A program made the translations under genes and the position numbers. DNA of 64,000 nt. It comes from Dehalococcoidia bacterium. GTDB lineage: Bacteria > Chloroflexota > Dehalococcoidia > UBA2979. Positions within the stretch are counted from its first letter, which is position 1; each line of letters opens with the position of its first letter. Under the pieces are notes generated by a model, which saw nothing but the letters and a program-made list of their open reading frames with translations, was not told where the DNA came from and did not search any database. The DNA is taken from NCBI GenBank assembly GCA_009692705.1, contig SHYR01000003.1, positions 5,170-69,169 on the forward strand. The letters run 5' to 3'. Positions 1 through 64,000 of the stretch are shown here, one piece after another.

Positions 1-414
1 CGCGAGGTGCGGCGTGCCCCACGCGCGCGCCAGCTCGTCGCCCGCCTCCACGGACAGCCAGTAGTGCGAGTGCAGCAGGTCGTAGCGCAGCGCTTCGCGC
101 GCGCGGAACGCCTCCACCCCAGCGGCGAACTGCGCCGTGAACGGGATCATCGGTTCGTTCTCCAGCGGCTCCGCCGGCCCCGCGGCGACGTGCACGAGTC
201 GCGCGCCGGGCGCGATCAGCACCACCTCCGGCGTCGCCGGGGCGTCGCGGCGGGTGAATACATCGACAGCGACGCCGCCGGCGCCGAGCTGCTCGGCGAT
301 GCGCCGCACGTAGTAGTTCATGCCCCCGGCCTTACTGCTCCCCAGCGAGGCCAGCGGCGAGGTGTGCAGGGACAGCACCGCGATGCGAGTCAGGCGTGCC
401 ACCGGGACGGCCAC
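1..414 (-). CDS. Glycosyltransferase family 4 (GT-B fold, MshA/BshA-like), N-terminal part; gene runs off the left edge
   Basis: Own minus-strand translation from GTG at 414: VAVPVARLTRIAVLSLHTSPLASLGSSKAGGMNYYVRRIAEQLGAGGVAVDVFTRRDA..., a typical GT4 N-terminus. It is absent from the ORF track because it is truncated by the window edge. It starts 33 nt after the folE stop. Confidence 0.6.
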   Translation of the reverse strand, partial: MAVPVARLTRIAVLSLHTSPLASLGSSKAGGMNYYVRRIAEQLGAGGVAVDVFTRRDAPATPEVVLIAPGARLVHVAAGPAEPLENEPMIPFTAQFAAGVEAFRAREALRYDLLHSHYWLSVEAGDELARAWGTPHLA

Positions 415-446
415 CTCTCCCTGCTCGCGGCGCCGGGCGCGCCCGG

Positions 447-1109
447 CTAGCGGGCGCGGATCAACCCGAGGAACTCCTGCCGCGTGGCGGCGTCGCGCCG
501 GAACTGACCGCGCATCGAGGAAGTGACCATCGTCGCGCCCGACTTGCGCACGCCGCGCGCAGTCATGCAGCTATGCTCCGCCTCGATCACCACCCCGACG
601 CCCTTGGCGCCCAGCACCGACTCGATGCACTCGGCGAGTTGCGTCGTCAGGCGCTCCTGCACCTGCGGCCGACGCGCGAAGATGTCGAGCGCGCGCGCGA
701 TCTTGGAGAGCCCCACGATGCGCCCGTCCGGCAGGTAGCCGACGTGCGCCTCGCCGTGGAACGGCATGAAGTGATGCTCGCACATGGAGTAGAATGGAAT
801 CTGGCGCAGGATCACCATCTCGTCGTGACCGGCTTCGAAGCCCACGGAGAGCACAGCGGCTGGGTCCTGGCGCACCCCCTCGAACATCTCCTCGTACATC
901 TCGGCGATGCGACGGGGGGTGTCGCGCAGCCCCTCGCGCTCGGGGTCTTCGCCCAGCGCGCGGATCATCTCGCGCGCCAGCCGTTCGACCGTCGCGAGGT
1001 CTGGGGCGACCGGCACGGTGCTGGTCACAGGGCTGGTCACAGGCGCCTCGTTCCAGGCCCGGGAGGGCCACGCCGGCGGGCGCCCCTCGGCGTCCGCACC
1101 ATCGCCCAA
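447..1109 (-). CDS. folE: GTP cyclohydrolase I
   Basis: The 220-aa ORF carries the FolE core: [47 protein letters not shown]. The true start may lie downstream of the listed one. Confidence 0.9.
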
Positions 1110-1146
1110 AATCGTAGCACGCGACGCGGACCGCCCCCGCGCGCCG

Positions 1147-2220
1147 CTAGCTCCAGCCGAGAGCGCGCTCTACTGCCTCCACGTCGGCCGGCGCATCGTG
1201 GCGCACGGCTTCGATCGTGAGCGCGGTGTCGGGGTCCTTAAGGCCGCTGCCGGTGAGCACGCACACGGCGGTGCGCCCGGCGAACCGGGCGCCGGCGCGC
1301 GCCTGCGCGAACAGCCCGGCGACCGACGCGGCCGAGGCGGGCTCGCAGAAGATGCCCTCCTCGCGGGGCAGGCGGCGATAGGCTTCGAGGATCTCGTCGT
1401 CGGTGACCGCGGCGATGCGCCCGCCGGAGGCGTCGCGCGCCTCGATCGCACCCTGCCAGGAGGCGGGGTTGCCGATGCGGATCGCGCTCGCCACCGTCTC
1501 CGGGCGCTCCACCGGCGCGCCGAGCACCAGCGGCGCGGCGCCGGCGGCCTGGAAGCCCCACATCTGCGGGCGCCGCCGCGCGCGCTCCAGCCGGTAGTAC
1601 TGCTCGAACCCCCGCCAGTAGGCCGTGATGTTACCGGCGTTCCCCACCGGGATGCTGAGCACGTCCGGCGCGTCCGCGAGCTCGTCCACGATCTCGAACG
1701 CCGCCGTCTTCTGCCCCTCCAGTCGGTAAGGGTTCACCGAGTTCACGAGCGCGACGTGGTGCCGCTCGGCGAGCGCGCGCGCGATGCGCAGCGCATCGTC
1801 GAAGGAGCCGTCGATATGCACAATCTCCGCACCGTGAGCGATCGCCTGCGCGAGCTTGCCCGCCGCGATGCGCCCCGCCGGCACCAGCACGAACGCGTCC
1901 AGCCCGTGCAGCGCCGCGTACGCCGCCGCCGATGCCGACGTGTTGCCCGTCGACGCGCACAGCACCGCGGTCGCGCCATCCTCCACTGCCTTCGCCACCG
2001 CCACCACCATGCCGCGGTCCTTGAACGAGCCGGTGGGGTTCATGAAGTCGAGCTTGAAGTAGAGTGCGTCCAGCCCCAGCTCCGGCCCCAGCACGCGCGA
2101 CCGCACCAGCGGCGTGTCGCCCTCGCCGAGCGAGAGCCGCGGCGTGCGCTCGCTCAGCGGCAGCAGATCCGCGTAGCGCTCCAGGATCGACCGCGGCACA
2201 TCGCGCTTCCCCGCCGTCAT
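1147..2220 (-). CDS. thrC: Threonine synthase (short form)
   Basis: 357 aa. PLP-lysine motif [10 protein letters not shown], then [15 protein letters not shown] and [13 protein letters not shown]. It lies in an operon with hom. Confidence 0.9.
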
Positions 2221-3281
2221 CGCGCTGCCCCTGCCGCCGGCTGATCCGGCGGCTGCTCGATGCGCTCCGCGAAGCGCACCAGCAGCTCGCGCGCGCGCCG
2301 CCCGCTGCGCTCGATCTCGTCCACCTCGCGGCGTCCGGCCTCCAGTTCCACCTCGGTCCAGCGCCGAAACTGCTCCAGCACCAGCAGCCGCTGCGCCTCC
2401 AGCGCCTCGGCGAGCGCGCGCAGGCGGTTCTGCGCGGCGCCGGCCTGCTGGTGCAGCATCAGGCGCTCATCGACGCTCGACGTCAGATCGCGGCGCAGTT
2501 GCTCCAGCGTCTCCTCCACCGCGGCGAACCGCTGCTCCACACGCTGGCGCGTCGCGCGCTGCTGCTCCACCAGCTCGCGCAACTCCCCCTCCACCGTGCG
2601 CGCCGCGCGCAACGCCGCCACGGCGTCTTCCAACCGCCGGTGCTCCTCCGCCGCACCGCGCACGCACACAGCGAGGTCCGCGACCGCGGAACGCAGCTCC
2701 GGCAGCTGGGCGAGCGCGCGCGCGCGCTCGTCGCGCGTCGCCCGCGCCGCGTCGCGCTCAGCGCCCCCGGCCTCCTCCAGCGCCTCGACGCGCGCCACAA
2801 GCGACCGCACCTCGAGCCCCTGCGCCCCGAGATCAGTGGCGAGCCGGCGCCGCTGCTCGCCGTCGGAGGCGAGATGCTGCTCGGCCGCCGCCAGCCACGC
2901 GGCGAGCTGTTCCACGCCGCGCTCGGCCGCCGCCAGCTGCTCGTGCTCGGCCTGCGCGCGGCGGTCGCCGACGGCGGCGTGCTGGCGCCGCAGCTCCGCC
3001 TCCGCCTCGCTGCGCTCTGCGAGCGCGCCCAGCTCCTGCCTCAACTCGCGCGCGGCGTCCTGCCCCGCCTCGTGCCGGCGCGTGCGCCCGTCCAGCAGCG
3101 CCAGCGACTCATGCAACCGCACCAGCTCGGCCTGCTGGGCGGCAAGCGCCGCCTGCACGCGGGCCAGCTCGTGCGTCAGTTCATCCACCCGCGCGCGCGC
3201 GCGTTGCAGCTCGTCGCCGATCCAGCCGCCGCGGGCACGCTCCGCCTCGGCCGCTCCGGCGACAGCCGGCTCGCCGGTCAT
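2217..3281 (-). CDS. Ala/Glu/Arg/Leu-rich coiled-coil protein of unknown function, translationally coupled between hom and thrC
   Basis: Start taken at MTGEPAVAG (ATG 3281, 1 nt after the hom stop). The stop overlaps the thrC start (ATGA at 2217-2220). GC3 is high in this frame. There is no recognisable enzymatic motif, only long heptad-like AELxRL repeats. Confidence 0.55.
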   Translation of the reverse strand: MTGEPAVAGAAEAERARGGWIGDELQRARARVDELTHELARVQAALAAQQAELVRLHESLALLDGRTRRHEAGQDAARELRQELGALAERSEAEAELRRQHAAVGDRRAQAEHEQLAAAERGVEQLAAWLAAAEQHLASDGEQRRRLATDLGAQGLEVRSLVARVEALEEAGGAERDAARATRDERARALAQLPELRSAVADLAVCVRGAAEEHRRLEDAVAALRAARTVEGELRELVEQQRATRQRVEQRFAAVEETLEQLRRDLTSSVDERLMLHQQAGAAQNRLRALAEALEAQRLLVLEQFRRWTEVELEAGRREVDEIERSGRRARELLVRFAERIEQPPDQPAAGAAR

Positions 3282-3282
3282 C

Positions 3283-4587
3283 TCAGCCCGCCATCTGCAG
3301 CACGCTGCCGATCTCCACCACCTCGTCGAGCTCGCGGATCGTGGCGAGCGCGGCGTCCAGACGCCCACCGCGCGCCTTGTGCGTGGTGATCACCAGCTCC
3401 GCCGTGCGTGCATCCTCATCCACCTCGAACTGCACCACCGAGGCGATGCTGATGTCGTTGTCGCCCAGCGCCCCCGCGATCTTCGCCAGCACGCCCGCGC
3501 GGTCCGCGACCGTCACCCGCATGTAGTAGCGCGACTCCTGCTCCGACGGCGGCCGCACGACCGCCTTGCGATAACGGATCGCCTCCAGCGGACCACGACC
3601 GGCGACGACATCGCGCGCCACGTCGAGCACGTCGGCCAGCACCGCGCTGGCGGTCGGCTTCGGCCCGGCGCCCGGGCCCTCGAACAACACGCGGCCGACG
3701 AGGTCGCCCTCCACCTGCACCGCATTCAGCACGCCGTCCACCTTGCCCAGCGGCTCCTCGTAGGCGATGAGCGTCGGGCGCACCGAGACATCGAGCGCGC
3801 CGTCGACCAGCCGCCCACTGGCCAGCAGCTTGATCGTGTAGCCAAGCTCGTCGGCGTAGCGGAAGTCGCGCGCGGAGAGCCCGCTGATCCCCTGCCGCGC
3901 GATATCGTCGGGCGACACCGTGACGTGGAACGCGAGCCCGCAGAGGATCGCCAGCTTATACGCGGCGTCGATGCCCTCGACATCGTCCGTCGGATCCGGT
4001 TCCGCGTAGCCCAGGCGCTGCGCCTCGGCCAGTGCCTCCGCGTAGTCGCTGCCCTCGTAGGTCATCGCCGTGAGCACGTAGTTGGTGGTGCCGTTGATGA
4101 TCGCCGTCACCGCCGTGATCTCATTCGCCAGCAGGTCGCGCCCCAGCGGCCGCACGATCGGGATGCCGCCGCCCACCGACGCCTCGTACAGCAGCCGCAC
4201 GCCGTGCTCCGAGGCGAGCTCGAGCAGCTCGGGGCCGCACTTCGCCATCACCTCCTTGTTCGCCGTCACCACGTGGCGGCCGGAGGCCAGCGCGCGCGCG
4301 ATGTATTCGCGGGCGGGGTGCTCTCCACCCATCAGCTCCACGACGATCTGGGTCCGCTCGTCCTCCAGCACGTCCTCGAAGCGGTCGGTGAGCGCGCCCG
4401 CGGGCGCGCCCGCGCGCGGGCGCGCGCGGGCGCGCACCAGCACGCGCCGCAGCTCCAGCGGCCGGCCCACGCGCGCAGCGTAGCGCTCTGCGCCACGCTG
4501 CAGCGCCGCCAGCACGCCCGCGCCGACGTTGCCGGCGCCCAGCAGCGAGACGCCGATCGGCTCCATCGGCTCGCTCGCTTCGCTCAT
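3283..4587 (-). CDS. hom: Homoserine dehydrogenase with C-terminal ACT domain
   Basis: GVSLLGAGNVGAGV (NAD-binding), VVTANKEVMA, LLYEASVGGGIPI, and an ACT-like tail (YYMRVTVADRAGVLAKIAGALGDNDISI). Start taken at MSEASEP, which overlaps the upstream stop. Confidence 0.9.
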   Translation of the reverse strand: MSEASEPMEPIGVSLLGAGNVGAGVLAALQRGAERYAARVGRPLELRRVLVRARARPRAGAPAGALTDRFEDVLEDERTQIVVELMGGEHPAREYIARALASGRHVVTANKEVMAKCGPELLELASEHGVRLLYEASVGGGIPIVRPLGRDLLANEITAVTAIINGTTNYVLTAMTYEGSDYAEALAEAQRLGYAEPDPTDDVEGIDAAYKLAILCGLAFHVTVSPDDIARQGISGLSARDFRYADELGYTIKLLASGRLVDGALDVSVRPTLIAYEEPLGKVDGVLNAVQVEGDLVGRVLFEGPGAGPKPTASAVLADVLDVARDVVAGRGPLEAIRYRKAVVRPPSEQESRYYMRVTVADRAGVLAKIAGALGDNDISIASVVQFEVDEDARTAELVITTHKARGGRLDAALATIRELDEVVEIGSVLQMAG

Positions 4588-5594
4588 CGCACCTCTCCTG
4601 CCGCCGCACGCAAACGGGCGCGCACGCGCTCCTCGATCCATCCTCGCTCGCCGCCCGAGAGGTTGCTGCGCACGCCCGCCTCCCGCCGCGCCCCCGTCAG
4701 CCAGTCCTGGTACTGGCGCTCCGTGATGCGCGCGATCTGCGGCTCGTCCAACGCACGCGCCTGCTCGCGCCCGTCGACGCGGTAGAGACCGTAGAACGCG
4801 CCGCTGCGCACCAGCGCCGAGAAGCCGCCGACCGCCACCGCATCGAGGCTCTTCGCAGCCTCCTCGTCCAGCAGCATGGCGGGCAGCCAGCCCAGGTCGC
4901 CGCCGCTCGCCGCGGTGGCCGGATCCGGGTTGTGCGCCGCCGCAGCCTGCGCGAAGTCGCCGCCCGCGATCAACTGCTCGCGCACCCGCTGCGCCGTCGC
5001 CTCGTCGGAGAAGCGGATGCGCATCAGCTTTAGCTGCGGCGCCTGCGCGGGCACCTCGGCGCGGAAGCGATCGCGCATGCGCTGCGCGAGCACGCGCGCC
5101 CGCATGATGTCGTCGAACTCCGTGCGCGTCAGCCCGGAGATGTCCAGCGCGCGGCCGATCACCGTCTGCAGGTCGGCCCGCGCGAAGGCTGGATTGCCCG
5201 TGTCGGCCAGCCTGAACAACACCTTCACCGACTGCTCGATGTCGTCCGCGGTCGGCGCGGCGACCAGCGCGGGGGCGCGCTCGCGCAGCGCGACCTCCTC
5301 GGCGAGCCGGTCGAGCGCCGTTTCCGCCGGTGAAGGGCTACCGCCCGCGCTCTCGAAGGCCACCATGTAGGTGGCGCGGCTCGCCACCGCCGCGGCATCG
5401 AAATCGCTACCGCCCACGGTCAGCACATGCGCGTGCGGCGCGCGGTACTGGGTGACGTAGACGCCTGCCCCGATGATGGCTGCCACGGCCGCGAGCAGTG
5501 CGCCAGCGACCCACAGCACCTGCCGCTGGCGTCGTTGCGCCGCCCTGAGAGCCGCCCGTCTCCCCGAAGCCGCGGACTGCGTCCTGCCGGCCAC
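4584..5594 (-). CDS. Membrane-anchored parvulin-type peptidyl-prolyl isomerase (PpiC/SurA-like)
   Basis: N-terminal TM helix (VLWVAGALLAAVAAIIGAGVYV). C-terminal PpiC-like block: MRIRFSDEATAQRVREQLIAGGDFAQAAAAHNPDPATAASGGDLGWL. Confidence 0.7.
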   Translation of the reverse strand: MAGRTQSAASGRRAALRAAQRRQRQVLWVAGALLAAVAAIIGAGVYVTQYRAPHAHVLTVGGSDFDAAAVASRATYMVAFESAGGSPSPAETALDRLAEEVALRERAPALVAAPTADDIEQSVKVLFRLADTGNPAFARADLQTVIGRALDISGLTRTEFDDIMRARVLAQRMRDRFRAEVPAQAPQLKLMRIRFSDEATAQRVREQLIAGGDFAQAAAAHNPDPATAASGGDLGWLPAMLLDEEAAKSLDAVAVGGFSALVRSGAFYGLYRVDGREQARALDEPQIARITERQYQDWLTGARREAGVRSNLSGGERGWIEERVRARLRAAAGEVR

Positions 5595-5670
5595 CGCGCG
5601 TTCCCCTTCACCCCGCCAGCGAGGTCGGACCGGGGAGCTGCGGCGGCGCGCGGCCCGGCGGGACCGTCCG

Positions 5671-6087
5671 CTAGTAGCGCCTACTGCTGCCGGCCTGCAC
5701 GCCCGTCACGCGGATGTGCTCAGCGGTGTAGGGGAGCAACGCCATGAAGCGGGCGCGCTTCACGGCATTGCGCACCCAGCGCTGGTGCTTGGCGCAGGTG
5801 CCGACCTTGCGCCGCGGCTCGAGCTTGCCGCGGTCACCGACGTAGTGCCTCAGCCGGCCCACGTCCTTGTAGTCGAGCACGCTGATCTTGTTCACACAGA
5901 ACTCGCAGCCGCGCCGGCGCGCGCTAAAGCGCCGTCCGCCGCCATCGTCGTCGCGACCGCCGCGATCGCCGCGATCGTCACGGTCGCGTCCCTCGCGGCG
6001 CTCGCCCGTGCGCACCAGCGCGCGGCCCGCGCGCTCGCCAGCGGCCTGCTCGCCGCCATTGTCGCGTGTCTCGGGGTCGTTCGTCAT
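5671..6087 (-). CDS. rpsR: 30S ribosomal protein S18 with about 60-aa Arg/Asp/Gly-rich N-terminal extension
   Basis: C-terminal S18 core: CEFCVNKISVLDYKDVGRLRHYVGDRGKLEPRRKVGTCAKHQRWVRNAVKRARFMALLPY. It is part of the rpsF-ssb-rpsR gene order. Confidence 0.85.
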   Translation of the reverse strand: MTNDPETRDNGGEQAAGERAGRALVRTGERREGRDRDDRGDRGGRDDDGGGRRFSARRRGCEFCVNKISVLDYKDVGRLRHYVGDRGKLEPRRKVGTCAKHQRWVRNAVKRARFMALLPYTAEHIRVTGVQAGSSRRY

Positions 6088-6144
6088 TCGCTCGCGCTCA
6101 CTTCTTCTCCGCCACCGCGGCCGGTGCCCGGCTCCCCGGCCTGA

Positions 6145-6558
6145 TCAGAACGGCAGATCGTCTGCCTCGAGATCGCCCTCGCCGTCGGCGCCCACCGGCA
6201 GGCCCGGCGAAGCGGCTGCGCCGCTGCTCTCGCCGCGGCCCCCGAGGAACTGCACGTTGTCCGCGCGCAGCTCCCATGCGTAGTGCTTCTGCCCGTCTTG
6301 CCCGTCCCAGGAACGCGTCACGATGCGTCCCTCGACCAGCACGGCGCGACCCTTCTGCAGGTACTGGGCGCATGTCTCCGCCAGGCGCTCCCACGCCACC
6401 ACGCGGAACCACGTCGTGTCGTCGCGCCGCTCGCCTTCCTGCCCGCCGGCCCGGCGGTTCACCGCTACGTTGAACGTCGTCACGGCCTGGCCGTTGGCCG
6501 TGTACCGCATCTCCGGATCGGCCCCGAGGTTGCCGGCGATGATTACGCGCTGGAACAA
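6145..6558 (-). CDS. ssb: Single-stranded DNA-binding protein
   Basis: OB-fold N-terminus (MFQRVIIAGNLGADPEMRYTANGQAVTTFNVAVN...WFRVVAWERLAE) and an acidic tail ending DDLPF. Confidence 0.9.
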   Translation of the reverse strand: MFQRVIIAGNLGADPEMRYTANGQAVTTFNVAVNRRAGGQEGERRDDTTWFRVVAWERLAETCAQYLQKGRAVLVEGRIVTRSWDGQDGQKHYAWELRADNVQFLGGRGESSGAAASPGLPVGADGEGDLEADDLPF

Positions 6559-6609
6559 TGAAGCCCCCTCCGCTCGCGGGGAGACGCCCGGTCCACGCCC
6601 TGCGGCGGC

Positions 6610-7047
6610 CTACTCCGCCCCCACGGTGGCCGGTGATGGTTCCGCGACCGGCCCGGAGTCTCCGCCGGCATCCGGGCGCGAATCGGCCTCCCGCGGCGCG
6701 CTCACGCGCTCCTCGGACCCCCGGCTCACCGCTCCGGCGTCGCGGTCGTCCTCGCCGAGCGGGATGATGCCACGGATCAGGATGTGCCGCATGATGTCCT
6801 CGGAAATCGTGAGCTGCGACTCCAGCGCGCGCGTCGCCTCCGGCGGCAGGCGCAGCGTCACCAGGATGTAGGTGCCCTCGAGCTCGTGCTGGATCGGGTA
6901 GGCCAGCCGCTGCCGGCCCCAGTCGTCCGCCGTGAGCATCTCGCCGCCGACCTGCCGCACTACGCCGTTCACCCATTCGACCACGCCGGGCACGTCGTCG
7001 GCGCCCTTGCGGGGGTGGACGATGTACAGCAGCTCGTACTCGTTCAA
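6610..7047 (-). CDS. rpsF: 30S ribosomal protein S6 with acidic/Pro-rich C-terminal extension
   Basis: NEYELLYIVHP...WGRQRLAYPIQHELEGTYILV. TTG start with a GGAGG 6 nt upstream. Confidence 0.9.
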   Translation of the reverse strand: MNEYELLYIVHPRKGADDVPGVVEWVNGVVRQVGGEMLTADDWGRQRLAYPIQHELEGTYILVTLRLPPEATRALESQLTISEDIMRHILIRGIIPLGEDDRDAGAVSRGSEERVSAPREADSRPDAGGDSGPVAEPSPATVGAE

Positions 7048-7192
7048 GCGAACCTCCGCCGGTAGCAGCGTCGCGTACCGGGCGCCCCATGCGCCCGACG
7101 CGCCGCACCAGATCAGTGGCCCCCGAGATGAGCGTGCCCGGCGCCGTTCAGCGCCCGGGCCACGGCAGTCGCTGCGGACCCACAGCCGAAGC

Positions 7193-7222
7193 AGTATAGG
7201 GAATGCCCCGCCGGGGGGTCAA
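7193..7222 (-). promoter_or_regulatory. Sigma-70-like promoter for rpsF-ssb-rpsR (-35 TTGACC, 18-nt spacer, -10 TATACT)
   Basis: The minus strand reads TTGACCccccggcggggcattcccTATACT. The -10 maps to plus-strand 7193-7198 and the -35 to 7217-7222. It sits about 145 nt upstream of the rpsF start. Confidence 0.45.
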
Positions 7223-7482
7223 CGAAAAAAATGACCGGGTAGCTGGCAGGACTCCGGTAGCCGGTGCCCGATCTTCGCTTCATGGGCGCACTGGCTCCCC
7301 ACGTCGGGGCAAAAGCCGTGCTCTTGCCCGCTCACGACGAACTCGACCACCGTGTAGTTCCCTTGACCGGCGCATCTGCCGGACGGGTCACTGTGGACGG
7401 TTGTGACGATCGCAGACGATTCGCTGGACGCGCGGTCATGGGCGACCCAACCGCCGCCGAAGGCTGCTAGAACGATAGCCAC
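7219..7482 (-). CDS. Small hypothetical protein (possible N-terminal anchor, 4 Cys) in a lower-GC patch
   Basis: The 87-aa ORF is the only minus-strand ORF between glyA and the rpsF promoter. No family was recognised and the coding status is uncertain. Confidence 0.3.
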   Translation of the reverse strand: MAIVLAAFGGGWVAHDRASSESSAIVTTVHSDPSGRCAGQGNYTVVEFVVSGQEHGFCPDVGSQCAHEAKIGHRLPESCQLPGHFFR

Positions 7483-7575
7483 CGCAGAAACGGTGCGCGC
7501 TAGGCGGCGCTTCAGTTGCTTGTCCCCCCCCCGTGAACGCGCTCGCCGCTATCGTAGCGGCGGACGCCGCCGCGC

Positions 7576-8838
7576 TCACGCCGCGGGCACGCCCGGCGCC
7601 GGGTGCGCGGCGCACAGTTCCAGCACCTGCGCCCGCACCCGCTTCGACACCGCCGCGTCCTCCGGCGCGCGCATCACCTCGGCGATCAGCGCGCCCACGC
7701 GCCGCATCTCCGCCACGCCGAACCCGCGCGAGGTAAGCGCGGGCGTGCCGATGCGGACGCCGGACGCGACCGCCGGCGGCAGCGTGTCGAACGGGATCGC
7801 GTTCTTGTTGACGATGATGCTCGCACGCTCCAGCGCGTCGGCGGCGCGCTGGCCGTCCAGCTTCAGCGGCGTCACATCCACCAGCAGCAGGTGCGTGTCG
7901 GTGCCGCCGCTGACGACGCGCAGCCCGGCGTCCACCAGCACCTCGCCGAGCGCCTGCGCGTTCTCCACGATCTGCGCGGCGTGGGCGCGGAACTCCGCCG
8001 TCGCGGCCTCCTTCAGCATCACCGCCTTGCCGGCGATGACGTGCATCAGCGGCCCGCCCTGCTCGCCCGGGAACACGCCACGGTCGATGCGGCGCGCGAA
8101 CGGGCGGTCGCAGAGGATCATGCCGCCGCGCGGGCCGCGCAGCGTCTTGTGCGTGGAGGTCGTGATCACCTGCGCGAAGCCGGCCGGGGAGGGATGCACG
8201 CCGCCCGCGACCAGACCGGAGATGTGCGCCATGTCCGCCATCAGCATGGCGCCGGCCGCGTCGGCGATCGCGCGCGCGCGCGCGAAATCGATGCGCCGCG
8301 GGTAGGCGGTGGCGCCGACCACGATCAGCTTCGGGCGGTGCTCCTGTGCCAGCGCCTCCATCTCGTCGTAGTCGATCAGCTCGCTCTCGCGCTGCACGCC
8401 GTAGGACACGAAGTGGTAGAGCTTGCCGCTGGCGTTGACGCTGTGCCCGTGCGTGAGGTGCCCGCCGGCATCGAGCTTCATCCCCATCACGGTGTCGCCT
8501 GGCTTCAGCAGCCCGATGTAAACCGAAAGATTCGCCTGCGTCCCAGAGTGCGGCTGCACGTTGGCGTGCTCCATGCCGAAGAGCGCCTTCGCGCGCTCGA
8601 TCGCCAGCGATTCCACCTGGTCCACGAACTCGTTGCCGTGGTAGTAGCGCGCGCCGGGGTAGCCCTCCGCGTACTTGTTCGTGAGCACGCTGCCCACCGC
8701 CTCGATCACGGCGGCGCTGGCGTAGTTCTCCGACGCGATCATCTCGAGCGATTCGCGCTGGCGTCGCTCCTCGTGGCCGATCATCGCGGCCACGTCCGGA
8801 TCGACCCGCACCAGCATCGGGTGTGCCTGCGTGCTCAT
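7576..8838 (-). CDS. glyA: Serine hydroxymethyltransferase
   Basis: 420 aa with [38 protein letters not shown] and [14 protein letters not shown] (PLP-Lys). Confidence 0.95.
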
Positions 8839-8942
8839 CCCTGTCCCCCGTCACTCCCGCCACCGCGCACGCCGCGCGCCCGATGGACTGCCGATCGCAG
8901 GCCGACAGTATCGCAGCCGGGCGCTGAGCGCCGCCGCCGCCG

Positions 8943-10091
8943 TCAGGCGCCGGATGCACGCTCCCGTTCGCCCCACGCCCAGTCGTTGAGCAGCATCAGC
9001 ACGCCCGCCACCAGCGAATGGCCACCGAGCACCACCGGCACGGACGCGGCCGCCGCCTCCTCGGTCAGCGTGCGCAGCCCGCGGTCCGCGATCTCCCCCA
9101 CCAGCCCGAGGTCGGAGGCGAAGCGGTCGGCGCGCGAGGGCGCGAGGCCGAGCTGCACCAGCGCCGGCCGCGTGTCGATGAACGCCGCGTCGCAGAGCTC
9201 CGGCAGCAGCTCGCGGAAGAACCGCGCGGGCCCCACCGCCGCGATCAGCTGCCCGAGCAGCGAGCGCGCCTCGCCCCCGCTGTCGCGGCCGGCCGCGCCC
9301 ATGCCGCGCTCCTCGGCGAGCACGCGCACGCGGCAGGCAGTCTCGCGCTCTAGGTACTGCCAGCTGCGCGAGCTGACGCGGCCCGCCACCAGCACCTCCG
9401 CCTCGCGGTCGGTGAACGCCCTCGCCGCGCTCGCCAGCCGCTCGGTCGGCGGCGCCCAGCCCGCGAGCAGCGCGCCGAGCCGCGGTCCCGCGCTGCCGGC
9501 CAGCGCCAGCGCCGCAAGGTCGACCGGGGAGTCGAGGTTGAGCTGCGTGGCGAGGCTGCGCGGCAGCTCGCTCACGGCCACGCCGAGCTCCTCGTGCAGA
9601 CGGCGCGGCACCGCGTTGTCGGCGCCCGGCGCGGGGTCGAGCCGTGCCAGCAGCGCGGCCGGCGCGAGCGCGAAGAGGTCCGCGGAATAGAAGTTGTTGG
9701 TCACGCACACCGGTTCGCCCGGAGCCCCGCCGGCCACATCGCCCGCGACGCCGTCGGCCAGCGCCTCGAACTGCTCGCGGCCCAGCAGCGGCGCGCTGCC
9801 CCCGCCGAGGTACAGCAGGCGCTCAATGCCGTGGGCGGCGACCGCGCCGGCCAGCCGCCCGCCGTAGCTGAACGTCGTCCCGGGCGGGTCGAGGTCGACG
9901 ATCGTCCCGGCGGGGACGGGTAGCGACGGCACGCGATCGGCCAGCAGCAGCGCGCGCTCGAAGCGGCCGGTGGCGAGCGCCGCCTCGATGCCGTCGAGGG
10001 CGCTGGCCTCCAGCGCCCGGCGCAGCAGCGTCTCGAGCGGCCCGCCGTCCATGCCGCCGAGCATGACGACGAGCGAGAGCGGCGCGCTCAC
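8943..10091 (-). CDS. Hypothetical protein, 382 aa, no family recognised
   Basis: Long GC3-rich minus-strand ORF in line with its neighbours. No motif could be named. Confidence 0.5.
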   Translation of the reverse strand: MSAPLSLVVMLGGMDGGPLETLLRRALEASALDGIEAALATGRFERALLLADRVPSLPVPAGTIVDLDPPGTTFSYGGRLAGAVAAHGIERLLYLGGGSAPLLGREQFEALADGVAGDVAGGAPGEPVCVTNNFYSADLFALAPAALLARLDPAPGADNAVPRRLHEELGVAVSELPRSLATQLNLDSPVDLAALALAGSAGPRLGALLAGWAPPTERLASAARAFTDREAEVLVAGRVSSRSWQYLERETACRVRVLAEERGMGAAGRDSGGEARSLLGQLIAAVGPARFFRELLPELCDAAFIDTRPALVQLGLAPSRADRFASDLGLVGEIADRGLRTLTEEAAAASVPVVLGGHSLVAGVLMLLNDWAWGERERASGA

Positions 10092-10130
10092 GGCGGCGCC
10101 GGGGTGAGCGGGGGCGGGACGCGACGCGGG

Positions 10131-11087
10131 CTACCAGACGTGGGTGGGCTCCAGCACCGGCTCCACGCGCACGTCCCGTCGCAGCATCGCCACGTCGGCG
10201 GCACGGCAGAGCGCGGTGCCCGGCGTCATGCAGACGGCGGACCCGGCCGCGCACGCCAGGGTGAGCGCCGCGCGCCAGTCGCCCTCGCGCTTCAGGCCCA
10301 GCAGCAGCCCGGCGAGGAAGCCGTCGCCGGCGCCGATCGAAGAGTCCACCTCCACCGGCGGCGCGAGCACGCGGAACACGCCCGCCTCGGTCACGGCGAC
10401 CGCGCCGTAGGCGCCGCGCGTGATCACCACATTGGGCACGCCGCGCATGTGCAGCTCGCGCGCGGCCTCCAGCGCATCCTCCTCGCCGGGCAGCGGGCGG
10501 TGCAGCACGCGCCCGGCCTCGTGGTCGTTGAGCTTGAGCAGCGTCGGTCGCGCGTCGGAGCGCAGCACCGCCTCCACCACCGGCCCGTCAGCGTCGAGCG
10601 CGGTGAGGGCGCGGGCCGCCGCCGCCGCGCCGATCAGCTCGATGTGCAGCGAGGGGTCCAACGGCGGCGGGATCGAGCCTGCGAGCACCAGCCAGTCGCC
10701 CGCGCGCACGCGCCGCCGCAGGCGCTCGCACAGCAACGCCACGGCCTGCGGCGGCACCTGCGGGCCGGCCGTGGCCAGCACCGTCAGCGTGTGGCTGGAG
10801 CGATCGATGATGTGGATGTTGGTGCGGGTCTCGCCGGGGAAGCTGATCAGCTCGGTGCCGATCCCCAGATCCTGCAGCGAGTCCTCGATCATGCGACCGA
10901 GGTGGCCCGCCACGAACCCAGTCGCCACCGGCTCGAAGCCCAGCTCCTTGAGCACGCGCGCAACGTTGATGCCCTTGCCGCCGATGTCGCGGCGGATGGC
11001 GAGCACGCGGTTGGTGTCGCCGTAGATCAACCGCCCGACATCGACCATCTCGTCGATCGCCGGGTTGAGCGTCAGGGTGATGATCAC
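10131..11087 (-). CDS. PfkB-family sugar kinase (1-phosphofructokinase / tagatose-6-phosphate kinase type)
   Basis: ITLTLNPAIDEMV..., DIGGKGINVARVLKELG, and C-terminal DSSIGAGDGFLAGLL. Start taken at the GTG of VIITLTLNP, preceded by AGGTGGGG. The listed ORF extends further upstream across a repeat. Confidence 0.8.
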   Translation of the reverse strand: MIITLTLNPAIDEMVDVGRLIYGDTNRVLAIRRDIGGKGINVARVLKELGFEPVATGFVAGHLGRMIEDSLQDLGIGTELISFPGETRTNIHIIDRSSHTLTVLATAGPQVPPQAVALLCERLRRRVRAGDWLVLAGSIPPPLDPSLHIELIGAAAAARALTALDADGPVVEAVLRSDARPTLLKLNDHEAGRVLHRPLPGEEDALEAARELHMRGVPNVVITRGAYGAVAVTEAGVFRVLAPPVEVDSSIGAGDGFLAGLLLGLKREGDWRAALTLACAAGSAVCMTPGTALCRAADVAMLRRDVRVEPVLEPTHVW

Positions 11088-11213
11088 GGCGCACCCCACC
11101 TGCGATCGCAACGGCCGCCGGATCAGTCTACGCAGCGCGTGCGGGAGCAACCAGCCCGCGCCGCCTCGACGAGCAACAGTTGCACCGCGCAACCCGGCCG
11201 CCGCGTAGCCGCA

Positions 11214-11243
11214 CCACCAGATTCCACCAGATTCCACCAGATT
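11214..11243. repeat. Perfect 10-bp tandem repeat x3 (CCACCAGATT)
   Basis: Plus strand reads ccaccagatt ccaccagatt ccaccagatt. It lies in the spacer between the comF 3' end and the PfkB-kinase start. Confidence 0.9.
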
Positions 11244-11276
11244 CGAGCCAGCCACGCCCCACCGGGCGCCCGCGCG

Positions 11277-11829
11277 CTAGTCCTCGCGCGCCAGCGCCAG
11301 CGCGTACACGCGCTGCGCGCCCGCCCGCCGCAGCGCCCGCGCCAGTGGTCGTGACGTCGTCCACCAGCAGCAGCCGCGCAGGCGGCTCGCCCGCCACCGC
11401 GAACGCGCCGTCGAGGTTGCGCGCCCGCTGCTCGGCGCTGAGCCCGCTCTGCGGCGGCGTCGCCCGCACACGCCACAGCAGCGAGCAGTCGAGTGGCCGC
11501 GCCAGCGCCGCCGCGACCTCGCGCGCGACGATCTCCGACTGGTTGTGGCCGCGCCGCCGCTCGCGCGCCGCGTGCAGCGGCACCGGCACCACCGCCCCCA
11601 GCGTCGCCACCTCCCACTGCGCGGGGACGGCCGCCGCGGCCGCGCGCGCGAGCGGCGGCAGCAGCCGCGTCACGCCCCGGAACTTCGCCTCCAGCACCGC
11701 GCGCCGCGCGGCCCCCGCAAAGCGAAACGGCGTGCACAGCGCCGCGAAGGCCGGCGGCGCATCGAGGCAGCGATCGTGCAGCGCCGCGCCGAACGTGCCG
11801 CAGGCCAGACAGCGCTGCGGCAGCAACAC
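11277..11829 (-). pseudogene. comF: ComF-family phosphoribosyltransferase-like protein, frame-disrupted near its 3' end
   Basis: N-terminal Zn motif (CLACG...LHDRCL) and PRT motif (LLLVDDVTTTG) are in one frame (ORF 11128-11829). The canonical ComF C-terminus ALRRAGAQRVYALALARED-stop is in another frame (ORF 11277-11471). The switch occurs at a G/C run near 11336-11340. Confidence 0.6.
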
Positions 11830-11882
11830 CTCCGCCAGCTCCCCGGCGAGCAGCCGCCACCAGGCGCCGCCTGTATGCGGTC

Positions 11883-11888
11883 TATAAT
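11883..11888 (+). promoter_or_regulatory. Candidate -10 box TATAAT upstream of moaD-moaE
   Basis: ggtcTATAATcgagg lies 46 nt before the GTG start. No convincing -35 was seen. The same TATAATCGA(G/A)G string recurs at 60627. Confidence 0.3.
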
Positions 11889-11933
11889 CGAGGCACGAAC
11901 CCGCACACCCCGCCGCGAGTGGAGCACACCCCG

Positions 11934-12647
11934 GTGCGCGTACGCGTCAAGCTCTTCGCCGGCCTCAAGGACGTGATCGGCGGCGACCTCGAAGAGCGCT
12001 TCGAGGGCCCCACCGTCACGGTCCAGCAGCTGCACGAACGGCTGGAGCGCGCCTACCCGCTGCTCGCGCCCCGCCTGGCCGGCGTGGCGATCGCCGTCAA
12101 CCAGGAGTTCATGCTCGACGGCGGCCACGAGCTGCACGACGGCGACGAGGTGGCGCTGATCCCGCCGATCTCGGGCGGCTCAGGCGACGTCGAGCCCGGC
12201 GCTGACGCCGCGGGCACGCCGCACTTCCTGATCACCGAGCGCCCCCTCGACCCGCGCGCGCTGCGCGAGCTGGTGCGCGGCAACCACAGCGGCGCGATCG
12301 TGATCTTCGAGGGCGTCGTGCGCGACCGCCACGAGGGCTACGAGGTGCAGCGCATCGAGTACCACGCCTACGAGTCGATGGCGCTGAAGCAGCTGCAGGC
12401 GGTCGCCGAGGCCGTGCGCGCCGAGCTGGCGGTGCACGACATCGCGATCCACCACCGCACCGGCAGGCTCGAGATCGGCGAGGCCTCGCTCGTGGTCGCC
12501 GTCTCCGCGGAACACCGCGCCGAAGCCTTCGCCGCCGCGCTGCGCGCCGTCGACCGCGTGAAGGAGAGCGTGCCGGTGTGGAAGCGGGAGTTCACGCCCG
12601 ATGGCCCACGCTGGCAGGAGGGCTCGCCAGCCCGCCCGGTCAGGTAA
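11934..12647 (+). CDS. Fused molybdopterin synthase: MoaD (sulfur carrier, internal Gly-Gly) joined to MoaE (catalytic subunit)
   Basis: VRVRVKLFAGLKD...DGDEVALIPPISGG, then a 15-aa linker, then the MoaE core FEGVVRDRHEGYEVQRIEYHAYESMA...HHRTGRLEIGEASLVVAVSAEHRAEAF...VPVWKRE. GTG start at 11934 with GGAG upstream. The listed ORF start at 11493 is a GC-rich run-in. Confidence 0.85.
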   Translation: MRVRVKLFAGLKDVIGGDLEERFEGPTVTVQQLHERLERAYPLLAPRLAGVAIAVNQEFMLDGGHELHDGDEVALIPPISGGSGDVEPGADAAGTPHFLITERPLDPRALRELVRGNHSGAIVIFEGVVRDRHEGYEVQRIEYHAYESMALKQLQAVAEAVRAELAVHDIAIHHRTGRLEIGEASLVVAVSAEHRAEAFAAALRAVDRVKESVPVWKREFTPDGPRWQEGSPARPVR

Positions 12648-12690
12648 CGGGAGCCCCAGATACGCTGCGGCTAGAACGTCGGCCCAGCGA

Positions 12691-13069
12691 TCAGCTCGGA
12701 GCCTCGGCGCTATCGTCGTTGTCCACGCCATCACCGTCGCCAGCGCCAGGACCTGCCTCCGCCCGCAGGCGCGCCGCCAAAGATTCCTCGCGCCGCGCGA
12801 CGACTTCCCGGTTTGCTGGGATCAACCGAATCAAGATCAGACCGAGGACGCTGAACATCGCGCCCAGACTTCCCACGCAGCCACGGGCTGCGTCCCTTGT
12901 TTCGCGCAATATCAGCGCTAGTCCAGATTGAGAAGATCAAGAGCGCAGCGGGGACAGCTATGAAAAAGAAAAGGAGGAAAAAAAGTATACGAAATATCAG
13001 GGCGTGACGGAAGTTGGCACGACCGCATTCTAGCAGAGCGGCTAAGCGCGGCCCATCAGCGCCGCCCAT
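12691..13069 (-). pseudogene. Small two-TM membrane protein (KGRSPW-type) split by a +1 frameshift, in a low-GC islet
   Basis: Frame A reads ...ILFFLLFFFIAVPAALLIFSIWTSADIARNKGRSPWLRG. Frame B continues SLGAMFSVLGLILIRLIPANREVV...-stop. The switch is at plus-strand acttccc, about 12868-12874. Confidence 0.35.
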
Positions 13070-13125
13070 CGGGGCGTGCTCGCGACTGCCACAACCACCG
13101 GAGCAAGCCGAGGCCGGACCCGTCG

Positions 13126-14490
13126 CTAACCCGCCGCCGACCCCGCGAGGCGGTAGTCCGGCGCGAGGATCTCGTACACCACCACGGTGTCGAGGTCGGC
13201 GAGGCGCGAGCGGATGCGCGGCTCGATCTGCTTCAGCTCGAGATTGGTGGTGATCACGGTCGGCACCCGCCCGAGGTGGCGGTGGTTGAGCAGCTGATAC
13301 AGCTTCTCCTCCGCCCACGGGCTGGAGTGGTGCGCACCGAGGTCGTCCAGCACCAGCAGCCGCACCTCCAGCAGCCGCTGGAACGCGGTGTCGAAGCGCT
13401 CCGTCGCGGCCGGCGCGAAGGTCGAGCGCAGGCGGTCGAGCAGGTCGGGCACGGTGGCGAAGCAGACGGTGTCGCCCTGCTCCAGCCGCGCCCCCGCGAT
13501 CGCCGCCGCGAGGTGCGTCTTGCCGCAGCCGTTGGCGCCAATGAACACCAGCCAGCCGTCCGGCGCGGTCGCCCAGCTGCGCGCGGCGCGAAAGGCCCCC
13601 TCCAGGTTGTCGCGCTGCTTGCCGCGCAGCCCGCGCCCCGCGGGCTTGAAGGCGTCGAAGCTGAACGCCGCGAGCCGTTCGCGCGTCATGCCGCCGACCT
13701 CGAAGTAGGCGGGCAGCGTGCGCTCCTCCAGCGTCACGACCTGCGCGATCGCGGGGTCGGTGAGCCGCGCGCCGAGCCGCTGGTCGACCTCCGCCGGCGG
13801 GCGCTCACAGGTGAAGACGGTGGGCAGCGCGGCGTGGAAGCGGTGCGAGACCAGCTGCAGGAACTTCTCGCGCGCCCACGGCGTCTCGGCGTAGCTCTCC
13901 AGGTCGTCCAGCACCACCAGCGGCGCGGCGCGCAGCTGCTCCAGCAGCTGATCGTACGGCAGCTCCGCGCCCTCCTGGTAGGACGCGCGCAGATGGTCGA
14001 GCAGGTCCGCCACCGAGAGGAAGAGCGCCGGCTCGCCGCGCTCGATCGCGCGGTTTGCGATCGCCGCCGCCAGGTGCGTCTTGCCGCAGCCGGGCACGCC
14101 CGCGATCACCAGCCAGCCCTGCGGGTGCTCCGCGAAGCGCTCCGCCGCCGCCACCGCGTGCGCGTAGCGCTCGCGCGCCTCGCGCTGCGAGGAGCGCCCC
14201 TCGCGCAGCAGCGTGCCGAAGGTGAAGCGGGCCAGCGCCCCCAGCCGCGAGTAGCGCACGAGGCGGTCGCGGCGCGTGTGCACGTCCTCCTGTCGCACGC
14301 ACTGACACGGCTCGGGCTGGCCGAAGCGCGGGTCCGCGGGATCGCCGCTGACGCGCACGAAGCGCGCGCCGCCGCAGATCGGGCAACCCTCCGGCGTCTC
14401 CGGCGACGTCACGGCCGCGTCAGGGCCAGGAGCGCCGGGCGACCTTTGCAAAGGGGTCGTGGTCGCGAGAATCTCCCCCAGCCGTCGCAT
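13126..14490 (-). CDS. DnaC/DnaI-like helicase loader with N-terminal zinc knuckle and TWO tandem AAA+ modules
   Basis: CPICGG...PCQC comes first. Module 1 has GVPGCGKTHLAAAIA / LVVLDDL. Module 2 has GANGCGKTHLAAAIA / LLVLDDL / VITTN / RIRSRL. An alternative GTG start at 14412 would remove the 71-nt overlap with the upstream gene. Confidence 0.75.
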   Translation of the reverse strand: MRRLGEILATTTPLQRSPGAPGPDAAVTSPETPEGCPICGGARFVRVSGDPADPRFGQPEPCQCVRQEDVHTRRDRLVRYSRLGALARFTFGTLLREGRSSQREARERYAHAVAAAERFAEHPQGWLVIAGVPGCGKTHLAAAIANRAIERGEPALFLSVADLLDHLRASYQEGAELPYDQLLEQLRAAPLVVLDDLESYAETPWAREKFLQLVSHRFHAALPTVFTCERPPAEVDQRLGARLTDPAIAQVVTLEERTLPAYFEVGGMTRERLAAFSFDAFKPAGRGLRGKQRDNLEGAFRAARSWATAPDGWLVFIGANGCGKTHLAAAIAGARLEQGDTVCFATVPDLLDRLRSTFAPAATERFDTAFQRLLEVRLLVLDDLGAHHSSPWAEEKLYQLLNHRHLGRVPTVITTNLELKQIEPRIRSRLADLDTVVVYEILAPDYRLAGSAAG

Positions 14491-15106
14491 CGTCCCTCCC
14501 TTCCCGCTCCCAGCGGCGCAGCACCGCCTCCGCGTAGCGCCAGGAGCGCGCGTTGCGCTGCGCCGCCAGCCGCAGCGCCTCCACGATCCACGCCTCCGGG
14601 TAGCGCCCGGAGGCCTCCGCCAGCGCCTCCGCCACCGCCGGCGTGAGCGTACCGATCTCCTGCTCGTAGACGCGGGCGGGCGGCTCCGCGCTCTCGGCGG
14701 GCGGGGCCGGCCGCGCGCCCACGCCGGGCGCCGCGAGCGCGCCGCTGCGCACGCGCAGCAGGTTGCGGCGGCCGCCCTCGCTGTTCACGAAGTAGAGCGT
14801 GTCGCCATCCTCCAGCGGGCAAGCGAGCAGCGTGCCGCGCGCCGCCGCGCGCGCCAGCGCGCCGTCCAGCGCGTCGACACCCCCGCAGGGCGCGAGCCAG
14901 CGCGCGAGCGGCGGCTCCGCGCGCAGCTGGCTCGCCCGCACCGCGCGCAGCGCGCCGCGCCGCAGGGCGATCGCGTACAGCGCGTAGAGCGTCGCGCGCA
15001 GCTCCGCGGCATCCTCGATCGCCGGCAGCACCTCGACGAAGAGCTGCCCGGGCAGCGTCACCGCCGCGCCCCCGGTGATGAAGCCCGCAAACGGCGCCTC
15101 GGCCAT
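14420..15106 (-). CDS. DnaD-domain replication protein (helicase-loading accessory)
   Basis: C-terminal DnaD-like block: VYEQEIGTLTPAVAEALAEASGRYPEAWIVEALRLAAQRNARSWRYAEAVLRRWEREG. The ATG at 15106 overlaps the dnaB stop (TGATG). Confidence 0.7.
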   Translation of the reverse strand: MAEAPFAGFITGGAAVTLPGQLFVEVLPAIEDAAELRATLYALYAIALRRGALRAVRASQLRAEPPLARWLAPCGGVDALDGALARAAARGTLLACPLEDGDTLYFVNSEGGRRNLLRVRSGALAAPGVGARPAPPAESAEPPARVYEQEIGTLTPAVAEALAEASGRYPEAWIVEALRLAAQRNARSWRYAEAVLRRWEREGRDDATAGGDSRDHDPFAKVARRSWP

Positions 15107-16524
15107 CAGTCGAAGTCCGGGCTGGGCTCGCGCAGCACGAGGTCCTGGAAGGAGGCGGTGCGGTCGCGGAAGCGCACGGTGACGGTGTCGGTGGGGCCGT
15201 TGCGGTGCTTGGCGATGATGATCTGCGCCAGCCCCGACGGGTGCTGCCCGCCCGGCCGGTCCGGGTGCTCGTCCTGCCACTGCTCGGCGGTCTTGTAGAC
15301 GTCCTCGCGGTAGATGAACATCACCACGTCGGAGTCCTGCTCGATGGAGCCCGACTCGCGCAGATCCGAGAGCATGGGGATGTGCGGCGTGCGCGACTCC
15401 ACCGCGCGCGAGAGCTGGGCCGCCGCGATCACCGGCACATGCAGCTCGCGCGCCAGCTCCTTGAGCGAACGCGTGATGCCGCTGACCTCGTTGGCGCGGG
15501 TGTCAGCGCGGCCCGCGCCGTGCACCAGCTGCAGGTAGTCAACGACCACCAGATCCAGCCCGCGGTCCGCCTGCAGGCGGCGGCACTTGGCGCGGATCTC
15601 CGGCACCGTCAGCACCGCCGAGTCATCGATGTAGAGCGCGCTCTCGCTCAGCACGCCGATGGCGTGCATGATCCGCCGCTCCTCGTCGTCGCGGTGCTGC
15701 CCGAGCCGCAGCCGCGTCGCCGGCACATCTGCCTCCGCCGACAGCAGGCGCATCGCGAGCTGGTCGCCGCTCATCTCCAGCGAGAAGAAGGCGACCGCGG
15801 CGCGCTGCCCGATGGCGGCGTTGCGCGCGAAGTTCAACAGCAGCGCGGTCTTGCCCACGCCGGTGCGCGCCGCCAGCACCACGAGGTCGCCGCGCTTGAA
15901 GCCCCCGAGCACGGTGTCGAGGTCCATAAAGCCGCTACGCACGCTCTGCTCGAGGCTGCCGGGCGCCTCGCCGGGGTCCTCCAGGAACTGCTCCAGCAGC
16001 TGGCGCAGGCTCTTGAACTCGCCCGCGCGCTCGCTGGAGCGCACGCCCAGCAGCAGCTGCTCCGCCTCCGCCAGCACCCGGGCGGCGTCCGGCCCGCCCT
16101 GGTAGGCGGTCTGGGCGATGCGGCCCGCGACCTCGATCAGGCGGCGGTAGAGCGCGTCCCGCGCCACGATGCGCGCGTGCGCCTCCACGCCGACGGCGGT
16201 GAAGTACTTGCCCGCGATCTCGACCAGGTAGGCCTCGCCGCCGGCGGCGTCGAGGCGGCCCTGACGCTCCAGCTCGTGCGCCAGCGTGGGCAAGGTGACC
16301 GCGTCGCCGCGGTCGGCGAGCGCGATCGCCGCCTCGTAGCACCAGCCGTTCTGCTCGCGGAAGAAGTCGGAGACCTCGAGTATGGGCAGGACGCGCGGGT
16401 AGGCGTCCTCGTCCAGCAGCAGGGCGGCGATCACCGCCTCCTCAGCGCCGACGTCGTGCGGCGGCAGCCCGCCCTGGGGACGGCTCTGCGGCCGCAGCTG
16501 CGCCGGGCGGCCCTCGATCACCAC
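15106..16524 (-). CDS. dnaB: Replicative DNA helicase
   Basis: 472 aa. PPHDVGAEEAVIAALL, Walker A ARTGVGKTALLLN, and VVVDYLQLV, SRAVESR, LSDLRESGSIEQDSDVVMFIYRED. Confidence 0.95.
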   Translation of the reverse strand: MVIEGRPAQLRPQSRPQGGLPPHDVGAEEAVIAALLLDEDAYPRVLPILEVSDFFREQNGWCYEAAIALADRGDAVTLPTLAHELERQGRLDAAGGEAYLVEIAGKYFTAVGVEAHARIVARDALYRRLIEVAGRIAQTAYQGGPDAARVLAEAEQLLLGVRSSERAGEFKSLRQLLEQFLEDPGEAPGSLEQSVRSGFMDLDTVLGGFKRGDLVVLAARTGVGKTALLLNFARNAAIGQRAAVAFFSLEMSGDQLAMRLLSAEADVPATRLRLGQHRDDEERRIMHAIGVLSESALYIDDSAVLTVPEIRAKCRRLQADRGLDLVVVDYLQLVHGAGRADTRANEVSGITRSLKELARELHVPVIAAAQLSRAVESRTPHIPMLSDLRESGSIEQDSDVVMFIYREDVYKTAEQWQDEHPDRPGGQHPSGLAQIIIAKHRNGPTDTVTVRFRDRTASFQDLVLREPSPDFD

Positions 16525-16611
16525 GGCCTGGGACCGCGAATCGCGCGCGACCGCTCACGGGACGGCTGCCGCGCCGCCGGGCGGCGCTCTGCGTGCGGCA
16601 AGGCCGGGGGC

Positions 16612-17277
16612 CTAGGGGGCCGGCTCGTCCTCCCCCGCAGCGCCGCGAGTGCGCGCGGAACCGGGGGCGGAGGCGGGCTCGGTGGATGTGTCGTTGCCCG
16701 GCTCCGACGCGCCAGCGGCGCTGGCGTCGCCGGTGCTGCCCACCGCTGTGACCGCGGGCGCGGCCGCCGGCTCCGCCTCGAGAGGCGGGGCCAACAGGCG
16801 TTGCACGGCCGTCTCGACGCCTTCCGGCGCCTCGACGTCCACCACGGCCACCTGCACACTCGCCGTCACATTACGCGACAGGCGGATGGGCACGGTGTAC
16901 AGCCCGACGCTCCGAATCACCTCGGGCAGCAGGATGCGACGCCGGTCCAGTTCCTCGCCAAGAATCTCCCCAGCCTTCTCGGCGATGTCACCGTTGGTGA
17001 CGGAACCGTACAGGCGCCCCTGCTCGCCCACCCTGACGGCCACAACGAGCGTCCGGTCCGCGAGCTTGCCGACGAGCTCGCGAGCCTGCTCGTCCTGGAC
17101 CCGCTGCCGCTCCGCCTCGATCGCGGCGAGCGTTTCGGCCCGCCTGAGGACGTGCGGCGTTGCCGGCGCGGCGAGGCCGCGCGGCAAGAGGAAGTTGCGG
17201 GCGTACCCATTGGCGACGTCTTTGACATCGCCCATGGCGCCCGATCCCTCAACGGACTCCAGGAACACGACCTTCAC
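16612..17277 (-). CDS. rplI: 50S ribosomal protein L9 with about 75-aa Ala/Pro/Glu-rich C-terminal extension
   Basis: VKVVFLESVEGSGAMGDVKDVANGYARNFLLPRGLA. GTG start at 17277 preceded by GAGGG. Confidence 0.85.
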   Translation of the reverse strand: MKVVFLESVEGSGAMGDVKDVANGYARNFLLPRGLAAPATPHVLRRAETLAAIEAERQRVQDEQARELVGKLADRTLVVAVRVGEQGRLYGSVTNGDIAEKAGEILGEELDRRRILLPEVIRSVGLYTVPIRLSRNVTASVQVAVVDVEAPEGVETAVQRLLAPPLEAEPAAAPAVTAVGSTGDASAAGASEPGNDTSTEPASAPGSARTRGAAGEDEPAP

Positions 17278-17743
17278 GGTGAACACCCTCTCGGCGTGTC
17301 GGAGCCGGGACGCCGCACATCGTAGCGGAGCGCACCCGGCGCGGAAGCGCACTTATCGGCAGAGCTGTCCAAAATCCACCGAGCAGCGGCTCCGCGCGAA
17401 TCTGGGAGACAGTGGATAGCGTGTGGCTCCTTGTGGGGAGCCGCGCCCCGCCCCTCGCGGGCCGGGGAGGTAGCGTACCGACGGCCCCTGCCGAGCGCAA
17501 TCCGGGAACCGGCTCGCCCAGCGCCGCCTCGACGGCGGCTGCATCAATGCAAGAACAGGTGTTCCACTATTGTCAAACTGATGTTCTGAGGAGGGAAGTG
17601 CAGAATCCAAGCGTGTCCGGGAGAAGATGACGCTGAGCGCGGCCACTTATGCGACCCGCCGCAACACCTCCCACACACGCTCGATCTCCCCGCCCGCAGC
17701 AGTGGCTGCCAAGCGCGCGTTCCCCCCTACGCCGCGGCGCCCC

Positions 17744-18250
17744 CTACGCGAACTCCACGCGGTACCGCACCTGCACCGCGCCGCGCTCCAGCTTCTCCCC
17801 GCCGTCCTCGCGCCAGCCAGCGATCGTGTAGAACCGCCGCGCGCGCGCGTTGTCGCGGAACACCCACAGCGTGGCGACGCTGAAGCCACGCCGGCGCAGG
17901 TCGTTGACGGCGTGCGCGAAGAGCGCGCGGCCAACCCCGGCGCCCGCCCACTCCCGCTCGAGGTAGATCGCCGTCACCTCGCCGGTGCCAGTCGCGGCCT
18001 CCGCGTCGTCGCTCGGCGCGGTGTGCGCGAAGCCCACGATGCGGCCACCGCCGTCCGCAACCCACAGCCGGTGCTCCCCCGGCAGCTCGCTCGCCATGCG
18101 CGACCAGTAGTCGATGTAGCGCTGCTCCGGCAGCGTCGCCAGCACCTCGTCCGGCACGACTCCCGGGTACGCCCAGCGCCAGCCGCGCACGTGCAGCGAG
18201 CCGATCGCGGGGCCCTCGTCGGCGGCCGCCCGCCGCAGCGTGATCTCCAT
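17744..18250 (-). CDS. GNAT-family N-acetyltransferase
   Basis: Start at MEITLRRAAADE. Acetyl-CoA motif region VTAIYLEREWAGAGVGRALFAHAVNDLRRRGF. Confidence 0.8.
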   Translation of the reverse strand: MEITLRRAAADEGPAIGSLHVRGWRWAYPGVVPDEVLATLPEQRYIDYWSRMASELPGEHRLWVADGGGRIVGFAHTAPSDDAEAATGTGEVTAIYLEREWAGAGVGRALFAHAVNDLRRRGFSVATLWVFRDNARARRFYTIAGWREDGGEKLERGAVQVRYRVEFA

Positions 18251-18279
18251 GCGCTCCGCGATCTCCGCGATCTCCGCGC

Positions 18280-20502
18280 CTACCCCGCCAGCGCGCGCTC
18301 CAGCCCGCCCTCGCAGGCCTCGCGCATGGCGTCCAGCGCGGCGTCCAGCGGCCCCAGCCGCAGCCGTGCCCCGCCCGCGCGCCCGAGCAGCGTCGCCGGC
18401 ACGGCGGCGTCGCGCGCGAGCGCCAGCAGCGCCGCCAACGCGGCGGGCTCGCACACCCCGACCAGGAAGCGCGACTGCGCCTCGCCGAAGAGCGCGGCGT
18501 CCAGCCGCGCGCCCAGCTCCAGCCCCGCCGCCGCCTCGAAGCCCGTGCCGCCGGCCAGGCAGCACTCCGCCAGCGTGACGGCGAGGCCGCCGTCGGAGCA
18601 GTCGTGCGCGGCGGCGAGCAGCGCGCGCGCGTGCGCCTCCAGCACCAGCCGCTGCACGCGCGCCTCCAGCTCCAGGTCCAGGCGCGGGCGGCCCGCGACG
18701 CGGCCGTGCGCGCGCGCCAGGTACTCGCTACCGGCCAGGCTCTCCGCGGGCTGCGCGGGCGAGGCGCCCAGCAGCACCACGGCGTCGCCGGCGCGCAGCG
18801 CGGGGGTGAGGTGGCGCTCCACGTCCTCCAGCACCCCCAGCATCCCCACCGCCGGCGTCGGCAGCACCGCGCCCTGCGGCGTCTCGTTGTACAGCGAGGC
18901 GTTGCCGGAGACCACCGGCGTGCCGAGCGCGCGCGCGGCCTCCGAGAGCCCGATGATCGCCTGCTCTAGCTCGTAGGCAACCTCCGGCTTCTCCGGGTTG
19001 CCGAAGTTCAGGCAGTCGGTGAGCGCGACCGGCGTCGCGCCGGTGGCGACGACGTTGCGTGCCGCCTCGGCGACCGCGATCTGCGCGCCCACGCGCGGGT
19101 CGAGCCACACCAGCCGCCCGTTGCCGTCGGTCGCCAGCGCGATCCCGCGGCGCGTGCCGCCGCCGAGCGCCAGCACCGCGGCGTCGCCGCCCGGCCGCAC
19201 CACGGTGTGGTTGCCGACCTGGTGGTCGTACTGCCGCCAGATCCAGCGCCGGCTGGCGATGTTCTCGCAGCCCAGCAGCTCCAGCAGCGCCGCATTCGCG
19301 CGCGCGGCGTCGAGGTCCGGCAGCGCGCCGAGGTTCTCGCCGTGCAGGCGGTCGAGGCGCTCCGGGCGGCGGCCCTGCAGCGGGTACTGCGGCGCCTCCG
19401 CCAGCACCGCCACGGGCACGCGCGCCACCACCGCGTCGCCGTCGCGCACGGTCGCCATGCCGTCGTCGGTGACCACGCCCACCACGTCGGCGTGCAGCTC
19501 CCAGCGCCGGAAGAGCGCAACCACGTCGTCGAGGTGCTCGCGCTTCGGGATCACGAGCATGCGCTCCTGCGACTCCGAAAGCATGACATCGTAGGGGGTC
19601 ATGCCGCGCTCGCGGCGCGGCACCTTCGCTACATCGATCTCGATGCCGGTGCCGGCGCGATGCGCCGACTCCACGGCGCTGGAAGTGAGGCCCGCCGCGC
19701 CGAGGTCCTGCAGCCCCTCGATCCAGTCGCGGTGCTGCTCCGCCAGCTCGACGCAGGCCTCCATCAGCAGCTTCTCGAGGAAGGGGTTGCCCACCTGCAC
19801 GGCGGGGCGGCGCTCCCCCGAGCCCTCGTCGAGCTCCACCGAGGCGAAGGTCGCGCCGTGGATGCCGTCGCGCCCGGTGTCGGCGCCCACCAGCAGCAGC
19901 GGGTTGCCGGGGCCGCGTGCGGCGGCGGAGAGCAGGTGCTCGCGCCGCCCCACGCCCACGCACATCGCGTTCACCAGCGGGTTGCCGCTGTACGCGCGGT
20001 CGAACTGCACCTCGCCTCCCACCGTCGGCACGCCGACGCAGTTGCCGTAGCCGCCGATGCCGGCCACGACGTTGCGGAAGAGGTAGCGCTGGTGCGCGTC
20101 GTCCAGCAGCCCGAAGCGCAGCGAGTCGAGCAGCGCCACCGGCCGCATGCCCATCGCGAAGATGTCGCGCAGGATACCGCCGACGCCGGTGGCCGCGCCC
20201 TGGTACGGCTCCAGCGCCGAGGGGTGGTTGTGCGACTCCATCTTGAAGACCGCGATCCAGCCGTCGCCGAGGTCGATCGCCCCCGCGTTCTCCTCGCCGA
20301 TCTTGGTCAGCACGTAGGGGCCGGTGGTGGGGAAGTGGTGGAAGAGCGGCCGCGAGTGCTTGTAGCCGCAGTGCTCCGACCACAGCGCGCCCGCCATCCC
20401 CAGCTCCACCTCCGTGGGCTCGCGGTCGAGGCGCGCGACGAGCAGCGCGTACTCGTCGCGCGACATCGCCACCTGCTCGAGCGTACGGTCGTCGACGGTC
20501 AT
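18280..20502 (-). CDS. purL: Phosphoribosylformylglycinamidine synthase subunit PurL
   Basis: Start at MTVDDRTLEQVAMSRDEY. SEHCGYKHS, ESHNHPSALEPYQGAATGVGG and VGNPFLEK are present. The listed ORF start at 20886 reads through a palindromic repeat and is not credible. Confidence 0.95.
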   Translation of the reverse strand: MTVDDRTLEQVAMSRDEYALLVARLDREPTEVELGMAGALWSEHCGYKHSRPLFHHFPTTGPYVLTKIGEENAGAIDLGDGWIAVFKMESHNHPSALEPYQGAATGVGGILRDIFAMGMRPVALLDSLRFGLLDDAHQRYLFRNVVAGIGGYGNCVGVPTVGGEVQFDRAYSGNPLVNAMCVGVGRREHLLSAAARGPGNPLLLVGADTGRDGIHGATFASVELDEGSGERRPAVQVGNPFLEKLLMEACVELAEQHRDWIEGLQDLGAAGLTSSAVESAHRAGTGIEIDVAKVPRRERGMTPYDVMLSESQERMLVIPKREHLDDVVALFRRWELHADVVGVVTDDGMATVRDGDAVVARVPVAVLAEAPQYPLQGRRPERLDRLHGENLGALPDLDAARANAALLELLGCENIASRRWIWRQYDHQVGNHTVVRPGGDAAVLALGGGTRRGIALATDGNGRLVWLDPRVGAQIAVAEAARNVVATGATPVALTDCLNFGNPEKPEVAYELEQAIIGLSEAARALGTPVVSGNASLYNETPQGAVLPTPAVGMLGVLEDVERHLTPALRAGDAVVLLGASPAQPAESLAGSEYLARAHGRVAGRPRLDLELEARVQRLVLEAHARALLAAAHDCSDGGLAVTLAECCLAGGTGFEAAAGLELGARLDAALFGEAQSRFLVGVCEPAALAALLALARDAAVPATLLGRAGGARLRLGPLDAALDAMREACEGGLERALAG

Positions 20503-20675
20503 GGAGCCCTCACCCTCACCCCTGCCCCTCTCCCATCGGGGAGAGGGTGGCGAGCCGGAGGCGAGCCGGGGTGAGGGCCTCAGCGTAGCAGCGGCGCTCG
20601 CTTGCCTCACCCCCACCCCTCTCCCCCCGGGGGAGAGGGGTGGGGGTGAGGCAAGCGAGCCGGGTGAGGGTCCTA
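20503..20675. repeat. Two adjacent REP-like GC-rich palindromic elements (core CCCCTCTCCCC/GGGGAGAGGGG)
   Basis: A perfect inverted repeat with 30-nt arms spans 20596-20660 (gctcgcttgcctcacccccacccctctccc...gggagaggggtgggggtgaggcaagcgagc). An imperfect copy sits at about 20503-20580. The direct repeat GCGAGCCGGG(G)TGAGGG(C/T)CCT flanks both. Confidence 0.85.
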
Positions 20676-21266
20676 ACGCATCGAGAACGGCGGGTAGGCG
20701 TCCACCTGCAGCAGAATGTACGCGGTCACCCGGGCGCCCCAGCGGCCGACGCCGACGAGGTAGTAGAACGCCCCCCGCGGGAAACGCCCGGTCACGACCA
20801 CTGCCACCACCGCGAACAGCCACACGAACACTCCCACGAAGACAAGGAAGCCAAGCGCGACGTAGTGCGGCACCACGATCAGCCACTTCACCAGCGGCAG
20901 CCAGCGGTTGTACCGTTCCTGCCTCGACACGTCATAGCGCAGGTGCGGGTAAGCGCCGGCGTCGAACGAGAACGGCGGATACGGACCGTCGCGGAAGAGC
21001 GCGTAGGCGCAGACGTTGTACTGCCAGCGCGTGGCGCCCACCACCAGGCGGAAGATACTCTCCGGATAGCGCGACTTAAACAGAATCACCCAGAACGCGA
21101 GGAACGCCAGTACCGCGGCGAGGTTGCTCAACACGTTCACCACCAACAACTGGGGGATCACGAGCAGCCAGCGCACGAGGATCAGCCCGCGCGACACCTG
21201 CTCCTGGTAGTCCAACTCGAAGCGCACCGGGTACTCCGGGGACTTGCTGACGGCCATCGCGCTCAT
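20673..21266 (-). CDS. DUF4389-like integral membrane protein
   Basis: YPVRFELDYQEQVSRGLILVRWLLVIPQLLVV and a second half RWLPLVKWLIVVPHYVALGFL. Start at MSAMAVSK with GGAGG 5 nt upstream. Confidence 0.6.
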   Translation of the reverse strand: MSAMAVSKSPEYPVRFELDYQEQVSRGLILVRWLLVIPQLLVVNVLSNLAAVLAFLAFWVILFKSRYPESIFRLVVGATRWQYNVCAYALFRDGPYPPFSFDAGAYPHLRYDVSRQERYNRWLPLVKWLIVVPHYVALGFLVFVGVFVWLFAVVAVVVTGRFPRGAFYYLVGVGRWGARVTAYILLQVDAYPPFSMR

Positions 21267-21364
21267 CACCACCTCCGTTCCCGCTCGCATACGCGTGCGC
21301 GCACACCGTAGCCCACAGCGGGGGGCGCGCCAAACGGCCTAAGCGCGCGACTGCGCGGGCGGCC

Positions 21365-22105
<741 letters not shown>

Positions 22106-22158
22106 GCCCAGAGTATAGGCAGGCGCGACGGCAGCCTCGACCGCACAGGCCGCGAGCG

Positions 22159-24137
22159 CTAGGCGTCGTCCGGCGGGCCGGCCGGCGGCGTCCCACGACG
22201 CGACGGGGGCCACGGCTCCGGCGCGGGTGCGGCCTCGTCCTCCCCGTCGCCGCCGGCGAACCGCGAGCGCCGCTGGGCGGGCGCCGGCGTAGCGGCGCGG
22301 GCGGCGCGCTCGCGCGCGGTGGGCTGCGGGTACTCCACGCGCTGGTGGAAGGCCGCGTGCAGGGTGTCAATGAACGTGCCGGCGACCACGCGCAGGTCGC
22401 GCAGGTCGCACTGGCCCTCCTCGAGGCGCTCGCGGAGCGTGCCCTCCACGATCGCGCGCAGGCGCTCGTCGGAGCGGTCCGGCGAGGCGCGCGCGGTCGC
22501 CTCGCAGCCGTCGGCGAGCATCACCAGCGCGGTCTCGCGCGACTGCGGCCGGGGGCCGGGGTAGCGGAACGGCTCGGCGTCCGCGTCGACGTCCAGCGCG
22601 GCGGCGCGGCGGTAGAAGTACGTCATCAGGCGCGTGCCGTGGTGCTCCGAGATGAAGCGCGCCCGCACGTCACCGGCAGCCCCTCGCGGTGCGCCAGCTC
22701 GAGCCCGCCGGTGACGTGCGGGTGGATCACGCGCGTGCTCTGCAGCAGGTCGAGCCCGGCGTGCGGGTTCGCGCCGGCGGCGAAGTTCTCGATGAAGAAG
22801 TCAGGCGCCACCAGCTTACCGATGCCGTGGTAGTAGGCGCCGACGCGCACCAGCAGCGCATCCGCGCCGATGCGGCCGGCGTCGCGTCCGCCATGTTGCC
22901 GACCAACACCGCGTGCTGGAAGGTCCCGGCGCCTCGTCCTGCAGCCGCCGCAGCAGCGGATGGCTAAGTTCTGCGAGCTGCATCAGCGCGGCGCGCGTGG
23001 CGATCCCCAGCGCCGGGCTCAGCAGCGCGAACGCGCCCGCCGCGATCAGCGCCGACAGCAGCCCGTCTGCCGTCGAGACGCCCGCGATCCGGAGCAGGTC
23101 GGCTGCGCTGCGCTCGGGGGCGAGCAGCCAGAACAGCACCAGCGCCGCGGCGATCGCGAGCGCGGCGCCCAGCCAGGCGAGCAGGTAGCGCGGCAGCCGC
23201 TCCGCTCGCAGCGCCAGGTAGCCCCCGGCGACCGAGGCGCCGCTGACCGCGAACCACGTGCGCGCCGCCTCCAGCTGCACCGCCGCGGGGTCGATCGTGG
23301 GCAGGTAGACGGGACGAAGACCGCGATCGCGGCCAGCAGCATGGTCAGCAGCAGTGCGGTGGTGAGATCGAGCAGCACCGCCGCCGCGATCGGCGCCACG
23401 GCCAGCGGCACGGCGTAGGCGAGGAAGTGGCGGCCGCCGTCCGGCAGCAGCGCCGGGAACGCGAACTTCGCCGCCAGCACCGGCACCACCAGCAGCAGGC
23501 CGAAGAGCGTGAGCCGGCGCATCCCCGCTAGCGCGCGCGGCGCCGCCACCACGAGATACCCGGCGGCGGCCGCTCCCGCCAGCGCGGCGACCAGCGCGCT
23601 CGCGGCGATCTTGCGCGGCTCCGCGTTCTCGGAACGCAGGCCGAGCGCCCCCAGCAACTCGTTGCGCGACGCGGTCAGCGCCTGGCCCGCGGCGACCAGC
23701 ACCGCGGCGGAGCGCACCGACAGCTTCACGCCCCCCACCGCGCGCATCCGCGACTCCTTCGTGGACGCGGCCAGCGACTGGGTGGCGCGGATGGCGTTGA
23801 TATCGCGCAGCTGCGTCGCGAGCTGGGCGAGCTGGCGGTCGCGGATGCGCGAATCGAACACCAGCACATCCTCCACCGCGCCGGCGGCCTGGTCGCGCCG
23901 CTACTCCGTGAGCACGGCGGACTCGTAACTGAAGTCGCGCAGAGCGGTCACGGTGCGAGGGGCGCGCGCGCCCTCCCGCAGCAGCGCGCGGCCGGGGAAG
24001 ACCGGGAACAGCGCGGCGAACAACGCCAGCGCGAGCAGCGCCCCGAAAGCGACGGCGCCCCCGTGCCCGCGCGCGCGGGCCGCTGCCGGGAGCCGGCTTA
24101 CCAACCCACCAGCGCGATCCCGCCCGGCGCGATGCAT
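22159..24137 (-). pseudogene. 7TM-HD membrane phosphohydrolase (PgpH/YqfF family), disrupted by one nonsense codon and four frameshifts
   Basis: Colinear pieces lie in four ORFs and frames: the N-terminal ectodomain, TM helices, then LLRRLQDEAPG / TFQHAVLVGNMADA / GRIGADALLVRVGAYYHGIGKLVAPDFFIENF...HPHVTGGLELAHREGLP / VRARFISEHHGTRLMTYFYRRA. The lesions are an in-frame TAG at 23901-23903, frame switches near 23310, 22923 and 22670, and a 5-bp tandem duplication GCGTC-GCGTC at 22879-22888. Confidence 0.7.
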
Positions 24138-24141
24138 GGCA

Positions 24142-24591
24142 TCAGCCAGAGGCGAGCAGCTCCCGCACCAGCTCGCTGGCGCGGCGCCCGTCGGCGCGAC
24201 CCTCGAGCCGCGGCACGAGCTGGCCCATCACCTTGCCGAGGTCGCCCGGTCCGCTCGCGCCCGCAGCCGCGATCGCGGAGCGCGCAAGCGCCCGCAGCTC
24301 GTCGTCGGAAAGCGCGGCCGGGACGAAGGAGGCGATCACCTCCAGCTCTTCCTCCTCGGCGCGGGCTAGGTCTTCCCGCCGGCCCTTGCGGTACTCGGCG
24401 ATCGAGTCGCGGCGCTGCTTCGCCTCGCGCTGCAGCACGGCGATACATTCGCGGTCGTCGAGCTCGTGGCCGGCCGCGATGCGGCCGTTGCCGATGGCGG
24501 AGAGCAGCAGACGCATAATGTCGCGACGGCGCGTGTCGCCGCCCTTGATCGCCGCGGTCAGCTCGAAACGGACAGTCTCTTCGATCGGCAT
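24142..24591 (-). CDS. GatB/YqeY-domain protein
   Basis: MPIEETVRFELTAAIKGGDTRRRDIMRLLLSAI...LQREAKQRRDSIAEYRKGRREDLARAEEEELEVI...GDLGKVMGQLV. ATG at 24591 with GGGAGG upstream. The order rpsU-yqeY matches Firmicutes. Confidence 0.8.
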   Translation of the reverse strand: MPIEETVRFELTAAIKGGDTRRRDIMRLLLSAIGNGRIAAGHELDDRECIAVLQREAKQRRDSIAEYRKGRREDLARAEEEELEVIASFVPAALSDDELRALARSAIAAAGASGPGDLGKVMGQLVPRLEGRADGRRASELVRELLASG

Positions 24592-24630
24592 CGCGCCTCC
24601 CGGGACCAAGGCCCCGGCGTGGCCGGGGGC

Positions 24631-24840
24631 TCAGACGCGAAGCCGCTCCTCCTGCTTGCGCACCACCTTGCGCAACTTGCGCAGGCGTGCGGCCGCCTTC
24701 TTCTTGCGCCGCTCGGAGGGCTTCTCGTAGTACTCGTGCCGCCTGGCTTCGGTGAGGATCCCGTCCGCCTGCACGCGCTTGTTAAAGCGCTTCAGCGCAC
24801 CCTCCAGAGACTCCCCTTCGCCGACATGGACTTCGCTCAC
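24631..24840 (-). CDS. rpsU: 30S ribosomal protein S21
   Basis: 69 aa. SLEGALKRFNKRVQADGILTEARRHEYYEKPSERRKKK. Confidence 0.9.
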   Translation of the reverse strand: MSEVHVGEGESLEGALKRFNKRVQADGILTEARRHEYYEKPSERRKKKAAARLRKLRKVVRKQEERLRV

Positions 24841-24991
24841 GTGCCGCCCGTACCCCCTGCCGCACCACTCGGGCGCAGCCTCGGCGCCCGTTCCACACAG
24901 CGCGCGCGTCGATCGCGCGCACAGCCAGCGTAGGCAGGCGGCCGTGAGCGCGTCAAACGTGCGCTGCCGCCGCCACGCCCCGCCCGACCGG

Positions 24992-25135
24992 TCAGTCGGC
25001 CGAGGGCAGCACCTTGGGCTGCAACTCCTCCAGCGGACGGCCGTCGATCTTGAGGTCGCAGGTGCCCGGCTTGATGCAGAGCAGTTCGACGTTCGTCTGT
25101 GCGTCCTTGTAGCGCTTGCCGAGAGCTACCGCCAT
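24992..25135 (-). CDS. Unannotated small ORF (47 aa), paralogous to the ORF just upstream; GKRY...LPSAD type
   Basis: Own translation: MAVALGKRYKDAQTNVELLCIKPGTCDLKIDGRPLEELQPKVLPSAD. GGAG lies 7 nt before the ATG. It is below the ORF-track size cut-off. Confidence 0.4.
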   Translation of the reverse strand: MAVALGKRYKDAQTNVELLCIKPGTCDLKIDGRPLEELQPKVLPSAD

Positions 25136-25144
25136 GCCACGCTC

Positions 25145-25261
25145 CTATACTCGCACGAGTTCGTCGTCGCCATGGCGCAGGGTGCCTTCCCCGCCGCGCG
25201 TGACGATGAACTCGGCCCCGCACTTCGGACAGCGGTACCGCTTCCCCGTTTCGAGAGCCAT
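25145..25261 (-). CDS. Unannotated small ORF (38 aa), zinc-ribbon-like with a single CxxC
   Basis: Own translation: MALETGKRYRCPKCGAEFIVTRGGEGTLRHGDDELVRV. GGGGAGG lies directly upstream. High GC3. Confidence 0.45.
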   Translation of the reverse strand: MALETGKRYRCPKCGAEFIVTRGGEGTLRHGDDELVRV

Positions 25262-25340
25262 CGCCTCCCCCGCTCCCTGCCGGCGCGTTCGGTGCGCCCG
25301 TGCTCCCACCATCAACGTACCGCGCCGGCGCCCCGCGCAA

Positions 25341-26357
25341 CTACTGGACCGTCAGCGCCACCCGCATGCCAAGCTGGTAGTGGCCCGGCAGGTTGCAGAT
25401 CAGACTGTACTTCCCGGCCGCCAGCGTCAGCGTGAGGTCCTTCGTCTGGCCCGCCGGTAATTGCGCGATGCGCCCCAGCACCTTGAGTTGCTTCTCGTCC
25501 ACCGCGCCGCCGGCCTGTGGCAGCGCGTCTATCGCTGCTCCGCTCTGCGTCACCACGAACTCGTGCGCGATCACTCCCTTGTTGGCGACACGGAAGGTAG
25601 CCAGGCCGGCGTCGAGCGTTGCCGCCCCCATCTTGATCCCGTACGGGGCATCGCTGAGGGTAACCTCATTCAGCCTGGAGCCCGCGGGCGGTGGGCCCTG
25701 CGTCGCGGTCGCCACCGGCGTGCCGGCGGCCGCGGGCGCCGCTGGCGTCGCTGAGAAGGGGTCGCGCATGCGGAAGCTCTGCGCGGTCTCGCTGGCGAAC
25801 TGGCCGCAGTTGTTGCTGGTGACGGCAAGCGTGGCAGGGTCCTTCACCACGATCGCGGCGACCTGCTGCGCGGTCAGGCCCTCATCCGCATGCGCGGACT
25901 CCTCCGCCACTAGGTCCCAGCGGCCATTGGTGATCATCGTCACCACGTGGTTGACCTGCGTGTCGGAGAGCGGCCCCCCGAAGTGCTGGCTCCACGGCGG
26001 CATGAAAGTGTTGCTGCGCCCGCAGGAGATGGTGCTAAAGAGGAAGCTGCGGATGCCGTCCGCCTCCGCCGGCGAGGTCGGCGCAAGGCCGTACCGGTTG
26101 CCTTCGCCGAGGATCAGGAACGCGGGGCTGTTCAGCTTCGCGCCGACCCCGCCCTCCTCGGCGCCCCAACCTTCCAGCCCGTGGCAAGTGCGGCAGTTCT
26201 GCACGAAGAGGCGCGCGCCGCGGTTCGCGTTGCGCTCCGTGACCTCCCGGCGCGCGTCCACCTCGCGGCGCTGCTCGTTCACGAAGTAGCCACCGAAGAG
26301 CACGAAGCTGATGAACAGCAGGCCGATCATCACGTTCACTTGCTTGCCGGTGTTCAT
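25341..26357 (-). CDS. Membrane-anchored mono-haem cytochrome c fused to a C-terminal type-1 copper (cupredoxin) domain
   Basis: N-terminal TM helix, haem motif CRTCH (nt about 26181-26195), a Pro/Ala linker, then a cupredoxin with ligands AHEF...CNLPGHYQLGM. Confidence 0.8.
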   Translation of the reverse strand: MNTGKQVNVMIGLLFISFVLFGGYFVNEQRREVDARREVTERNANRGARLFVQNCRTCHGLEGWGAEEGGVGAKLNSPAFLILGEGNRYGLAPTSPAEADGIRSFLFSTISCGRSNTFMPPWSQHFGGPLSDTQVNHVVTMITNGRWDLVAEESAHADEGLTAQQVAAIVVKDPATLAVTSNNCGQFASETAQSFRMRDPFSATPAAPAAAGTPVATATQGPPPAGSRLNEVTLSDAPYGIKMGAATLDAGLATFRVANKGVIAHEFVVTQSGAAIDALPQAGGAVDEKQLKVLGRIAQLPAGQTKDLTLTLAAGKYSLICNLPGHYQLGMRVALTVQ

Positions 26358-26393
26358 CGACCCGCCGATCCGTCGCAGCGTGACACGCGGGCG

Positions 26394-27074
26394 CTAGGTG
26401 GCAAGGCCGGGGGCCTGGATCGCGCGCTGCGGGTTGTCCGGTCCGCCCGGTACGCGCGCGCCCGTCTGCACCGTGATGTTGCCGCTGGCGTCGACGTCGA
26501 TCTTCATCGTGTCCATCGAGCGCGGTGCCGGCCCGAACACGCGTACCCCGGCCTTGGTGTACGTGGAGCCGTGGCATGGGCAGCGAAACCAGCCGGTGTC
26601 GCCCTCGAAGGTGAAGTTGTTGCGCCACGGCACCGTGCAGCCCAGGTGCGGGCACTTGTGCCACAGCGCCAGCAGCCCGGCGGCGGCGCCGCTGCCGCCC
26701 GGGCGCTTCTCGGCGGGGTCCAAGTTGACGATCCAGAACTGCCCCTCGAGAAAGTGCTTGGGGTCCGCGCCCCTAGCGTAGTCCTTCACATTGCCGGCCG
26801 GCACCGGCGCGCCGAAGCCGCGCACGTTTCGCGGGTAGAAGAAATCGAGGAACAGCCCGACCGAGCCCAGCAGCGTGGCGCCGAGGCCGGTCCAAAACGA
26901 GGCGCGGATGAACCTGCGGCGCGAGAGCTCCGCCGACAGCGGCTGCGCCTGCGCGGCGGGCACGATCTGGCCCTCGCGCAGCTGCGTCCTGCGCGTGGCG
27001 ATCGCCTCACGCCAAGCGTCGGGCGGGCCGCCCGCCGTCCCCGCGGACTCGGTGGTCCGGGTTTCGCTGCTCAC
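26394..27074 (-). CDS. Rieske [2Fe-2S] subunit of a cytochrome bc/b6f-type complex
   Basis: Rieske boxes CPHLGC and CPCHGS, plus an N-terminal TM anchor. GTG start. Confidence 0.9.
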   Translation of the reverse strand: MSSETRTTESAGTAGGPPDAWREAIATRRTQLREGQIVPAAQAQPLSAELSRRRFIRASFWTGLGATLLGSVGLFLDFFYPRNVRGFGAPVPAGNVKDYARGADPKHFLEGQFWIVNLDPAEKRPGGSGAAAGLLALWHKCPHLGCTVPWRNNFTFEGDTGWFRCPCHGSTYTKAGVRVFGPAPRSMDTMKIDVDASGNITVQTGARVPGGPDNPQRAIQAPGLAT

Positions 27075-27114
27075 TGCACCACTCTCACTCGCTGCGCCGC
27101 CCTAGATTCGCTCG

Positions 27115-27996
27115 TCACGACACCGCAGGCTTCACGTCCCAGAACCAGAACAGCTCCATGCCCGAGCCACGGAAGAAGGTGCCGCTGATCGTAAGCGTGA
27201 GGAAGACGGCGATAAAGCCGGAGAACTGCACAATCATGTGGTCGCGTCGCGTCTTCGCGATCCCTAGCCGCCAGAGCACCAGCGAGAGCAGCAGCGGCAG
27301 CCCGACCATGAAGCTCACGGGGATGACCTGCTCCACCAGCACCGCCGGCAGGTTCACATCCAGATCGACCTTCGGCAGTCCCAGCAGGTCGGTGCGCAGC
27401 ACCTTGCTTCCGAGCGGGATGTGCCGCCACGACTCCGGCCAGGCGATGTTGTTCTGGATCGAACGCGCGTTGCGCAGCCAATTCAGCTTCGCCGGCCACT
27501 CCGCCACGTCGTGGCCCGTGAGTCGCGCCCACAGCACCACGTGCTTCTGGCCGTCCCACAGGATCAGCAGGATCGTGCCGACCGTGCCCACCACCGCACC
27601 GATCGCCGTCATCGTCCACGCGCGTGGGGTCGCCAGCCACTCGCCCTGGTGCTCGAGACTGCGGTCGAAGTATGGGATCGCGGCCAGCGCGGCCAGCGCC
27701 ACCGTCGGTACGATCACGCCGGCCAGCGCCGGGTGCATGTGCAGCAGCAGCTCCTGCAGGTTGAGGAAGTACCACGGCGCCTTCGAGGGGTCGGGCGTGT
27801 GTGCCGGGTTCGCGCGGTCCTGCAGCGGCGCATCGATCAGCACCGACAGCAGCGTGAAGGAGAGCGTGAACAGCACCGCCGAGATGAACTCGACGAAGAC
27901 GAGGTCGGGCCAGACCAGCAGCTCCTCTTCGCGCGAGCGGCGGGAGCGCGCACGCACGGCCGGCGACTGCGCCGCCGCCTGGGTGCTGATGACCAT
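27115..27996 (-). CDS. Cytochrome b C-terminal half / subunit IV-like protein (PetD/QcrB-C type) with extra C-terminal TM helices
   Basis: VWPDLVFVEF..., and PDPSKAPWYFLNLQELL (the PEWYFL-type motif). Multiple TM segments. Confidence 0.8.
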   Translation of the reverse strand: MVISTQAAAQSPAVRARSRRSREEELLVWPDLVFVEFISAVLFTLSFTLLSVLIDAPLQDRANPAHTPDPSKAPWYFLNLQELLLHMHPALAGVIVPTVALAALAAIPYFDRSLEHQGEWLATPRAWTMTAIGAVVGTVGTILLILWDGQKHVVLWARLTGHDVAEWPAKLNWLRNARSIQNNIAWPESWRHIPLGSKVLRTDLLGLPKVDLDVNLPAVLVEQVIPVSFMVGLPLLLSLVLWRLGIAKTRRDHMIVQFSGFIAVFLTLTISGTFFRGSGMELFWFWDVKPAVS

Positions 27997-28019
27997 CGCG
28001 GTCCTCCGCCCCTACGGTG

Positions 28020-28775
28020 CTACAGCGGTCTGGCCAGTCCGCCGTCGCGGCGAATGCGCCAGAAATGCACGGTCATGAATACCGCCGCCAGCAACGGCAG
28101 CCCCACCACGTGCAGCGTATAAAAACGGATCAGCGCCGACGCCCCGACGTCGAAGCCGCCGATCAGCACGAAGCGGTTCGGCTCACCGAGGATCGGTGCC
28201 GAGCCCACCATGTTGGTGCCCACGGTGATCGCCCACAGCGAGAGCTCGTCCCACGGCAGCAGGTAGCCGGTGAACGACAGCAGCAGCGTGAGCACCAGCA
28301 GCACCACGCCCACTACCCAGTTGAACTCGCGGGGGGGCTTGTAAGCGCCAGTGTAGAAGACCCGCATCATGTGCATCAGCACCGCCAGCACCATGCCATG
28401 CGCCATCCAGCGGTGCAGATTGCGCATCAGCATCCCGAAGCGCACGTCCGTCTGGATGCGCTGCATGTCCTCGTACGCGCGCTCCACCGAGGGCACGTAA
28501 TAGAACATCAGCAGCACGCCGGTGATCGTGAGCCCCAGGAAGAGGAAGAACGAGAGCCCGCCGAGGCAGAACGTATGCGTGATCTTGACGTGCGTGCGGT
28601 GGATGCGCGTCGGGTGCAGGTGCAGGAAAACGTTGGTAGCGACGGCCAGCATCTGGTTGCGGGGGGTATTGGGGTAGCCGGAGCGGAATACCGAGCGCCA
28701 CACGTAGTTGTGGAAGATCGCGTCGTAGACGCGGTCGCCGAGCGGGCGGCTTTCCGGGCGCTCCGTCGTCACCAT
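28020..28775 (-). CDS. Cytochrome b (b6-type, N-terminal four-helix haem-binding half)
   Basis: [40 protein letters not shown]..., [10 protein letters not shown] and RFYTLHV, with the His ligands in place. Confidence 0.9.
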
Positions 28776-28832
28776 CAGCGTCCCCGTTCCCAGCGCGCTC
28801 GCGACCGCACCTGCGGCTGTCGCGCTCGCGCC

Positions 28833-28940
28833 CTAGGCTTCCCACCAGCGGCCGAGCACGACCAGCACCGCCAGCGTGCCGAGCAGGGTTACGAATACGC
28901 CCACCAGCTCCAGCGCCTCGCCGACCTCGCCGAAGATCAC
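28833..28940 (-). CDS. Unannotated single-TM micropeptide (35 aa) immediately upstream of cytochrome b; possible small complex subunit
   Basis: Own translation from GTG 28940: (M)IFGEVGEALELVGVFVTLLGTLAVLVVLGRWWEA. GGAGG lies 5 nt upstream, and the ORF ends 57 nt before the cytochrome b start. Confidence 0.3.
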   Translation of the reverse strand: MIFGEVGEALELVGVFVTLLGTLAVLVVLGRWWEA

Positions 28941-29119
28941 CGCCGCCTCCGAGTCCGAGCGCTGTCGCGCGACGCGCCTGCGGCGACAGCCGCCCGTCGG
29001 TGACCGCCTTCACAAGCGGGCCGATGCTAGCCCCGGTCCGATCTAGCGTCAAGGAATCCGGCAGGCGGCGCCCCAGCGGCGGCGCCGCCGCCGCTGGGGC
29101 GCCGCCGCACGTAACCGCC

Positions 29120-29863
29120 TCACGCTCGCGGCACCAGCGGCACGCCGCCCGCGCGCAACCGCCAGATGCCGCGCAGGTCCTCAATCGCGGTGCGCACGAT
29201 CGCCACGCGGCTGTCTGGATCGTCGGTCCAGCGCACCGGCACCTCGCGCAGCCGGAAGCCATTCGCCTGCGCCACCACCAGCAGCTCGGAGTCGAAGAAC
29301 CAGCGCGTATCCCGCACCAGCGGCAGCAGCTGCCGCGCCGCCGCGCGCGAGATCGCCTTGAAGCCGCACTGCGCGTCGCTCACCCGCAGCCCGATCACCA
29401 GCCGCAGGATCGCGATGTACGCGCGAGAGATCAGCTCGCGCCGCAGCCCGCGACGGGTCTGCGAGCGCGCGTGCAACCGCGTTCCGTAGGCGATGTCCGC
29501 CTCCCCCACCGCAATCGGGTCGACCAGCTCCGGCAGGTGCGCCAGGTCGGTCGCCAGGTCCACGTCCATGTAGGCGCACACGTCCGCCGGCGAGGTCAGC
29601 CAGGCGACCCGCAGCGCGATGCCGCGCCCCTTCGCTGGCACGTGCAGCGCCACCACCCGACCGGGGTGTTCCTCCTGCAGCCGCCGCGCGATCGCCAGCG
29701 TGCCGTCAGTGGAAGCGTTGTCCGCCACCACCACGCGCCAGTCGTGCCGCGGCTCGCCGGGGTGGTCGTCGAGCCAGCGCAGCACGCTGGCAACGCTCTG
29801 CGCGAGCGCACGCTGCTCATTGTAGACTGGGAGCACGAGGTCGATGGAGGCCACAGCGGCCAT
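29120..29863 (-). CDS. Family 2 glycosyltransferase (polyprenol-phosphate sugar transferase type)
   Basis: Start at MAAVASIDLVLPVYNE. ADNASTDGT, YMDVDLATD (the DxD motif) and CGFKA are present. Confidence 0.8.
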   Translation of the reverse strand: MAAVASIDLVLPVYNEQRALAQSVASVLRWLDDHPGEPRHDWRVVVADNASTDGTLAIARRLQEEHPGRVVALHVPAKGRGIALRVAWLTSPADVCAYMDVDLATDLAHLPELVDPIAVGEADIAYGTRLHARSQTRRGLRRELISRAYIAILRLVIGLRVSDAQCGFKAISRAAARQLLPLVRDTRWFFDSELLVVAQANGFRLREVPVRWTDDPDSRVAIVRTAIEDLRGIWRLRAGGVPLVPRA

Positions 29864-29936
29864 GCTAGCGCGCCGCGCGCCTAGCGGCGGCCGGCGCGCG
29901 GACGCAGCACGCACCGGGGCGCTGCGCGCGGCCTAG

Positions 29937-31502
29937 CTAGTGCCGGAAGTGCCGCACTCCGGTGGTGAGCAGCGAGACGCCGAGGCGGTTCGCCGCGACC
30001 ACCGAGGCGTCGTCGCGGATCGAGCCGCCGGTGTGCATCACGCAGCTGACGCCGAAGGCGGCGCACACCTCCACTGTGTCCGGGAACGGGATCAGCGCGT
30101 CCGTGGCCGCTACCGCACCCCGCGCGCGCTCCCCCGCCGCCTCGCCCGCGATGCGCGCGCTGGCGGCGCGGTTCGGCTGTCCCGCGCCCATCCCCACCAG
30201 CACGCCATCGCGCACCATCGCCACCGCATTCGACTTCACGTGCTTGCAGACCTTCCACGCCAGCGCTAGGTCGGCGAGTTCCAGCGCCGTGGGCTGCCGC
30301 TCGCTCACCACCTCGAAGCGCGTCTCCTCCGAGACGTCGGCCTCCTGCACCAGCACCCCCCCGCGCACGGCGCGGAAATCCAGCCGCGCGCGGTGCGGGT
30401 CGCCAGCGGGCGCGGTGAGGATGCGCAGGTCCTGCGACTTCTTCTTCAGGTGCTCCAGCGCCTCCGGATCGGCGCCCGGCGCCACTACAATCTCGTAGAA
30501 CATCCGCTCCCCGCTGGCGGGGCTGCGCAGCTCACGCAGCGCGCGCGTGGTGTCCATGTCCAGCGGCCGGTTGATCGCGACGATGCCGCCGTACGCGGAG
30601 AGGCAGTCGCCCTCGGTGAGCGCGCGCTCGTAGAGCCCCGCCATGCCAGCGCCAGCACGCCCGGCGGCGAAGCAGCAGGGGTTCGTGTGCTTGATGATCG
30701 CCACCGCCGGCTGCTCGCACTCCAGCACGAGGTTGTAGGCGGCGTCGGCGTCGAGGATATTCACGAACGACAGTGCCTTGCCGTGGTGCTGCGTGTAGGC
30801 GCCGATGCCCTCCGCCGGCACAAGCACCGAATCATGCGCGTAGAACGCGCCCCGCTGGTGCGGGTTCTCGCCGTAGCGCAGCAGCTCGCGCCGCGTCATC
30901 GCCACCGTCAGCTCAGCGGGCAGCGCCGCCGGCTCGCCGCGCAGGTACTCCGCCACCAGCGTGTCGTAGCGCGCCACGTGCGCGAACGCCTTCGCCGCCA
31001 GCGCCCGGCGCGCGGCGGCGTCCGGGCCGCCCGCCCACAGCTGCTCCAGCACGAGGGAGTAGTCGGCGGGGTCGACCAGCGGGATCACCGCCGGGTGGTT
31101 CTTCGCGGCGGCGCGGATCATCGTGGGACCGCCGATGTCGATCTGCTCCAGCGCCTCGGCGAGCGTCGCGCGCCCGCCCGCGACCGTCTGCTCGAATGGG
31201 TAGAGGTTGCCCGCCACGAGGTCGATGCCGCGGATGCCGTGCCGCGCTACCTCGGCCTCGTCGCCAGGGTGGCCGCGGCGGTAGAGCAGCCCGCCGTGCA
31301 CCAGCGGGTGCAGCGTCTTCACCCGCCCCTCCAGCATCTCGGGGCTGCCGGTGAGCTCGGTGATCGAGGTCACGGCGACGCCGGCCTGCTGCACGGCGCG
31401 CAGCGTGCCGCCGGTGGAGTAGAGCTCCCAGCCGAGCGCTTGCAGCCCGCGCGCCAGATCCTCGATGCCACTCTTGTCGTACACGCTGAGAATCGCGCGC
31501 AC
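29937..31502 (-). CDS. purH: Bifunctional AICAR transformylase / IMP cyclohydrolase
   Basis: GTG at 31502 (VRAILSVYDKSGIEDLARGL) with GGGAGGGGG upstream. GRVKTLHPLVHGG, IDIGGPTMIRAAAKNH, and a C-terminal end FRH. Confidence 0.95.
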   Translation of the reverse strand: MRAILSVYDKSGIEDLARGLQALGWELYSTGGTLRAVQQAGVAVTSITELTGSPEMLEGRVKTLHPLVHGGLLYRRGHPGDEAEVARHGIRGIDLVAGNLYPFEQTVAGGRATLAEALEQIDIGGPTMIRAAAKNHPAVIPLVDPADYSLVLEQLWAGGPDAAARRALAAKAFAHVARYDTLVAEYLRGEPAALPAELTVAMTRRELLRYGENPHQRGAFYAHDSVLVPAEGIGAYTQHHGKALSFVNILDADAAYNLVLECEQPAVAIIKHTNPCCFAAGRAGAGMAGLYERALTEGDCLSAYGGIVAINRPLDMDTTRALRELRSPASGERMFYEIVVAPGADPEALEHLKKKSQDLRILTAPAGDPHRARLDFRAVRGGVLVQEADVSEETRFEVVSERQPTALELADLALAWKVCKHVKSNAVAMVRDGVLVGMGAGQPNRAASARIAGEAAGERARGAVAATDALIPFPDTVEVCAAFGVSCVMHTGGSIRDDASVVAANRLGVSLLTTGVRHFRH

Positions 31503-31572
31503 CGCTTCCCCCTCCCTGCCCCGTCCACTCCCTGACCCGGCCCACCCGTCTTGCCCGTCTGGCCCATCGACG

Positions 31573-32640
31573 CTAGCGATCGCCCTCCAGCCCGCGCACC
31601 GCCGGCTCGTCCGCCGCCCGCGCGACGGCCTCACCGATGCGCCACGCCCCCGGCAGCGCGGCCAGCACCGCGCCCGCGTCGGCCGCCGCGACCGCGACGA
31701 TCGCGCCCACGCCCATGTTGAAGGTGCGCCACATCTCACGCTCCGGCACGTTGCCCGTGCGGCGGATCAGCTCAAACAGCGGCGGCGCCGTCCACGAGCC
31801 GCGATCGAGCCGCGCGCCGAGAGCGGCCGGCAGGATGCGCGGCAGGTTGCCCGGGATGCCCCCGCCGGTGATGTGCGCGATGCCGTGCAGGCGGGGCCGC
31901 AGCGGCCGCAGCGCCTCCCAGAACGACGGGTGGGCCGCGACCAGCGCCTCCCCGAGCGTGCCGCCCAGCTCCGCGTAGCGCGTCTCCAGCGCCGCCCGGT
32001 CGTGCGCGAGGCCGCGGCCCTTGCCGAGGCCCCAGATCGCGCGCACCAGCGAGTAGCCGTTGGTCATCAGCCCGTTCGAGGGCAGCGCGATCAGCGCGTC
32101 CCCGGCGGCGATTGTCGAGCCATCGATCAGCGCATCGCGCTCCACCACGCCCACCGCAAAGCCTGCCAGGTCGAAGTCGCCCGCGCGGTAGAGGTCCGGC
32201 ATGTCGGCGGTCTCGCCGCCGAGCAGCGCGATGCCCAGCGCGTCGCAGGCCTGCGCGATGCCCTCCACGACCTCCACCCGCGCCTCCTGCGGCAGCGCGT
32301 TGGTCGCGATGTAGTCGAGGAAAAAGAGCGGCTCGGCGCCGGTGGTGATGAGGTCGTTGACGTTGTTGTGGACGGCGTCGTGCCCGGCGAGGCGCAGCGT
32401 CCCCAGCGCCGCGTGCAGCAGCACTTTCGTGCCCACGCCGTCGGTGGTGCCAACGATCACTGGGTCGCGGTAGCCGGCGCCGAGGCGGAACAGCCCCGCG
32501 AACGCCCCCGGCGGCGTCAGCACCCGCGGGCCGTGTGTGCGCTGCGCGATCGCGCCGAAGCGCGCCGCGGTGGCCTCGCGCGCGTCGAGGTCGACGCCGG
32601 CGGCGGCGTAGCTGTGCGGGCGGTCGCTCGCGGAGGTCAT
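31573..32640 (-). CDS. purM: Phosphoribosylformylglycinamidine cyclo-ligase (AIR synthetase)
   Basis: SYAAAGVDLD, GTTDGVGTKV, DAVHNNVNDLITTGAEPLFFLDY and GGETADMP. Start taken at MTSASDR. Confidence 0.9.
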   Translation of the reverse strand: MTSASDRPHSYAAAGVDLDAREATAARFGAIAQRTHGPRVLTPPGAFAGLFRLGAGYRDPVIVGTTDGVGTKVLLHAALGTLRLAGHDAVHNNVNDLITTGAEPLFFLDYIATNALPQEARVEVVEGIAQACDALGIALLGGETADMPDLYRAGDFDLAGFAVGVVERDALIDGSTIAAGDALIALPSNGLMTNGYSLVRAIWGLGKGRGLAHDRAALETRYAELGGTLGEALVAAHPSFWEALRPLRPRLHGIAHITGGGIPGNLPRILPAALGARLDRGSWTAPPLFELIRRTGNVPEREMWRTFNMGVGAIVAVAAADAGAVLAALPGAWRIGEAVARAADEPAVRGLEGDR

Positions 32641-32706
32641 CGCCGGATCAGCTTCCTCGCGGGCGGGGAGCGCGCGGGCGGGCGCCGCGCCGGGCACGGC
32701 GACGCC

Positions 32707-34164
32707 TCAGCGCGCCGGCCTCAGCGCGACCAGCGGCAGGTCGTGACGGTCACGGCGCGGGCTCGCCTCGAGCACGAGTTTGTCGAGCTCCAGTGGCACC
32801 TCGCTGGGGTAGCGGCCGGAGAAGCATGCGGTGCACAGCGCGCCGTCGGTGGAGCGCGTGGCCCCGATCGTGCCCTCCAGCGAGAGGTAGCCGAGCGAGT
32901 CGGCGCCGACGTGCCGGCGGATCTCCTCCACGCTCTGGTTGGCGGCGATCAGCTCGCCGCGCGTCGCCATGTCGACGCCGTAGAAGCAGGGGTGCATGAT
33001 CGGCGGCGAGGTGATGCGCATGTGCACCTCGCTCGCGCCGGCGCGGCGCAGCATCGCCACCACGCGCGGCGTGGTAGTGCCGCGCACGATCGAGTCGTCC
33101 ACCACCACCAGCCGCTTGCCCTCCAGCACCTCCCGCAGCGGGTTGAACTTCAACTGCACGCCCTGCTCGCGCAGGCGCTGATCGTGCTGGATGAAGGTGC
33201 GCCCGACGTAGCGGTTCTTCATCAGCCCCTCCCCGTAGGGGATGCCGGACTCCGCCGCGTAGCCGAGCGCCGCCGCCGTCGCCGAGTCCGGCACGCCGAT
33301 CACGAGGTCGGCCTCCACCGGGTGCTCGCGCGCCAGCCGCGCGCCCATGCGCATGCGCACCGGGTGCAGCAGCTCGCCATCGAGGCGCGAATCGGGCCGC
33401 GCGAAGTAAATGTACTCCAGCAGGCACAGCGCCCGCCGCGGCCGGTTCGCTTCGCCCAGCGGGAAGCTCGTGTGCAGGCCGCTGGCGTCCAGCCGCACCA
33501 GCTCGCCGGGTTCGACCTCGCGCAGTAACTCCGCGCCCAGGTGATCCAGCGCGCAGCTCTCGGACGCGATCACGTAGCCGCCGTTGAGCCGGCCGATGCA
33601 CAGCGGGCGGATGCCGTTGGGGTCGCGCACGCCGTACACCGCGTCCGCCGTCAGCACCGTGAGCGAGTAGGCGCCGTTGGCCCGCCGCATCATCACACGG
33701 AAGCGACCTTCCCAGTCCACACCGGTGGCGGTGGCGAGCAGTTGCGCGATCACCTCGGTATCGCTGCTGCGCGTGAACTCCACGCCCTGCTCGACGAGGT
33801 CGGCGCGCAGCATCTCGGCGTTCACGATGTTGCCGTTGTGTGCCACGGCGACCGGGCCCGCCGGCCCCTGCACGAGGATCGGCTGGGCGTTGCCCACCAC
33901 GCTTGACCCGGTGGTGGAGTAGCGGGTGTGGCCGATGGCAGCGATCCCGGGCAGCCCCTCCAGCACGTCCTCGCGGAAGATCTGCGTCACCAGGCCCATG
34001 TCGGCGTAGATGTGCAGCCGCTGGCCGTCACTGGTCGCGATCCCGGCGGATTCCTGACCGCGGTGCTGGAGCGAGAAGAGGCCGAAGAAGGTGACGCGGG
34101 CTACGTCTTCACCCGGCGCGTAGACGCCGAAGACGCCGCATTTCTCGCGCAGGCTCGGGATCAA
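32707..34164 (-). CDS. purF: Amidophosphoribosyltransferase
   Basis: TTG start. An 8-residue propeptide precedes the catalytic Cys (MIPSLREK-CGVFGV). LQHRGQESAGI, and PRT motif LVVVDDSIVRGTT. Confidence 0.95.
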   Translation of the reverse strand: MIPSLREKCGVFGVYAPGEDVARVTFFGLFSLQHRGQESAGIATSDGQRLHIYADMGLVTQIFREDVLEGLPGIAAIGHTRYSTTGSSVVGNAQPILVQGPAGPVAVAHNGNIVNAEMLRADLVEQGVEFTRSSDTEVIAQLLATATGVDWEGRFRVMMRRANGAYSLTVLTADAVYGVRDPNGIRPLCIGRLNGGYVIASESCALDHLGAELLREVEPGELVRLDASGLHTSFPLGEANRPRRALCLLEYIYFARPDSRLDGELLHPVRMRMGARLAREHPVEADLVIGVPDSATAAALGYAAESGIPYGEGLMKNRYVGRTFIQHDQRLREQGVQLKFNPLREVLEGKRLVVVDDSIVRGTTTPRVVAMLRRAGASEVHMRITSPPIMHPCFYGVDMATRGELIAANQSVEEIRRHVGADSLGYLSLEGTIGATRSTDGALCTACFSGRYPSEVPLELDKLVLEASPRRDRHDLPLVALRPAR

Positions 34165-34201
34165 ATCTCGGGCTTCCGGCTGCGGAGACCGCTAGGTAAG
34201 G

Positions 34202-34210
34202 AGTATACCA
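34202..34210 (-). promoter_or_regulatory. Candidate extended -10 (TGgTATACT) upstream of purF
   Basis: The minus strand reads ggcTGGTATACTcc, about 40 nt upstream of the purF TTG start. Confidence 0.3.
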
Positions 34211-34227
34211 GCCGCGTACCGCGGCGG

Positions 34228-34614
34228 CTACGCAGGCCGGGCCCCCAGCCGCCGGTGCTCCACCTTCGTGCAGCGGTCCATCACCACCTCCATGCCGGCG
34301 CGGCGTGCGCGCTCCGCCGCCTGCTCGTTCTCGATCCCGAGCTGCATCCAGACCGCCCGCGCGCCCGCCACGATCGCATCCTCCACGACCGGCCCCACGA
34401 ACTCCGAGCGGCGGAACACGTCCACGATGTCGACCGGCTCCGGCAGCTCCCGCACGCTGGCGTAGACCGGCCGCCCCAGCAGCGGCTGCGTTAGCGTCGG
34501 GTTGACCAGGTACACGACGTAACCCGCCTCGATCAGGTAGCGGGCGACATCGTGCGAGTCGCGCCGGGGGTCGTCGGACACCCCCACGACAGCGATCGTC
34601 CTGGCGTCCCGCAT
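34228..34614 (-). CDS. CoA-binding domain protein (YccU/YneT-like)
   Basis: MRDARTIAVVGVSDDPRRDSHDVARYLIEAGYVVYLVNP...VDIVDVFR...VWMQLG. ATG at 34614 with GGAG upstream. Confidence 0.8.
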   Translation of the reverse strand: MRDARTIAVVGVSDDPRRDSHDVARYLIEAGYVVYLVNPTLTQPLLGRPVYASVRELPEPVDIVDVFRRSEFVGPVVEDAIVAGARAVWMQLGIENEQAAERARRAGMEVVMDRCTKVEHRRLGARPA

Positions 34615-34639
34615 CAGCTCCACGGAACGGTCCACCACG

Positions 34640-35353
34640 CTACTCCTCTCCCGCACCGGCCGGCGGTGGAAGCCGCCGCCGGTGCAGCCTGCGGCGGCCG
34701 GCTGGCGCCGCCTCGCGCTGCGCCCCGCCCACACGCTCGCCGGCCGCCGGCGCCGCCGCGGCCGTCACCGCCGGCAGCTCCGCCGGCCGCGCCTCCACGC
34801 CGGTGAGCGCGCCCACGGCCTGCGCCAGGCGGTTGGCGCGCGCCAGCGCCTCGGCGGCGAACGGCCGTGCGGCGACCGCGGTGCCGAGCGCCAGCACGCG
34901 GCCGTTGTCCTTCACCAGCCGCACGTCCCACTGCACGAAGTCCTGCCGCTCGCCGCTCGTCAGCTCCTGCTCGTAATCGCCCGCCACCGCGACGTGGTCG
35001 ATGCGCGAGAACGGCACCATCTCGGCGGTGCCGAGGCCCAGGCCCAGCAGCCCCTGCTGGAAGCACACCGCCTGCTTCGCGCGCTCGATGCTCACGGTGC
35101 TGCCGGCGACGTTGTAGACCAGACCGAGGATCGCCGCCGGGCCCAGGATCAGCGTGCAGACCAGCAGCAGCATCAGCAGCCACAGCGGGCCGTCGCGGGC
35201 CAGCAGCTGCACCACGAGCCACACCGCGCCGCCAGCGAGCAGCGCCTGGATCAGCGGCGCGACCAGCCGCCCTCGGCCGGGGCGTACCGTGATCGAGTCG
35301 TCGCGCACCACCGCGACCGCCCGCTGCAACGGGATGCGTTCGAGCTGCGCCAC
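34640..35353 (-). CDS. Hypothetical two-TM membrane protein
   Basis: 237 aa with two adjacent hydrophobic helices (LVAPLIQALLAGGAVWLVVQLL / LWLLMLLLVCTLILGPAAILGLV). No family recognised. Confidence 0.5.
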   Translation of the reverse strand: MAQLERIPLQRAVAVVRDDSITVRPGRGRLVAPLIQALLAGGAVWLVVQLLARDGPLWLLMLLLVCTLILGPAAILGLVYNVAGSTVSIERAKQAVCFQQGLLGLGLGTAEMVPFSRIDHVAVAGDYEQELTSGERQDFVQWDVRLVKDNGRVLALGTAVAARPFAAEALARANRLAQAVGALTGVEARPAELPAVTAAAAPAAGERVGGAQREAAPAGRRRLHRRRLPPPAGAGEE

Positions 35354-35473
35354 GCGCTCCCGCCTCTCCCTGCCGGTGCGGCCCCGCGGCCGCGAGTCTA
35401 GCGCGCCGGGCGGTTTGCACGCCGCCCGCGCGCGTTCCTATCATCCCCCGGACGCGCCACAGGGGAGTGCCGC

Positions 35474-35689
35474 ATGCGCCGCGACCTGATGGAAATCCTC
35501 GCCTGCCCCGTCTGCAAGGGCGAACTCACGCTCCACATCGAGGCCGAGGAGGGCGACGAGATCGTCGCCGGATTCCTACACTGTGCGGCCTGCGACGAGC
35601 GCTACCCGATCGTCGAGGGCATCCCGAACCTGCTGCCGCCGGAGCTACGCCGCGCGCTGGAAGCGGAGCAGGCGCGGCGCGGCTCGTGA
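35474..35689 (+). CDS. Trm112/UPF0434-family zinc-ribbon protein
   Basis: LMEILACPVCKGELTL...LHCAACDERYPIVEGIPNLL. Confidence 0.8.
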   Translation: MRRDLMEILACPVCKGELTLHIEAEEGDEIVAGFLHCAACDERYPIVEGIPNLLPPELRRALEAEQARRGS

Positions 35690-35768
35690 GCGCGCGCCGC
35701 TCGCGCCGCACGGGGCGGGCGCTGATAGCCGCCCGCGCCTAATCCCGACCCGCCTCGCCTGTCGCCAC

Positions 35769-36293
35769 CTACCACCAGCCCGGCCCCGCCAGCAGCGCCA
35801 CGCCCGCCCGCTCGTCCCCCGGCAGCGCGTCGAGCAGCGCGCGCACGCTGCGCTCGAGCACCGGGTGCATGAGCGCCGGTGCGATCTCCGCCAGCGGCGC
35901 CAGCACGAACGCGCGCTCGTGCAGCCGCGGGTGCGGCACCGCGAGGTCCGGCGCCGCCACCAGCTCGCCCTCGATCAGCAGCACGTCGATGTCCAGCGGG
36001 CGCGCGCTGTTGCGCGACGCGGCGAAGTCGCGCCCAGCCGCCAGCTCGATGCGCTTGCACAGCGCCAACAGCTCGTGCGCGGTGAGCGCACAGCGGCCCG
36101 CGACCGCGCTGTTGGCGTAGCGCGGCTGCGCCTCGCCGCCCGCCGCGCCCCACGGCGGCGTGTCATAGAGCGAGGACACCGCGCCCACCGTCACGCCCCC
36201 GGCCGCCAGCGCCTCAAGCCCCCGCCGCAGGCTCGCGACGCGGTCGCCGAGGTTCGCGCCGAGCGCGAGCCAAACCGCGCGCTGCTCGCTCAC
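35769..36293 (-). CDS. folK: 2-amino-4-hydroxy-6-hydroxymethyldihydropteridine pyrophosphokinase
   Basis: GTG at 36293 overlaps the folP stop (GTGA). [20 protein letters not shown] and [19 protein letters not shown]. Confidence 0.85.
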
Positions 36294-37144
36294 GGCGGCG
36301 GCCAGCCCCGCACCACCGCGTCGGCCATGCGCGCCACCTCCGCCATCTCGCGCACGTCGTGCACGCGCACGATGTCCGCGCCCCCCTGCACCGCCAGCGC
36401 CACCGTCGCCGCCGTGCCCCACGCGCGCTCCCCCTCCGCCCGCCAGAGCACCGCGCCGATCGCCGACTTACGCGAGCTGCCGACCAGCAGCGGGCGCCCG
36501 AGCGCGCGCAGCTCGCCGAGGCGTCGCAGCAGCTCGAGGTTCTGCGCCACCTCCCAGCCGAAGCCGAAGCCCGGGTCGAGCAGCAGCCGCGAGCGCTCGA
36601 CGCCCGCGCGCTCCGCGAGCTCCAGGCTGGCCTCCAGGCCCGCACGCGCGTCGGCGATCGCGTCGCCACTGGAGACGCGGCCGCGCTGGTTGTGCATCAA
36701 CACCGCCGGGCAGCCCGCGCGCGCCAGCAGCAGCGCCATCGCCGCGTCGCCGCGCAGCCCGTGGATGTCGTTGATCGCGTCGGCCCCGGCCTCCAGCGCC
36801 CGGCGCGCCACCTCCGCCTTCGCGGTATCGACGCTCACCGGCACCAGCACCGCCGCGCGCACGGCGCGCAGCACCGGCGCCAGCCGCCCCCACTCCTCCG
36901 CGGCGTCCACCGCCGGCGCGCCGGGCCGCGAGGACTCCGCACCGATGTCGATCAGCGCAGCGCCATCCGCGACCATTTGCGCCGCCTGCTCCGCCGCGCG
37001 CGCGGGGTCCAGCGCGCCGTCGCCGGAGAACGAGTCCGGGGTCGCGTTCACGATCCCCATGACGTAGGTGCGTGTGCCCCAGTGAAACTCGTGCCCGCCG
37101 ATGCGCATCGGCGCGGGGTGCGCGAAGGCGGGCCCGCCGCTCAT
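36290..37144 (-). CDS. folP: Dihydropteroate synthase
   Basis: [40 protein letters not shown] and INDIHGL. Confidence 0.9.
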
Positions 37145-37157
37145 GCCAGCGCGCCGC

Positions 37158-37589
37158 TCATGCCAGCTCCAGCGGCTCTTCCTCGATCGTGCCGCCGCGC
37201 CGGATCAGGAAGGCGCGCACCGCCGGCGGCTCCGCCGCCAGCGAGACAATGATGTAGCAGGTCTGCGGGTACATCGGCTCCTGCTCGACCGCGCCCGGCG
37301 GCCAGAAGGCCATGCGCACATCCGTGGGCGAGGGCCTCGCCTCCGAAGCGACGTGCGAGTGGTAGATCGCGAACAGCGTCTCGCCGGTGCGGTCGCGCTG
37401 CTGCTCGAGTTGCAGCATGCGGCGCGGGTCCATCTCGTAGCGATACGGGCTGGCTGCAGCGTTGGTCACGCGGTACACCGCCGCCGCCGCGCCGCCGACC
37501 GCGTGGATCATGCCGCAGGCCTCGTTGGGGAGATCCGCGCGCGCGTGCGCGATCACCTCGTCCACGAAGGCGCGGGGGATGCGCGGCAT
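37158..37589 (-). CDS. JAMM/MPN+ metalloprotease (Mec/CysO-hydrolase type)
   Basis: NEACG (the catalytic Glu region) and the JAMM motif HSHVASEARPSPTD. 143 aa, single domain. Confidence 0.85.
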   Translation of the reverse strand: MPRIPRAFVDEVIAHARADLPNEACGMIHAVGGAAAAVYRVTNAAASPYRYEMDPRRMLQLEQQRDRTGETLFAIYHSHVASEARPSPTDVRMAFWPPGAVEQEPMYPQTCYIIVSLAAEPPAVRAFLIRRGGTIEEEPLELA

Positions 37590-37595
37590 GTGGCC

Positions 37596-38042
37596 TCAGA
37601 GCTCCCACGCCTGCGTCTCGCCGTCGTCGATGCACGCCCCCGCCGCCTGCCACATCTGCAGGAAGGCGGCGCTGAACGGCTCGGCCGCGAGGTGCTCGAT
37701 CCAGTGCGGCCACTCCTGCTCCGGCAGGCGCGCCACGAACTCCGCAAACGGCAGGTGCACCGTCCCGTCCGGCGCGATCCCGAGATCCAGCGACCAGCGC
37801 CCCGCCAGCGCCACCCGCCCCACGGTGCGCGTGCGTTGCATCTGCGCGCCGCGTTCGCGGTAGCGTCGCAGCACCGCGACCCGGAACCGCAGCTGCAGCC
37901 GCCCCGGCTCGCGTGCGGCGAGCGCGCCCGCCAGCAGCGTGCGCTGCTGCGCCGCCGCCGGCGCGATCTCGGACGGCTCGGCTAGACCGGTCACGCGCCT
38001 GGCTGCCCTGCTACCGCCCGCTGCCGGCTGCGACGGCGGCAC
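37596..38042 (-). CDS. Hypothetical protein (about 148 aa) between rhodanese and JAMM protease
   Basis: GC3-rich minus-strand ORF. The stop lies 6 nt before the JAMM start and the start is uncertain. No motif recognised (Trp-rich C-terminus EQEWPHWIEHL...FLQMWQAAGACIDDGETQAWEL). Confidence 0.5.
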   Translation of the reverse strand: MPPSQPAAGGSRAARRVTGLAEPSEIAPAAAQQRTLLAGALAAREPGRLQLRFRVAVLRRYRERGAQMQRTRTVGRVALAGRWSLDLGIAPDGTVHLPFAEFVARLPEQEWPHWIEHLAAEPFSAAFLQMWQAAGACIDDGETQAWEL

Positions 38043-38054
38043 CTGGCGGATCGC

Positions 38055-38879
38055 TTACTTCTCGATCGGGACATCGACCAGCGAACCGTACTCGGTCCAC
38101 GAGCCATCGTAGTTCCGGACATCCTTGAACCCCAGCAGGTGCCGCAGCACAAACCAGGTGTGCGAGGAGCGTTCGCCGATGCGGCAGTAGGCGATCACGG
38201 GCTCGCCGTCCTTGAGGCCCGCGGCGCCGTACAGCGCCCTCAGCTCCGCGGGCGACTTGAACGTGCCGTCCTCGTTCACGGCGCGCGCCCACGGCACACT
38301 CAGCGCGCGCGGGATGTGCCCGCCGCGCTGCGCCGTCTCGCTCATGCCAGGCGGGGCGATCACCTCGCCGCTGAACTCGGCCGGGCTCCGCACGTCGACC
38401 AGCTGCACGCCGCCTTGCGCAACCACCTTCAGCACATCGTCGCGGCGCGCGCGCACCGCCCGGTCGGCATCCTTGGCCCGGTAGCTGGTGCGCCGCGGGT
38501 GGGATTCCTCCTTCGTCACCGGACGACCGTCGGCAAGCCACTTCGCCCGTCCGCCGTCCATCAGCGAGGCCTGCGCGTGTCCGTACAACTCGAGCACCCA
38601 CAGCGCGTAGGCGGCGAACCAGTTGCTGTTGTCGCCGTAGAGCACGACGTGGGTATCGCTGGCGACCCCGGAGGCGCTTGCCAGCTCCTCCAGCGCCTGC
38701 TTCGTCATGACATCGCGCCGCACCGGATCCTGCAGCTGGGTACTCCAGTTCCAACCGGCCGCGCCCCGGATGTGCCCCTCGGCGTAGGCCGCGGTGTCCA
38801 CGTCCACCTCCACGAGGCGCACGTTGGCGTCGTTGCCGTGCTCGGCCACCCACTGGCAGGTCACAAGCTTCTCCACCAT
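38055..38879 (-). CDS. Two-domain rhodanese sulfurtransferase (thiosulfate/3-mercaptopyruvate type)
   Basis: Start at MVEKLVTCQWV with GGGAGGG upstream. HIRGAAGWNW in domain 1 and the active-site loop YCRIGERSSHTWF in domain 2. Confidence 0.85.
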   Translation of the reverse strand: MVEKLVTCQWVAEHGNDANVRLVEVDVDTAAYAEGHIRGAAGWNWSTQLQDPVRRDVMTKQALEELASASGVASDTHVVLYGDNSNWFAAYALWVLELYGHAQASLMDGGRAKWLADGRPVTKEESHPRRTSYRAKDADRAVRARRDDVLKVVAQGGVQLVDVRSPAEFSGEVIAPPGMSETAQRGGHIPRALSVPWARAVNEDGTFKSPAELRALYGAAGLKDGEPVIAYCRIGERSSHTWFVLRHLLGFKDVRNYDGSWTEYGSLVDVPIEK

Positions 38880-39249
38880 CACCCTCCCCTGGGGCCCCTG
38901 CCCGGCGCTCAGCGCGCGCCGCACCGCCTGGCAAGCGCCTGCGGACGTTCGGCGCCCCGTCGATGATCGGATGTGCGGCTGCGACACGCCGCCGCCTGAA
39001 GGTACCACCGGAAAGTTTCACTTGCTCGCGTGCTATGCGACACCTGCGGCCAGCCAATCATCGGCGACGGCTTCGAGCTGCCATTGCTGCCCGGCACGCT
39101 GGTGGCGGATCGGGGCTCCTCCTTCCGCCGCCCCATCTCGGTCACCGCGAGCGTGATCTCCGTCGTCCTCTGCGTGGCCTGTGGCGGGCGCCTGATCGCC
39201 ATCCTGCATCACAAGCTACAAGCCCTGCCCCGCCTGCGAGGTGGCCCCG

Positions 39250-39284
39250 GCAGGGAGCCGCCGCGCAGCGCGGCGGCTCCCTGC
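39250..39284. terminator. Perfect 16-bp-stem GC hairpin between the convergent cysM and a small plus-strand ORF (possible bidirectional terminator)
   Basis: gcagggagccgccgcg-cag-cgcggcggctccctgc. There is no U-tract, as is common in GC-rich genomes. Confidence 0.4.
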
Positions 39285-39350
39285 GCCATCAGCGCAAGGG
39301 CGAGCAGGCCGCCTGACACGCGCGCCTGCGCGCCGGCCCGCCGCGCGCGG

Positions 39351-40286
39351 CTACCACCAGAGCTTCGCGCTCACGGCCTCTGCGATCTCGTCGTAGTCGC
39401 GGGTCCACAGCCCAGTCGACAGGTACTTCCAGCCACCGTCCGCCAGCAGGCACACGATTTGCCCCTGCTCCATGCGCTCCGCGACCTTCTGTGCCGCTCG
39501 CACCACGGCCCCGCTCGAGATGCCAGCGAAGATGCCGGTGCGGCGCGCCAGCTCCTTGGTGGCGCGGAACGAGCTGGCGGAGTCCACGACGATGCGCCCG
39601 TCCAGCACCGACTCATCGAACACCGGCGGGATGTAGCCCTCTTCCAGGCTGCGCAGTCCCTGCACGAGGTCACCGGGGTGCGGTGCGGCGGCCACGATGC
39701 GCACGCCGGGGCGGTACTGCTTCAGCCGCCGCCCGACGCCGGTGAGCGTGCCGCCGGTGCCCAGGCCCGCCACGAAGACGTCGATCTCAGGCACGTCCGC
39801 GATGATCTCGGGCGCGGTGGTCTCGTAGTGCGCGCGCGGATTCTGCTCGTTCTCATACTGAAACGGCATGAACCAGTCAGGGTGCTCCGCGTGAAGGCGC
39901 TGCGCCATCGCCACCGCGCCGTTGGTGCCCAGCTCGCCGGGCGAGTAGATGATCTCCGCACCGAAGGCGCGCAGCAGCTCCGAGCGCTCGGCGCTCACGG
40001 CGTCTGGCATCACCACCGTCACCGGGTAGCCGCGCAGCTGACCGATCAGCGCCAGCGAGATGCCGGTGTTGCCGGAGGTCGGCTCCAGGATGCGCTGCCC
40101 GGGCCGCAGCCGGCCGCTACGCTCCCCCTCCGCGATCATGAACTTGGCAATGCGGTCCTTCACCGAGCCGGTGGGGTTCTGCCCCTCGAGCTTCGCGAAC
40201 AGCCGCACCGCGGGCTTCGGCGAGAGCACGGAGATCTCCACCACCGGCGTGTTGCCCACCAGGTCCAGCAGGCTCGCGTAGCGCAT
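39351..40286 (-). CDS. cysM: CysM-type cysteine synthase (candidate CysO-thiocarboxylate-dependent O-phosphoserine sulfhydrylase)
   Basis: NPTGSVKDRIA (PLP-Lys), EPTSGNTGISLA and GLGTGGTLTG. It lies immediately downstream of a GG-terminated sulfur carrier. Confidence 0.85.
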   Translation of the reverse strand: MRYASLLDLVGNTPVVEISVLSPKPAVRLFAKLEGQNPTGSVKDRIAKFMIAEGERSGRLRPGQRILEPTSGNTGISLALIGQLRGYPVTVVMPDAVSAERSELLRAFGAEIIYSPGELGTNGAVAMAQRLHAEHPDWFMPFQYENEQNPRAHYETTAPEIIADVPEIDVFVAGLGTGGTLTGVGRRLKQYRPGVRIVAAAPHPGDLVQGLRSLEEGYIPPVFDESVLDGRIVVDSASSFRATKELARRTGIFAGISSGAVVRAAQKVAERMEQGQIVCLLADGGWKYLSTGLWTRDYDEIAEAVSAKLWW

Positions 40287-40303
40287 CGCCCCGCCCGGCG
40301 GCG

Positions 40304-40579
40304 CTAGCCGCCGGCCAGCGCGGGGAGGATGGAGACGGCGTCGCCGTCCTTGAGCGCCGTGCCGCGGCCGCCCAGGTAGCGGATGTCCTCGTCGTTAAGG
40401 TAGATGTTCACGAAGCGGTGCAGCTCGCCGGCTTCGTCTTCCAGCTGGCGGCGAAACCCCGGATAGCGGCGATCGATGTTCGCGATCAGCTCGGCGATCG
40501 TGCGGCCCTCCGCCTCGAACGACTTCTGGCCGTTGACGGCCTTCTGGATCACCGACGTGACGTGTACCTGCACCGGCAA
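40304..40579 (-). CDS. cysO: MoaD/ThiS-family sulfur-carrier protein ending in Gly-Gly (CysO-like)
   Basis: 91 aa. ...RFVNIYLNDEDIRYLGGRGTALKDGDAVSILPALAGG-stop. Confidence 0.85.
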   Translation of the reverse strand: MPVQVHVTSVIQKAVNGQKSFEAEGRTIAELIANIDRRYPGFRRQLEDEAGELHRFVNIYLNDEDIRYLGGRGTALKDGDAVSILPALAGG

Positions 40580-40649
40580 CTGGGCACCTTTCCGTTGCTG
40601 CTCGCGGCGATGGCGCGATGCGCCCGCCGCACCGCCCGGCCACGACGGC

Positions 40650-41783
40650 TCAGTGGCGAGCGGCGATCGCGGCGGCCTCTTCCGCCAGCGGCGGCGTGCC
40701 GCAGAACTGGTCGTAGTCGATCAACTCGGTAACCGTCGGGTGCTCGCCGCACAGCGGGCAGCGCGGATCACGCCGCAGCTTCATCGTGCGGAACTCCATC
40801 GTCAGCGCGTCGACCAGCAGTAGCCGCCCGACCAGCGACTGGCCGATGCCGAGGATCTGCTTGAACACCTCGGTTGCCTGGATCGAGCCCACAATGCCGG
40901 TGATCGAGCCCAGCACGCCCGCTTCCGCGCACGACGGCACCAGTCCCGGCGGTGGCGGCGATGGGTAGAGGCAGCGGTAGCAGCCGCCGCCCGGCTTAAA
41001 GACCGTGGCCTGGCCGTCGAACAGCAGGATCGACCCGTCCACCAGCGTTTTGCCCAGCAGGTAGCAGGCGTCGTTCACCAGGTAGCGGGTGGCGAAGTTG
41101 TCGGCGCCGTTCACCACGATGTCGTAATCGCGGATAATCTCCATCGCGTTATCGGAGGTCAGCGGGGCGCCGTGCGGACGCACCGTGACATGCGGGTTGT
41201 AGGCCGCCAGCTTCTCCTGCGCCGAGAGCAGCTTCGACTTGCCGATGTCCGGCGTCTGGTGCAGCAGTTGCCGCTGCAGGTTCGAGAGCTCGACGATGTC
41301 GAACTCCGCGATCCCCACCGTGCCGACGCCCGCCAGCGCCAGGTAGATCGCCACCGGCGAGCCGAGCCCGCCCGCGCCCACCACCAGCACCTTCGCGTTG
41401 CGCAGCTTGCGCTGCCCGCTCGGGCCCACCGGCCCCATGATGATGTGCCGCGAGTAGCGCATCACCTCGTCCGGCGTCATCGCCACCGAGGCGGCGCCGC
41501 CGTCCGCTGCGCCGCCCGCCAGCGCCGGGATGACCGCGATCTGGTCCCCGTCTGCCAGCGCCGTCTCGACCCCCTCCAGCTCGTGGATCTCGCGGTTGTT
41601 GACGTAGATGCTGATGTGCTGCGGCACCCGCCGCGCACCGTCGTAGACCAGCATCTCGAAGCCGGGGTAGCGCGCGGTCAGCGCCTCCAGCACCTCGGCC
41701 ACGCTGCCACCCTCCACGCTCACGTAGTCGTGATCGTGGGTCAGCCGCCGCCACGGCGAGGGGATGTACACGCTCACGGTCAT
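40650..41783 (-). CDS. Fusion of an N-terminal MoaD/ThiS-like beta-grasp domain (internal ...IPALAGG) to a ThiF/MoeB/MoeZ-type E1 adenylyltransferase
   Basis: Residues 1-91 parallel CysO (ISIYVNNREIHELEGVETALADGDQIAVIPALAGG). The linker is AADGGAASVA. The E1 core has RYSRHI, VLVVGAGGLGSP, CYRCLYP...SCAEAGVLG...CPLCG. There is no C-terminal rhodanese domain. Confidence 0.85.
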   Translation of the reverse strand: MTVSVYIPSPWRRLTHDHDYVSVEGGSVAEVLEALTARYPGFEMLVYDGARRVPQHISIYVNNREIHELEGVETALADGDQIAVIPALAGGAADGGAASVAMTPDEVMRYSRHIIMGPVGPSGQRKLRNAKVLVVGAGGLGSPVAIYLALAGVGTVGIAEFDIVELSNLQRQLLHQTPDIGKSKLLSAQEKLAAYNPHVTVRPHGAPLTSDNAMEIIRDYDIVVNGADNFATRYLVNDACYLLGKTLVDGSILLFDGQATVFKPGGGCYRCLYPSPPPPGLVPSCAEAGVLGSITGIVGSIQATEVFKQILGIGQSLVGRLLLVDALTMEFRTMKLRRDPRCPLCGEHPTVTELIDYDQFCGTPPLAEEAAAIAARH

Positions 41784-41841
41784 CGGCGCCGTTCTCTTTC
41801 CGTTGCTCGTCCCACCGCTCCGGCCGCGCCCGCTGCCAGCG

Positions 41842-42789
41842 TCACAGCGGCACGCTCAAGTAGCGCTCGCCGGTGTCGCAGAGCATCGTCACCACGCGCT
41901 TGCCCGCCCCGAGCTGGCGCGCGACCTGGAGCGAGGCCCAGACGTTGGCTCCCGAGGAGATGCCGACCAGCAGCCCCTCCTCGCGCGCCAGCCGCTTCGT
42001 CATCGCGAACGCGTCCTCGTCCCGCACCGCCATCACCTCGTCGTAGATCGCGGTGTTGAGCACGCTTGGCACGAACGACGCGCCGATGCCCTGGATGCCG
42101 TGCACGCCGGCGCGGCCGCCCTGCAGCACCGGCGCCCGCGCCGGTTCCACCGCCACCACGCGCGCGTGCACCCCGGCGTCGCGCAGCACCTCGCCGACGC
42201 CGGTGATCGTGCCGCCGGTGCCGACGCCGGCCACGAAGGCGTCCAGCTGCCCGCCGGTGGCCTCCAGGATCTCGGGGCCGGTGGTGCGTCGGTGGATCTC
42301 CGGGTTCGCCTGGTTGTCGAACTGCTGCGGCATGAAGTAGCCATGGCGCTCCTGCAGCTCCCGCGCCGCGTACACCGCGCCGGTCATGCCCTCGATCGCC
42401 GGCGTGAGCACCAGCTCGGCGCCCAGCCGCTCCAGCAGCCGCCGTCGCTCCACGCTCATGTCCTCCGGCATCGTCAGCACCAGCCGGTAGCCCTTGCGCG
42501 CGCATACCACCGCCAGCCCGACCCCGGTGTTGCCGGACGTGGGCTCCACCAGCGTGTCGCCGTGGTGGATGCGGCCTTCACGCTCCGCCGCCTCCACCAT
42601 GCTCAGCGCGATGCGATCCTTCACCGAGCCGCCGGGGTTGCGCGCCTCCACCTTGCCCAGGATCTCCGCCACGCCCTCCGGCGCGATGCGCGCCAGCCGC
42701 ACGAGCGGGGTCGCGCCGATCAGCTCCAGCACGGAGCCGGCGATCAGGGGTTGGCCGCGCAGGGTGGCAGGCATCGGCGCCTCCGCCAT
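41842..42789 (-). CDS. cysK: O-acetylserine sulfhydrylase (cysteine synthase A)
   Basis: NPGGSVKDRIALSM, EPTSGNTGVGLA, GVGTGGTITG, GIQGIGA and SSGAN. Confidence 0.9.
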   Translation of the reverse strand: MAEAPMPATLRGQPLIAGSVLELIGATPLVRLARIAPEGVAEILGKVEARNPGGSVKDRIALSMVEAAEREGRIHHGDTLVEPTSGNTGVGLAVVCARKGYRLVLTMPEDMSVERRRLLERLGAELVLTPAIEGMTGAVYAARELQERHGYFMPQQFDNQANPEIHRRTTGPEILEATGGQLDAFVAGVGTGGTITGVGEVLRDAGVHARVVAVEPARAPVLQGGRAGVHGIQGIGASFVPSVLNTAIYDEVMAVRDEDAFAMTKRLAREEGLLVGISSGANVWASLQVARQLGAGKRVVTMLCDTGERYLSVPL

Positions 42790-42796
42790 CGTGATC

Positions 42797-43258
42797 TCAG
42801 ATCTTGTAGTGGGGCGCGGCGGCCATCACCCGCTCGGCCCGCTCGCGCTCGCGCTCGCGCTCCGTGAGGTCGGCCAGCGAGATCGCGGCCAAGCGCCGGC
42901 GCATCTCGTCGAAGATCTCGCGCCACACCCACTGCTGCCCGCAGAGCGGGTCGTGCGCGTCGTCCGCTGGGTCGTCGGAGAGGCAGCCCAGCGGCGCCAG
43001 CGAGCCCTCGAGGCTCTCCAGCACGTGCAGCAGGCAGATCTCGGCGGGTGGCCTCGCCAGCTCGTGCCCGCCGCCCGGGCCCCGCGTGCTGCGGATGAAC
43101 CCGTCTCGCCGCAGCTGTGCCAGCAGGTGGTCCAGGTACGACTCCGGAATCTGCCGCCGGTGCGCGATGTCGGCCCGCTGCACCGGGCCTTCGCCCTCGT
43201 GCAGGGCGAGCTCGATCAGCGCGCGCACACCATAGTCCCCCTTGGTGCTGATTTTCAC
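42797..43258 (-). CDS. Rrf2-family transcriptional regulator (CymR/IscR-like)
   Basis: MKISTKGDYGVRALIELAL..., IPESYLDHLLAQLRRDGFIRSTRGPGGG. It is the first gene of the cysK operon. A TACAAT -10-like hexamer lies at 43309-43314 (minus strand). Confidence 0.85.
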   Translation of the reverse strand: MKISTKGDYGVRALIELALHEGEGPVQRADIAHRRQIPESYLDHLLAQLRRDGFIRSTRGPGGGHELARPPAEICLLHVLESLEGSLAPLGCLSDDPADDAHDPLCGQQWVWREIFDEMRRRLAAISLADLTERERERERAERVMAAAPHYKI

Positions 43259-43431
43259 GTCCGCGTCTCAAGCCTGTCCGGCGCTGTACCAGAGATTGTC
43301 GAGCGATTTAGTCAGCATTGTAGCACGAGCGGCGGAAGGCCCCACGCGCTCACCCGGCCGCCGCCCGCCGAGGCGTAACATGGCGAGCCATCAACCGGGC
43401 CCGGAATGCCCTACGCGAACGAGGATCGAGG

Positions 43432-43629
43432 ATGGCAAGGCACCGGATCGAGATCGAGCTTCCGGCGACGATCTTGCACAAGGACGCGCGGTTCACGGTC
43501 TACTCCGATGGCGCGAAGCTGGGTGAACTCCACGTCAGCCAGGGCACGATCGACTGGAAACCGGTAAGCCGCCAGCGGCCGATCAGGCACACCTGGGAGC
43601 GGTTCGCTAGGCTGATGGAATCCCGGTAG
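43432..43629 (+). CDS. Small hypothetical protein (65 aa) in a lower-GC patch
   Basis: MARHRIEIELPATILHKDARFTVYSDGAKLGELHVSQGTIDWKPVSRQRPIRHTWERFARLMESR. GAGGA precedes the ATG. No family recognised. Confidence 0.45.
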   Translation: MARHRIEIELPATILHKDARFTVYSDGAKLGELHVSQGTIDWKPVSRQRPIRHTWERFARLMESR

Positions 43630-43680
43630 CGCCGGATGGTCCGGCCTAAACGCGTGCGTGGCCCGGCGCGCCGCGCACCG

Positions 43681-43956
43681 CTACCCGCCCGCGACCGCCG
43701 GCACGATCGATACCTCGTCACCTTCGCCGAGCGCGGTCGCCAGCCCCTGCAGGAAGCGCACGTCCTCGCCGTTGACGTAGACGTTGACGAAGCGGCGCAG
43801 CTCCCCGGACGCCTCGCACAGCCGCTCGCGCATCCCCGGGTAGCTGCGCTCCAGCTCGCTCACGAGCTCAGCGATCGAGCCGCTCCCCGCCGCGACCGTC
43901 TCGAGGCCGCTGGTGAGTGTGCGCAGGGGGGTCGGGATCTTGACGGTGACGGCCAT
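43681..43956 (-). CDS. Second free-standing MoaD/ThiS-family sulfur carrier ending in Gly-Gly (MetO/HcyS-like by context)
   Basis: 91 aa. ...RFVNVYVNGEDVRFLQGLATALGEGDEVSIVPAVAGG-stop. It is a paralogue of the carrier at 40304-40579. Confidence 0.8.
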   Translation of the reverse strand: MAVTVKIPTPLRTLTSGLETVAAGSGSIAELVSELERSYPGMRERLCEASGELRRFVNVYVNGEDVRFLQGLATALGEGDEVSIVPAVAGG

Positions 43957-44040
43957 CGCTTGCCCCTGAATACCTGTCTGCTCCGGCTGCTGCGGCTGGC
44001 CTGCTGCGGGCTGCCGGGCCCGCCCCGCGGGCGCGCCATG

Positions 44041-44286
44041 CTATCGGTCGACGATGTCACCGAGCGTGGGGTCGTCGACGCGCACGCCGAGCTCGCGCGC
44101 CCACGCGAGGGCGCGCTCGATCTCGTCGCGCTCGCCCTCCAGCTCCAGCACCACCCAGCCCACGTGCTCGTCCACGTCCGCCATGCGGATGTTAGTCACG
44201 ATCTGGAACTTGTGCCCGAGCTGGTAGATCACCGGCTCCAGGATCAGCCCCGGCTCGAACGTCATGCGCACGCGCTTGCTCACCAT
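44041..44286 (-). CDS. NIL-domain protein (stand-alone)
   Basis: 81 aa. VRMTFEPGLILEPVIYQLGHKFQIVTNIRMADVDEHVGWVVLELEGERDEIERALAWARELGVRV. The fold and motif match the C-terminal domain of MetN. Confidence 0.75.
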   Translation of the reverse strand: MVSKRVRMTFEPGLILEPVIYQLGHKFQIVTNIRMADVDEHVGWVVLELEGERDEIERALAWARELGVRVDDPTLGDIVDR

Positions 44287-44288
44287 CG

Positions 44289-45536
44289 CTACGCTCCCGT
44301 CGTCACGGCCAGGCGCGCGGCCAGCGTGGCCTCGAAGGCGCGCGCGTTCGCCGGCACCCGCAGCGGCGCCTCCAGCCGGTCCACCACCGCCTCCACGGTC
44401 TTCAAGCCGGCGCCGGTAATGAAGGCCACGGTCTCCTCGTCGCGCCGGATGTGGCCGCTCTTCACCATGCGCTTCAGGCAGGCGATCGTCACCCCGCCGG
44501 CGGTCTCCGCGAAGATGCCCTCGGTCTCCGCCAGCAGCTTCACGCCCTCGATGATCTCATCATCGCTCGCCATCTCCGCGCCGCCGTTGGTCTCCTGCAT
44601 CGTCTTCAGCGCATAGTAGCCGTCCGCCGGGTTCCCGATCGCGAGCGAGCGCGCGATCGTGTTCGGCTTCTGCGGCACGAAGTTGAACGTGCCGGCCGCG
44701 TAGGCGGTGGTGATCGGCGAGCAGCCGCTCGCCTGCGCGCCCGACATGCGCGTGTGCGGCTCTTCGATCAGACCGATGCGCGCGAACTCCTTGAAGCCCT
44801 TCCATATCTTGGTGTAGAGCGAGCCCGACGCCATCGGCACCACCACGTGATCCGGCGCGCGCCAGCCGAGCTGTTCGGCGACCTCGAAGGCCAGCGTGCG
44901 CGATCCCTCGGCGTAGTAGGGACGGACGTTGATGTTCACGAACGCCCACTGGCGCGAGCCGGAGAGCTCCGTGCAGAGGCGATTCACGTCGTCGTAGGAG
45001 CCCTCCACCATCACCAGCGTGGGGCGGTAGATCGCGCTGCCCACGACCTTGCCCTGCTCGAGGTCCTGCGGGATGAAGACGTAGGCCTGCATGCCGGCGT
45101 GCGCGGCGTGCGCGGCGACGGCGTTCGCGAGGTTGCCGGTGCTCGCGCAGGCCAGCGCCTCGAAGCCGAACTGGCGAGCGCGCGCGATCGCCACCGCCAC
45201 CACGCGATCCTTGAACGACCACGTGGGGTTCACGGTGTCGTTCTTCAGCCACAGCCGCTCCAGCCCCAGCCGCGCGCCGAGGCGCTCGGCGCGGATCAGG
45301 GGCGTGAACCCGGTCCCGAGATCGACCTTGTACGCAGGATCGCAGGGCAGCAGCTCGGCGTAGCGCCACAGCGTCTTCGGACCGGCGGCGATGTGCTCAC
45401 GCGAGGTCGCGCGCGCGATCGCGTCGTAGTCGTAATCGACCTCCAGCGGGCCGAAGCAGAACTCGCACGAGAAGATCGGCGTCAGCGAGTACTCGCGGCC
45501 GCATTCGCGGCAGCGCAGGGCCCTCTCGTAGGACAT
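44289..45536 (-). CDS. Threonine-synthase-family PLP enzyme with N-terminal zinc ribbon (second ThrC paralogue; candidate sulfur-carrier-dependent homocysteine synthase)
   Basis: Start at MSYERALRCRECGREYSLTPIFSCEFCFGPLEV. PLP-Lys NPTWSFKDRV and ASTGNLANAVAAHAA. It is translationally close-packed with the NIL and ThiS-like genes. Confidence 0.85.
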   Translation of the reverse strand: MSYERALRCRECGREYSLTPIFSCEFCFGPLEVDYDYDAIARATSREHIAAGPKTLWRYAELLPCDPAYKVDLGTGFTPLIRAERLGARLGLERLWLKNDTVNPTWSFKDRVVAVAIARARQFGFEALACASTGNLANAVAAHAAHAGMQAYVFIPQDLEQGKVVGSAIYRPTLVMVEGSYDDVNRLCTELSGSRQWAFVNINVRPYYAEGSRTLAFEVAEQLGWRAPDHVVVPMASGSLYTKIWKGFKEFARIGLIEEPHTRMSGAQASGCSPITTAYAAGTFNFVPQKPNTIARSLAIGNPADGYYALKTMQETNGGAEMASDDEIIEGVKLLAETEGIFAETAGGVTIACLKRMVKSGHIRRDEETVAFITGAGLKTVEAVVDRLEAPLRVPANARAFEATLAARLAVTTGA

Positions 45537-45779
45537 CGGATCACACTCTCTCTGCGCGGGATGGGATGGCGCCGGGGATGCCCGCGCCCACGGCCGCACG
45601 CAGCGGCCGCGACCGGGCTAGCGCATCGCCATGCGGTCCAAGCGGTGGCGTCGTGCGATCACCGCTGTCGCCCTTCGTTCATCGCTGCCGGGCACCGCAA
45701 CCACGCCGCCGCCGGTGCGGAACCGCACCGCCCGCCCCGATGCATTCGAGGCTAGGAGCGCGCCCGCGCTGCTGTCAAC

Positions 45780-46052
45780 TCAACTGCGCGCGACCGCCGC
45801 CGCCAGCGCGCGCCGCAACGCAGCGAGGTCGAGCGGGGCGACCGCCAGCTCGCGGCCCTCCACCGCCACCACGGGCACGCGCTCGCCGAAGCGGCGCTCC
45901 AGCTCCGCATCGCCCTCCACGTTCACCTCGCGCAGCTCGAAGGCCAGCGCCGGGCGCAGCGCGCGCAGCGCCTCACCCGCCTGCTCGCAGAGGTGGCAGC
46001 CGGGACGCCAGTAGAGTGTGACGGTGGAGCCCGCGGGCCTGCGCTCAGCCAC
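45780..46052 (-). CDS. Glutaredoxin-like small thiol-disulfide protein (CxxC)
   Basis: VTLYWRPGCHLCEQAGEAL...RVPVVAVEGRE. The GTG start overlaps the lgt stop. Confidence 0.7.
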   Translation of the reverse strand: MAERRPAGSTVTLYWRPGCHLCEQAGEALRALRPALAFELREVNVEGDAELERRFGERVPVVAVEGRELAVAPLDLAALRRALAAAVARS

Positions 46053-46938
46053 GGCGGCGGCGCTCCGCGCGCGTGCCCCGCCGCACCGGGATGCGCCCCG
46101 GCGGCGCGCCGGGCGCATCCGCCAGCGGCGGCCGCGTGGCGAAGTACCAGGCGCCGGGGATCAGCGCGACGAGCACCAGCAGCGAGACCAACTGCGGCAC
46201 GCGTAGCCCCAGCACCTCCGAAGAATCGACGCGCAGATACGTGAGGAAGAAGCGCATCACGGCGTAGCCGCCGAGGTAGAAGCAGAAGGTGAGGCCGGGG
46301 CGCCGCCGCAGTGGCCCGAAGAACAGCCAGAACATCACGCCGAGGATTACGAGGTCGCCGAGCAGCTCGTAGGTGGTGGCCGGGTGGTGCGGGCCCACCG
46401 TCACCGAGTACGCGAAGGCCGGGGACTGCGGGTCGGTGTAGATCACGCCCCACGGCAAGTTCGTGGCGCGCGCGAGATGCTCGCCGTTGACCAGGTCGCC
46501 GATGCGTCCGATCGCCTGCCCGAGGATCAGCCCGAAACCGCCGGCGTCCAGCCCGCGCGCGATCGGGTAGCGGCGCCAGAGCGCAAACGCCAGCCCGCCG
46601 CCCACGCCGCCGAGGATCGCTCCCCAGATCGAAATGCCGCCCTCGGTGAGGACCACGATATCGAACGGGTTGCGGCTGTAGAAGTCCCAGCGCTCGATCA
46701 CGTACAGCAGCCGCGCCCCGACCACCCCACTCGGCACCGCCACCAGCGCGAGCGCGTAGGCGTCATCGTCGTCGTAGCCGCCGGCGCGCGCGATGCGGCG
46801 GCCGAGCTGCACCCCGGCGAGGATGCCGATCGCGGTGAAGAGGCCGTGCCACGTCAGCAGGAAGCCGCCGATGCCGGCGATGTTGGGGTCCCACGGGATC
46901 TCGATCACCAGCATCAGGCCCGGCACGGCGGCCTCCAC
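46045..46938 (-). CDS. lgt: Prolipoprotein diacylglyceryl transferase
   Basis: LTWHGLFTAIGILAG, GARLLYV, GGISIWGAILGG, GRIGDLVNGEH and WGV. Confidence 0.9.
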   Translation of the reverse strand: MEAAVPGLMLVIEIPWDPNIAGIGGFLLTWHGLFTAIGILAGVQLGRRIARAGGYDDDDAYALALVAVPSGVVGARLLYVIERWDFYSRNPFDIVVLTEGGISIWGAILGGVGGGLAFALWRRYPIARGLDAGGFGLILGQAIGRIGDLVNGEHLARATNLPWGVIYTDPQSPAFAYSVTVGPHHPATTYELLGDLVILGVMFWLFFGPLRRRPGLTFCFYLGGYAVMRFFLTYLRVDSSEVLGLRVPQLVSLLVLVALIPGAWYFATRPPLADAPGAPPGRIPVRRGTRAERRRRG

Positions 46939-46974
46939 CAGCGGACGGGGGGTTCGATGCTACAGCAGCGGTCG

Positions 46975-47805
46975 CTAGCGGGCTGTCGCCGTGGGCGTGG
47001 CTGCGGGCGTGCCAGTAGGCGTGGCAGTGGCGGTCACACCGAAGAGCCGCTCGTACAGCCTGCGCACCTGCGCCGGCGGCAGGCCCGCACCGAGGAAGCT
47101 GTCTCCGACGCGCACCTCCACGTGCGGATGCAGCTCGGTGCCGGGGGCGGTCACGAACTCCGGCGTCCCCGACTCCCCGACTGCGCCGATCAGCTGGCCC
47201 TGCCGCACCTCCGCACCGGCGGCGATGCCAGCCGCGATCGCGCTCAGGTGCGCGTAGCGGCTCACGATGCCGTTGCCGTGGTCGATCCAGACCTGGCGGC
47301 CGCGGAAGGCGTCGAGGATCGCCGCATCGGAGCAGCTGCACGCCGCCGTGCGCGCTGTGAGGTCAGCGAGCGTGCGCGGCGTGAGGTCCTGGTAGTCTAG
47401 ATCCGCGCGGACCAACACACCCCGGTACATCGCCTTCACCGCCGTCCCGCGCTCGACGCGCGCGCAGCCCGCGCGGTCGTACCAGTCGACGCCCTCGTGC
47501 ACGCCGTTGCGGTAGGGGCGCGGCGCATTCGGCATCAGGTCGTCGCTGCCGGGCAGGCATGCGCCGTCGACCGGCCAGGCGAAGCCGCGCAAGTCTGAGG
47601 GGACCAGGTCGCTGGCGACCACGGTCGGCGTGCGCGCCGCCGCCGGTGTACGCGCCGCCGCCGGCGCCGGCGCGCCGTCGTCCACAGCCACGGACGCCGG
47701 TCCATCGCCACCGCACGCCGCGAACGCCAGCGCGGCCACGATCCACACCACTGGCGCCCACGCCGCAGCGGCGCGGCGCCCACCCGCACGGCTCGCATCA
47801 CTCAC
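46975..47805 (-). CDS. M23/LytM-family peptidase, predicted lipoprotein
   Basis: Lipobox-like LAFAAC. HEGVDW, IDHGNGIVSRYAHL, GESGTP and HPHVEV. Confidence 0.8.
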   Translation of the reverse strand: MSDASRAGGRRAAAAWAPVVWIVAALAFAACGGDGPASVAVDDGAPAPAAARTPAAARTPTVVASDLVPSDLRGFAWPVDGACLPGSDDLMPNAPRPYRNGVHEGVDWYDRAGCARVERGTAVKAMYRGVLVRADLDYQDLTPRTLADLTARTAACSCSDAAILDAFRGRQVWIDHGNGIVSRYAHLSAIAAGIAAGAEVRQGQLIGAVGESGTPEFVTAPGTELHPHVEVRVGDSFLGAGLPPAQVRRLYERLFGVTATATPTGTPAATPTATAR

Positions 47806-47859
47806 GCGGTCAGCCCTGCCGGGCCGTCGAACGCGCGACGCCGCGGTCGGGCGCTTCGC

Positions 47860-48648
47860 TCACCACCGCACCGCCGCGCGCGCCCGCCCGCGCTGCCGCG
47901 CGACCGCCGCCGCTGCGCGGTGCGCGCGCTCGGCGTACGGGTCATCGAGCGCGAGCAGCTCGGCCCCACCATCGCCATAGCGGTGACGCAGCGCCGCGCG
48001 CAGCAGGTGGTCGGTGAGCGCGGGGTTCTTCGGCAGCACCGAGCCGTGCAGGTAGGTGCCAATCGCGGCGCCGGCGAGCGCGCCCTCGGCGCCGTCGTCG
48101 CCGTTGTTGCCGTAGCCGTACAGCACCTGCGCGAACGGCCGCGCGCGCGGGCCGAGGTAGGTGCGGCCCCCGTGGTTCTCAAAGCCCACGACCTCGCCCA
48201 CGCCCTCGATCTCCGCACGCGCCAGCACGTCGCCGATGCAGCGCTGCCAGCCAGGGCCCGGCGCCACCGTGACCGCATCGAAGATGCCGACGCCGGGCAG
48301 CTCGTCGCCGGCCGCGGTGCGGTAGGAACGGCCGAAGAGCTGGAAGCCGCCGCACACCGCCAGCATCGCCGCGCCCTGCTCCGCCCACTCGCGCAGCAGC
48401 GCGCCGCGACCGGCCAGCTCGCCGGCAATGCGCCGCTGCTCGCGGTCCTGCCCGCCGCCGATCAGCACTAGGTCGGCCTCCGCCGGCAGCCGGTCGCCGA
48501 TGCCGATCGCGGTGACCTGGCACCCGATGCCCGACCGCAGGCAGCGCGCCACCAGCGCGATCATGTTGCCGCGGTCGGCGTACACGCCCATGACGTCGGG
48601 GTAGAGCGAGACCACCCGGATCGCGAGGCCGGCGCGCGCGACGGTCAC
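47860..48648 (-). CDS. gatD: CobQ-like glutamine amidotransferase GatD (lipid II isoglutaminyl synthase, glutaminase subunit)
   Basis: LIGGGQDREQ, catalytic AVCGGFQLFG, and GFENHGGRT...GTYLHG. The start overlaps the murT stop (GTGA). Confidence 0.8.
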   Translation of the reverse strand: MTVARAGLAIRVVSLYPDVMGVYADRGNMIALVARCLRSGIGCQVTAIGIGDRLPAEADLVLIGGGQDREQRRIAGELAGRGALLREWAEQGAAMLAVCGGFQLFGRSYRTAAGDELPGVGIFDAVTVAPGPGWQRCIGDVLARAEIEGVGEVVGFENHGGRTYLGPRARPFAQVLYGYGNNGDDGAEGALAGAAIGTYLHGSVLPKNPALTDHLLRAALRHRYGDGGAELLALDDPYAERAHRAAAAVARQRGRARAAVRW

Positions 48649-50126
48649 GACGCCGCCCCCCAGTAAGGCGCCACGCCGGTGCGGTTCGCCAGCGCCTCGC
48701 GCAGCTCCACCATCGCGGTGTAGGTCGCGAGCACGTCCAGCCGCGCCCCCGGCGGCGTGAGCTCGATCGCGCGCTCCAGCGCGGAGGCGAGATGCGGCTC
48801 CACCAGCGCCGGCTCCAGGCCGGCGAGCACCAGCCGCAGCGCCAGCTCATCGGCGCGCGTGCCGGAGACCACGATCGTGGCTGCACGCCCCTGCAGCAGC
48901 TCCAGGTCGGCATCGTAGATCCAGGACACGTCGCGACCGTCCGCCACGCCGTCATTCAGGACCGCGAGCAGGTGCAGCACGGGGCCGGGCGGAGCCGGCG
49001 TCACCAGCGTGCGCAACAGCTCGTTCATGCCCGCCGGGTTCTTCGCCAGCAGCAGCCGCACATCGCGGTCGTAGACACGGAAGCGCTCCTGCCGCCCGAA
49101 GGCGGGCCCTGCCCCCTCGAGCGCGTGCGCGATCGCTGTCACCGGCAGCCCCAGCGCGTGCGCGCCGGCCGCGGCGGCGAGCGCATTGTAGACGGAGTGC
49201 AGCCCCGCCAGCGGTAGCGCCACCGCCAGCGTCTCGCCCGGCAGCGCCAGCTCGAAACGCACGCCGTCTGCAAGCAGCTCGACGGCGCGCGCGCTCACCG
49301 CCGGCGTCTCCCGCCGGCGGCCGCAAGCGTCGCAGCGCCAGTGACCAAGGTGGCCGATGAACACCGCGTCGTACGCATAGAGTGCGCCGCAGTCGCAGAA
49401 CCGCGCGTCGGCGGCGTGCTCCACACCCGCCAGCGCCACGTCGCAGTCCTCGACGCCGAAGGTCACGACCTCGCCGCCCGCCGCCCCGGCGAGCCGCGCA
49501 ATCGACGGGTCGTCGGCGTTCAGCACCAGCGTGAGGCCGGAAGCGTCACCTTCCAGCGCGCCCCACCAGCCCTCGGCGAGCGAGTCCACCTCACCGTAGC
49601 GGTCGAGCTGGTCACGGAAGAGGTTGAGGAAGAGCGCCGCGCGCGGCCGCAGCCGCGGCAGCACGCCCGGCAGCGCCGCCTCGTCGACCTCGAACACACC
49701 GAGGCGCCGGAACGCCACCGGCAGGCGCCCCCCGGCGGTCATCGCCGCCACGAAGGCGCTCACGATCCCGCGCTCCAGGTTGGAGCCGGAGTGGTTGGCG
49801 AGCGGCTGCAGCCCGGCGGCACGCGCCGCCGCGCTCAACAGATGCGCGGTGGTGGTCTTGCCGTTGGTGCCGGTGACGGTAACACTGCCGTGACCCGGCA
49901 GCCGCCCGAGCTCTTCCAGCAGCGCCGGCGCGAGCGCCGTCGCCACCAGCCCCGGCAGCGCGGTGCCGCCGCCGCGACGCAGCCAGCGGGTGGCGGCGCC
50001 GGCGCCGCGAGCCAGCAGCAACGCACCGCGCTCCCGCAGGCTTCCCGCCAACCCGGACGCGCCTGAGCCGTCGCCGATCATGGCAACCATTGTCCTACGG
50101 TCTGCCTCCGGCCGCGCGGGGCGCAT
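48645..50126 (-). CDS. murT: Mur-ligase-family MurT (lipid II isoglutaminyl synthase)
   Basis: VTVTGTNGKTTT, a Cys4 ribbon (FCDCG...WRCDACG) and a C-terminal DUF1727-like region. The start may be the downstream Met (MVAMIGDG, about 50090). Confidence 0.85.
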   Translation of the reverse strand: MRPARPEADRRTMVAMIGDGSGASGLAGSLRERGALLLARGAGAATRWLRRGGGTALPGLVATALAPALLEELGRLPGHGSVTVTGTNGKTTTAHLLSAAARAAGLQPLANHSGSNLERGIVSAFVAAMTAGGRLPVAFRRLGVFEVDEAALPGVLPRLRPRAALFLNLFRDQLDRYGEVDSLAEGWWGALEGDASGLTLVLNADDPSIARLAGAAGGEVVTFGVEDCDVALAGVEHAADARFCDCGALYAYDAVFIGHLGHWRCDACGRRRETPAVSARAVELLADGVRFELALPGETLAVALPLAGLHSVYNALAAAAGAHALGLPVTAIAHALEGAGPAFGRQERFRVYDRDVRLLLAKNPAGMNELLRTLVTPAPPGPVLHLLAVLNDGVADGRDVSWIYDADLELLQGRAATIVVSGTRADELALRLVLAGLEPALVEPHLASALERAIELTPPGARLDVLATYTAMVELREALANRTGVAPYWGAAS

Positions 50127-50195
50127 CGCGCGATCGCAGGCGCCCGTCCACTGCGGCGGACGCGCTGGGGTGGGGGCGCAGAAGAACCGAGGGCG

Positions 50196-50513
50196 CTAGC
50201 CGGAGACGCGCTCGATGAAGACGTCCATGACGCCGCCGCAGATCTTGTCGTCGCCGTCCACCGGCTCGGTGAGGTCCACCTGCACGAGGCGCGGCCGGCC
50301 GTCGGCCATCGTCTCCATCGCGCCCTGCCAGACCTCGGCCTCGCCGCAGCCGCCGCCGACGGTGCCGCTGAACGTGCCGTCCGGCCGCAGCAGCATGTGC
50401 GCGCCGGCCTTGCGCGGCGTCGAGCCACGGGTCGCCGCGACCGTGGCGAGCACGCGCAGCTCGCCCGCCTCGATGGCGGCGCGGATCTCGGCGAATAACT
50501 CTTTCGACATCAC
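50196..50513 (-). CDS. Stand-alone XdhC/CoxI N-terminal-domain protein
   Basis: LATVAATRGSTPRKAGAHMLLRPDGTFSGTVGGGCGEAEV. 105 aa with GGAG upstream. Confidence 0.7.
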   Translation of the reverse strand: MMSKELFAEIRAAIEAGELRVLATVAATRGSTPRKAGAHMLLRPDGTFSGTVGGGCGEAEVWQGAMETMADGRPRLVQVDLTEPVDGDDKICGGVMDVFIERVSG

Positions 50514-50653
50514 ACGACTCCGGATCGGGGGTAGCGCGCGTACAACAGACCCCGGATACTATTGTAGCCCGTGCAGCTTGCAGTGGAGCCTGTAGCCGGC
50601 CGCGGCGGTCGCCCGGCAGCGGGTGAGGAGAGATCCGCCGCCCGCGCCGCGCC

Positions 50654-50833
50654 GTAGACGTAGACGTATCAGTCGATGAACCTGCCGCTCCGGACAACGC
50701 CGGACAACATGAATGCCCCCGGCCCCATGCCACAGAAGGAAGCCATGCCACGGAGGGAATGCGCGACCAGGGGAAACTGCCGCTCCGGATAGCATGAAGG
50801 CCGGGTTGCCCCGGCCCCATGCCCCAGAGGGAA
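50654..50833. repeat. Cluster of short direct repeats in a 455-bp lower-GC spacer
   Basis: GTAGAC x2.5 at 50654-50668. CCGGACAACG x2 at about 50690-50708. CTGCCGCTCCGGA occurs twice (about 50682 and 50778). CCATGCC(A/C)C(A/G)GA(A/G)GGAA occurs three times (50725-50741, 50743-50759, 50817-50833). Confidence 0.8.
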
Positions 50834-50968
50834 CTGGAGTTGCAGTATAGCAGCTTCAGGAGCGCGCAAGCCCTGCGCGTCCACGATGATCTCCGCCTCG
50901 TATTCCCACTCGCCCGTATTTGAATCGCCTCAAATCTCGTCTCGCGCCTCTGCTCACGCCCTGTGCCG

Positions 50969-51937
50969 CTACGTGTTGAGCGGCGGACGCCGCACCTGCA
51001 TCGGCGCGCCGCTGCCCCCGCGCCGCACCATCAGCACCTCCGCCAGGATCGAGAGCGCGATCTCCTCCGGGGTCTCCGCACCGATGTCGAGCCCGACCGG
51101 GGTGTGCACCGCCTCCAGCGCCGCGCGGTCCAAGCCCTCGTCCAGCAGGTGCTGCAGCACGGTGTGCGTGCGCCGGGGGCTACCGATCATGCCCACGAAC
51201 GCCGCTCCCCGCCCGAGCGCGTGCCGCAGCGCCAGCTCGTCCTGCCGGTGCCCGCGCGACACCATCACGATGTAGCTCGAGCTGTCGATCGCCAGCTCGT
51301 CCATGGCGGCGTCGATCTCGCCCGCGAGCACCCGCTCCGCCATCGGGAAGCGCTCGCGGTTGGCGAACTCCTCGCGGTCGTCCAGCACCGTGATCTCGAA
51401 GCCCAGCAGCTCGCCGATGCGCGCCAGCGCCAGCCCGATGTGGCCGCCACCGACGATCACCAGCCGCGCCGGCGACTCGAACAGCTCCACCATCACCGTC
51501 GCGTCGGACGCCGAGGCCTGCGACCGCCGGTCGACGACCGCGCCGCCGGCGCCCACCCACACCGTCTCCACCGTCACGCGCGGCGTCGTGGTGAGCTGCG
51601 CCAGCGCCGCGGCGCGCACGGCGGCCTCGGCGGGCCCGCCGTCGAGCCGCCCGAGCGTGCTGCCGTCGCCGCGCACCAGCAGCTTCGCGCCGGCCGCCAG
51701 CGCCGCGCCGCCGCCGCTGGTGACTGTCGCCACCGCCACCGCCGGGCCGTCGTCGAGCGCGCGCTCCACCTCGCGCGCGATCTGCTCCCGCGCGTCCTGC
51801 TCCCGCGAGCCGACGAGATCGATCACGCGTCCCCCCGCTCGCGGTGCCTCGCCGCCCGCCACGCGGCCGGCGCGATCATAGCGCGCGCGGTGCTCCCCGA
51901 TCAGCGCCGGCGACGCGACCGCGAGCAGCAGCGACAT
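50969..51937 (-). CDS. xdhC: XdhC-family molybdoenzyme maturation protein (full length: XdhC_CoxI plus Rossmann-like XdhC_C)
   Basis: ATVTSGGGAALAAGAKLLVRGDGSTLGRLDGG, LVIVGGGHIGLALARIG, MVSRGHRQD and VGMIGSPRR. Confidence 0.8.
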   Translation of the reverse strand: MSLLLAVASPALIGEHRARYDRAGRVAGGEAPRAGGRVIDLVGSREQDAREQIAREVERALDDGPAVAVATVTSGGGAALAAGAKLLVRGDGSTLGRLDGGPAEAAVRAAALAQLTTTPRVTVETVWVGAGGAVVDRRSQASASDATVMVELFESPARLVIVGGGHIGLALARIGELLGFEITVLDDREEFANRERFPMAERVLAGEIDAAMDELAIDSSSYIVMVSRGHRQDELALRHALGRGAAFVGMIGSPRRTHTVLQHLLDEGLDRAALEAVHTPVGLDIGAETPEEIALSILAEVLMVRRGGSGAPMQVRRPPLNT

Positions 51938-51946
51938 CGCGCAACC

Positions 51947-53038
51947 CTAGAGGTTGAACAGCACGTTCAGCACGTCGCCGTCCTGCACCTCGTAACCCCT
52001 GCCCTCGGTGTGCAGCTTGCCCTGCCGGCGCAGCTCCGCGATCGAGCCTGCGGCCACCATCTCATCCCAGCGCGCCACCTCCGCGCGGATGAAGCCGCGC
52101 TCAAGGTCGGAATGGATGCGCCCGGCGGCCTCCGGCGCGAGCGCGCCCCGGCGCACGGGCCACGCGCGGCACTCGTCCTCACCGGCGGTGAGAAACGACT
52201 GCATGCCAAGCAGCTCGTAGGAGCCGCGGATCGCGCGGTCCAGCGGCGAGTCGGCGGGGAGCCCGAGGTCGAGGCGGAACTCCGCCGCCTCCGCGGGCTC
52301 CAGCGCGGCCAGCTCCGCCTCGATCTTCGCGCACAGCGCCGACACCGCCACGCCGCGGCCACCGTGGCGCTGCGCGAACTCCGCCTCCACCTCCGCCGCG
52401 CGCGCGAGATCGGACTCGCCGATATTCACCACCAACAGCTCCGGCAGCCGCGTCACGAACTGGTACTGCGCGAGCTGCTTGCGCAGCTCCTCGCTGAGCT
52501 CGAGCGCGCGCAGCGCACGCCCCGCCTCCAGCTCGCGCTGCAACGTGCCGAGCAGCTCGCGGTCGCGCTCCAGCGCGCCGCGCGCCGCCGCCTTCACGGA
52601 ACGCATCTCCGCCTCCAGCCGCGCCAGCCGGCGCTCGATCAGCGCGAGGTCGGCGAACGCCAGCTCCAGCTCCAGCGCCTCCACATCGCGGTGGGGGTCG
52701 ACGTTGACCAGGGGGTGCGGCACCGCCTCGTCCTCGAAGGCGCGCACCACGTGCACGAGCGCATCCATGCCCGCGAGGTCGGCGAGAAAGCGCCCGCCCG
52801 GGCCCTCGGCGGTGAAGCCCGCGACGGGGTAGTCCACCCAGCGCACCTCGGCGTAGGTGACCTTCTTCGGCTTGAAGAGCGCCGCCAGCGCATCAACACG
52901 CGGGTCCGGCACCCGCACCACGCCCACGTTCGGCTCCTCGCGCGAGGAGTAGGTGCCGATCGCCGCGCGGCCGCGCGTGACGGCGTTGAAGAGCGAGCTC
53001 TTGCCGCTGCGCGCGAGGCCGATGATGCCGAGTTCCAT
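51947..53038 (-). CDS. ychF: Ribosome-binding ATPase YchF
   Basis: Start at MELGIIGLARSGKSSLFNAVT. The C-terminal TGS-like end is YEVQDGDVLNVLFNL. Confidence 0.9.
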   Translation of the reverse strand: MELGIIGLARSGKSSLFNAVTRGRAAIGTYSSREEPNVGVVRVPDPRVDALAALFKPKKVTYAEVRWVDYPVAGFTAEGPGGRFLADLAGMDALVHVVRAFEDEAVPHPLVNVDPHRDVEALELELAFADLALIERRLARLEAEMRSVKAAARGALERDRELLGTLQRELEAGRALRALELSEELRKQLAQYQFVTRLPELLVVNIGESDLARAAEVEAEFAQRHGGRGVAVSALCAKIEAELAALEPAEAAEFRLDLGLPADSPLDRAIRGSYELLGMQSFLTAGEDECRAWPVRRGALAPEAAGRIHSDLERGFIRAEVARWDEMVAAGSIAELRRQGKLHTEGRGYEVQDGDVLNVLFNL

Positions 53039-53221
53039 GCCGCCAGTGTCCGCGCGCGCCCAATGCCACGCAACGCGCGCGCCGCGCCGCGCGACGGAGC
53101 GGCCGCGGGCGGCGCGCCCCGGGGCCGTCGCGCTCAAGCCGCGCCCTCGCGCAGCGCCAGCGTCAGACAGTCGCCAGCGATGCGCGACGCGGGACCGGCC
53201 GCCCGGCCGCCCGCACCACCG

Positions 53222-53671
53222 CTAGCCCTGCGCCCAGCCGGGGATCGTGGCACCGGCCACGGAGTCGTAGTGTGGAATGTACGGCTTCACGTCGAGCACT
53301 GGCGTGCCGTCGACGAGGTCCAGCCCCTCGACGCGCAGGGCGTCGCCCTCCACCGCCAGCAGGCGACAGACGGTCACGGACAGCGGGTTGGGCCGCGCGC
53401 CGCCGCGCAGCACCAGCGCCCCCTGCAGCGGCAGCCGCTCGTCACCGCCGGGGTGGGCGCGACGCCGTGCGCGCAACTCGGCGGGCACGCGGTCGAGCCA
53501 GCCCACCACGATCACGTGCGAGTAGCCGGCGAACCCGAGCAGCGCCTCGCCCAGCCCCGCCTGCAGGCGAATCTCGCTGCGCGCGCGCGACCAGTCGCGG
53601 CGCGCGAGCTGGTGCTCGGCGCTCGCCACCACCCCGATCGGAACCAGCTCGATGGGCTCCACCCCGCGCAT
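53222..53671 (-). CDS. tsaA: TsaA/YaeB (TrmO)-family tRNA methyltransferase-like protein
   Basis: IELVPIGVV..., RPNPLSVTVCRLLAVEG..L.VEGLDLVDGTPVLDVKPY. Confidence 0.8.
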   Translation of the reverse strand: MRGVEPIELVPIGVVASAEHQLARRDWSRARSEIRLQAGLGEALLGFAGYSHVIVVGWLDRVPAELRARRRAHPGGDERLPLQGALVLRGGARPNPLSVTVCRLLAVEGDALRVEGLDLVDGTPVLDVKPYIPHYDSVAGATIPGWAQG

Positions 53672-53735
53672 TCTACGGGCGCGGCGCGCCCGCCGCCGGG
53701 AGGCGCGCTCTCAGGGGATATTGCGAGAGCATTAA

Positions 53736-56051
<2,316 letters not shown>

Positions 56052-56120
56052 CTACGGCCTCTGCCCGCGCGTGCCTGCGCAGCGTTTGAGAATCGCGCCC
56101 GCGAGGCGCACGATCGCCCC

Positions 56121-56672
56121 ATGACCGACGCCAGCGACGCGACCGACGGGCCGCAGCCGCCCGCCCATCAGCGACGGCTGACCGAGTACGAGCGCTGGCT
56201 CGCCGCGCCCACGCCGTCCAGCCTCGTCCTGCGCTGGCTGATGGGTCCGCTCGGCGCGTTCTTCGCCAACAGCCCGCTCTTCCGGCTGCCGGAGAGCCTG
56301 CAGCTCCAGCCCTCGCTGCGGCCGACGAGCGCCGCGCCGGCCGGCCACTGCGTCTCGCGCACGCCTCGGCGACCGCGCTGCCATTCCGCTCGGCGACCTT
56401 CAACCTCGTGCTCTGCGGCCACGTGCTCAAGCACCTCGATGACGAGGAGCCGCTGGCGCTGTCGTGCGAGGTGCGCCGCGTGCTGGCGGTGCGCGGGCTG
56501 GCGCTGCTGTGGGAGTTCGCGCCCACCGACAAGCCACGCCTTGATGCCTTCAGCCGTCGTATGCTCGAGCGCGGTGTGCACACGTCGAGGCTGCGCTCCA
56601 CGGCCGCGCTGCTGCAGGCTGCCGCCGATCCAGCGCGCCTCGATCCTGCTCGGCGTCCCGCCCGCTCCCTAG
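56121..56672 (+). pseudogene. Remnant of a class I SAM-dependent methyltransferase (SAM-binding motif I missing, reading frame broken)
   Basis: The N-terminal 60 codons (high GC3) read ...YERWLAAP...LQLQP in frame 1. The post-motif-I part LAAADERRAGRPLRLAHASATALPFRSATFNLVLCGHVLKHLDDEEPLALSCEVRRVLAVRGLALLWEFAP is in another frame. No GxGxG block lies between them, and the second frame has no nearby stop. Confidence 0.45.
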
Positions 56673-57262
56673 CCGCCGCCGTACAGGCCCAGCTCCGCGA
56701 TCACCGCCTGCACGGTCTGCGACACCAGCACGTCCAGAGAGCGCCCGGCGCGCGCGCGCGCGCGCAGCTCCGTGGACGACACCCACAGCGACGGCATCGT
56801 CACGGGGTCCAGGCGTGCCTCCACCCCCGGCACCGCCCGCGCCAGCTCGCCCAGCGCGAGCGCCGCGTCCGGCCGCTGCGCCACCGCCAGCCGCGCCACC
56901 GCCAGCAGCCGCTGCGGCTCGTGCCAGCGCGGCAGGTCGGCGAGCGCGTCGGCGCCGAGCACGAACCACCACTCGCCGCCGCCTTGCGCCAGCGCGGTCA
57001 TCGTGTCGCTGGCGTAGGAAGGGCCGCTCCGCTCCAGCTCCACGGTGCTCGCCTCGGCCCACACCAGCGGAGCGATCGCTCCGCGCAGCATGCGCAGCCG
57101 TGTCACCGCCGGCGATACCGCGCGCTCCGCCTTGAGCCAGGGGTCAGCCGCCACCACGAACATCACGCGGTCCAGCGCCAGCGCCCGCCGCGCCGCGGCC
57201 GCCAGCACCAGGTGCGCGAGGTGCGGCGGATCGAAGGTGCCGCCCACCACCCCGGTCCTCAC
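56669..57262 (-). CDS. nadD: Nicotinate-nucleotide adenylyltransferase
   Basis: GVVGGTFDPPHLAHL and the SSTELR motif (VSSTELRARA). Confidence 0.9.
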   Translation of the reverse strand: MRTGVVGGTFDPPHLAHLVLAAAARRALALDRVMFVVAADPWLKAERAVSPAVTRLRMLRGAIAPLVWAEASTVELERSGPSYASDTMTALAQGGGEWWFVLGADALADLPRWHEPQRLLAVARLAVAQRPDAALALGELARAVPGVEARLDPVTMPSLWVSSTELRARARAGRSLDVLVSQTVQAVIAELGLYGGG

Positions 57263-57269
57263 GCCGCGC

Positions 57270-58547
57270 TCACCCCTCCCACATCAGTTCCACCTCGCCG
57301 ATGCGCACCACTTCACCCGCCACTACCCCCTGACGCTGCAGCGCCCGCGCCACCCCCATGCGGCGCAGCCGCTGCAGCAGCTCGTACCGCGCCTCGCGGT
57401 CGTCGAGGTCCAGCGTGCGCGCCCAGTGCTCCACGGAGCGCCCATCCACCACCACCATCCCGCTGCGCCCGTCACGTGTCACGGTAAAACGGGCGCGGCG
57501 TGGCTCCGGCCGTAGCACCGGCAGTGGCCGCTCCGCCGCCTCCACCTCCCGCTGCTGGCGTAGCAGTTGCAGCGTCCGCCGGGCCAGTTCGCGCGTGCCC
57601 TCGGTGGTCAGCGCCGAGATCGTCACCGCCGGTCCGTGCGGCTCTCCTTGTTCTTGCAGCAACTCCAGTTGCGCGCGCCCGTCTGGAAGATCGACCTTGT
57701 TCAGTGCCAGCAACTGTGGCTTTGCATCGAGCCCGTGCCCGAACGCCGCCAATTCGCCGTCAATCAGTGCGCGACCTGCCAGTGGATCGTCAGCGGTGAG
57801 GTCGATCACATGTACAAGCACACGCGTGCGTTCAATATGGCGCAGAAACTCATGGCCTAGGCCTGCGCCCCGGCTTGCACCCTCAATCAGCCCGGGCATG
57901 TCCGCCGCTACGAAGCTCCCACCATCCACCTCTACCACCTCTACCACACCCAGCTCCGGCTCTAGCGTGGTAAATGGATAGGCTGCCACCTTCGGACGTG
58001 CCGCGCTCCACGCGCGCAGTAGTGTCGACTTACCTGCGTTCGGCAGCCCGATCAGGCCGACGTCCGCTAATAGCTTCAACTCGATGCGCAGCTGCCGCCA
58101 TTCCCCCACCTCACCACTCTGTGCGAACTGTGGCGCCTGCCGCGTGGAGGTTGTGAACCGTTTGTTGCCCCAGCCCCCGCGTCCGCCACGACAGATCACT
58201 ACTGCCATACCATCTTCAGAGAGATCCGCTAGCGGCTCCGCTCCCTCGCCGCGCTCCGTGTCCCACAACACGCTACCCACAGGCACACGCAACTCAAGCT
58301 CTGCACCATTAGCCCCGTGGCGCAGCTTCGAACCGCCGTTTCCGCCATCGACGGCGGCGCGTGCCCGCCCGTCGCTGTACTCGCGCAGCGTGGCTCGGCC
58401 GCGGTCGGCGCGTATCACCACGGCGCCTCCGCGACCGCCGTCGCCACCGTCCGGCCCACCGCGTGGCACAAATTTCTCGCGGCGGAATGACACCGAACCG
58501 TCGCCCCCGCGACCAGCGCACACCTCAAACTTGACCGAGTCAATCAC
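57270..58547 (-). CDS. obg: GTPase Obg/CgtA
   Basis: MIDSVKFEVCAGRGGDGSVSFRREKFVPRGGPDGGDGGRGG, GLPNAGKSTLL, DMPGLIEGA and NKVD. Confidence 0.95.
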   Translation of the reverse strand: MIDSVKFEVCAGRGGDGSVSFRREKFVPRGGPDGGDGGRGGAVVIRADRGRATLREYSDGRARAAVDGGNGGSKLRHGANGAELELRVPVGSVLWDTERGEGAEPLADLSEDGMAVVICRGGRGGWGNKRFTTSTRQAPQFAQSGEVGEWRQLRIELKLLADVGLIGLPNAGKSTLLRAWSAARPKVAAYPFTTLEPELGVVEVVEVDGGSFVAADMPGLIEGASRGAGLGHEFLRHIERTRVLVHVIDLTADDPLAGRALIDGELAAFGHGLDAKPQLLALNKVDLPDGRAQLELLQEQGEPHGPAVTISALTTEGTRELARRTLQLLRQQREVEAAERPLPVLRPEPRRARFTVTRDGRSGMVVVDGRSVEHWARTLDLDDREARYELLQRLRRMGVARALQRQGVVAGEVVRIGEVELMWEG

Positions 58548-58636
58548 AACGGGGCATCGAACGCGGGATATACACAGGGTTCTCAGTTCTGATGGTCAAG
58601 ATCACAACTTAGGAGGATTGCAAAGGACAGAGACCA

Positions 58637-58664
58637 TAGTAGTAGTAGTAGGCGCTGTGGATGC
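58637..58664 (+). promoter_or_regulatory. DnaA-trio-like array: (TAG)x5, GC cluster GCGC, DnaA-box-like TGTGGATGC
   Basis: The plus strand reads TAGTAGTAGTAGTAG-GCGC-TGTGGATGC. Read 3' to 5', the repeats are GAT trinucleotides, abutting a box through a short GC cluster. Confidence 0.5.
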
Positions 58665-58798
58665 GTGGAGGGAGATTCCGGCGCGAACCAGCGCGATAAT
58701 GGGTGATGTGTGTACGTGCGTGGATAAAGTGGTGAGGGATCGACGCTGACATGTCTGCACGGAGCTGTTGTGGGAGCGCTGGCTCGTGGATTGGACTG

Positions 58799-58807
58799 TT
58801 ATCCACA
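58799..58807 (+). promoter_or_regulatory. Consensus DnaA box TTATCCACA
   Basis: Exact 9-mer match. Confidence 0.7.
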
Positions 58808-58949
58808 GCGCGCAGCGGTTGCTGCACACGTGTGAGCCGGTTTATCAACCGCTGGCTCACAGTAAACAGCCAACTGCATATGCGGCAAAACTTATACGGG
58901 CTGTAGATGGTGTTGGCTGGGAAATGGGAGGGTGAGTGCCAGGGAACGG

Positions 58950-60293
58950 TCAGGCAACCTCGCGTGCCTGCTCGACCATCTCGCGCAGGCTGCCGATGTC
59001 GCGCTTAATCTCCAGATCGATGTTCTGGGCGCGCTCCATCTTGCGCCATCCGTGGTGCACGGTGGAGTGATCGCGGTGGCCGAGCAAGTCGCCGATCTCC
59101 ACTAGTGAGCGGTGTGCGAGCTCGCGCATTAGGTACATCGCCAACTGGCGTGGGTACGCTACCCGCTTCGCGCGGCTCTTGGATAGCAGCTCCTCGGGGC
59201 TGAGCGTGAAGTAGCGGCAGATCACGCTCATGATCAGCTGCGGTGACGGCGGCAGCCGCGGCTCCGACGCCGCGAGCGACGCGAGCGCGGACTGCACCAG
59301 CGCCGGCGTCAGCGGATCGCCGGTGAGCCGAGAGTAGGCGAACACCCGCGTCAGCGAGCCCTCCAGCTCACGGATGTTGTTGGTGAAGCGCCCTGCGATT
59401 ACGTGCAGCACGTCGTCCGGCACGCGTGCGTGCTGCTCCGCGGCCTTGGCGCGCAGGATCGCGACGCGGGTCTCGATGTCGGGCGCCTGGATGTCGGCGA
59501 TCAGCCCCCACTCGAAGCGGGTGCGCAGGCGCTCCTCCAGCCGCGGGATCAGCGCCGGGCTCTCGTCGGACGTGATTACGATCTGGTGGCCGGCCTCGTG
59601 GAGGTCGTTGAAGGTGTGGAAGAACTCCAGCTGCGTCTGTTCGCGCCCGGCGATGAACTGGATGTCGTCGATTAGCAGCGCGTCGGCCAGACGGTAGCGG
59701 GCGCGGAACTCTTCCTGGCGGCGCTGCTGGATGGCGGTGATCAACTCGCTGGTGAACTGCTCGGAGGAGACCACCACCACGCGCAGGCCGGCCCGCACGA
59801 GGCGGTGGCCGATGGCGTGCAGCAGGTGGGTCTTGCCGAGACCGACGGGACCGTAGATGAAGAGCGGGTTGTACAGCCGGCCCGGCGCCGCCGCGGAGCC
59901 TTCGGCCGCGGCGTGGGCGAGGCGGTTGCCGGGGCCGACGATGAAGTGCTCGAAGGTGTAGCGGTCCCGCAGCCGTGGCCGTCCGCTGGGCGACGCCGGG
60001 GGGACGGCGACCTCTGCCAGCGCAGGGGTGGCCTCCTCGTGGGCGCGCAGCGGTTCGAAGCGGATATCGAGCGGGTCGCCGGCGAGGTCGGTGAGGGTGC
60101 GGATGATCAGCGGGCGCAGGCGCTTCTGCAGCCACTCGGTTACGAACTCGGAGCGCGTGCCCACGACCAGTGCGCCCTCGTTGAGGCGCATGCCTTCGGT
60201 GCCTTCGAGCCAGGTCTCGTAGTTGGCGCGTGAGACGTGCTGCGCCAGGTGGCGTAGCGCTTCGGTCCAGAGGGCTGCGGGATCGGCGGTCAC
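58950..60293 (-). CDS. dnaA: Chromosomal replication initiator protein DnaA
   Basis: GTG at 60293 (VTADPAALWTEALRHL). YNPLFIYGPVGLGKTHLLHAIG, LLIDDIQF, NIRELEG, and C-terminal HTH RQLAMYLMRELAHRSLVEIGDLLGHRDHSTVHHG. The listed start at 60524 runs through the DnaA boxes and is not credible. Confidence 0.95.
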   Translation of the reverse strand: MTADPAALWTEALRHLAQHVSRANYETWLEGTEGMRLNEGALVVGTRSEFVTEWLQKRLRPLIIRTLTDLAGDPLDIRFEPLRAHEEATPALAEVAVPPASPSGRPRLRDRYTFEHFIVGPGNRLAHAAAEGSAAAPGRLYNPLFIYGPVGLGKTHLLHAIGHRLVRAGLRVVVVSSEQFTSELITAIQQRRQEEFRARYRLADALLIDDIQFIAGREQTQLEFFHTFNDLHEAGHQIVITSDESPALIPRLEERLRTRFEWGLIADIQAPDIETRVAILRAKAAEQHARVPDDVLHVIAGRFTNNIRELEGSLTRVFAYSRLTGDPLTPALVQSALASLAASEPRLPPSPQLIMSVICRYFTLSPEELLSKSRAKRVAYPRQLAMYLMRELAHRSLVEIGDLLGHRDHSTVHHGWRKMERAQNIDLEIKRDIGSLREMVEQAREVA

Positions 60294-60365
60294 GACACGT
60301 TGCCCCCGAGGCCCTCGAGCGCCCGACAGGAGCGAGCGCGCCAACCTCACCGTGCGCGAAGCACG

Positions 60366-60396
60366 ATATCCACAGACGCTCAACGTTTGTGGATAT
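60366..60396. promoter_or_regulatory. Inverted pair of DnaA boxes (ATATCCACA ... TGTGGATAT) upstream of dnaA
   Basis: ATATCCACA at 60366-60374 and TGTGGATAT at 60388-60396, 13 nt apart, about 75-100 nt upstream of the dnaA start. Confidence 0.6.
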
Positions 60397-60626
60397 GCCG
60401 TTTCATGAGAGTGACGCCCCCCGGGGGGCCTGATTAGTCCGTCGTTATCGTCGGTCGCGTCCCGCTGCCGCCGACGGGAAACCGAACGGTCGCGAGAGTA
60501 GCACCGCGCGAAAAGCAGGCGCAAGGGTCTTATGTGGAGTCACCTTGCGAAGTCGCCGATCTTGAGATCGCGCGTGCCGTGGGTGGCCGTCGCGCCGCGG
60601 GCGGCGGGGCGCGCTCGGTGCGACGG

Positions 60627-60632
60627 TATAAT
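60627..60632 (+). promoter_or_regulatory. Candidate -10 box TATAAT upstream of coaX
   Basis: cggTATAATcgaag lies 33 nt before the coaX start. No good -35. Confidence 0.3.
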
Positions 60633-60664
60633 CGAAGCCCCGCGCGCCCGGCCGGCAGCTGCCG

Positions 60665-61483
60665 GTGCGTACTGCGAAAGGCGTGGTCGTGAGCGCGTCA
60701 CCGCTGCTGCTCGTGATCGACATCGGCAACACGAGCGTCGCGATGGGCGTGTACGACGGCGACCGCTTGCGGGCGACGTTCCGCATCGCGACCGATCAGG
60801 AGAACCTGCCCGACGAGTACGCGATGCTCGTGCTGTCGCTGCTGCGATCGCATGAGGTCGAGCCGCGCGACGTCGGCGCCGCGGTGGTGTCGTCCACGGT
60901 GCCGCCACTGATCGGCACCTTCCAGCAAGTGTGCCGGCGCTATTTCGATGTGGAGCCGCTGGTGATTGGCATCGGCGTGAAGACCGGCGTGCGCGTGCGC
61001 TACGATAACCCGCGCGAGGTGGGGCCGGACCGCATCCTGCACGCGGTGGCGGCGCTGGCGCGCTACCATCCGCCGCTGGTGATCATCGATGTCGGGACGG
61101 CGCTGGTGTTCGACGCGGTGTCGCGGGAGGGCGATTATCTCGGCGGGGCGATCGCGCCCGGCATCGTGATCGCGTCGCAGGCGCTGTTTGCGCGCGGGGC
61201 GATGCTGCACCGTGTGAGCATCGAGCGGCCGGAGCACGTGATCGGCCGCAACACGGCGCACTCGCTACAGGCGGGCATCTACTACGGCTACGTGGAGATG
61301 GTGAGCGGCATGGTGAGGCGCTTCAAGGCCGAGATCGGCGAGGACGCCACGGTGATCGCCACCGGCGGCTACGCCAGCCTGATCGCCGCCGACGTGGATA
61401 GCATCGATGCGATCGATGAGCACCTCAACCTCGAAGGCCTGCGGCTGGTGTGGCTGGCGAACCGCGCGGCGGTCGGCACGTGA
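60665..61483 (+). CDS. coaX: Type III pantothenate kinase
   Basis: LLVIDIGNTSVAMGVY, NPREVGPDRI, IIDVGTALVFD, GGAIAPG and ATGG. The exact start among several GTGs is uncertain. Confidence 0.9.
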   Translation: MRTAKGVVVSASPLLLVIDIGNTSVAMGVYDGDRLRATFRIATDQENLPDEYAMLVLSLLRSHEVEPRDVGAAVVSSTVPPLIGTFQQVCRRYFDVEPLVIGIGVKTGVRVRYDNPREVGPDRILHAVAALARYHPPLVIIDVGTALVFDAVSREGDYLGGAIAPGIVIASQALFARGAMLHRVSIERPEHVIGRNTAHSLQAGIYYGYVEMVSGMVRRFKAEIGEDATVIATGGYASLIAADVDSIDAIDEHLNLEGLRLVWLANRAAVGT

Positions 61484-62676
61484 GCAGCCCGCTCGCCGGA
61501 CGGCACGTGCTGCTGGGCGTCTCCGGCTCGGTGGCGGCCTACAAGGCCGCCGAGATCGCCAGCCGGCTGGTGCAGGCTGGCGCCGCCGTCGACGTGGCGC
61601 TGACGCCAGCGGCGGCGCGCTTCATCGCGCCGCTCACTTTTCGCTCGCTCACCGGCCGCGAGCCGCACCTCGACCCGTTCGCGCCTCGCGGCGAGGTGGG
61701 GGAGCCGCACGTCGAGCTGGCGCGCGGCATCGACCTAATGCTGATCGCCCCCGCCAGCGCCACCACGATGGCACGGCTTGCGCACGGGCTGGCGGGGGAC
61801 TTCGTCTCGCTGGTGGCGCTCTCGACGCGGGCGCCGCTGCTGCTCGCCCCGGCGATGGACAGCCAGATGTGGGAGCACGCGGCGACGCAGGCGAACCGCG
61901 CCACGCTCGAGGGGCGCGCGGTGCAGCTGGTGGGGCCGGTGGCGGGCCGCCTGGCCTCCGGGCGCACCGGCGCCGGGCGCATGGCCGAGCCGGAGACGAT
62001 CGTGGACGCCGTGAAGGCGCGTCTCGGGCGCGAGCACGGTGACCTCGCCGGCCGCTGCATCGTGGTCACGGCGGGGGGGACGCGCGAGGCGCTGGACCCG
62101 GTGCGGTTCATCGGCAACCACTCCACCGGGAAGATGGGCTACGCGGTGGCGGAGGCGGCGCGCGACCGCGGGGCAGAGGTGGTGCTGATCAGCTCGGCGG
62201 CGCTCCCGGACCCGGTGGGCGTGCGCGTGGTGCGCGTGGAGTCCGCGCTCGAGATGCAGCAGGCGCTGCAGCGCGAGGCCGCCGGCGCGGCGGCGGTGGT
62301 GATGGCGGCGGCGGTGGCGGACTACCGGCCGGCGGAGCCGGCGGCGCGCAAGATCAAACGCGCATCGCGCGCGCGGCTGGAGCTCGGGCTGGTCGAGACC
62401 CCGGACCTGATCGCCTCGCTGCAGGGGCCCTTCATCAAGGTGGCGTTTGCGGCCGAGACCGACGACCTACTGGAAAACGCGCGCCTGAAGCTGGCCGCGA
62501 AGGGCGCGCACCTGGTGGTCGCTAACGACGTCACCGAGCCGGGCTCGGGCTTCGGCACGGACACCAACCGCGTCACGATCCTCGACCGTGACGGTGGTAC
62601 GGACGCGCTGCCGCTGCTCCCCAAGTACGAGGTCGCGGTGCGCCTGCTGGACCGCGTGGCGGCGCTGCTGCGCTAG
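61480..62676 (+). CDS. coaBC: Bifunctional phosphopantothenoylcysteine decarboxylase / synthetase
   Basis: GTG at 61480 overlaps the coaX stop (GTGA). LLGVSGSVAAYKAAEI, PAMDSQMW, TAGGTREALDPVRFIGNHSTGKMG and AAAVADYRP. Confidence 0.9.
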   Translation: MSSPLAGRHVLLGVSGSVAAYKAAEIASRLVQAGAAVDVALTPAAARFIAPLTFRSLTGREPHLDPFAPRGEVGEPHVELARGIDLMLIAPASATTMARLAHGLAGDFVSLVALSTRAPLLLAPAMDSQMWEHAATQANRATLEGRAVQLVGPVAGRLASGRTGAGRMAEPETIVDAVKARLGREHGDLAGRCIVVTAGGTREALDPVRFIGNHSTGKMGYAVAEAARDRGAEVVLISSAALPDPVGVRVVRVESALEMQQALQREAAGAAAVVMAAAVADYRPAEPAARKIKRASRARLELGLVETPDLIASLQGPFIKVAFAAETDDLLENARLKLAAKGAHLVVANDVTEPGSGFGTDTNRVTILDRDGGTDALPLLPKYEVAVRLLDRVAALLR

Positions 62677-62708
62677 CGCCGGGCCGGGTGCTCCGCCGCG
62701 CTGCGGCG

Positions 62709-64000
62709 CTAGCCGCGGGCGCGGCCCAGCACGAAGTGCACCAGCGTGCGCACTGCGGCGCCGGTGCTGCCCTTCACCAGCTCGCCGTGATCGCGGGCGG
62801 AGCTCATCACCCCGGCGATGTCCAGGTGCGCCCACGGCACGTCGCCGGCGAAGCGCTGCAGGAACTTGGCGGCGGTGATAGAGCCCGCGGGCGCGCCGCC
62901 GGTGTTCTTCATGTCGGCGACGTCGGACTTGATCTGCTCCGCGTACTCCTCGTCCAGCGGCATGCGCCAGAGCCGCTCCCCGGCGGCGCCCGCGGCGCGC
63001 TCCAGATCGCCCCAGAGGCGGTCGTCGTTGGCGAAGACGCCGGCCCGCAGGTGACCGAGCGCGGTGGTGATCGCACCGGTGAGCGTGGCCACGTCGACGA
63101 GCGTGGTGCAGCCCTGCGCCCGGGCGTAGGCCAGGCCGTCGGCGAGCACGAGGCGGCCCTCGGCGTCGGTGTTGATGACCTCGATCGATTGCCCGTCCAT
63201 CGCGTAGACGACATCGCCGGGCTTGGTGGCGGAGCCGCCGGGCATGTTCTCGGTGCAGGGCGCGATCGCCAGCACGTTCACGCGTGGTTGCAGGCGCGCG
63301 ATCGCCTGCATGGCCGCGATCACGGCGGCGGCGCCGCTCATGTCGCCCTTCATTGCCTCCATGTTGGCCGCGGGCTTGAGTGAGATGCCGCCGGTATCGA
63401 AGGTGATGCCCTTGCCCACCAGCGCGATGCAGCGACCGCCGCGGCCCCCGCGGTAGCGGAGCACGATGAACTTCGGCGGCTGCACGGAGCCGTTGGCGAC
63501 CGAGAGGTAGGAGCCCATCTGCAGCCGCTCCGCCTCCAGCCGCTCGATGATCTTGCACTCCATGCCGGTGCGCTCCGCGAGCTCCAGTGCGCGGCCTGCC
63601 ATGATCGACGGCGTCATCAGGTTGGCCGGCTCGTTGGCGAGGTCGCGCGCGAAGTTCGTGGCCTCCGCCAGCACCACGCCGGTTTCGACGCCGCGTCGCA
63701 GCGCGGCGGCCGCGTGCGCGCTCGGCGCCACCAGCGTGACCGCCTCGATGCTGCCGCTGACGCGGTCGGCGGCGCGCGTGTGGTGGCGATCGAAGCGGTA
63801 GAGGCCGAGCAGCAGACCCTCGGCGAGCGCGCAGCCGGCGGCCGCCGGGTCGAGGCCGGCGGTGAGGCCCTGCGCGGCGAGCGCCACGCGCGCGGCGCCC
63901 GCCCCGCGCAGCTGGCGCGCGGCCTCCCCGCTGCGAGCGCGCAGGCGGTCGACCGTCCACTGGCCGCGCGGACCGATGCCGAGCACCACCACCCGCTTCG
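62709..64000 (-). CDS. pepA: Leucyl aminopeptidase (M17), N-terminus beyond the right edge
   Basis: VGKGITFDTGGISLKP, MKGDMSGAA and NTDAEGRLVLADGLAYA. The ORF is still open at the window end. Confidence 0.85.
   Translation of the reverse strand, partial: KRVVVLGIGPRGQWTVDRLRARSGEAARQLRGAGAARVALAAQGLTAGLDPAAAGCALAEGLLLGLYRFDRHHTRAADRVSGSIEAVTLVAPSAHAAAALRRGVETGVVLAEATNFARDLANEPANLMTPSIMAGRALELAERTGMECKIIERLEAERLQMGSYLSVANGSVQPPKFIVLRYRGGRGGRCIALVGKGITFDTGGISLKPAANMEAMKGDMSGAAAVIAAMQAIARLQPRVNVLAIAPCTENMPGGSATKPGDVVYAMDGQSIEVINTDAEGRLVLADGLAYARAQGCTTLVDVATLTGAITTALGHLRAGVFANDDRLWGDLERAAGAAGERLWRMPLDEEYAEQIKSDVADMKNTGGAPAGSITAAKFLQRFAGDVPWAHLDIAGVMSSARDHGELVKGSTGAAVRTLVHFVLGRARG

Follow-up and report, generated by a model that had tools for sequence, protein, structure and literature searches.

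A putative replicative-helicase loader with two DnaC/DnaI-type AAA+ modules in one polypeptide, conserved across the Chloroflexota

Introduction

For the loaders DnaC, DnaI, lambda P and DciA, opinion is still divided on how many subunits and how many ATP hydrolysis events it takes to open and close the replicative helicase ring. DnaI of Bacillus and Geobacillus consists of an N-terminal zinc-binding region followed by one DnaC-type AAA+ module per chain, and in the Firmicutes it has a DnaD-domain (DDBH2) protein as its partner; on the helicase it is arranged as three asymmetric dimers, in a structure at 7.5 Å only (PMC3791466). DnaC of Escherichia coli and Aquifex also has a single module, of the AAA+ initiator clade, with Walker A and B motifs, a sensor I Asn, an R-x-x-x-R pair, sensor II in a D-x-Y-R-like context and a tetrad of single-stranded DNA (ssDNA)-binding positions; its N-terminal domain is helical and zinc-free. 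A 6:6 stoichiometry applies to the characterised complexes of DnaC with DnaB and of DnaI with the helicase (PMC8213410, PMC3791466). In cultured Chloroflexi a single dna[CI] gene is present and dciA is absent (PMC5109545 supplement).

Two further groups of AAA+ proteins resemble the protein described here. The IS21 helper IstB is a close AAA+ paralogue and, in work by Arias-Palomo and Berger in 2015, reportedly acts in dimers, which are non-covalent. The type II AAA+ proteins (p97/Cdc48, NSF, ClpB, Pex1/Pex6) have two modules per chain, one of which is often hydrolytically weak, mainly nucleotide-binding and oligomer-stabilising. They are an analogy of logic and not of descent, as they belong to another AAA+ clade and form closed, stacked double rings for processive unfolding, whereas the loaders are switch-like open spirals.

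Here we describe a gene for a tandem-module loader that is conserved across the Chloroflexota and for which no published description was found. The first-pass annotation of this DNA knew of no characterised example, and a literature search for a tandem-module helicase loader likewise found no describing paper.

Results

The loader gene is the last gene of a dnaB operon

The window, the whole 64,000-nucleotide stretch of Dehalococcoidia DNA analysed, contains an operon in the order rplI-dnaB-dnaD-loader, with rplI first and the loader gene last:

16612..17277, (-) strand: rplI, ribosomal protein L9 (L9_N, L9_C; probable GTG start at 17277)
15106..16524, (-) strand: dnaB, replicative helicase, 472 aa (TIGR00665, 463 bits; DnaB_C, E 1.3e-95)
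14420..15106, (-) strand: dnaD, DnaD-domain (DDBH2, PF07261) gene, 228 aa
13126..14490, (-) strand: putative tandem-AAA+ helicase loader gene, 454 aa, uninterrupted ORF

The serial overlap of the last three genes, claimed in the first-pass annotation, was confirmed. The dnaD gene is translationally coupled to dnaB by a stop/start overlap (TGATG, 15104-15108), and the loader ATG at 14490 lies within dnaD, with a measured overlap of 71 nt, a size that the earlier annotation did not give. This ATG is preceded by a Shine-Dalgarno-like sequence (GGGAGGG-ACG), and dnaD/loader overlaps of 11-92 nt are likewise called in orthologous loci; alternative starts are a TTG at codon 14 and a GTG at codon 27 (14412). 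The DDBH2 domain of DnaD was recognised by PF07261 (37 bits vs 22) and TIGR01446 (33.9 vs 24.95), and the N-terminal half of this protein matches no family.

The neighbouring genes in the window (rplI, dnaB, dnaD, moaD/E, pfkB, purL and glyA) are housekeeping genes. No transposase, IstA or phage gene was found in the loader neighbourhood, nor did the operon show a counterpart of the second co-loader, the B. subtilis DnaB protein. Among 80 related genome loci, dnaD is directly upstream of the loader in 79, dnaB is upstream in 74 and rplI is present in 70. At every individually inspected locus (L081-L087) dnaB is in the loader operon, and the complete gene order is also found in long-read genomes.

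One polypeptide contains a zinc knuckle and two AAA+ modules

The 454-residue product can be divided as follows, the modules being supported by motifs and AlphaFold2 (AF2) secondary structure:

14403..14490, (-) strand: N-terminal tail, residues 1-29, mostly overlapping the dnaD 3' end
14299..14385, (-) strand: zinc-knuckle N-terminal domain (C36, C39 ... C62, C64)
13696..14241, (-) strand: AAA+ module 1, residues 84-265
13684..13695, (-) strand: inter-module junction GGMT, residues 266-269 (G266 100% and M268 97% conserved)
13135..13683, (-) strand: AAA+ module 2, residues 270-452, carrying every catalytic motif

The AF2 model of the whole protein has a pLDDT of 90.7 and a pTM of 0.77. The tail is unconserved (mean pairwise identity 0.14 over residues 1-29), with pLDDT values below 50 at residues 10-30. 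The four Cys residues of the knuckle are invariant or at least 90% conserved, and the domain is a candidate helicase-binding domain. A profile of it, compared with Pfam and the PDB, had no detectable similarity to DnaI_N or to the E. coli DnaC N-domain and matched only generic CxxCxGxG knuckles (E 0.015 or weaker); the absence of detectable DnaI_N similarity distinguishes it from DnaI.

The earlier annotation had flagged 13690-13720 as the place where a missed stop or frameshift might split the gene in two. This stretch encodes residues ~257-267, ERTLPAYFEVGG, and the ORF runs through the module junction with neither a stop nor a frameshift. The GGMT junction is not an internal start, as a Shine-Dalgarno-like motif is upstream of it in 2/47 loci against a background of 16%.

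The modules open with RFTFG and AFSFD and carry the Walker A strings GVPGCGKTHLAAAIA and GANGCGKTHLAAAIA, respectively; every other motif quoted previously (CPICGG...CQC, GWLV, LVVLDDL / LLVLDDL, VFTCER / VITTN and RLGARL / RIRSRL) is also present. The domain count proposed as a check gave two matching stretches each for Pfam IstB_IS21 (E 2.5e-35) and Bac_DnaA. NCBIfam PRK08116 (NF005992) also matches in two stretches, which sum to a whole-protein score of 204.9 (cutoff 189), while the equivalogs for DnaC (NF005931; 118.6, cutoff 357) and DnaI (NF006505; 101.4, cutoff 228) were not reached. A gap-free alignment of the modules gave 41% identity over 160 aa (E 3e-35), far beyond chance. The ORF, the domain matches and this internal repeat bear out the first reading of a knuckle and two loader modules in a single protein. 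On sequence grounds, the protein is a PRK08116-like member of the DnaC/DnaI family in which the ATPase module is duplicated within the gene.

Sequence matches were obtained to PDB entries 6qel, 3ecc, 2w58 and 4m4w. In Foldseek comparisons of the predicted structure, single modules superpose on Aquifex DnaC (3ecc) and DnaI (2w58) with a TM of 0.75, and also on IstB. An initiator-type helical insert, two helices between strands 2 and 3, is predicted in both modules in the AF2 model (H160-169/H179-188 in module 1 and H347-356/H366-375 in module 2). The clade signature of the protein is DnaC/DnaA-like.

Motifs were assigned by alignment with E. coli DnaC, using its residues K112/E170/N203/R216/R220/R237 and its K143/F146/S177/Y179 tetrad (PMC8213410). 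Module 2 has Walker A K324, Walker B D382/D383, sensor I N416, Arg-coupler R425, Arg-finger R429 and sensor II R447 within PDYR, with R355, F358, S390 and W392 at the ssDNA-binding positions. Module 1 has Walker A K137, Walker B D195/D196, Arg-coupler R238, Arg-finger R242 and ssDNA-binding residues R168, Y171, T203 and W205, with E229 in place of the sensor I Asn and A261 where the sensor II Arg is absent. Finger and sensor II are 18 residues apart in module 2 (R429 to R447) and 17 in E. coli (R220 to R237), a near-equal spacing which supports the motif register. Walker B is DD in the tandem protein and DE in DnaC.

The tandem is conserved and its modules are systematically unequal

Full-length tandem homologues number in the hundreds and occur in the same dnaB-dnaD-loader operon. 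Every named homologue is from the Chloroflexota (Dehalococcoidia, SAR202, Anaerolineae and Caldilineae). Among loader relatives the number of modules is 1, 2, 3 or 4, with three and four being rare. Other Chloroflexota have a one-module, PRK08116-type loader in the same operon slot (for example P0298 and P0310; 278-281 aa), with the same zinc-knuckle N-domain, the same rplI-dnaB-dnaD-loader order and the same dnaD/loader overlap. These proteins are 55-62% identical to individual tandem modules and differ in having a single AAA+ module; they are likely to represent the ancestral state and are the natural comparator of the tandem. One viral contig (L088) has two adjacent, separate loader-like genes.

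Conservation was assessed in 225 tandem proteins and in an independent set of 119 from the Anaerolineae and Caldilineae. The Walker A Lys and Walker B Asp are kept in 99-100% of both modules, the finger Arg in 97-98% of the 225 proteins and in 119/119 of the independent set, and the Arg-coupler in 78-90% (~90% of first modules). The four ssDNA-binding positions are conserved in both modules, with retention of at least ~88% when conservative substitutions are counted. Mean pairwise identity is 67.4% for module 1 and 67.1% for module 2, and both modules are under equal purifying selection. The sensors follow another pattern. In 208/225 tandem proteins, and in 117/119 of the independent set, one module and one only has a sensor II Arg, and a sensor I Asn is found in 72% of sensor II-bearing modules vs 10% of the others in the 225-protein set. 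The complete module is the second in the window protein and its Dehalococcoidia-type relatives and the first in the Anaerolineae.

These data alter the earlier view of module 1 as catalytically degenerate. The loss of the sensor I Asn and sensor II Arg stands, but RLGARL contains both R-x-x-x-R box VII arginines, coupler and finger, and is therefore not a degenerate motif; a broader degeneracy is contradicted by the Walker, finger, coupler and ssDNA positions that module 1 keeps and by its conservation, equal to that of module 2. The proposed active/inactive pseudo-dimer is thus supported in large part, through the systematic inequality of the modules, RLGARL being the exception. Sensor I varies even among the one-module orthologues of this operon, where Cys and Tyr occur, so its loss alone is no proof of inactivity. 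Some AAA+ proteins, such as DnaA, have an Asp at this position; by analogy E229 could act like the sensor I Asp, and module 1 may retain some activity.

Discussion

The first annotation, of a single gene in a helicase-loading operon with two DnaC/DnaI-type modules joined covalently, is supported. We consider it probable, from sequence and gene context, that the protein is the resident chromosomal replicative-helicase loader and a hard-wired asymmetric dimer, three of which would serve each DnaB hexamer. Each polypeptide would be one such dimer, and three copies would supply the six AAA+ modules of a DnaC-like spiral while contacting the hexamer through three N-terminal domains only, an arrangement that would mirror, and fix covalently, the three asymmetric dimers that DnaI forms on the Bacillus helicase. 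ATP at the sensor-less module 1 would serve mainly for cohesion of the assembly, with the module 1 Arg-finger donated to a neighbouring site, and the loader would be released once ssDNA triggers hydrolysis at the three complete sites, those of module 2. Recruitment to an origin occupied by DnaA is probably the task of the DnaD-domain protein encoded immediately upstream, as in the Firmicutes. The four-module relative counts against three copies, since a ring of six modules is not a whole number of such chains.

Both modules could instead be active ATPases, the sensor changes being tolerated drift and the fusion serving to raise local concentration and the cooperativity of oligomerisation. The ~97-100% retention of Walker A, Walker B and Arg-finger in both modules, the 78-90% retention of the coupler, the Cys or Tyr in place of the sensor I Asn in some one-module operon loaders and a tandem protein (P0128) with no sensor I Asn in either module, one of several such proteins, all agree with this. 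So does the sensor II mutant of E. coli DnaC, which loads DnaB at wild-type level (PMC8213410), and sensor II loss need not, therefore, change loading. In the same protein, however, N203A and R237D each abolish ATPase activity (PMC8213410), and the near mutual exclusivity of sensor II between modules together with its coupling to the sensor I Asn is a non-random pattern, not drift, which makes this explanation rather unlikely. An arrangement of six tandem loaders per DnaB hexamer, in which each DnaB subunit binds one N-terminal domain as in E. coli, with twelve modules in a structural and a catalytic tier like those of p97 or ClpB, would keep the 6:6 stoichiometry of the characterised complexes and accommodate the four-module relative more easily than a six-module ring. 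Whole-chain Foldseek matches are indeed two-ring AAA+ proteins (p97, Cdc48, Pex1/6), but their rmsd values of 11-20 Å and TM of no more than 0.43 show that the modules are not predicted to stack as D1 and D2 do. The ssDNA positions and helical insert in both modules speak for one open spiral encircling a single strand, and the flipped polarity of complete and incomplete modules between classes is awkward for tiers fixed relative to the helicase; two tiers are thus improbable.

It is very doubtful that the sensor-deficient module lies outside the spiral as an adaptor docking on the end of an ATP-DnaA filament or on the DnaD-domain protein. DnaC-type modules are DnaA paralogues (both modules match Bac_DnaA), cross-talk between the AAA+ domains of DnaC and DnaA has been proposed for Aquifex, the strictly conserved finger could enter a partner's ATP site, and the DnaD-domain gene is adjacent in nearly all loci; an adaptor would nevertheless not need the ssDNA-binding positions that this module keeps, conservative substitutions included. 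Hardly any credence attaches to the tandem being an assembly or sequencing fusion of two adjacent genes, a pseudogene copy in decay or an IstB transposition helper of the IS21 type, although IstB_IS21 is the top Pfam match and the L088 contig has two neighbouring loader-like genes that are separate. These readings are refuted by the data: the single ORF is kept in hundreds of independent assemblies, long-read chromosomes included, and module 1 is conserved to the same degree as module 2. The IstB equivalog score (148.1) is below the cutoff of 200, and the gene has no IstA partner, transposase or mobile-element context and shares a fixed housekeeping operon with dnaB.

Returning to the hard-wired asymmetric dimer, a more tentative generalisation is that Chloroflexota loader spirals are built from concatenated modules, one to four per chain, with three chains per hexamer and three hydrolytic sites alternating with three that bind nucleotide without hydrolysing it. 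Three tandem chains would then bring only three helicase-binding domains to each DnaB hexamer. The complete site adjoins the N-domain in the Anaerolineae and is far from it in Dehalococcoidia-type proteins; if the model is true, this opposite polarity implies that the loader needs its sites to alternate, wherever the complete one lies with respect to the helicase. Such concatenation of subunits would be a first for the initiator/loader AAA+ clade, and their naturally fixed order would help in dissecting the ATP switch.

With one complete and one sensor-deficient module in covalent order, subunit order is fixed and the number of helicase-binding domains would be halved, which provides a natural way of testing how many loaders, and how many ATP sites, are required to load a helicase. 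Alternate positions of the spiral become accessible to site-specific mutagenesis, which is impossible with homo-oligomeric DnaC, and sister lineages with 1, 2, 3 and 4 modules and opposite polarity of the complete module are built-in evolutionary controls. To our knowledge, this family is the only loader type known in the Chloroflexota, a large phylum of ecological importance with SAR202, Dehalococcoidia and Anaerolineae among its members. A DnaD-domain protein accompanies a DnaI-like loader, in the manner of the Firmicutes, outside the low-GC Gram-positive bacteria as well and, as a difference from the Firmicutes, dnaB, dnaD and the loader gene are all in one operon in the Chloroflexota.

Gene structure of the loader

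The positions of the loader gene and of the gene upstream of it, in a window with a G+C content of approximately 73%, are as follows.

13126–14490 (−): loader gene, open reading frame of 454 codons without interruption
14420–15106: DnaD-domain gene, 228 aa, upstream of the loader

The TGATG sequence is the dnaB stop codon overlapping the start of the DnaD-domain gene, and the loader ATG at 14490 sits 71 nt within the latter. This ATG is preceded by GGGAGGG-ACG, of which GGGAGGG is a plausible Shine-Dalgarno sequence. The start position is uncertain because residues 1–29 are poorly conserved (14% mean identity) and of low confidence in the AlphaFold2 model; translation could instead begin at a GTG at codon 27. 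Gene-caller starts at orthologous loci likewise overlap dnaD, by 11–92 nt.

All the motif strings listed in the first-pass annotation were found in the translation. That annotation had also considered that a stop or frameshift might have been missed at the junction between the AAA+ modules. The junction ERTLPAYFEVGG, encoded by 13690–13720, is stop-free, and the continuous reading frame together with the same fusion in hundreds of assemblies rules out such an error; the loader is a single gene. Production of a free second module from an internal start at the conserved Met268 was also rejected, as a Shine-Dalgarno-like motif lies upstream in 2 of 47 loci against a background of 16%.

The loader contains two AAA+ modules

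The two modules (M1, residues 84–265; M2, residues 270–452) proposed from the sequence were confirmed by the domain scan, in which Pfam IstB_IS21 (E 2.5e-35), Bac_DnaA and AAA each match two stretches, as does NCBIfam PRK08116 (score 204.9, cutoff 189). Residues 86–245 and 272–431 align without gaps at 41% identity (BLASTP of the loader halves, E 3e-35). The AlphaFold2 model, made from 48 homologues, is confident (pLDDT 90.7, pTM 0.77) and places strands and helices in the same order in each half, where, as is typical of initiator-clade AAA+ proteins, a two-helix insert lies between the Walker A and B motifs.

In Foldseek searches the single modules matched Aquifex DnaC (3ecc, TM 0.75) and Geobacillus DnaI (2w58, TM 0.75), and also IstB. 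The whole chain matched only two-ring AAA+ proteins (p97, Cdc48 and Pex1/6) with an rmsd of 11–20 Å, so the modelled inter-module geometry would differ from theirs, and a p97-like stacking of M1 on M2 was discarded given the poor superposition. No tandem DnaC-type protein was found among solved structures by sequence or Foldseek structure searches. An identity as IS21 IstB was rejected, since the equivalog score is under its cutoff and the genomic context is against it.

Four cysteines of the zinc-knuckle N-domain are invariant or nearly so among homologues. No relatives of this domain were detectable in Pfam or the PDB except generic CxxCxGxG knuckles, so by sequence comparison it is not DnaI_N. 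The DnaD-domain protein carries DDBH2 (DnaD/DnaB_2, PF07261) at its C-terminus; no Pfam or NCBIfam family was assigned to its N-terminal half.

Motifs of the two modules

The functional residues of E. coli DnaC described by Puri et al. 2021 (PMC8213410) were mapped onto the loader by alignment.

Table. Residues of M1 and M2 equivalent to functional positions of E. coli DnaC.
Walker A (K112): M1 K137; M2 K324
Walker B (D169/E170): M1 D195/D196; M2 D382/D383
ssDNA positions (K143, F146, S177, Y179): M1 R168, Y171, T203, W205; M2 R355, F358, S390, W392
Sensor I (N203): M1 E229; M2 N416
Arg-coupler (R216): M1 R238; M2 R425
Arg-finger (R220): M1 R242; M2 R429
Sensor II (R237): M1 absent (A261); M2 R447 in PDYR

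The ungapped HMMER alignment pairs M1 R242 with E. coli R216. Despite this pairing, the R-x-x-x-R pattern, together with the distance from finger to sensor II (18 residues in the loader versus 17 in E. coli DnaC, in a D-x-Y-R context), identifies R242 and R429 as the finger equivalents. The suggestion that M1 is catalytically degenerate therefore stands in part: M1 lacks the sensor I Asn and the sensor II Arg, but its RLGARL segment, which holds R238 and R242, is not degenerate. GxGKTH, DD and both arginines are approximately 100% conserved in M1 and M2 of 120 close homologues, and the two modules are equally conserved overall (mean pairwise identity of 67.4% and 67.1%, respectively).

One complete and one sensor-deficient site per chain

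Among 225 tandem proteins, phylogenetically non-independent as are the 119 of the separately collected Anaerolineae/Caldilineae set, the sensor II motif occurs in M2 only in 169, in M1 only in 39, in both modules in 4 and in neither in 13, such that 92% have exactly one sensor II-bearing module. The sensor I Asn is present in 155 of the 216 modules with sensor II versus 23 of the 234 without. In the 119 proteins M1 is complete in 117 and M2 lacks sensor II in 117, and none of the 238 modules has lost Walker A, Walker B or the finger. These counts mark the pairing of a complete with a sensor-deficient nucleotide site in each chain as the conserved design, with the position of the complete module flipped between classes. 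Sensor I is labile (Cys, Tyr) also in one-module operon orthologues, and its Asn is missing from both modules in some tandem proteins.

Distribution of the tandem family

At least 120 full-length relatives (404–485 aa, 59–78% identity to the loader) came from the first homology search, and those with names were all Dehalococcoidia or Chloroflexota. With one genome scanned per species, relatives were present in at least 477 pattern-matched stretches; all of the best 80 loci examined, nearly all from Dehalococcoidia/Chloroflexota MAGs, contain the M1–M2 pair (41–71% identity), a few being cut by a contig end. HMMER, run exhaustively against 1.84 billion cluster representatives, gave 569 matches below 1e-30, the top 150 mostly of 400–490 aa. 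A second homology search, started from one Anaerolineales protein, added 119 two-module proteins from Anaerolineae and Caldilineae, and SAR202 and other Chloroflexota contribute divergent members. The duplication is therefore not an artefact, as this survey, proposed at the outset, reveals a large conserved family, whose proteins are labelled 'ATP-binding protein' or 'DNA replication protein DnaC' in the databases. No named member lies outside the Chloroflexota bar one MAG labelled Acidimicrobiia (L011), perhaps misbinned or mislabelled, and both homology searches gave MAG names only, with no cultured species by name.

The idea that the tandem came from phages or viruses was rejected, as neither 50,697 phage records nor the best 80 IMG/VR loci contain a fused tandem. 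Two adjoining yet separate DnaC-like genes (3425–4510 and 4535–5098; 361 and 187 aa), with one module each, lie on a 103-kb IMG/VR viral contig (L088) and may represent the tandem in unfused form.

Operon context and origin of the tandem

The order rplI-dnaB-(DnaD-domain gene)-loader is found in 70 of the 80 best genome loci, the remainder being truncated contigs, and the block is identical in long-read chromosomes. In 79 of the 80 the DnaD-domain gene is directly 5′ of the loader, mostly overlapping its start. The loader's neighbours in the window are purQ, purL, a GNAT gene, rplI, moaD/moaE, pfkB and glyA; no transposase or phage genes are among them. Other Chloroflexota have one-module loaders (278–281 aa) with the same zinc-knuckle N-domain, and because these share its operon slot and dnaD overlap, the tandem gene is the ordinary loader's positional orthologue and owes its two AAA+ modules to a duplication within the gene. 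Four further one-module loaders with this knuckle (P0232, P0236, P0267 and P0270; 516–552 aa) have a low-complexity Ala/Pro/Gln-rich N-terminal extension of approximately 300 aa ahead of it.

In a neighbour-joining tree the modules form clades of purely first or purely second modules with consistent pairing, which argues against repeated recent duplications. The bootstrapped tree supports within-class clades (D1 50/50, D2 48/50) and no cross-class grouping, and is therefore compatible with one duplication followed by reciprocal degeneration, with separate duplications and with a swap of module order. Larger forms also exist: P0121 has three modules (792 aa; modules one and two 83% identical), while P0122 (827 aa; L085 5001–7484), present on two contigs and encoded in a dnaB-dnaD-loader operon, has four with 40–65% mutual identity, three complete and the last sensor-deficient. 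In the neighbour-joining tree the extra modules of both fall within first-module clades. The dnaB beside the four-module loader (L085 2433–4259, 608 aa) bears an intein (PF14890, Intein_splicing).

Brezellec et al. 2016 (PMC5109545) describe one dna[CI] domestication in Chloroflexi and do not mention duplication or DnaD; the cultured Chloroflexi entries consulted in their supplementary table have one dna[CI] and no dciA, except that Herpetosiphon has three dna[CI].

Proposed mechanism

In characterised DnaC-type loaders the N-domain contacts DnaB, ATP-dependent AAA+ contacts lead to a cracked spiral admitting ssDNA, and ssDNA binding triggers ATP hydrolysis. The N203A or R237D substitution in E. 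coli DnaC abolishes ATPase activity, and the sensor II mutant still loads (PMC8213410). DnaI on the Bacillus helicase is a trimer of asymmetric dimers (7.5 Å; PMC3791466), and the tandem loader resembles a covalently linked version of that dimer. Six modules and three N-domains would then come from three chains, with three complete sites and three sensor-less nucleotide-binding sites. Because the sensor-deficient module strictly conserves its P-loop and finger, it would be expected to bind nucleotide and to contribute in trans to its neighbour's site.

The protein is thus a member of the DnaC/DnaI loader family whose AAA+ modules are concatenated and probably differentiated in function. The active/inactive pseudo-dimer first envisaged is largely supported, with two fused, unequal modules and family-wide sensor asymmetry, apart from the RLGARL degeneracy. 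The impression that there was no characterised example was borne out: full-text literature searches yielded no description of tandem or two-domain DnaC, DnaI or IstB loaders or of Chloroflexota loaders of this architecture.

Other features of the window

The convergent gap of 480 nt that separates the loader stop from moaD/moaE holds, in a 73% GC genome, a tract rich in AT and pyrimidines (12965–13050; minus strand tatttcgtatacttttttcctccttttctttttcat), with a promoter-like TTAGCC-N17-TAGAAT ahead of it. Downstream of the loader, 12691–12858 (−) is a possible small gene (MFSVLGLILIRLIPANREVV..., 55 aa from ATG), whose product has a single hydrophobic helix, an acidic tail and no Pfam match; a homologous locus (L082) has a called 55-aa gene in a similar position.

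The ORFs 8943–10091 (−) and 11128–11829 (−) have no Pfam match at E 1e-3 and are both overlapped by other listed ORFs. The former has gene-like codon bias (GC3 0.95). The latter failed the GC3/GC2 gene filter and thus may not be a real gene; the corresponding position in L082 carries a gene with weak likeness to phosphoribosyltransferases (ComF-like).

At 20596–20660, 5′ of the likely purL start, is an inverted repeat whose 32-nt arms match perfectly around a loop of 1 nt (GCTCGCTTGCCTCACCCCCACCCCTCTCCCCC and its complement). Rfam miRNA-precursor models match it on both strands under their gathering scores, and therefore detect only a generic long hairpin. The core motif CCTCACCCCNNCCCCTCTCC has 5 copies, all in 20508–20651 (chance expectation 0.16), and the cluster, which spans 20508–20660, resembles a palindromic element of the REP or MITE kind.

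What the first reader, a model, noticed from the sequence alone, without database searches (positions are those of the whole stretch)
22159..24137. PgpH/YqfF-family 7TM-HD phosphohydrolase gene carrying five independent lesions
Seen: the whole gene of about 660 codons is present and colinear, but it needs five repairs to read through.
1. An in-frame TAG at 23901-23903 (…YESAVLTE*RRDQAAGAVEDV…).
2. A frame switch near 23308-23313 (…AAIAVFV | VYLPTIDPAAVQLE…).
3. A frame switch near 22921-22926 (…LQDEAPG | TFQHAVLVGNMADA).
4. A 5-bp tandem duplication GCGTC-GCGTC at 22879-22888. Deleting one copy restores NMADAGRIGADALLVRVGAYYHGIGK.
5. A frame switch near 22668-22672 (…HREGLPV(T) | VRARFISEHHGT…).

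All long neighbouring genes (purL, purH, purF, gyrB, dnaB) are intact, so random sequencing error is an unlikely sole explanation.

Established knowledge: members of this family (for example Listeria PgpH) are c-di-AMP phosphodiesterases, and the gene normally sits near rpsU-yqeY as it does here.

Inference: this is recent pseudogenisation of a c-di-AMP-degrading enzyme in an otherwise conserved core context.
Basis: partly seen in the sequence, partly recalled or inferred. Interest (0 to 1): 0.6.

Follow-up and report, generated by a model that had tools for sequence, protein, structure and literature searches.

The report
Decayed c-di-AMP phosphodiesterase (PgpH) pseudogene
This is the dead remnant of a gene for an enzyme that breaks down the bacterial signalling molecule c-di-AMP; the damage is real evolutionary decay, not sequencing error, but it is an ordinary pseudogene, one of several in this uncultivated Chloroflexota genome.

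Summary
The gene is more damaged than reported:
- about 99 residues of the extracellular domain are missing
- 5 residues near the C-terminus are missing
- the catalytic HD dyad reads HG
- 23 of 179 positions invariant in 11 relatives are substituted

The three flanking genes show only 4 changes at 193 invariant positions, so the decay is specific to this gene. Sequencing error cannot explain it.

Orthologues in 31 of 40 relatives searched are single open frames, mostly about 680-1000 codons; a few are cut short or interrupted. All 11 relatives examined keep the order rpsU-yqeY-pgpH-purQ. The closest solved structure is Listeria PgpH (4S1B, E=1.7e-50).

A genome-wide survey found about 12 other broken accessory genes (dprA, comEC, radC, fpg, a sigma/anti-sigma pair, hsp20 and others). 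None of the housekeeping genes surveyed has an internal lesion.

About 3% of the bin comes from a second population. It holds two cdaA cyclase genes, one of them frameshifted.

Verdict: a real pseudogene that is not very recent. It is ordinary in kind and of low to moderate interest.

The parts
22159..24137 (-). Remnant of a PgpH-type 7TM-HD c-di-AMP phosphodiesterase gene (pseudogene). It is readable only across three frames.
   Evidence: ORF fragments. Three-frame translation. Frameshift-aware alignment to intact orthologues. Pfam PF07697, PF07698 and PF01966 on the read-through. PDB 4S1B at E=1.7e-50.
23901..23903 (-). In-frame TAG nonsense codon in the extracellular domain (...YESAVLTE*RRDQ...). 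It aligns with Q or A in relatives.
23696..23704 (-). Junction of an in-frame deletion of about 99 residues of the extracellular 7TMR-HDED domain.
   Evidence: In the alignment with 11 orthologues the window has a 99-column gap that covers 15 invariant columns.
23288..23312 (-). Frame change 1 (net -1 nt), inside the transmembrane region (...AAIAVFV | VYLPTIDP...).
   Evidence: The aligner places it at 23312, 23297 or 23288, depending on the orthologue used.
22921..22926 (-). Frame change 2 (net -1 nt) at ...QDEAPG | (T)FQH..., in the context CCGGGACC.
   Evidence: with 15/15 and 10/15 identities on the two flanks.
22879..22892 (-). Frame change 3 (net -1 nt) in NMA(E)R..AGRIG.
22824..22826 (-). 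GGC (Gly) codon at the position of the catalytic Asp of the HD dyad (YYHGIGK against YYHD[IVA]GK in all relatives and FYHDIGK in Listeria PgpH).
   Evidence: (D439G).
22661..22675 (-). Frame change 4 (net -1 or +2 nt), just before the FIxxHHGT motif.
22402..22410 (-). Junction of a 5-residue in-frame deletion (EEGQFDECDLSLRDL becomes EEGQCD--LRDL).
24142..24609 (-). yqeY (GatB/YqeY-domain) gene, intact. It is the upstream neighbour in the conserved gene order.
   Evidence: It is syntenic in 11 of 11 relatives. 3 of 36 invariant columns are changed, which is within the relatives' range.
24631..24840 (-). rpsU (ribosomal protein S21), intact.
   Evidence: 0 of 33 invariant columns changed.
21365..22105 (-). 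purQ (FGAM synthase glutaminase subunit), intact. It is the downstream neighbour. The listed ORF start at 22213 is over-extended, because homology begins at about residue 37.
   Evidence: 1 of 124 invariant columns changed.

Best explanation
The locus is a real, non-functional pseudogene of the lineage's single PgpH-type (7TM receptor plus HD domain) c-di-AMP phosphodiesterase. It sits in its ancestral position between yqeY and purQ.

Shown here:
- The reading frame is interrupted by one nonsense codon and four frame changes.
- Two in-frame deletions remove about 99 and 5 residues.
- The metal-binding Asp of the HD dyad is Gly.
- About 14% of formerly invariant residues have been replaced.
- No product longer than a 276-aa N-terminal fragment with an out-of-frame tail can be made, and none can carry a complete HD domain. 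The locus therefore cannot hydrolyse c-di-AMP.

Inferred:
- After selection on the gene was lost, substitutions and small deletions accumulated at a near-neutral rate for a considerable time. The inactivation is therefore not very recent.
- The same organism is shedding other dispensable functions, as ordinary gene loss in a small genome (an estimated 1.5 Mb). These include DNA uptake (comEC, dprA, radC), base-excision repair (fpg), a sigma/anti-sigma pair, hsp20 and others.
For: Intact orthologues: they are single open frames in 31 of 40 relatives searched, and 749-785 aa in the six read in full.

Lesion mapping.

Orthology: rpsU-yqeY-pgpH-purQ is conserved in 11 of 11 relatives.

Relaxed constraint specific to this gene:
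- At 179 columns invariant in 11 relatives, G000 has 23 substitutions, 15 deleted columns and 2 at frame joins. Each relative tested leave-one-out has 2-14 substitutions and 0-1 deletions.
- In the three flanking genes G000 has 4 substitutions at 193 invariant columns and no deletions.
- The terminal branch is 0.61, against 0.46-0.50 for comparable lineages.

Catalytic dyad: HD reads HG, aligned on Listeria PgpH 4S1B.

Lesions cluster by gene:
- 29 curated lesions fall in 13 of 281 surveyed genes.
- 0.09 genes would be expected to have three or more lesions at random, and 4 do (P about 3e-6).
- For this gene P(5 or more) = 1.5e-6.
- The broken genes are accessory functions. Apparent hits in pyrG, purA and pdxT lie upstream of the true starts.

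This is the only PgpH copy in the assembly.
Against: - I cannot exclude that one or more of the four single-base frame changes is an assembly error added to a gene that was already dead.
- No independent assembly of this population exists in the collections searched, so the lesions are not replicated.
- The bin holds about 3% of a second, related population. Statements about the rest of the pathway in 'the same organism' are therefore uncertain.
- The overall branch is only about 1.3 times longer than in comparable lineages.
Confidence: 0.86

Rival explanations
1. Assembly or sequencing error: the organism has an intact, working pgpH, and the frame changes are consensus errors in a draft metagenome bin.
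For: - The genome is a 58-contig, 77%-complete bin with a minor second population.
- All four frame changes are single-base events in the same direction, and at least one lies at a G run.
- Other genes in the assembly also carry single-base frame changes with little amino-acid decay, for example dprA, fpg and the cdaA copy on C24.
- Reads could not be checked.
Against: - Errors do not produce an in-frame TAG, a 99-residue and a 5-residue in-frame deletion, Asp-to-Gly at the catalytic dyad, or 23 substitutions at invariant positions confined to this gene.
- 43 of the 45 surveyed genes on the same contig have no internal lesion.
- Lesions cluster in dispensable genes far beyond random expectation.
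Confidence: 0.05
2. A degenerate but still used locus: one or more fragments are expressed as a non-catalytic protein. An example would be the 276-aa N-terminal membrane piece or the 169-aa C-terminal piece acting as a pseudo-enzyme, sensor or binding protein.
For: - Sizeable ORFs remain: 23876-23046 (276 aa) and 22668-22159 (169 aa).
- Parts of the sequence are still well conserved, for example LSHPLLRRLQDEAPG, QSTRVI and HHGT.
- Non-catalytic phosphodiesterase-like regulators of c-di-AMP signalling are discussed in the literature, as a title listed shows.
Against: - No relative shows the same split.
- The 276-aa ORF ends in about 90 out-of-frame residues.
- Substitutions are concentrated at formerly invariant positions rather than avoiding them.
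- The fragment protein has no counterpart in 5.8 billion clustered proteins.
Confidence: 0.05
3. Programmed recoding: ribosomal frameshifting and stop read-through produce a full-length enzyme.
For: All four shifts are in the same direction.
Against: - Four shifts plus a stop in one gene have no precedent, and the sites show no slippery heptamers.
- Relatives encode the protein in one frame.
- Even a perfect read-through lacks the catalytic Asp and 99 residues of the sensor domain.
Confidence: 0.01

Closest known systems
Listeria monocytogenes PgpH (Lmo1466; PDB 4S1B/4S1C), the founding HD-domain c-di-AMP phosphodiesterase (Huynh et al. 2015, cited in PMC10117814 and PMC13451304)
   Same: - The HD region aligns over the whole crystallised domain (E=1.7e-50).
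- The ancestral architecture is the same: an extracellular 7TMR-HDED domain, a 7TM block and a cytosolic HD domain.
- The His motifs FQH, HxHV and HHGT and the ...MLAD... Asp are still recognisable.
   Different: - The window's copy is interrupted by one stop and four frame changes.
- It lacks about 99 residues of the extracellular domain.
- It reads HG instead of HD at the metal-binding dyad.
- It cannot be an active enzyme.
Intact PgpH orthologues of related Dehalococcoidia genomes (G001-G024; for example G001:C123, G003:C14, G005:C1:1187866-1189341)
   Same: - They lie in the same position between yqeY and purQ.
- They are 51-57% identical to the window's copy and colinear with it.
   Different: - They are single open frames of 749-785 aa with all invariant motifs.
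- The window's copy departs at 38 of 179 invariant columns.
HD-domain c-di-AMP phosphodiesterase pseudogene reported in Listeria monocytogenes vaccine strains AUF and AUF-2 (PMC13451304)
   Same: It is a naturally or historically inactivated PgpH-type gene in an otherwise intact genome.
   Different: - It comes from a different phylum and setting: an attenuated laboratory or vaccine lineage of a pathogen, against an uncultivated environmental Chloroflexota bacterium.
- Listeria also has GdpP as a second phosphodiesterase. I found no GdpP- or DhhP-type gene in this bin.

Membership tests
PgpH / 7TMR-HD c-di-AMP phosphodiesterase (descent from the family) | Sequence homology of the C-terminal region to the PgpH HD domain | tested here: met
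   phmmer against the PDB finds only Lmo1466 (4S1B/4S1C), E=1.7e-50, covering residues 4-221 of 222. Pfam HD PF01966 matches the read-through at 8.7e-9.
PgpH / 7TMR-HD c-di-AMP phosphodiesterase (descent from the family) | Colinear three-part architecture: 7TMR-HDED (PF07697), 7TM-7TMR_HD (PF07698), HD (PF01966) | tested here: inconclusive
   All three are found in order, but only on the artificial read-through. PF07697 covers only profile positions 2-79 of 224. PF07698 scores 25.4 bits, below its 29.4-bit cut-off.
PgpH / 7TMR-HD c-di-AMP phosphodiesterase (descent from the family) | Orthologous genomic position (rpsU-yqeY-pgpH) | tested here: met
   The order rpsU-yqeY-pgpH-purQ holds in 11 of 11 relatives' loci.
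PgpH / 7TMR-HD c-di-AMP phosphodiesterase (functional membership) | One uninterrupted reading frame encoding the TM block plus the HD domain | tested here: not met
   One TAG and four frame changes. Relatives are uninterrupted.
PgpH / 7TMR-HD c-di-AMP phosphodiesterase (functional membership) | His-Asp metal-binding dyad of the HD domain | tested here: not met
   YYHGIGK in the window. All 11 relatives have YYHD[IVA]GK and Listeria PgpH has FYHDIGK.
PgpH / 7TMR-HD c-di-AMP phosphodiesterase (functional membership) | Complete extracellular 7TMR-HDED sensor domain between TM1 and TM2 | tested here: not met
   There is a 99-column gap relative to all 11 orthologues, and it removes 15 invariant positions.
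PgpH / 7TMR-HD c-di-AMP phosphodiesterase (functional membership) | Hydrolysis of c-di-AMP to 5'-pApA | not testable with these tools
   This needs a biochemical assay. From the sequence no active product is possible.

The most novel reading that the evidence does not exclude
The organism that carries this dead phosphodiesterase may be giving up c-di-AMP signalling altogether.

What points that way:
- The bin's second cdaA (diadenylate cyclase) gene lies on the large contig C24. Like contig C3, C24 is equidistant from all relatives.
- That cdaA has two frame changes and a mildly raised number of substitutions at invariant positions (9 of 83, against 1-5 in family-level relatives). Its DGA and RHR motifs are still intact.

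The implied order of events: the phosphodiesterase was lost first and has decayed for a long time. The cyclase was hit more recently. That order would mirror laboratory genetics, where excess c-di-AMP is harmful. It would have happened inside a small, 73%-GC genome that is also shedding competence and repair genes.
Probability: 0.2. Interest if true: 0.5.

Novelty: new member of a known kind. Interest (0 to 1): 0.22.

Why it matters
On its own this is a routine pseudogene, and its main practical value is for annotation. The locus should be marked as a pseudogene, not as four or five 'hypothetical proteins', and PgpH should not be counted as present when the c-di-AMP metabolism of this lineage is reconstructed.

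The wider context is mildly interesting. About 4-5% of the surveyed orthologues in this small, very GC-rich Dehalococcoidia genome are broken, and they fall into coherent groups:
- DNA uptake: comEC, dprA, radC
- DNA repair: fpg
- a sigma/anti-sigma unit
- possibly both the enzyme that makes c-di-AMP and the enzyme that degrades it

If contig linkage were established, this would be a natural example of a free-living bacterium dismantling a second-messenger system that is essential in many Firmicutes.

Tried and rejected
1. Plain tblastn with orthologues ran straight through the frame changes, because at 73% GC all frames resemble each other. I replaced it with my own frameshift-aware aligner.
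2. A reference-free codon-usage HMM scan for frame switches flagged 40 sites genome-wide. It was noisy and resolved only one of the four sites in this gene, so I used it only as a cross-check.
3. A loose per-event filter in the homology survey gave 48 events in G000 but also 21 in the reverse control. Most were N-terminal artefacts from over-extended ORF starts. I replaced it with a gene-level score gain plus Pfam-guided curation.
5. I looked for independent assemblies of the same broken gene. The 276-aa fragment has no other member in the protein collection. The exact DNA across a frameshift has no match in metagenome contigs. No relative is more than 61% identical.
6. TAG reassignment is rejected. 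In-frame TAGs across the genome align with Q, R, E and W.
7. The 5-bp duplication as the cause of lesion 4 is not favoured, because it gives a product 2 residues too short.
8. Riboswitch-controlled genes as a probe of pathway loss led nowhere. The two G005 riboswitch-controlled units I could examine have no counterpart in G000.
9. Assigning contigs to the two populations by identity to G005 showed no clear bimodality. Only the Der/EngA pair gave a signal.

Full report
**What is there.** The window is 73% GC. It corresponds to contig C3, positions 5170-69169, of a 1.18-Mb, 58-contig genome bin rated 77% complete with 3% contamination. Between yqeY (24609-24142) and purQ lie six overlapping ORF fragments in three frames on the minus strand. 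Read in turn, the fragments give a protein colinear with 7TM-HD phosphohydrolases. On this read-through Pfam finds 7TMR-HDED (PF07697, 1.9e-11), 7TM-7TMR_HD (PF07698, 1.5e-5, below its cut-off) and HD (PF01966, 8.7e-9) in the expected order. The HD region matches one solved protein only, Listeria PgpH Lmo1466 (4S1B/4S1C), at E=1.7e-50 over the whole crystallised domain.

**Checking the five lesions.** Plain tblastn ran through the frame changes, so I wrote a protein-to-DNA aligner that allows frameshifts. Run against intact orthologues from three different genera, it gives the same result each time:
- a TAG at 23903-23901
- frame changes at 23312-23288, about 22923, about 22882 and 22675-22661
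- each frame change is a net loss of one base (frame 0 to 2 to 1 to 0 to 2)

The tandem GACGC-GACGC at 22888-22879 exists. Removing one copy yields a product two residues shorter than all relatives. A one-base loss in the preceding codon keeps the length. All five items are therefore confirmed, with a different reading of item 4.

Orthologues are 749-785 aa, while the window's pieces total about 659 aa. An alignment with 11 orthologues shows:
- a 99-column gap in the extracellular domain, with its junction near 23700
- a 5-residue gap near 22402-22410
- Gly (GGC, 22826-22824) in place of the Asp of the HD dyad
- heavy substitution of the invariant juxtamembrane helix (SRPFGIITRvELMELaQL becomes SPALGIATRAALMQLAEL)

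**Error or biology?**
Three independent arguments replace them.
- *Amino-acid decay specific to the gene.* At the 179 columns invariant in all 11 relatives, the window's copy has 23 substitutions, 15 deleted positions and 2 positions at frame joins. Each relative, tested leave-one-out, has 2-14 substitutions and 0-1 deletions. In the flanking genes yqeY, purQ and rpsU the same genome has 4 substitutions at 193 invariant columns and no deletions, which is within the relatives' range. Consensus errors cannot create this pattern.
- *Lesion types.* A nonsense codon and two in-frame deletions are not typical assembly errors.
- *Distribution across the genome: the survey.* I fetched 1.2 Mb of a complete relative, G005. 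I called 833 ORF proteins from it and aligned them, frameshift-aware, on the whole bin. That gave 281 ortholog-quality pairs covering about 100,000 codons. A reverse control, G000 ORFs on G005 DNA, gave 6 genes with a frameshift score gain of 60 or more, all single-hit. G000 gave 14, several of them multi-hit.
- *Distribution across the genome: artefacts.* Pfam annotation and inspection showed that the apparent hits in pyrG, purA, pdxT, a HIT protein and an ABC ATPase lie upstream of the true starts. One further hit is simply the rluB|cmk gene junction.
- *Distribution across the genome: the truly broken genes.* These are pgpH, dprA (4 frame changes), comEC (3), a DUF1003 protein (3 plus a TAG), fpg (1), radC (2 TAGs), hsp20 (2 stops), three adjacent genes (membrane protein, ECF-type sigma factor, RskA-like anti-sigma factor), an HNH protein, a rhomboid protease and a methyltransferase.
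- *Distribution across the genome: the statistics.* With 29 lesions in 13 genes, 0.09 genes would be expected to carry three or more lesions at random, and 4 do (P about 3e-6). For pgpH, P(5 or more) = 1.5e-6. The lesions therefore concentrate in dispensable genes and spare the housekeeping ones, as expected of pseudogenes and not of random error. In-frame TAGs align with Q, R, E or W, so TAG is not reassigned.

**Orthology and timing.**
- The order rpsU-yqeY-pgpH-purQ is conserved in all 11 relatives examined. The bin has no second pgpH.
- In a maximum-likelihood tree the window's copy has a terminal branch of 0.61, against 0.46-0.50 for comparable lineages.
- About 14% of formerly invariant residues are replaced (23 of 164 still present), and there are six indel events in about 2 kb.
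- I infer a period of neutral drift that is not short, so 'recent' is not the right word.
- No relative is closer than about 61% identity. No independent assembly of this population exists in the collections. The event therefore cannot be dated more precisely.

**Pathway context.**
- The literature recognises five c-di-AMP phosphodiesterase types: GdpP, PgpH, DhhP, AtaC and CdnP (PMC10117814).
- In this bin the only DHHA1-domain hit is of AlaRS size, so no GdpP- or DhhP-type enzyme is visible.
- There is one generic PF01663 protein of unknown activity.
- A c-di-AMP riboswitch is present at C14:67482-67617.
- Every relative has one DAC-domain cyclase, but the bin has two. One is intact, at C15:5716-6550. 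The other, at C24:41398-40560, has two frame changes but keeps its DGA and RHR motifs. It has 9 substitutions at 83 invariant columns, against 1-5 in family-level relatives.

**The bin is not pure.**
- Self-comparison shows multi-kilobase syntenic matches between contigs at about 70% DNA identity.
- About 8 of 255 single-copy reference genes occur on two contigs. One of them is the essential GTPase Der/EngA, present on both C15 and C24. This agrees with the 3% contamination estimate.
- The C15 Der copy is closest to G005/G006 (78%, against 70% for the others). The C24 copy is equidistant from all relatives (71-72%), as are the genes of contig C3.
- I therefore think C3 more likely belongs with C24 than with C15, but per-contig identities do not separate cleanly. 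The idea that phosphodiesterase and cyclase are both decaying in one organism is a possibility (about 20%), not a finding.

**Comparison with what is known, and verdict.**
- The locus descends from the PgpH family, as homology and position show. It fails three features required of a functional member: an open frame, the HD dyad and a complete sensor domain.
- A PgpH-type pseudogene has been noted before, in Listeria vaccine strains (PMC13451304).
- This is a new instance of a known kind of thing.
- Its value lies in correct annotation and in a hint of ongoing loss of accessory functions in this lineage.

Noticed in passing
G000 contigs C10:31562-33049 (dprA), C15:1855-4317 (comEC), C53:21877-22884 (radC): All three genes of the DNA-uptake and processing set are broken. 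dprA has 4 frame changes, comEC has 3, and radC has 2 in-frame TAGs. Amino-acid conservation is otherwise good, so this looks like recent loss of natural competence.
   Followed up: partly
G000 C24:40560-41398 (minus strand) and C15:5716-6550: The bin has two cdaA (diadenylate cyclase) genes, while each relative has one. The C24 copy has two frame changes, near 41116 and 40938, and the C15 copy is intact. They probably come from two populations in the bin.
   Followed up: partly
G000 contig pairs C15|C24, C3:67896-70161|C37, C43|C55, C31|C42, C10|C44, C14|C21: Different contigs match each other over multi-kilobase syntenic stretches at about 67-77% DNA identity, including a duplicated Der/EngA. 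About 3% of the bin comes from a second, related organism. The end of contig C3 (beyond window position of about 62700) is one of the duplicated stretches.
   Followed up: partly
G000 C42:20666-23909: Three adjacent genes are all broken. A membrane protein has a frame change plus a stop, an ECF-type sigma factor has an in-frame TGA at 22592, and an RskA-like anti-sigma factor has a frame change near 23317. A whole regulatory unit appears to be decaying.
   Followed up: partly
G000 C53:18832-20107; C43:27643-28429; C7:7627-8358; C14:25916-26746; C40:1126-2160: Further broken genes:
- fpg/mutM: one frame change at a C run, 19540
- a DUF1003 protein: TAG plus 3 frame changes
- hsp20: 2 stops
- an HNH protein: E to TAG
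- a rhomboid protease: W to TGA
   Followed up: partly
window about 55892-56887 (C3:61061-62056), plus strand: A class-I methyltransferase remnant downstream of gyrB has two frame changes, near window positions 56310 and 56618. An earlier first-reader note flagged it independently.
   Followed up: partly
G000 C56:24572 (minus strand): An in-frame TGA sits exactly at the first Cys of a CxxC motif in a redoxin-like protein (SW*GC, against SWCSC in G005). This is probably a selenocysteine codon, not a lesion.
   Followed up: no
window about 21520-21580 (purQ, minus strand): purQ contains a run of Gly-Ala codons (...AAGAGAGAGAGAGAGAAT...), which looks like a short in-frame hexanucleotide repeat expansion inside an otherwise conserved enzyme.
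   Followed up: no
G005 (relative) C1: about 1224884-1226654, 1345922-1347588, 2071070-2073391: The complete single-contig relative used as reference itself shows three genes with strongly supported single frame changes relative to intact G000 ORFs. These are either its own pseudogenes or assembly errors.
   Followed up: no
G000 C10:21269-23085 against G005: rluB (pseudouridine synthase) and cmk (cytidylate kinase) are one 498-aa open frame in G005. In G000 they are two genes in different frames separated by a TGA. This is either a gene fusion or a frame error in the relative.
   Followed up: no

Follow-up and report, generated by a model that had tools for sequence, protein, structure and literature searches.

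In textbook complex III, a c-type haem passes its electrons on to a carrier that is a molecule of its own. Exceptions are known: a second haem is fused in actinobacteria, heliobacteria, and epsilon-proteobacteria, and archaea use a separate copper protein. The window, that is, the whole stretch of 64,000 nucleotides from a Dehalococcoidia bacterium (contig SHYR01000003.1) that was analyzed, contains a gene in which a cytochrome c domain is joined to a blue-copper domain, and this locus raises the question of what part such a protein plays in the respiratory chain. A sequence-only reading of the DNA had proposed that the haem acceptor and a plastocyanin-like carrier of a Rieske/cytochrome b complex are one polypeptide, forming a hard-wired relay to the terminal oxidase. 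Our analysis makes it likely that the fusion protein serves as the c-type subunit of complex III, here a b6-type Rieske/cytochrome b quinol oxidase, in an aerobic, uncultured bacterium of the class Dehalococcoidia, in which electrons would pass from the Rieske cluster to haem c, to the tethered copper, and on to an oxidase.

The cytochrome c-cupredoxin fusion gene

The fusion gene (25341–26357, minus strand) is a single uninterrupted ORF with an ATG start, encoding 338 amino acid residues plus a stop. Its start codon is fixed because the N-terminus MNTxKQVN is kept in the homologues. The membrane anchor, single CRTCH site, Pro/Ala-rich linker, and C-terminal cupredoxin described for this protein in the sequence-only reading were all found at the sequence level. 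That reading had also considered that a stop codon missed in the linker might separate two genes; no such stop is present, and the same continuous ORF was observed in 75 or more homologues. Joining of two genes by an assembly or sequencing artefact was ruled out because the ORF is unbroken not only in the window but also in the cupredoxin-bearing homologues of 79 clusters, which come from independent assemblies. The subunit is now annotated merely as "c-type cytochrome" or "hypothetical".

The N-terminal membrane anchor (residues 9–25; 26283–26333, minus strand) consists of the hydrophobic run VMIGLLFISFVLFGGYF, and residues 3–59 form one long helix with a pLDDT above 90 in the AF2 model. The flexible Ala/Pro/Thr/Gly linker (residues 201–227, about 26 residues; 25677–25757, minus strand) contains 30% A, 20% P, 15% T, and 11% G and was modeled with a pLDDT of 52–78. 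The P200–F255 spacing across the linker is 47–59 residues in 75 homologues. In the full-length AF2 model of the fusion (pLDDT 88.5), confidence is high for the cupredoxin sandwich and low for the linker. The pTM of this model was 0.81, which suggests that the haem and copper domains may perhaps be held in a fixed docked arrangement rather than on a swinging arm.

Residues 40–200 (25758–26240, minus strand) constitute a mono-haem class I cytochrome c domain with a lineage-specific extension. Cytochrome_CBB3 (PF13442) matched residues 43–139 with 28.4 bits (Pfam cut-off, 27), and PF00034 matched the fusion with 22.9 bits (cut-off, 21.3). The haem c attachment motif CRTCH (residues 55–59; 26181–26195, minus strand) was read directly from the sequence, and CxxCH is found at position 55 in nearly all homologues. 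C55, C58, H59, M119, and the Cys pair C112/C184 are invariant among 75 full-length homologues, and M119 in NTFMPPW is, judging from its position, the predicted axial (sixth) haem ligand. No close solved structure was found for the haem domain when an AF2 model of residues 1–200 (pLDDT 83.9) was searched with Foldseek; the cytochrome c domain of cd1 nitrite reductase and cytochrome cL ranked highest, with no E-value below 0.26. Neither Pfam nor NCBIfam detected homology to c1 or f, and c1 chains appeared in Foldseek at E ≥ 1.4 with a probability below 0.1. Among the known Rieske partners, no significant relative of the haem domain was found by structure or by sequence.

The C-terminal domain (residues 228–338; 25344–25676, minus strand) is a predicted type-1 cupredoxin of the auracyanin/azurin group, and its ligands suggest that it is loaded with copper. 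Domain searches of the kind proposed earlier placed both domains above the curated Pfam thresholds; for the copper domain, Copper-bind (PF00127) matched residues 250–338 with 24.6 bits against a cut-off of 21.2. The cupredoxin fold that had been proposed was recovered in the AF2 model, which has eight strands over residues 228–337 with a pLDDT of about 90–97. Foldseek returned the auracyanin 6kol as the top match (2e-7), together with azurins (about 1e-6) and auracyanins A and B (5–7e-6), and 6kol was also the top match in a profile search against PDB sequences (5e-8). A Pfam match to SoxE was marginal (21.6 bits; cut-off, 21) and covered residues 301–337 only.

The full set of type-1 copper ligands claimed for this domain was likewise found. 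The first ligand, His265 in IAHEF (25563–25565, minus strand), aligns with the ligand His of auracyanin and is followed by Glu, and the other three are in the copper loop C321-N-L-P-G-H326-Y-Q-L-G-M331 (25365–25397, minus strand). H265, C321, H326, and M331 are invariant among 75 full-length homologues, and the C-x4-H-x4-M loop is present in 79/79 cupredoxin-bearing proteins among P0001–P0080. The loop aligns with LCTYPAHYAGGM (6kol) and ICTFPGHYLAGM (auracyanin B), and the ligands match one for one. This loop and the best matches are auracyanin/azurin-like, and the label "plastocyanin-like" was accordingly dropped; plastocyanin-type loops (C-x2-H-x2-4-M) occur in other families. The invariance of the haem and copper ligands across 75 homologues is far beyond chance.

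A conserved Rieske/cytochrome b cassette

The fusion gene is the fifth gene of a seven-gene cassette on the minus strand, consisting of a 35-aa micro-ORF, cytochrome b6, subunit IV, Rieske, the c-Cu fusion, and two zinc-ribbon-like micro-ORFs. ORF and profile analysis gave the same order from the micropeptide to the fusion as the sequence-only reading. Its description of the fusion as the terminal gene was not borne out, since two conserved micro-ORFs come after the fusion in nearly all relatives: a 38-aa zinc-ribbon/desulforedoxin-like one (gene 6; 25145–25261, minus strand) with a weak Pfam match to Desulfoferrod_N, and a 47-aa one paralogous to it (gene 7; 24992–25135, minus strand). Upstream of the cassette, a sigma-70-like promoter match, TTGACG-17-TAGCAT (29024–29052, minus strand; 9/12, a consensus match only), is the only such match within 24500–29300.

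The cytochrome b6-type subunit of 251 aa (28020–28775, minus strand) was recognized by Pfam Cytochrome_B (2.2e-45) and, among NCBIfam profiles, scored 288 bits for ExtP (cut-off, 290) and 203 bits for PRK03735 (cytochrome b6). It contains four conserved His and FCLGG, in which the Cys position is that of haem cn attachment in b6f. The subunit-IV-like membrane subunit of 293 aa (27115–27996, minus strand) matched Pfam Cytochrom_B_C (1.3e-6) and NCBIfam ExtQ/subunit IV, and its APWY Qo motif was read directly in KAPWYFLNLQE; Chloroflexi belong to the APWY clade of Qo motifs (PMC4122944). The Rieske iron-sulfur subunit of 226 aa (26394–27074, minus strand), with a twin-arginine signal, matched Pfam Rieske (8.8e-7) and NCBIfam PetC (4e-16), and SRRRFIRASF, CPHLGC, and CPCHGS were read directly in its sequence. 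A split cytochrome b (b6 and subunit IV with the Qo motif) is thus encoded in one operon with a Rieske 2Fe-2S protein, which identifies the complex as b6-type.

The micro-ORFs are conserved together with the larger genes. The 35-aa single-helix micro-ORF, gene 1 of the cassette (28833–28940, minus strand), is a listed ORF, and a gene of 33–35 aa was called at its position in four loci (L001–L004). A 38–39-aa gene is present at the gene-6 position in L001, L002, L004, and the P0117 locus, and a gene was called at the gene-7 position in L001–L004. Homologues of the 35-aa micro-ORF were found by phmmer upstream of cytochrome b6 in 14/16 loci of other families; those of the gene-6 product and, by phmmer, of the 47-aa micro-ORF were each found in 14/16 other loci. 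The cassette micro35-b6-suIV-Rieske-cX-z38-z47 is kept in L001–L004 and 16 further loci (20 in total), which together span some 14 family codes within the class. Apart from the fusion, the cassette contains no gene for a c-type cytochrome. The conserved operon position suggests that the c subunit associates with the b6/Rieske complex, and operon position and conservation together point to docking of its haem domain on the Rieske protein.

Module exchange and the proposed electron path

In relatives, the syntenic locus is flanked by purM-purH-GT2 and rpsU-yqeY-pgpH-purQ, and the C-terminal module of the orthologous gene is exchangeable. A single cupredoxin occupies this place in L001 and L002 and a pair of them in L004; L003 and the P0117 locus have a second CxxCH domain instead. 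In the GTDB family of the window, the copper form was present in 6/17 sampled genomes and the di-haem form in at least 8/17, one of the latter being in the same genus as copper forms. Among 81 representatives of 50%-identity clusters with the family signature, 46 carry a cupredoxin and 13 carry a second haem, and the haem label requires at least eight copper/haem changes on well-supported branches of the haem-domain tree. Proteins in the tree that appeared to contain only the cytochrome c domain often have a haem domain identical or near-identical to those of copper forms, and most of them are read as incomplete gene calls rather than a fourth architecture; an exception is the L036 type, a complete protein with no cupredoxin. 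When the first haem domain and the CoxB cytochrome c domain were considered as possible sources of the second haem domain in the di-haem relatives, the BLASTP E-values were only 0.007 and 0.023, respectively.

This survey of related genomes, which had been suggested earlier, revealed that the fusion recurs across the class with copper and di-haem variants. Because close relatives swap the cupredoxin for a second cytochrome c at the same locus, the C-terminal module is probably an electron-transfer module. The module swap is new in this analysis and, at the level of genes, is the strongest evidence pointing to a relay.

In the chain that we consider likely, the N-terminal helix would hold the fusion protein in the membrane, and the mono-haem cytochrome c domain on the outer face would accept an electron from the Rieske cluster, a task that falls elsewhere to cytochrome c1 or f or, in di-haem subunits, to the first haem. 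The electron would then move within the same polypeptide from haem c to the type-1 copper of the auracyanin-like cupredoxin, which, on its tether of about 26 Ala/Pro/Thr-rich residues, would act as a captive carrier to the terminal oxidase. The likely acceptor would be the cytochrome c domain of a caa3-type oxidase subunit II, because the oxidase of the relatives is of the caa3 type. The earlier proposal of a haem acceptor and a copper carrier in one polypeptide, with a relay to the oxidase, agrees with the sequence-level tests (domains, ligands, fold, and module swap). Its term "hard-wired" is too strong because the link is a flexible Ala/Pro/Thr tether.

It is unlikely, in our estimation, that the fusion is, rather than a fixed subunit, a mobile carrier held at the membrane (comparable to cytochrome cy of Rhodobacter and c550 of Bacillus) whose place in the operon is fortuitous, or that the order is reversed, with the Rieske cluster reducing copper directly and haem c serving as the outlet. 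Archaeal sulfocyanin and halocyanin are thought to be reduced directly by Rieske. The anchoring by a single N-terminal helix and the lack of c1, f, or QcrC homology beyond the haem motif would suit such an arrangement, as would the use of blue copper proteins instead of class I cytochrome c by archaeal Rieske/cytochrome b modules (PMC4122944). However, the cassette contains no other candidate acceptor for the Rieske cluster, and the haem domain is invariant whereas the C-terminal module varies (copper, two coppers, haem, or none detected), a pattern that fits a fixed docking domain with a variable outlet. Moreover, the di-haem relatives are without any copper, so haem c must be able to accept electrons from Rieske.

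The oxidase partner was inferred from relatives because COX1 and COX2 were not found in the MAG of the window itself (1.18 Mb, 58 contigs, 77% complete). An A-type COX1 was present in 12/12 tested relatives of the same family, and an oxidase subunit II with CuA and a C-terminal cytochrome c domain (caa3-type) was identified in one copper-type and one di-haem-type genome. A search of this MAG for a cytochrome c maturation gene (PF01578/Cytochrom_C_asm) was likewise negative. Relative G092 has its cox and ccm genes side by side, with CcmF adjoining the cox operon; one missing contig could therefore explain both gaps, and we attribute them to the completeness of the MAG. The organism may nevertheless truly lack cox and ccm.

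The tethered copper might feed an acceptor other than an aerobic oxidase, such as copper nitrite reductase, nitrous oxide reductase, or another periplasmic enzyme, or the complex might run in reverse, a reading that we consider very unlikely. The missing COX1 and COX2 are compatible with it, as is the role of the cupredoxins azurin and pseudoazurin as physiological donors to denitrification enzymes; the incompleteness of the MAG and the A-type oxidase in all 12 same-family relatives argue against it. The genome of the window also encodes two free lipoprotein cupredoxins, 43–45% identical to the fused domain, so that the tethered copper, even in the preferred chain from Rieske to oxidase, may not be the only or final carrier.

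Least probable of all is that the cupredoxin handles copper rather than electrons, whether in CopI-like resistance, in copper storage, or as a chaperone during the assembly of oxidase CuA/CuB: the NCBIfam matches over the C-terminal 40–50 residues are weak and far under their cut-offs (CopI, NF051440, 28.6 bits against 280; EfeO, 21.6 bits against 270), NF047895 at 13.6 bits against 200 also speaks against CopI membership, and, although Glu follows His265 where Asn is usual in plastocyanin and azurin, the type-1 H/C/H/M set is complete, invariant, and aligned with the auracyanin ligands, and the domain has repeatedly been exchanged for a cytochrome c in the orthologous gene, a swap that fits the carriage of electrons but not the delivery of copper.

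Comparison with known systems and significance

In actinobacteria, QcrC is the di-haem cytochrome cc that belongs to the bcc part of the III2IV2 supercomplex (for example, PDB 6hwh, 7q21, and 6adq). Like QcrC, the fusion is a predicted c subunit with a membrane anchor, and its gene lies beside those for Rieske and cytochrome b. It would also resemble QcrC in function, with tandem redox domains of which the first takes electrons from Rieske and the second passes them on to the oxidase, so that a soluble carrier is unneeded; the di-haem relatives share this logic. In contrast to QcrC, whose second center is a haem c, the second center of the fusion is a predicted type-1 copper in a cupredoxin fold. 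The fusion also differs in its N-terminal anchor, in the flexible Ala/Pro/Thr tether between its domains, and in the split cytochrome b (b6 plus subunit IV with the APWY motif) encoded beside it. Sequence similarity to QcrC is limited to the haem motif, with PDB matches spanning only about 40 residues. The QcrC profile NF050122 gave 25.2 bits against a cut-off of 200, and the fusion has one CxxCH rather than two; by sequence, it is an analogue of QcrC and not a member. No sign of a counterpart to the supercomplex emerged from the genes analyzed.

The copper domain has its best fold and profile match in proteins of the same phylum, auracyanins A and B of Chloroflexus and the Roseiflexus auracyanin (PDB 2aan, 1qhq/1ov8, and 6kol), with which it shares the loop C-x-x-P-[GA]-H-Y-x-x-G-M and aligned ligands. 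As described in PMC10873879 and PMC5826079 (citing Majumder et al. 2013), auracyanins are connected to the membrane by a flexible linker and are reduced by a c-type haem of a quinol-oxidizing complex. Each auracyanin stands alone, anchored by a lipid or helix of its own, and has Alternative Complex III as a partner, whereas the copper domain of the fusion is covalently part of the predicted cytochrome c subunit in a Rieske/cytochrome b complex. Sequence identity is about 22–26%, and the residue after the first His ligand is Asn in auracyanins instead of the Glu in the fusion.

Sulfocyanin SoxE of the Sulfolobus SoxM supercomplex and halocyanin of haloarchaea are membrane-bound blue copper proteins through which electrons move from Rieske/cytochrome b to a haem-copper oxidase (PMC4122944); these archaeal systems have copper instead of cytochrome c, whereas the fusion has domains for both. 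Natural fusions of cytochrome c and cupredoxin-type copper centers also occur among three-domain copper nitrite reductases (for example, the enzyme in PMC13324648), where the physiological redox partner, a cytochrome c or a cupredoxin, is tethered. Those enzymes are soluble and catalytic, whereas the fusion would form the outlet of a quinol oxidase in the membrane, and its copper domain has no catalytic site. The mono-haem cytochrome c-556 in the Rieske/cytochrome b complex of Chlorobaculum tepidum and the Bacillus subunit IV-cytochrome c fusion QcrC are small class I c subunits, in place of c1 or f, of b6-type complexes with onward transfer without a soluble carrier (PMC10172866). Neither has a copper domain, and neither showed a significant sequence or fold match to the fusion (profile search against PDB and Foldseek).

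No published description of this c-Cu fusion was found in the literature covered, which concerned bc complexes of Chloroflexi and Dehalococcoidia, cupredoxins and auracyanins, and fusions, and included Ward et al. 2018, Kao & Hunte 2014, and Dibrova et al. 2017; most subscription journals lay outside this coverage, so the absence is no proof.

The fusion would place a haem and a blue-copper center in one complex III subunit, in which the copper module has repeatedly been traded for a haem module on the same scaffold and at the same locus. A bolder reading, possible but on balance doubtful, is a fully captive high-potential chain without a diffusible carrier, composed of Rieske, the anchored haem c, a swinging copper arm, and the caa3 cytochrome c, in which lineages toggle the metal of the arm between Cu and Fe in cis with metal availability. 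If so, the plastocyanin/cytochrome c6 switch would have an equivalent within a single molecule, and copper would, for the first time in a bacterial Rieske/cytochrome b complex, be an intrinsic redox cofactor. The copper and haem variants form a natural matched protein set that could reveal how tethered carriers work and how interchangeable copper and haem carriers are, and the fusion itself may serve as a small expressible two-center protein for the study of intramolecular haem-to-copper electron transfer. For this large, uncultured, and environmentally common class, the fusion would provide an annotation marker for respiration.

Domain composition of the cytochrome c-cupredoxin gene

In the window, which has a GC content of about 72%, the gene under study (25341-26357, minus strand) formed one 338-aa frame with an ATG start, and no stop codon was found in its Pro/Ala-rich stretch. 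The domain searches proposed by the sequence-only reading placed Cytochrome_CBB3 (28.4 bits; cut-off 27) and Cytochrom_C (22.9 bits; cut-off 21.3) at residues 43-139 and Copper-bind (24.6 bits; cut-off 21.2) at residues 250-338 by Pfam. The claimed fusion was thus confirmed as a single gene, with no missed stop in the linker.

A search of 5.8 billion proteins yielded 226 matches, and 79 of the best 80 were full-length homologues with the same architecture: the CxxCH motif stood at position 55, and a C-x4-H-x4-M loop lay in the C-terminal part. They were publicly annotated as 'c-type cytochrome' or 'hypothetical', and by JGI as 'cupredoxin-like copper-binding protein / mono/diheme cytochrome c family protein'. 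When 75 of these homologues were aligned, the predicted haem ligands (C55, C58, H59, and M119), the predicted copper ligands (H265, C321, H326, and M331), and a further Cys pair (C112/C184) were invariant. This pair probably forms a disulfide stapling a lineage-specific extension (residues 150-200) to the cytochrome core. The N-terminus MNTxKQVN was kept among the homologues, which fixes the start codon.

AlphaFold2, run on the homologue alignment, gave a model (pLDDT 88.5, pTM 0.81) with a long N-terminal helix reaching from the membrane anchor to the haem motif (residues 3-59), a helical cytochrome domain, a linker of low confidence (residues 201-227), and an eight-stranded sandwich (residues 228-337). 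The best PDB match by Foldseek was Roseiflexus auracyanin 6kol (E = 2e-7); azurins and auracyanins A and B came next, and a profile search of PDB sequences with the family returned the same order. HMMER aligned the HE.., C, H, and M of the family with the ligand residues in 6kol (LCTYPAHYAGGM) and in auracyanin B (ICTFPGHYLAGM). Because these three analyses agree, the copper domain, first read as plastocyanin-like, is better described as auracyanin-like. The haem domain, a divergent cytochrome c of class I, had no significant structural neighbour in Foldseek when modelled alone (pLDDT 83.9; best E-value, 0.26). The linker composition (A 30%, P 20%, T 15%, and G 11%) and the narrow range of the P200-F255 distance, kept to 47-59 residues in the 75 homologues, suggest a flexible arm of constrained length.

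Exchange of copper and haem at the C-terminus

The most informative result of the analysis was a module swap. The homologues P0081-P0120 were 50-60% identical in the N-terminal 200 residues and had no copper loop, carrying instead a second CxxCH at approximately residues 230-290; Pfam assigned two cytochrome c domains to P0095. These di-haem genes occupied the same syntenic locus as the copper forms, as did P0009 and P0020, which bear a tandem pair of cupredoxins. Among 17 sampled genomes of the window's GTDB family, six had the copper form, one with Leu for the axial Met, and in the other 11 the match was confined to the N-terminal part. All eight that were read of these 11 were di-haem, including G238, whose genus also contains three copper-type genomes.

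When the first 200 residues were searched exhaustively against 1.84 billion representatives, 218 proteins were found at E <= 1e-10. Among the matches listed, 81 representatives bore the family signature: 46 carried a cupredoxin, 13 were di-haem, 10 of at least 250 aa had no detected second centre, and 12 were short fragments. The loop was of the auracyanin type in 10 and of the plastocyanin type (C-x2-H-x2-4-M) in 36 of the 46 listed cupredoxin representatives, five of which had two copper domains. In a maximum-likelihood tree built from 115 haem-domain rows, two clades were well supported, one of auracyanin-type copper and haem forms, including the window protein, and the other mainly of plastocyanin-type copper forms with some haem forms; the haem label required at least eight changes on well-supported branches. 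The architectures and the tree indicate that the C-terminal slot was repeatedly filled by a copper or haem one-electron carrier, which is what one would expect of an electron outlet. A copper-handling role of the cupredoxin domain is hard to reconcile with this repeated exchange.

Other orthologues departed from these forms. Replacement of Met by Leu at the axial position raises the potential in other cupredoxins, and a copper-type orthologue of the window's family (L040:3874-4875, plus strand; genome G038) had the loop CSVPGHREGGL with this replacement. In another family of the class, the c subunit encoded at L033:3567-5441 (plus strand) had its haem domain and cupredoxin separated by five LysM domains (Pfam LysM, 2e-45). 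LysM is a peptidoglycan-binding domain, and its presence suggests that the arm runs into the cell wall or is attached to it. Comparable repeats were seen by eye in L032:3993-5648 (plus strand). The c subunits of L034, L030, L031, L041, L044, and L028 had inserts of 100-400 residues between the conserved GRWDL and CGQ, built of approximately 45-residue repeats (..RIdDE.v.V..v....TV.RG..GT.A..H..G); in L034 and L028, the insert matched no Pfam family. The complete 354-aa orthologue L036:3477-4541 (minus strand; genome G258) ended soon after CGQ and had a long Ala/Glu/Asp-rich helical segment and neither a cupredoxin nor a second haem; it is possibly a natural 'arm-less' form.

The seven-gene cassette

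Upstream of the fusion gene, on the minus strand, were genes for a Rieske protein carrying a twin-arginine signal, a 293-aa subunit-IV-like protein containing KAPWYFLNLQE, the APWY Qo motif, and a 251-aa cytochrome b6 (28020-28775), with a 35-aa, single-helix micro-ORF (28833-28940, minus strand) in front and a promoter-like consensus match upstream of it. Pfam, NCBIfam, and the sequence upheld this order as originally read. The cytochrome b6 retained the Cys within FCLGG, which we take to correspond to the Cys that binds haem cn in b6f and Firmicute complexes, and its top NCBIfam match was ExtP of a selenite/tellurite reduction operon (288.4 bits; cut-off 290). According to Kao & Hunte (PMC4122944), the cytochrome b APWY clade includes Chloroflexi, in agreement with the taxon names of our homologues, 'Dehalococcoidia bacterium' MAGs.

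Four long homologue-bearing contigs shared the neighbourhood purM, purH, glycosyltransferase, cassette, rpsU, yqeY, pgpH, and purQ. The cassette comprised a 33-35-aa ORF, cytochrome b6, subunit IV, Rieske, the c subunit (its sole c-type cytochrome gene), a 38-39-aa ORF, and a 47-aa ORF. It was found again in 16 further loci from approximately 14 family codes of the class, with both trailing micro-ORFs in 14 of the 16. Since these two ORFs trail across related cassettes, the fusion gene is the fifth of seven and not, as had been proposed, the terminal one. Because they occur in nearly every related cassette (L001-L004 and L029-L044), they probably belong to the unit. In the window they lie at 24992-25261 (minus strand) as two paralogous micro-ORFs of 38 aa (zinc-ribbon/desulforedoxin-like) and 47 aa, whose products had neither a signal peptide nor a membrane helix. 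The 35-aa ORF was conserved in position, and phmmer detected homologues in 14 of the 16 distant loci; its product would fit a small b6f-like accessory subunit.

Predicted electron path and comparison with known systems

In the window's own MAG (G000; 1.18 Mb, 58 contigs, 77% complete), COX1, COX2, and a cytochrome c maturation gene (CcmF/CcsA-type) were not found. A-type COX1 was present in all 12 tested relatives of the window's family, and subunit II of G092 (copper type) and G069 (di-haem type) combined a CuA motif with a C-terminal cytochrome c domain, indicating a caa3-type oxidase in both. Since the ccm genes directly adjoin the cox operon in G092, one unbinned contig could explain both absences. 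Two free auracyanin-like cupredoxins were encoded at G000:C2:2877-3443 (L025) and G000:C22:341-808 (L026), both on the plus strand. They had lipoprotein signal peptides, Ala/Gly/Thr linkers, and the loops CNVVGHYQLGM and CNVATHYELGM, respectively, and were 43-45% identical to the fused copper domain.

We consider it fairly probable that electrons would pass from quinol to Rieske, to the haem c of the N-domain, to the type-1 Cu of the C-domain, to the cytochrome c domain of CoxB, and then via CuA to haems a/a3. The hard-wired haem-to-copper relay of the sequence-only reading is supported at the sequence level and strengthened by the copper/haem swap. However, because fused and free auracyanin-like carriers coexist in the same genome, 'hard-wired' is to be taken as 'tethered' and does not mean 'exclusive'.

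By function, the actinobacterial di-haem QcrC is closest to this subunit; by sequence, the protein lies outside the QcrC family, with a score of 25 bits where the cut-off is 200. The closest relatives of its copper domain, the auracyanins, are free and serve Alternative Complex III. In archaea, the link from Rieske/cytochrome b to the oxidase is made by separate blue copper proteins, sulfocyanin and halocyanin (PMC4122944). Among copper nitrite reductases, there are known examples with a tethered cytochrome c or cupredoxin partner (PMC13324648). Our literature search found no published description of a Rieske/cytochrome b complex with a subunit that joins cytochrome c to a cupredoxin. Judged from its predicted genes, such a subunit is widespread in an uncultured class, and it is readily testable by expression and spectroscopy.
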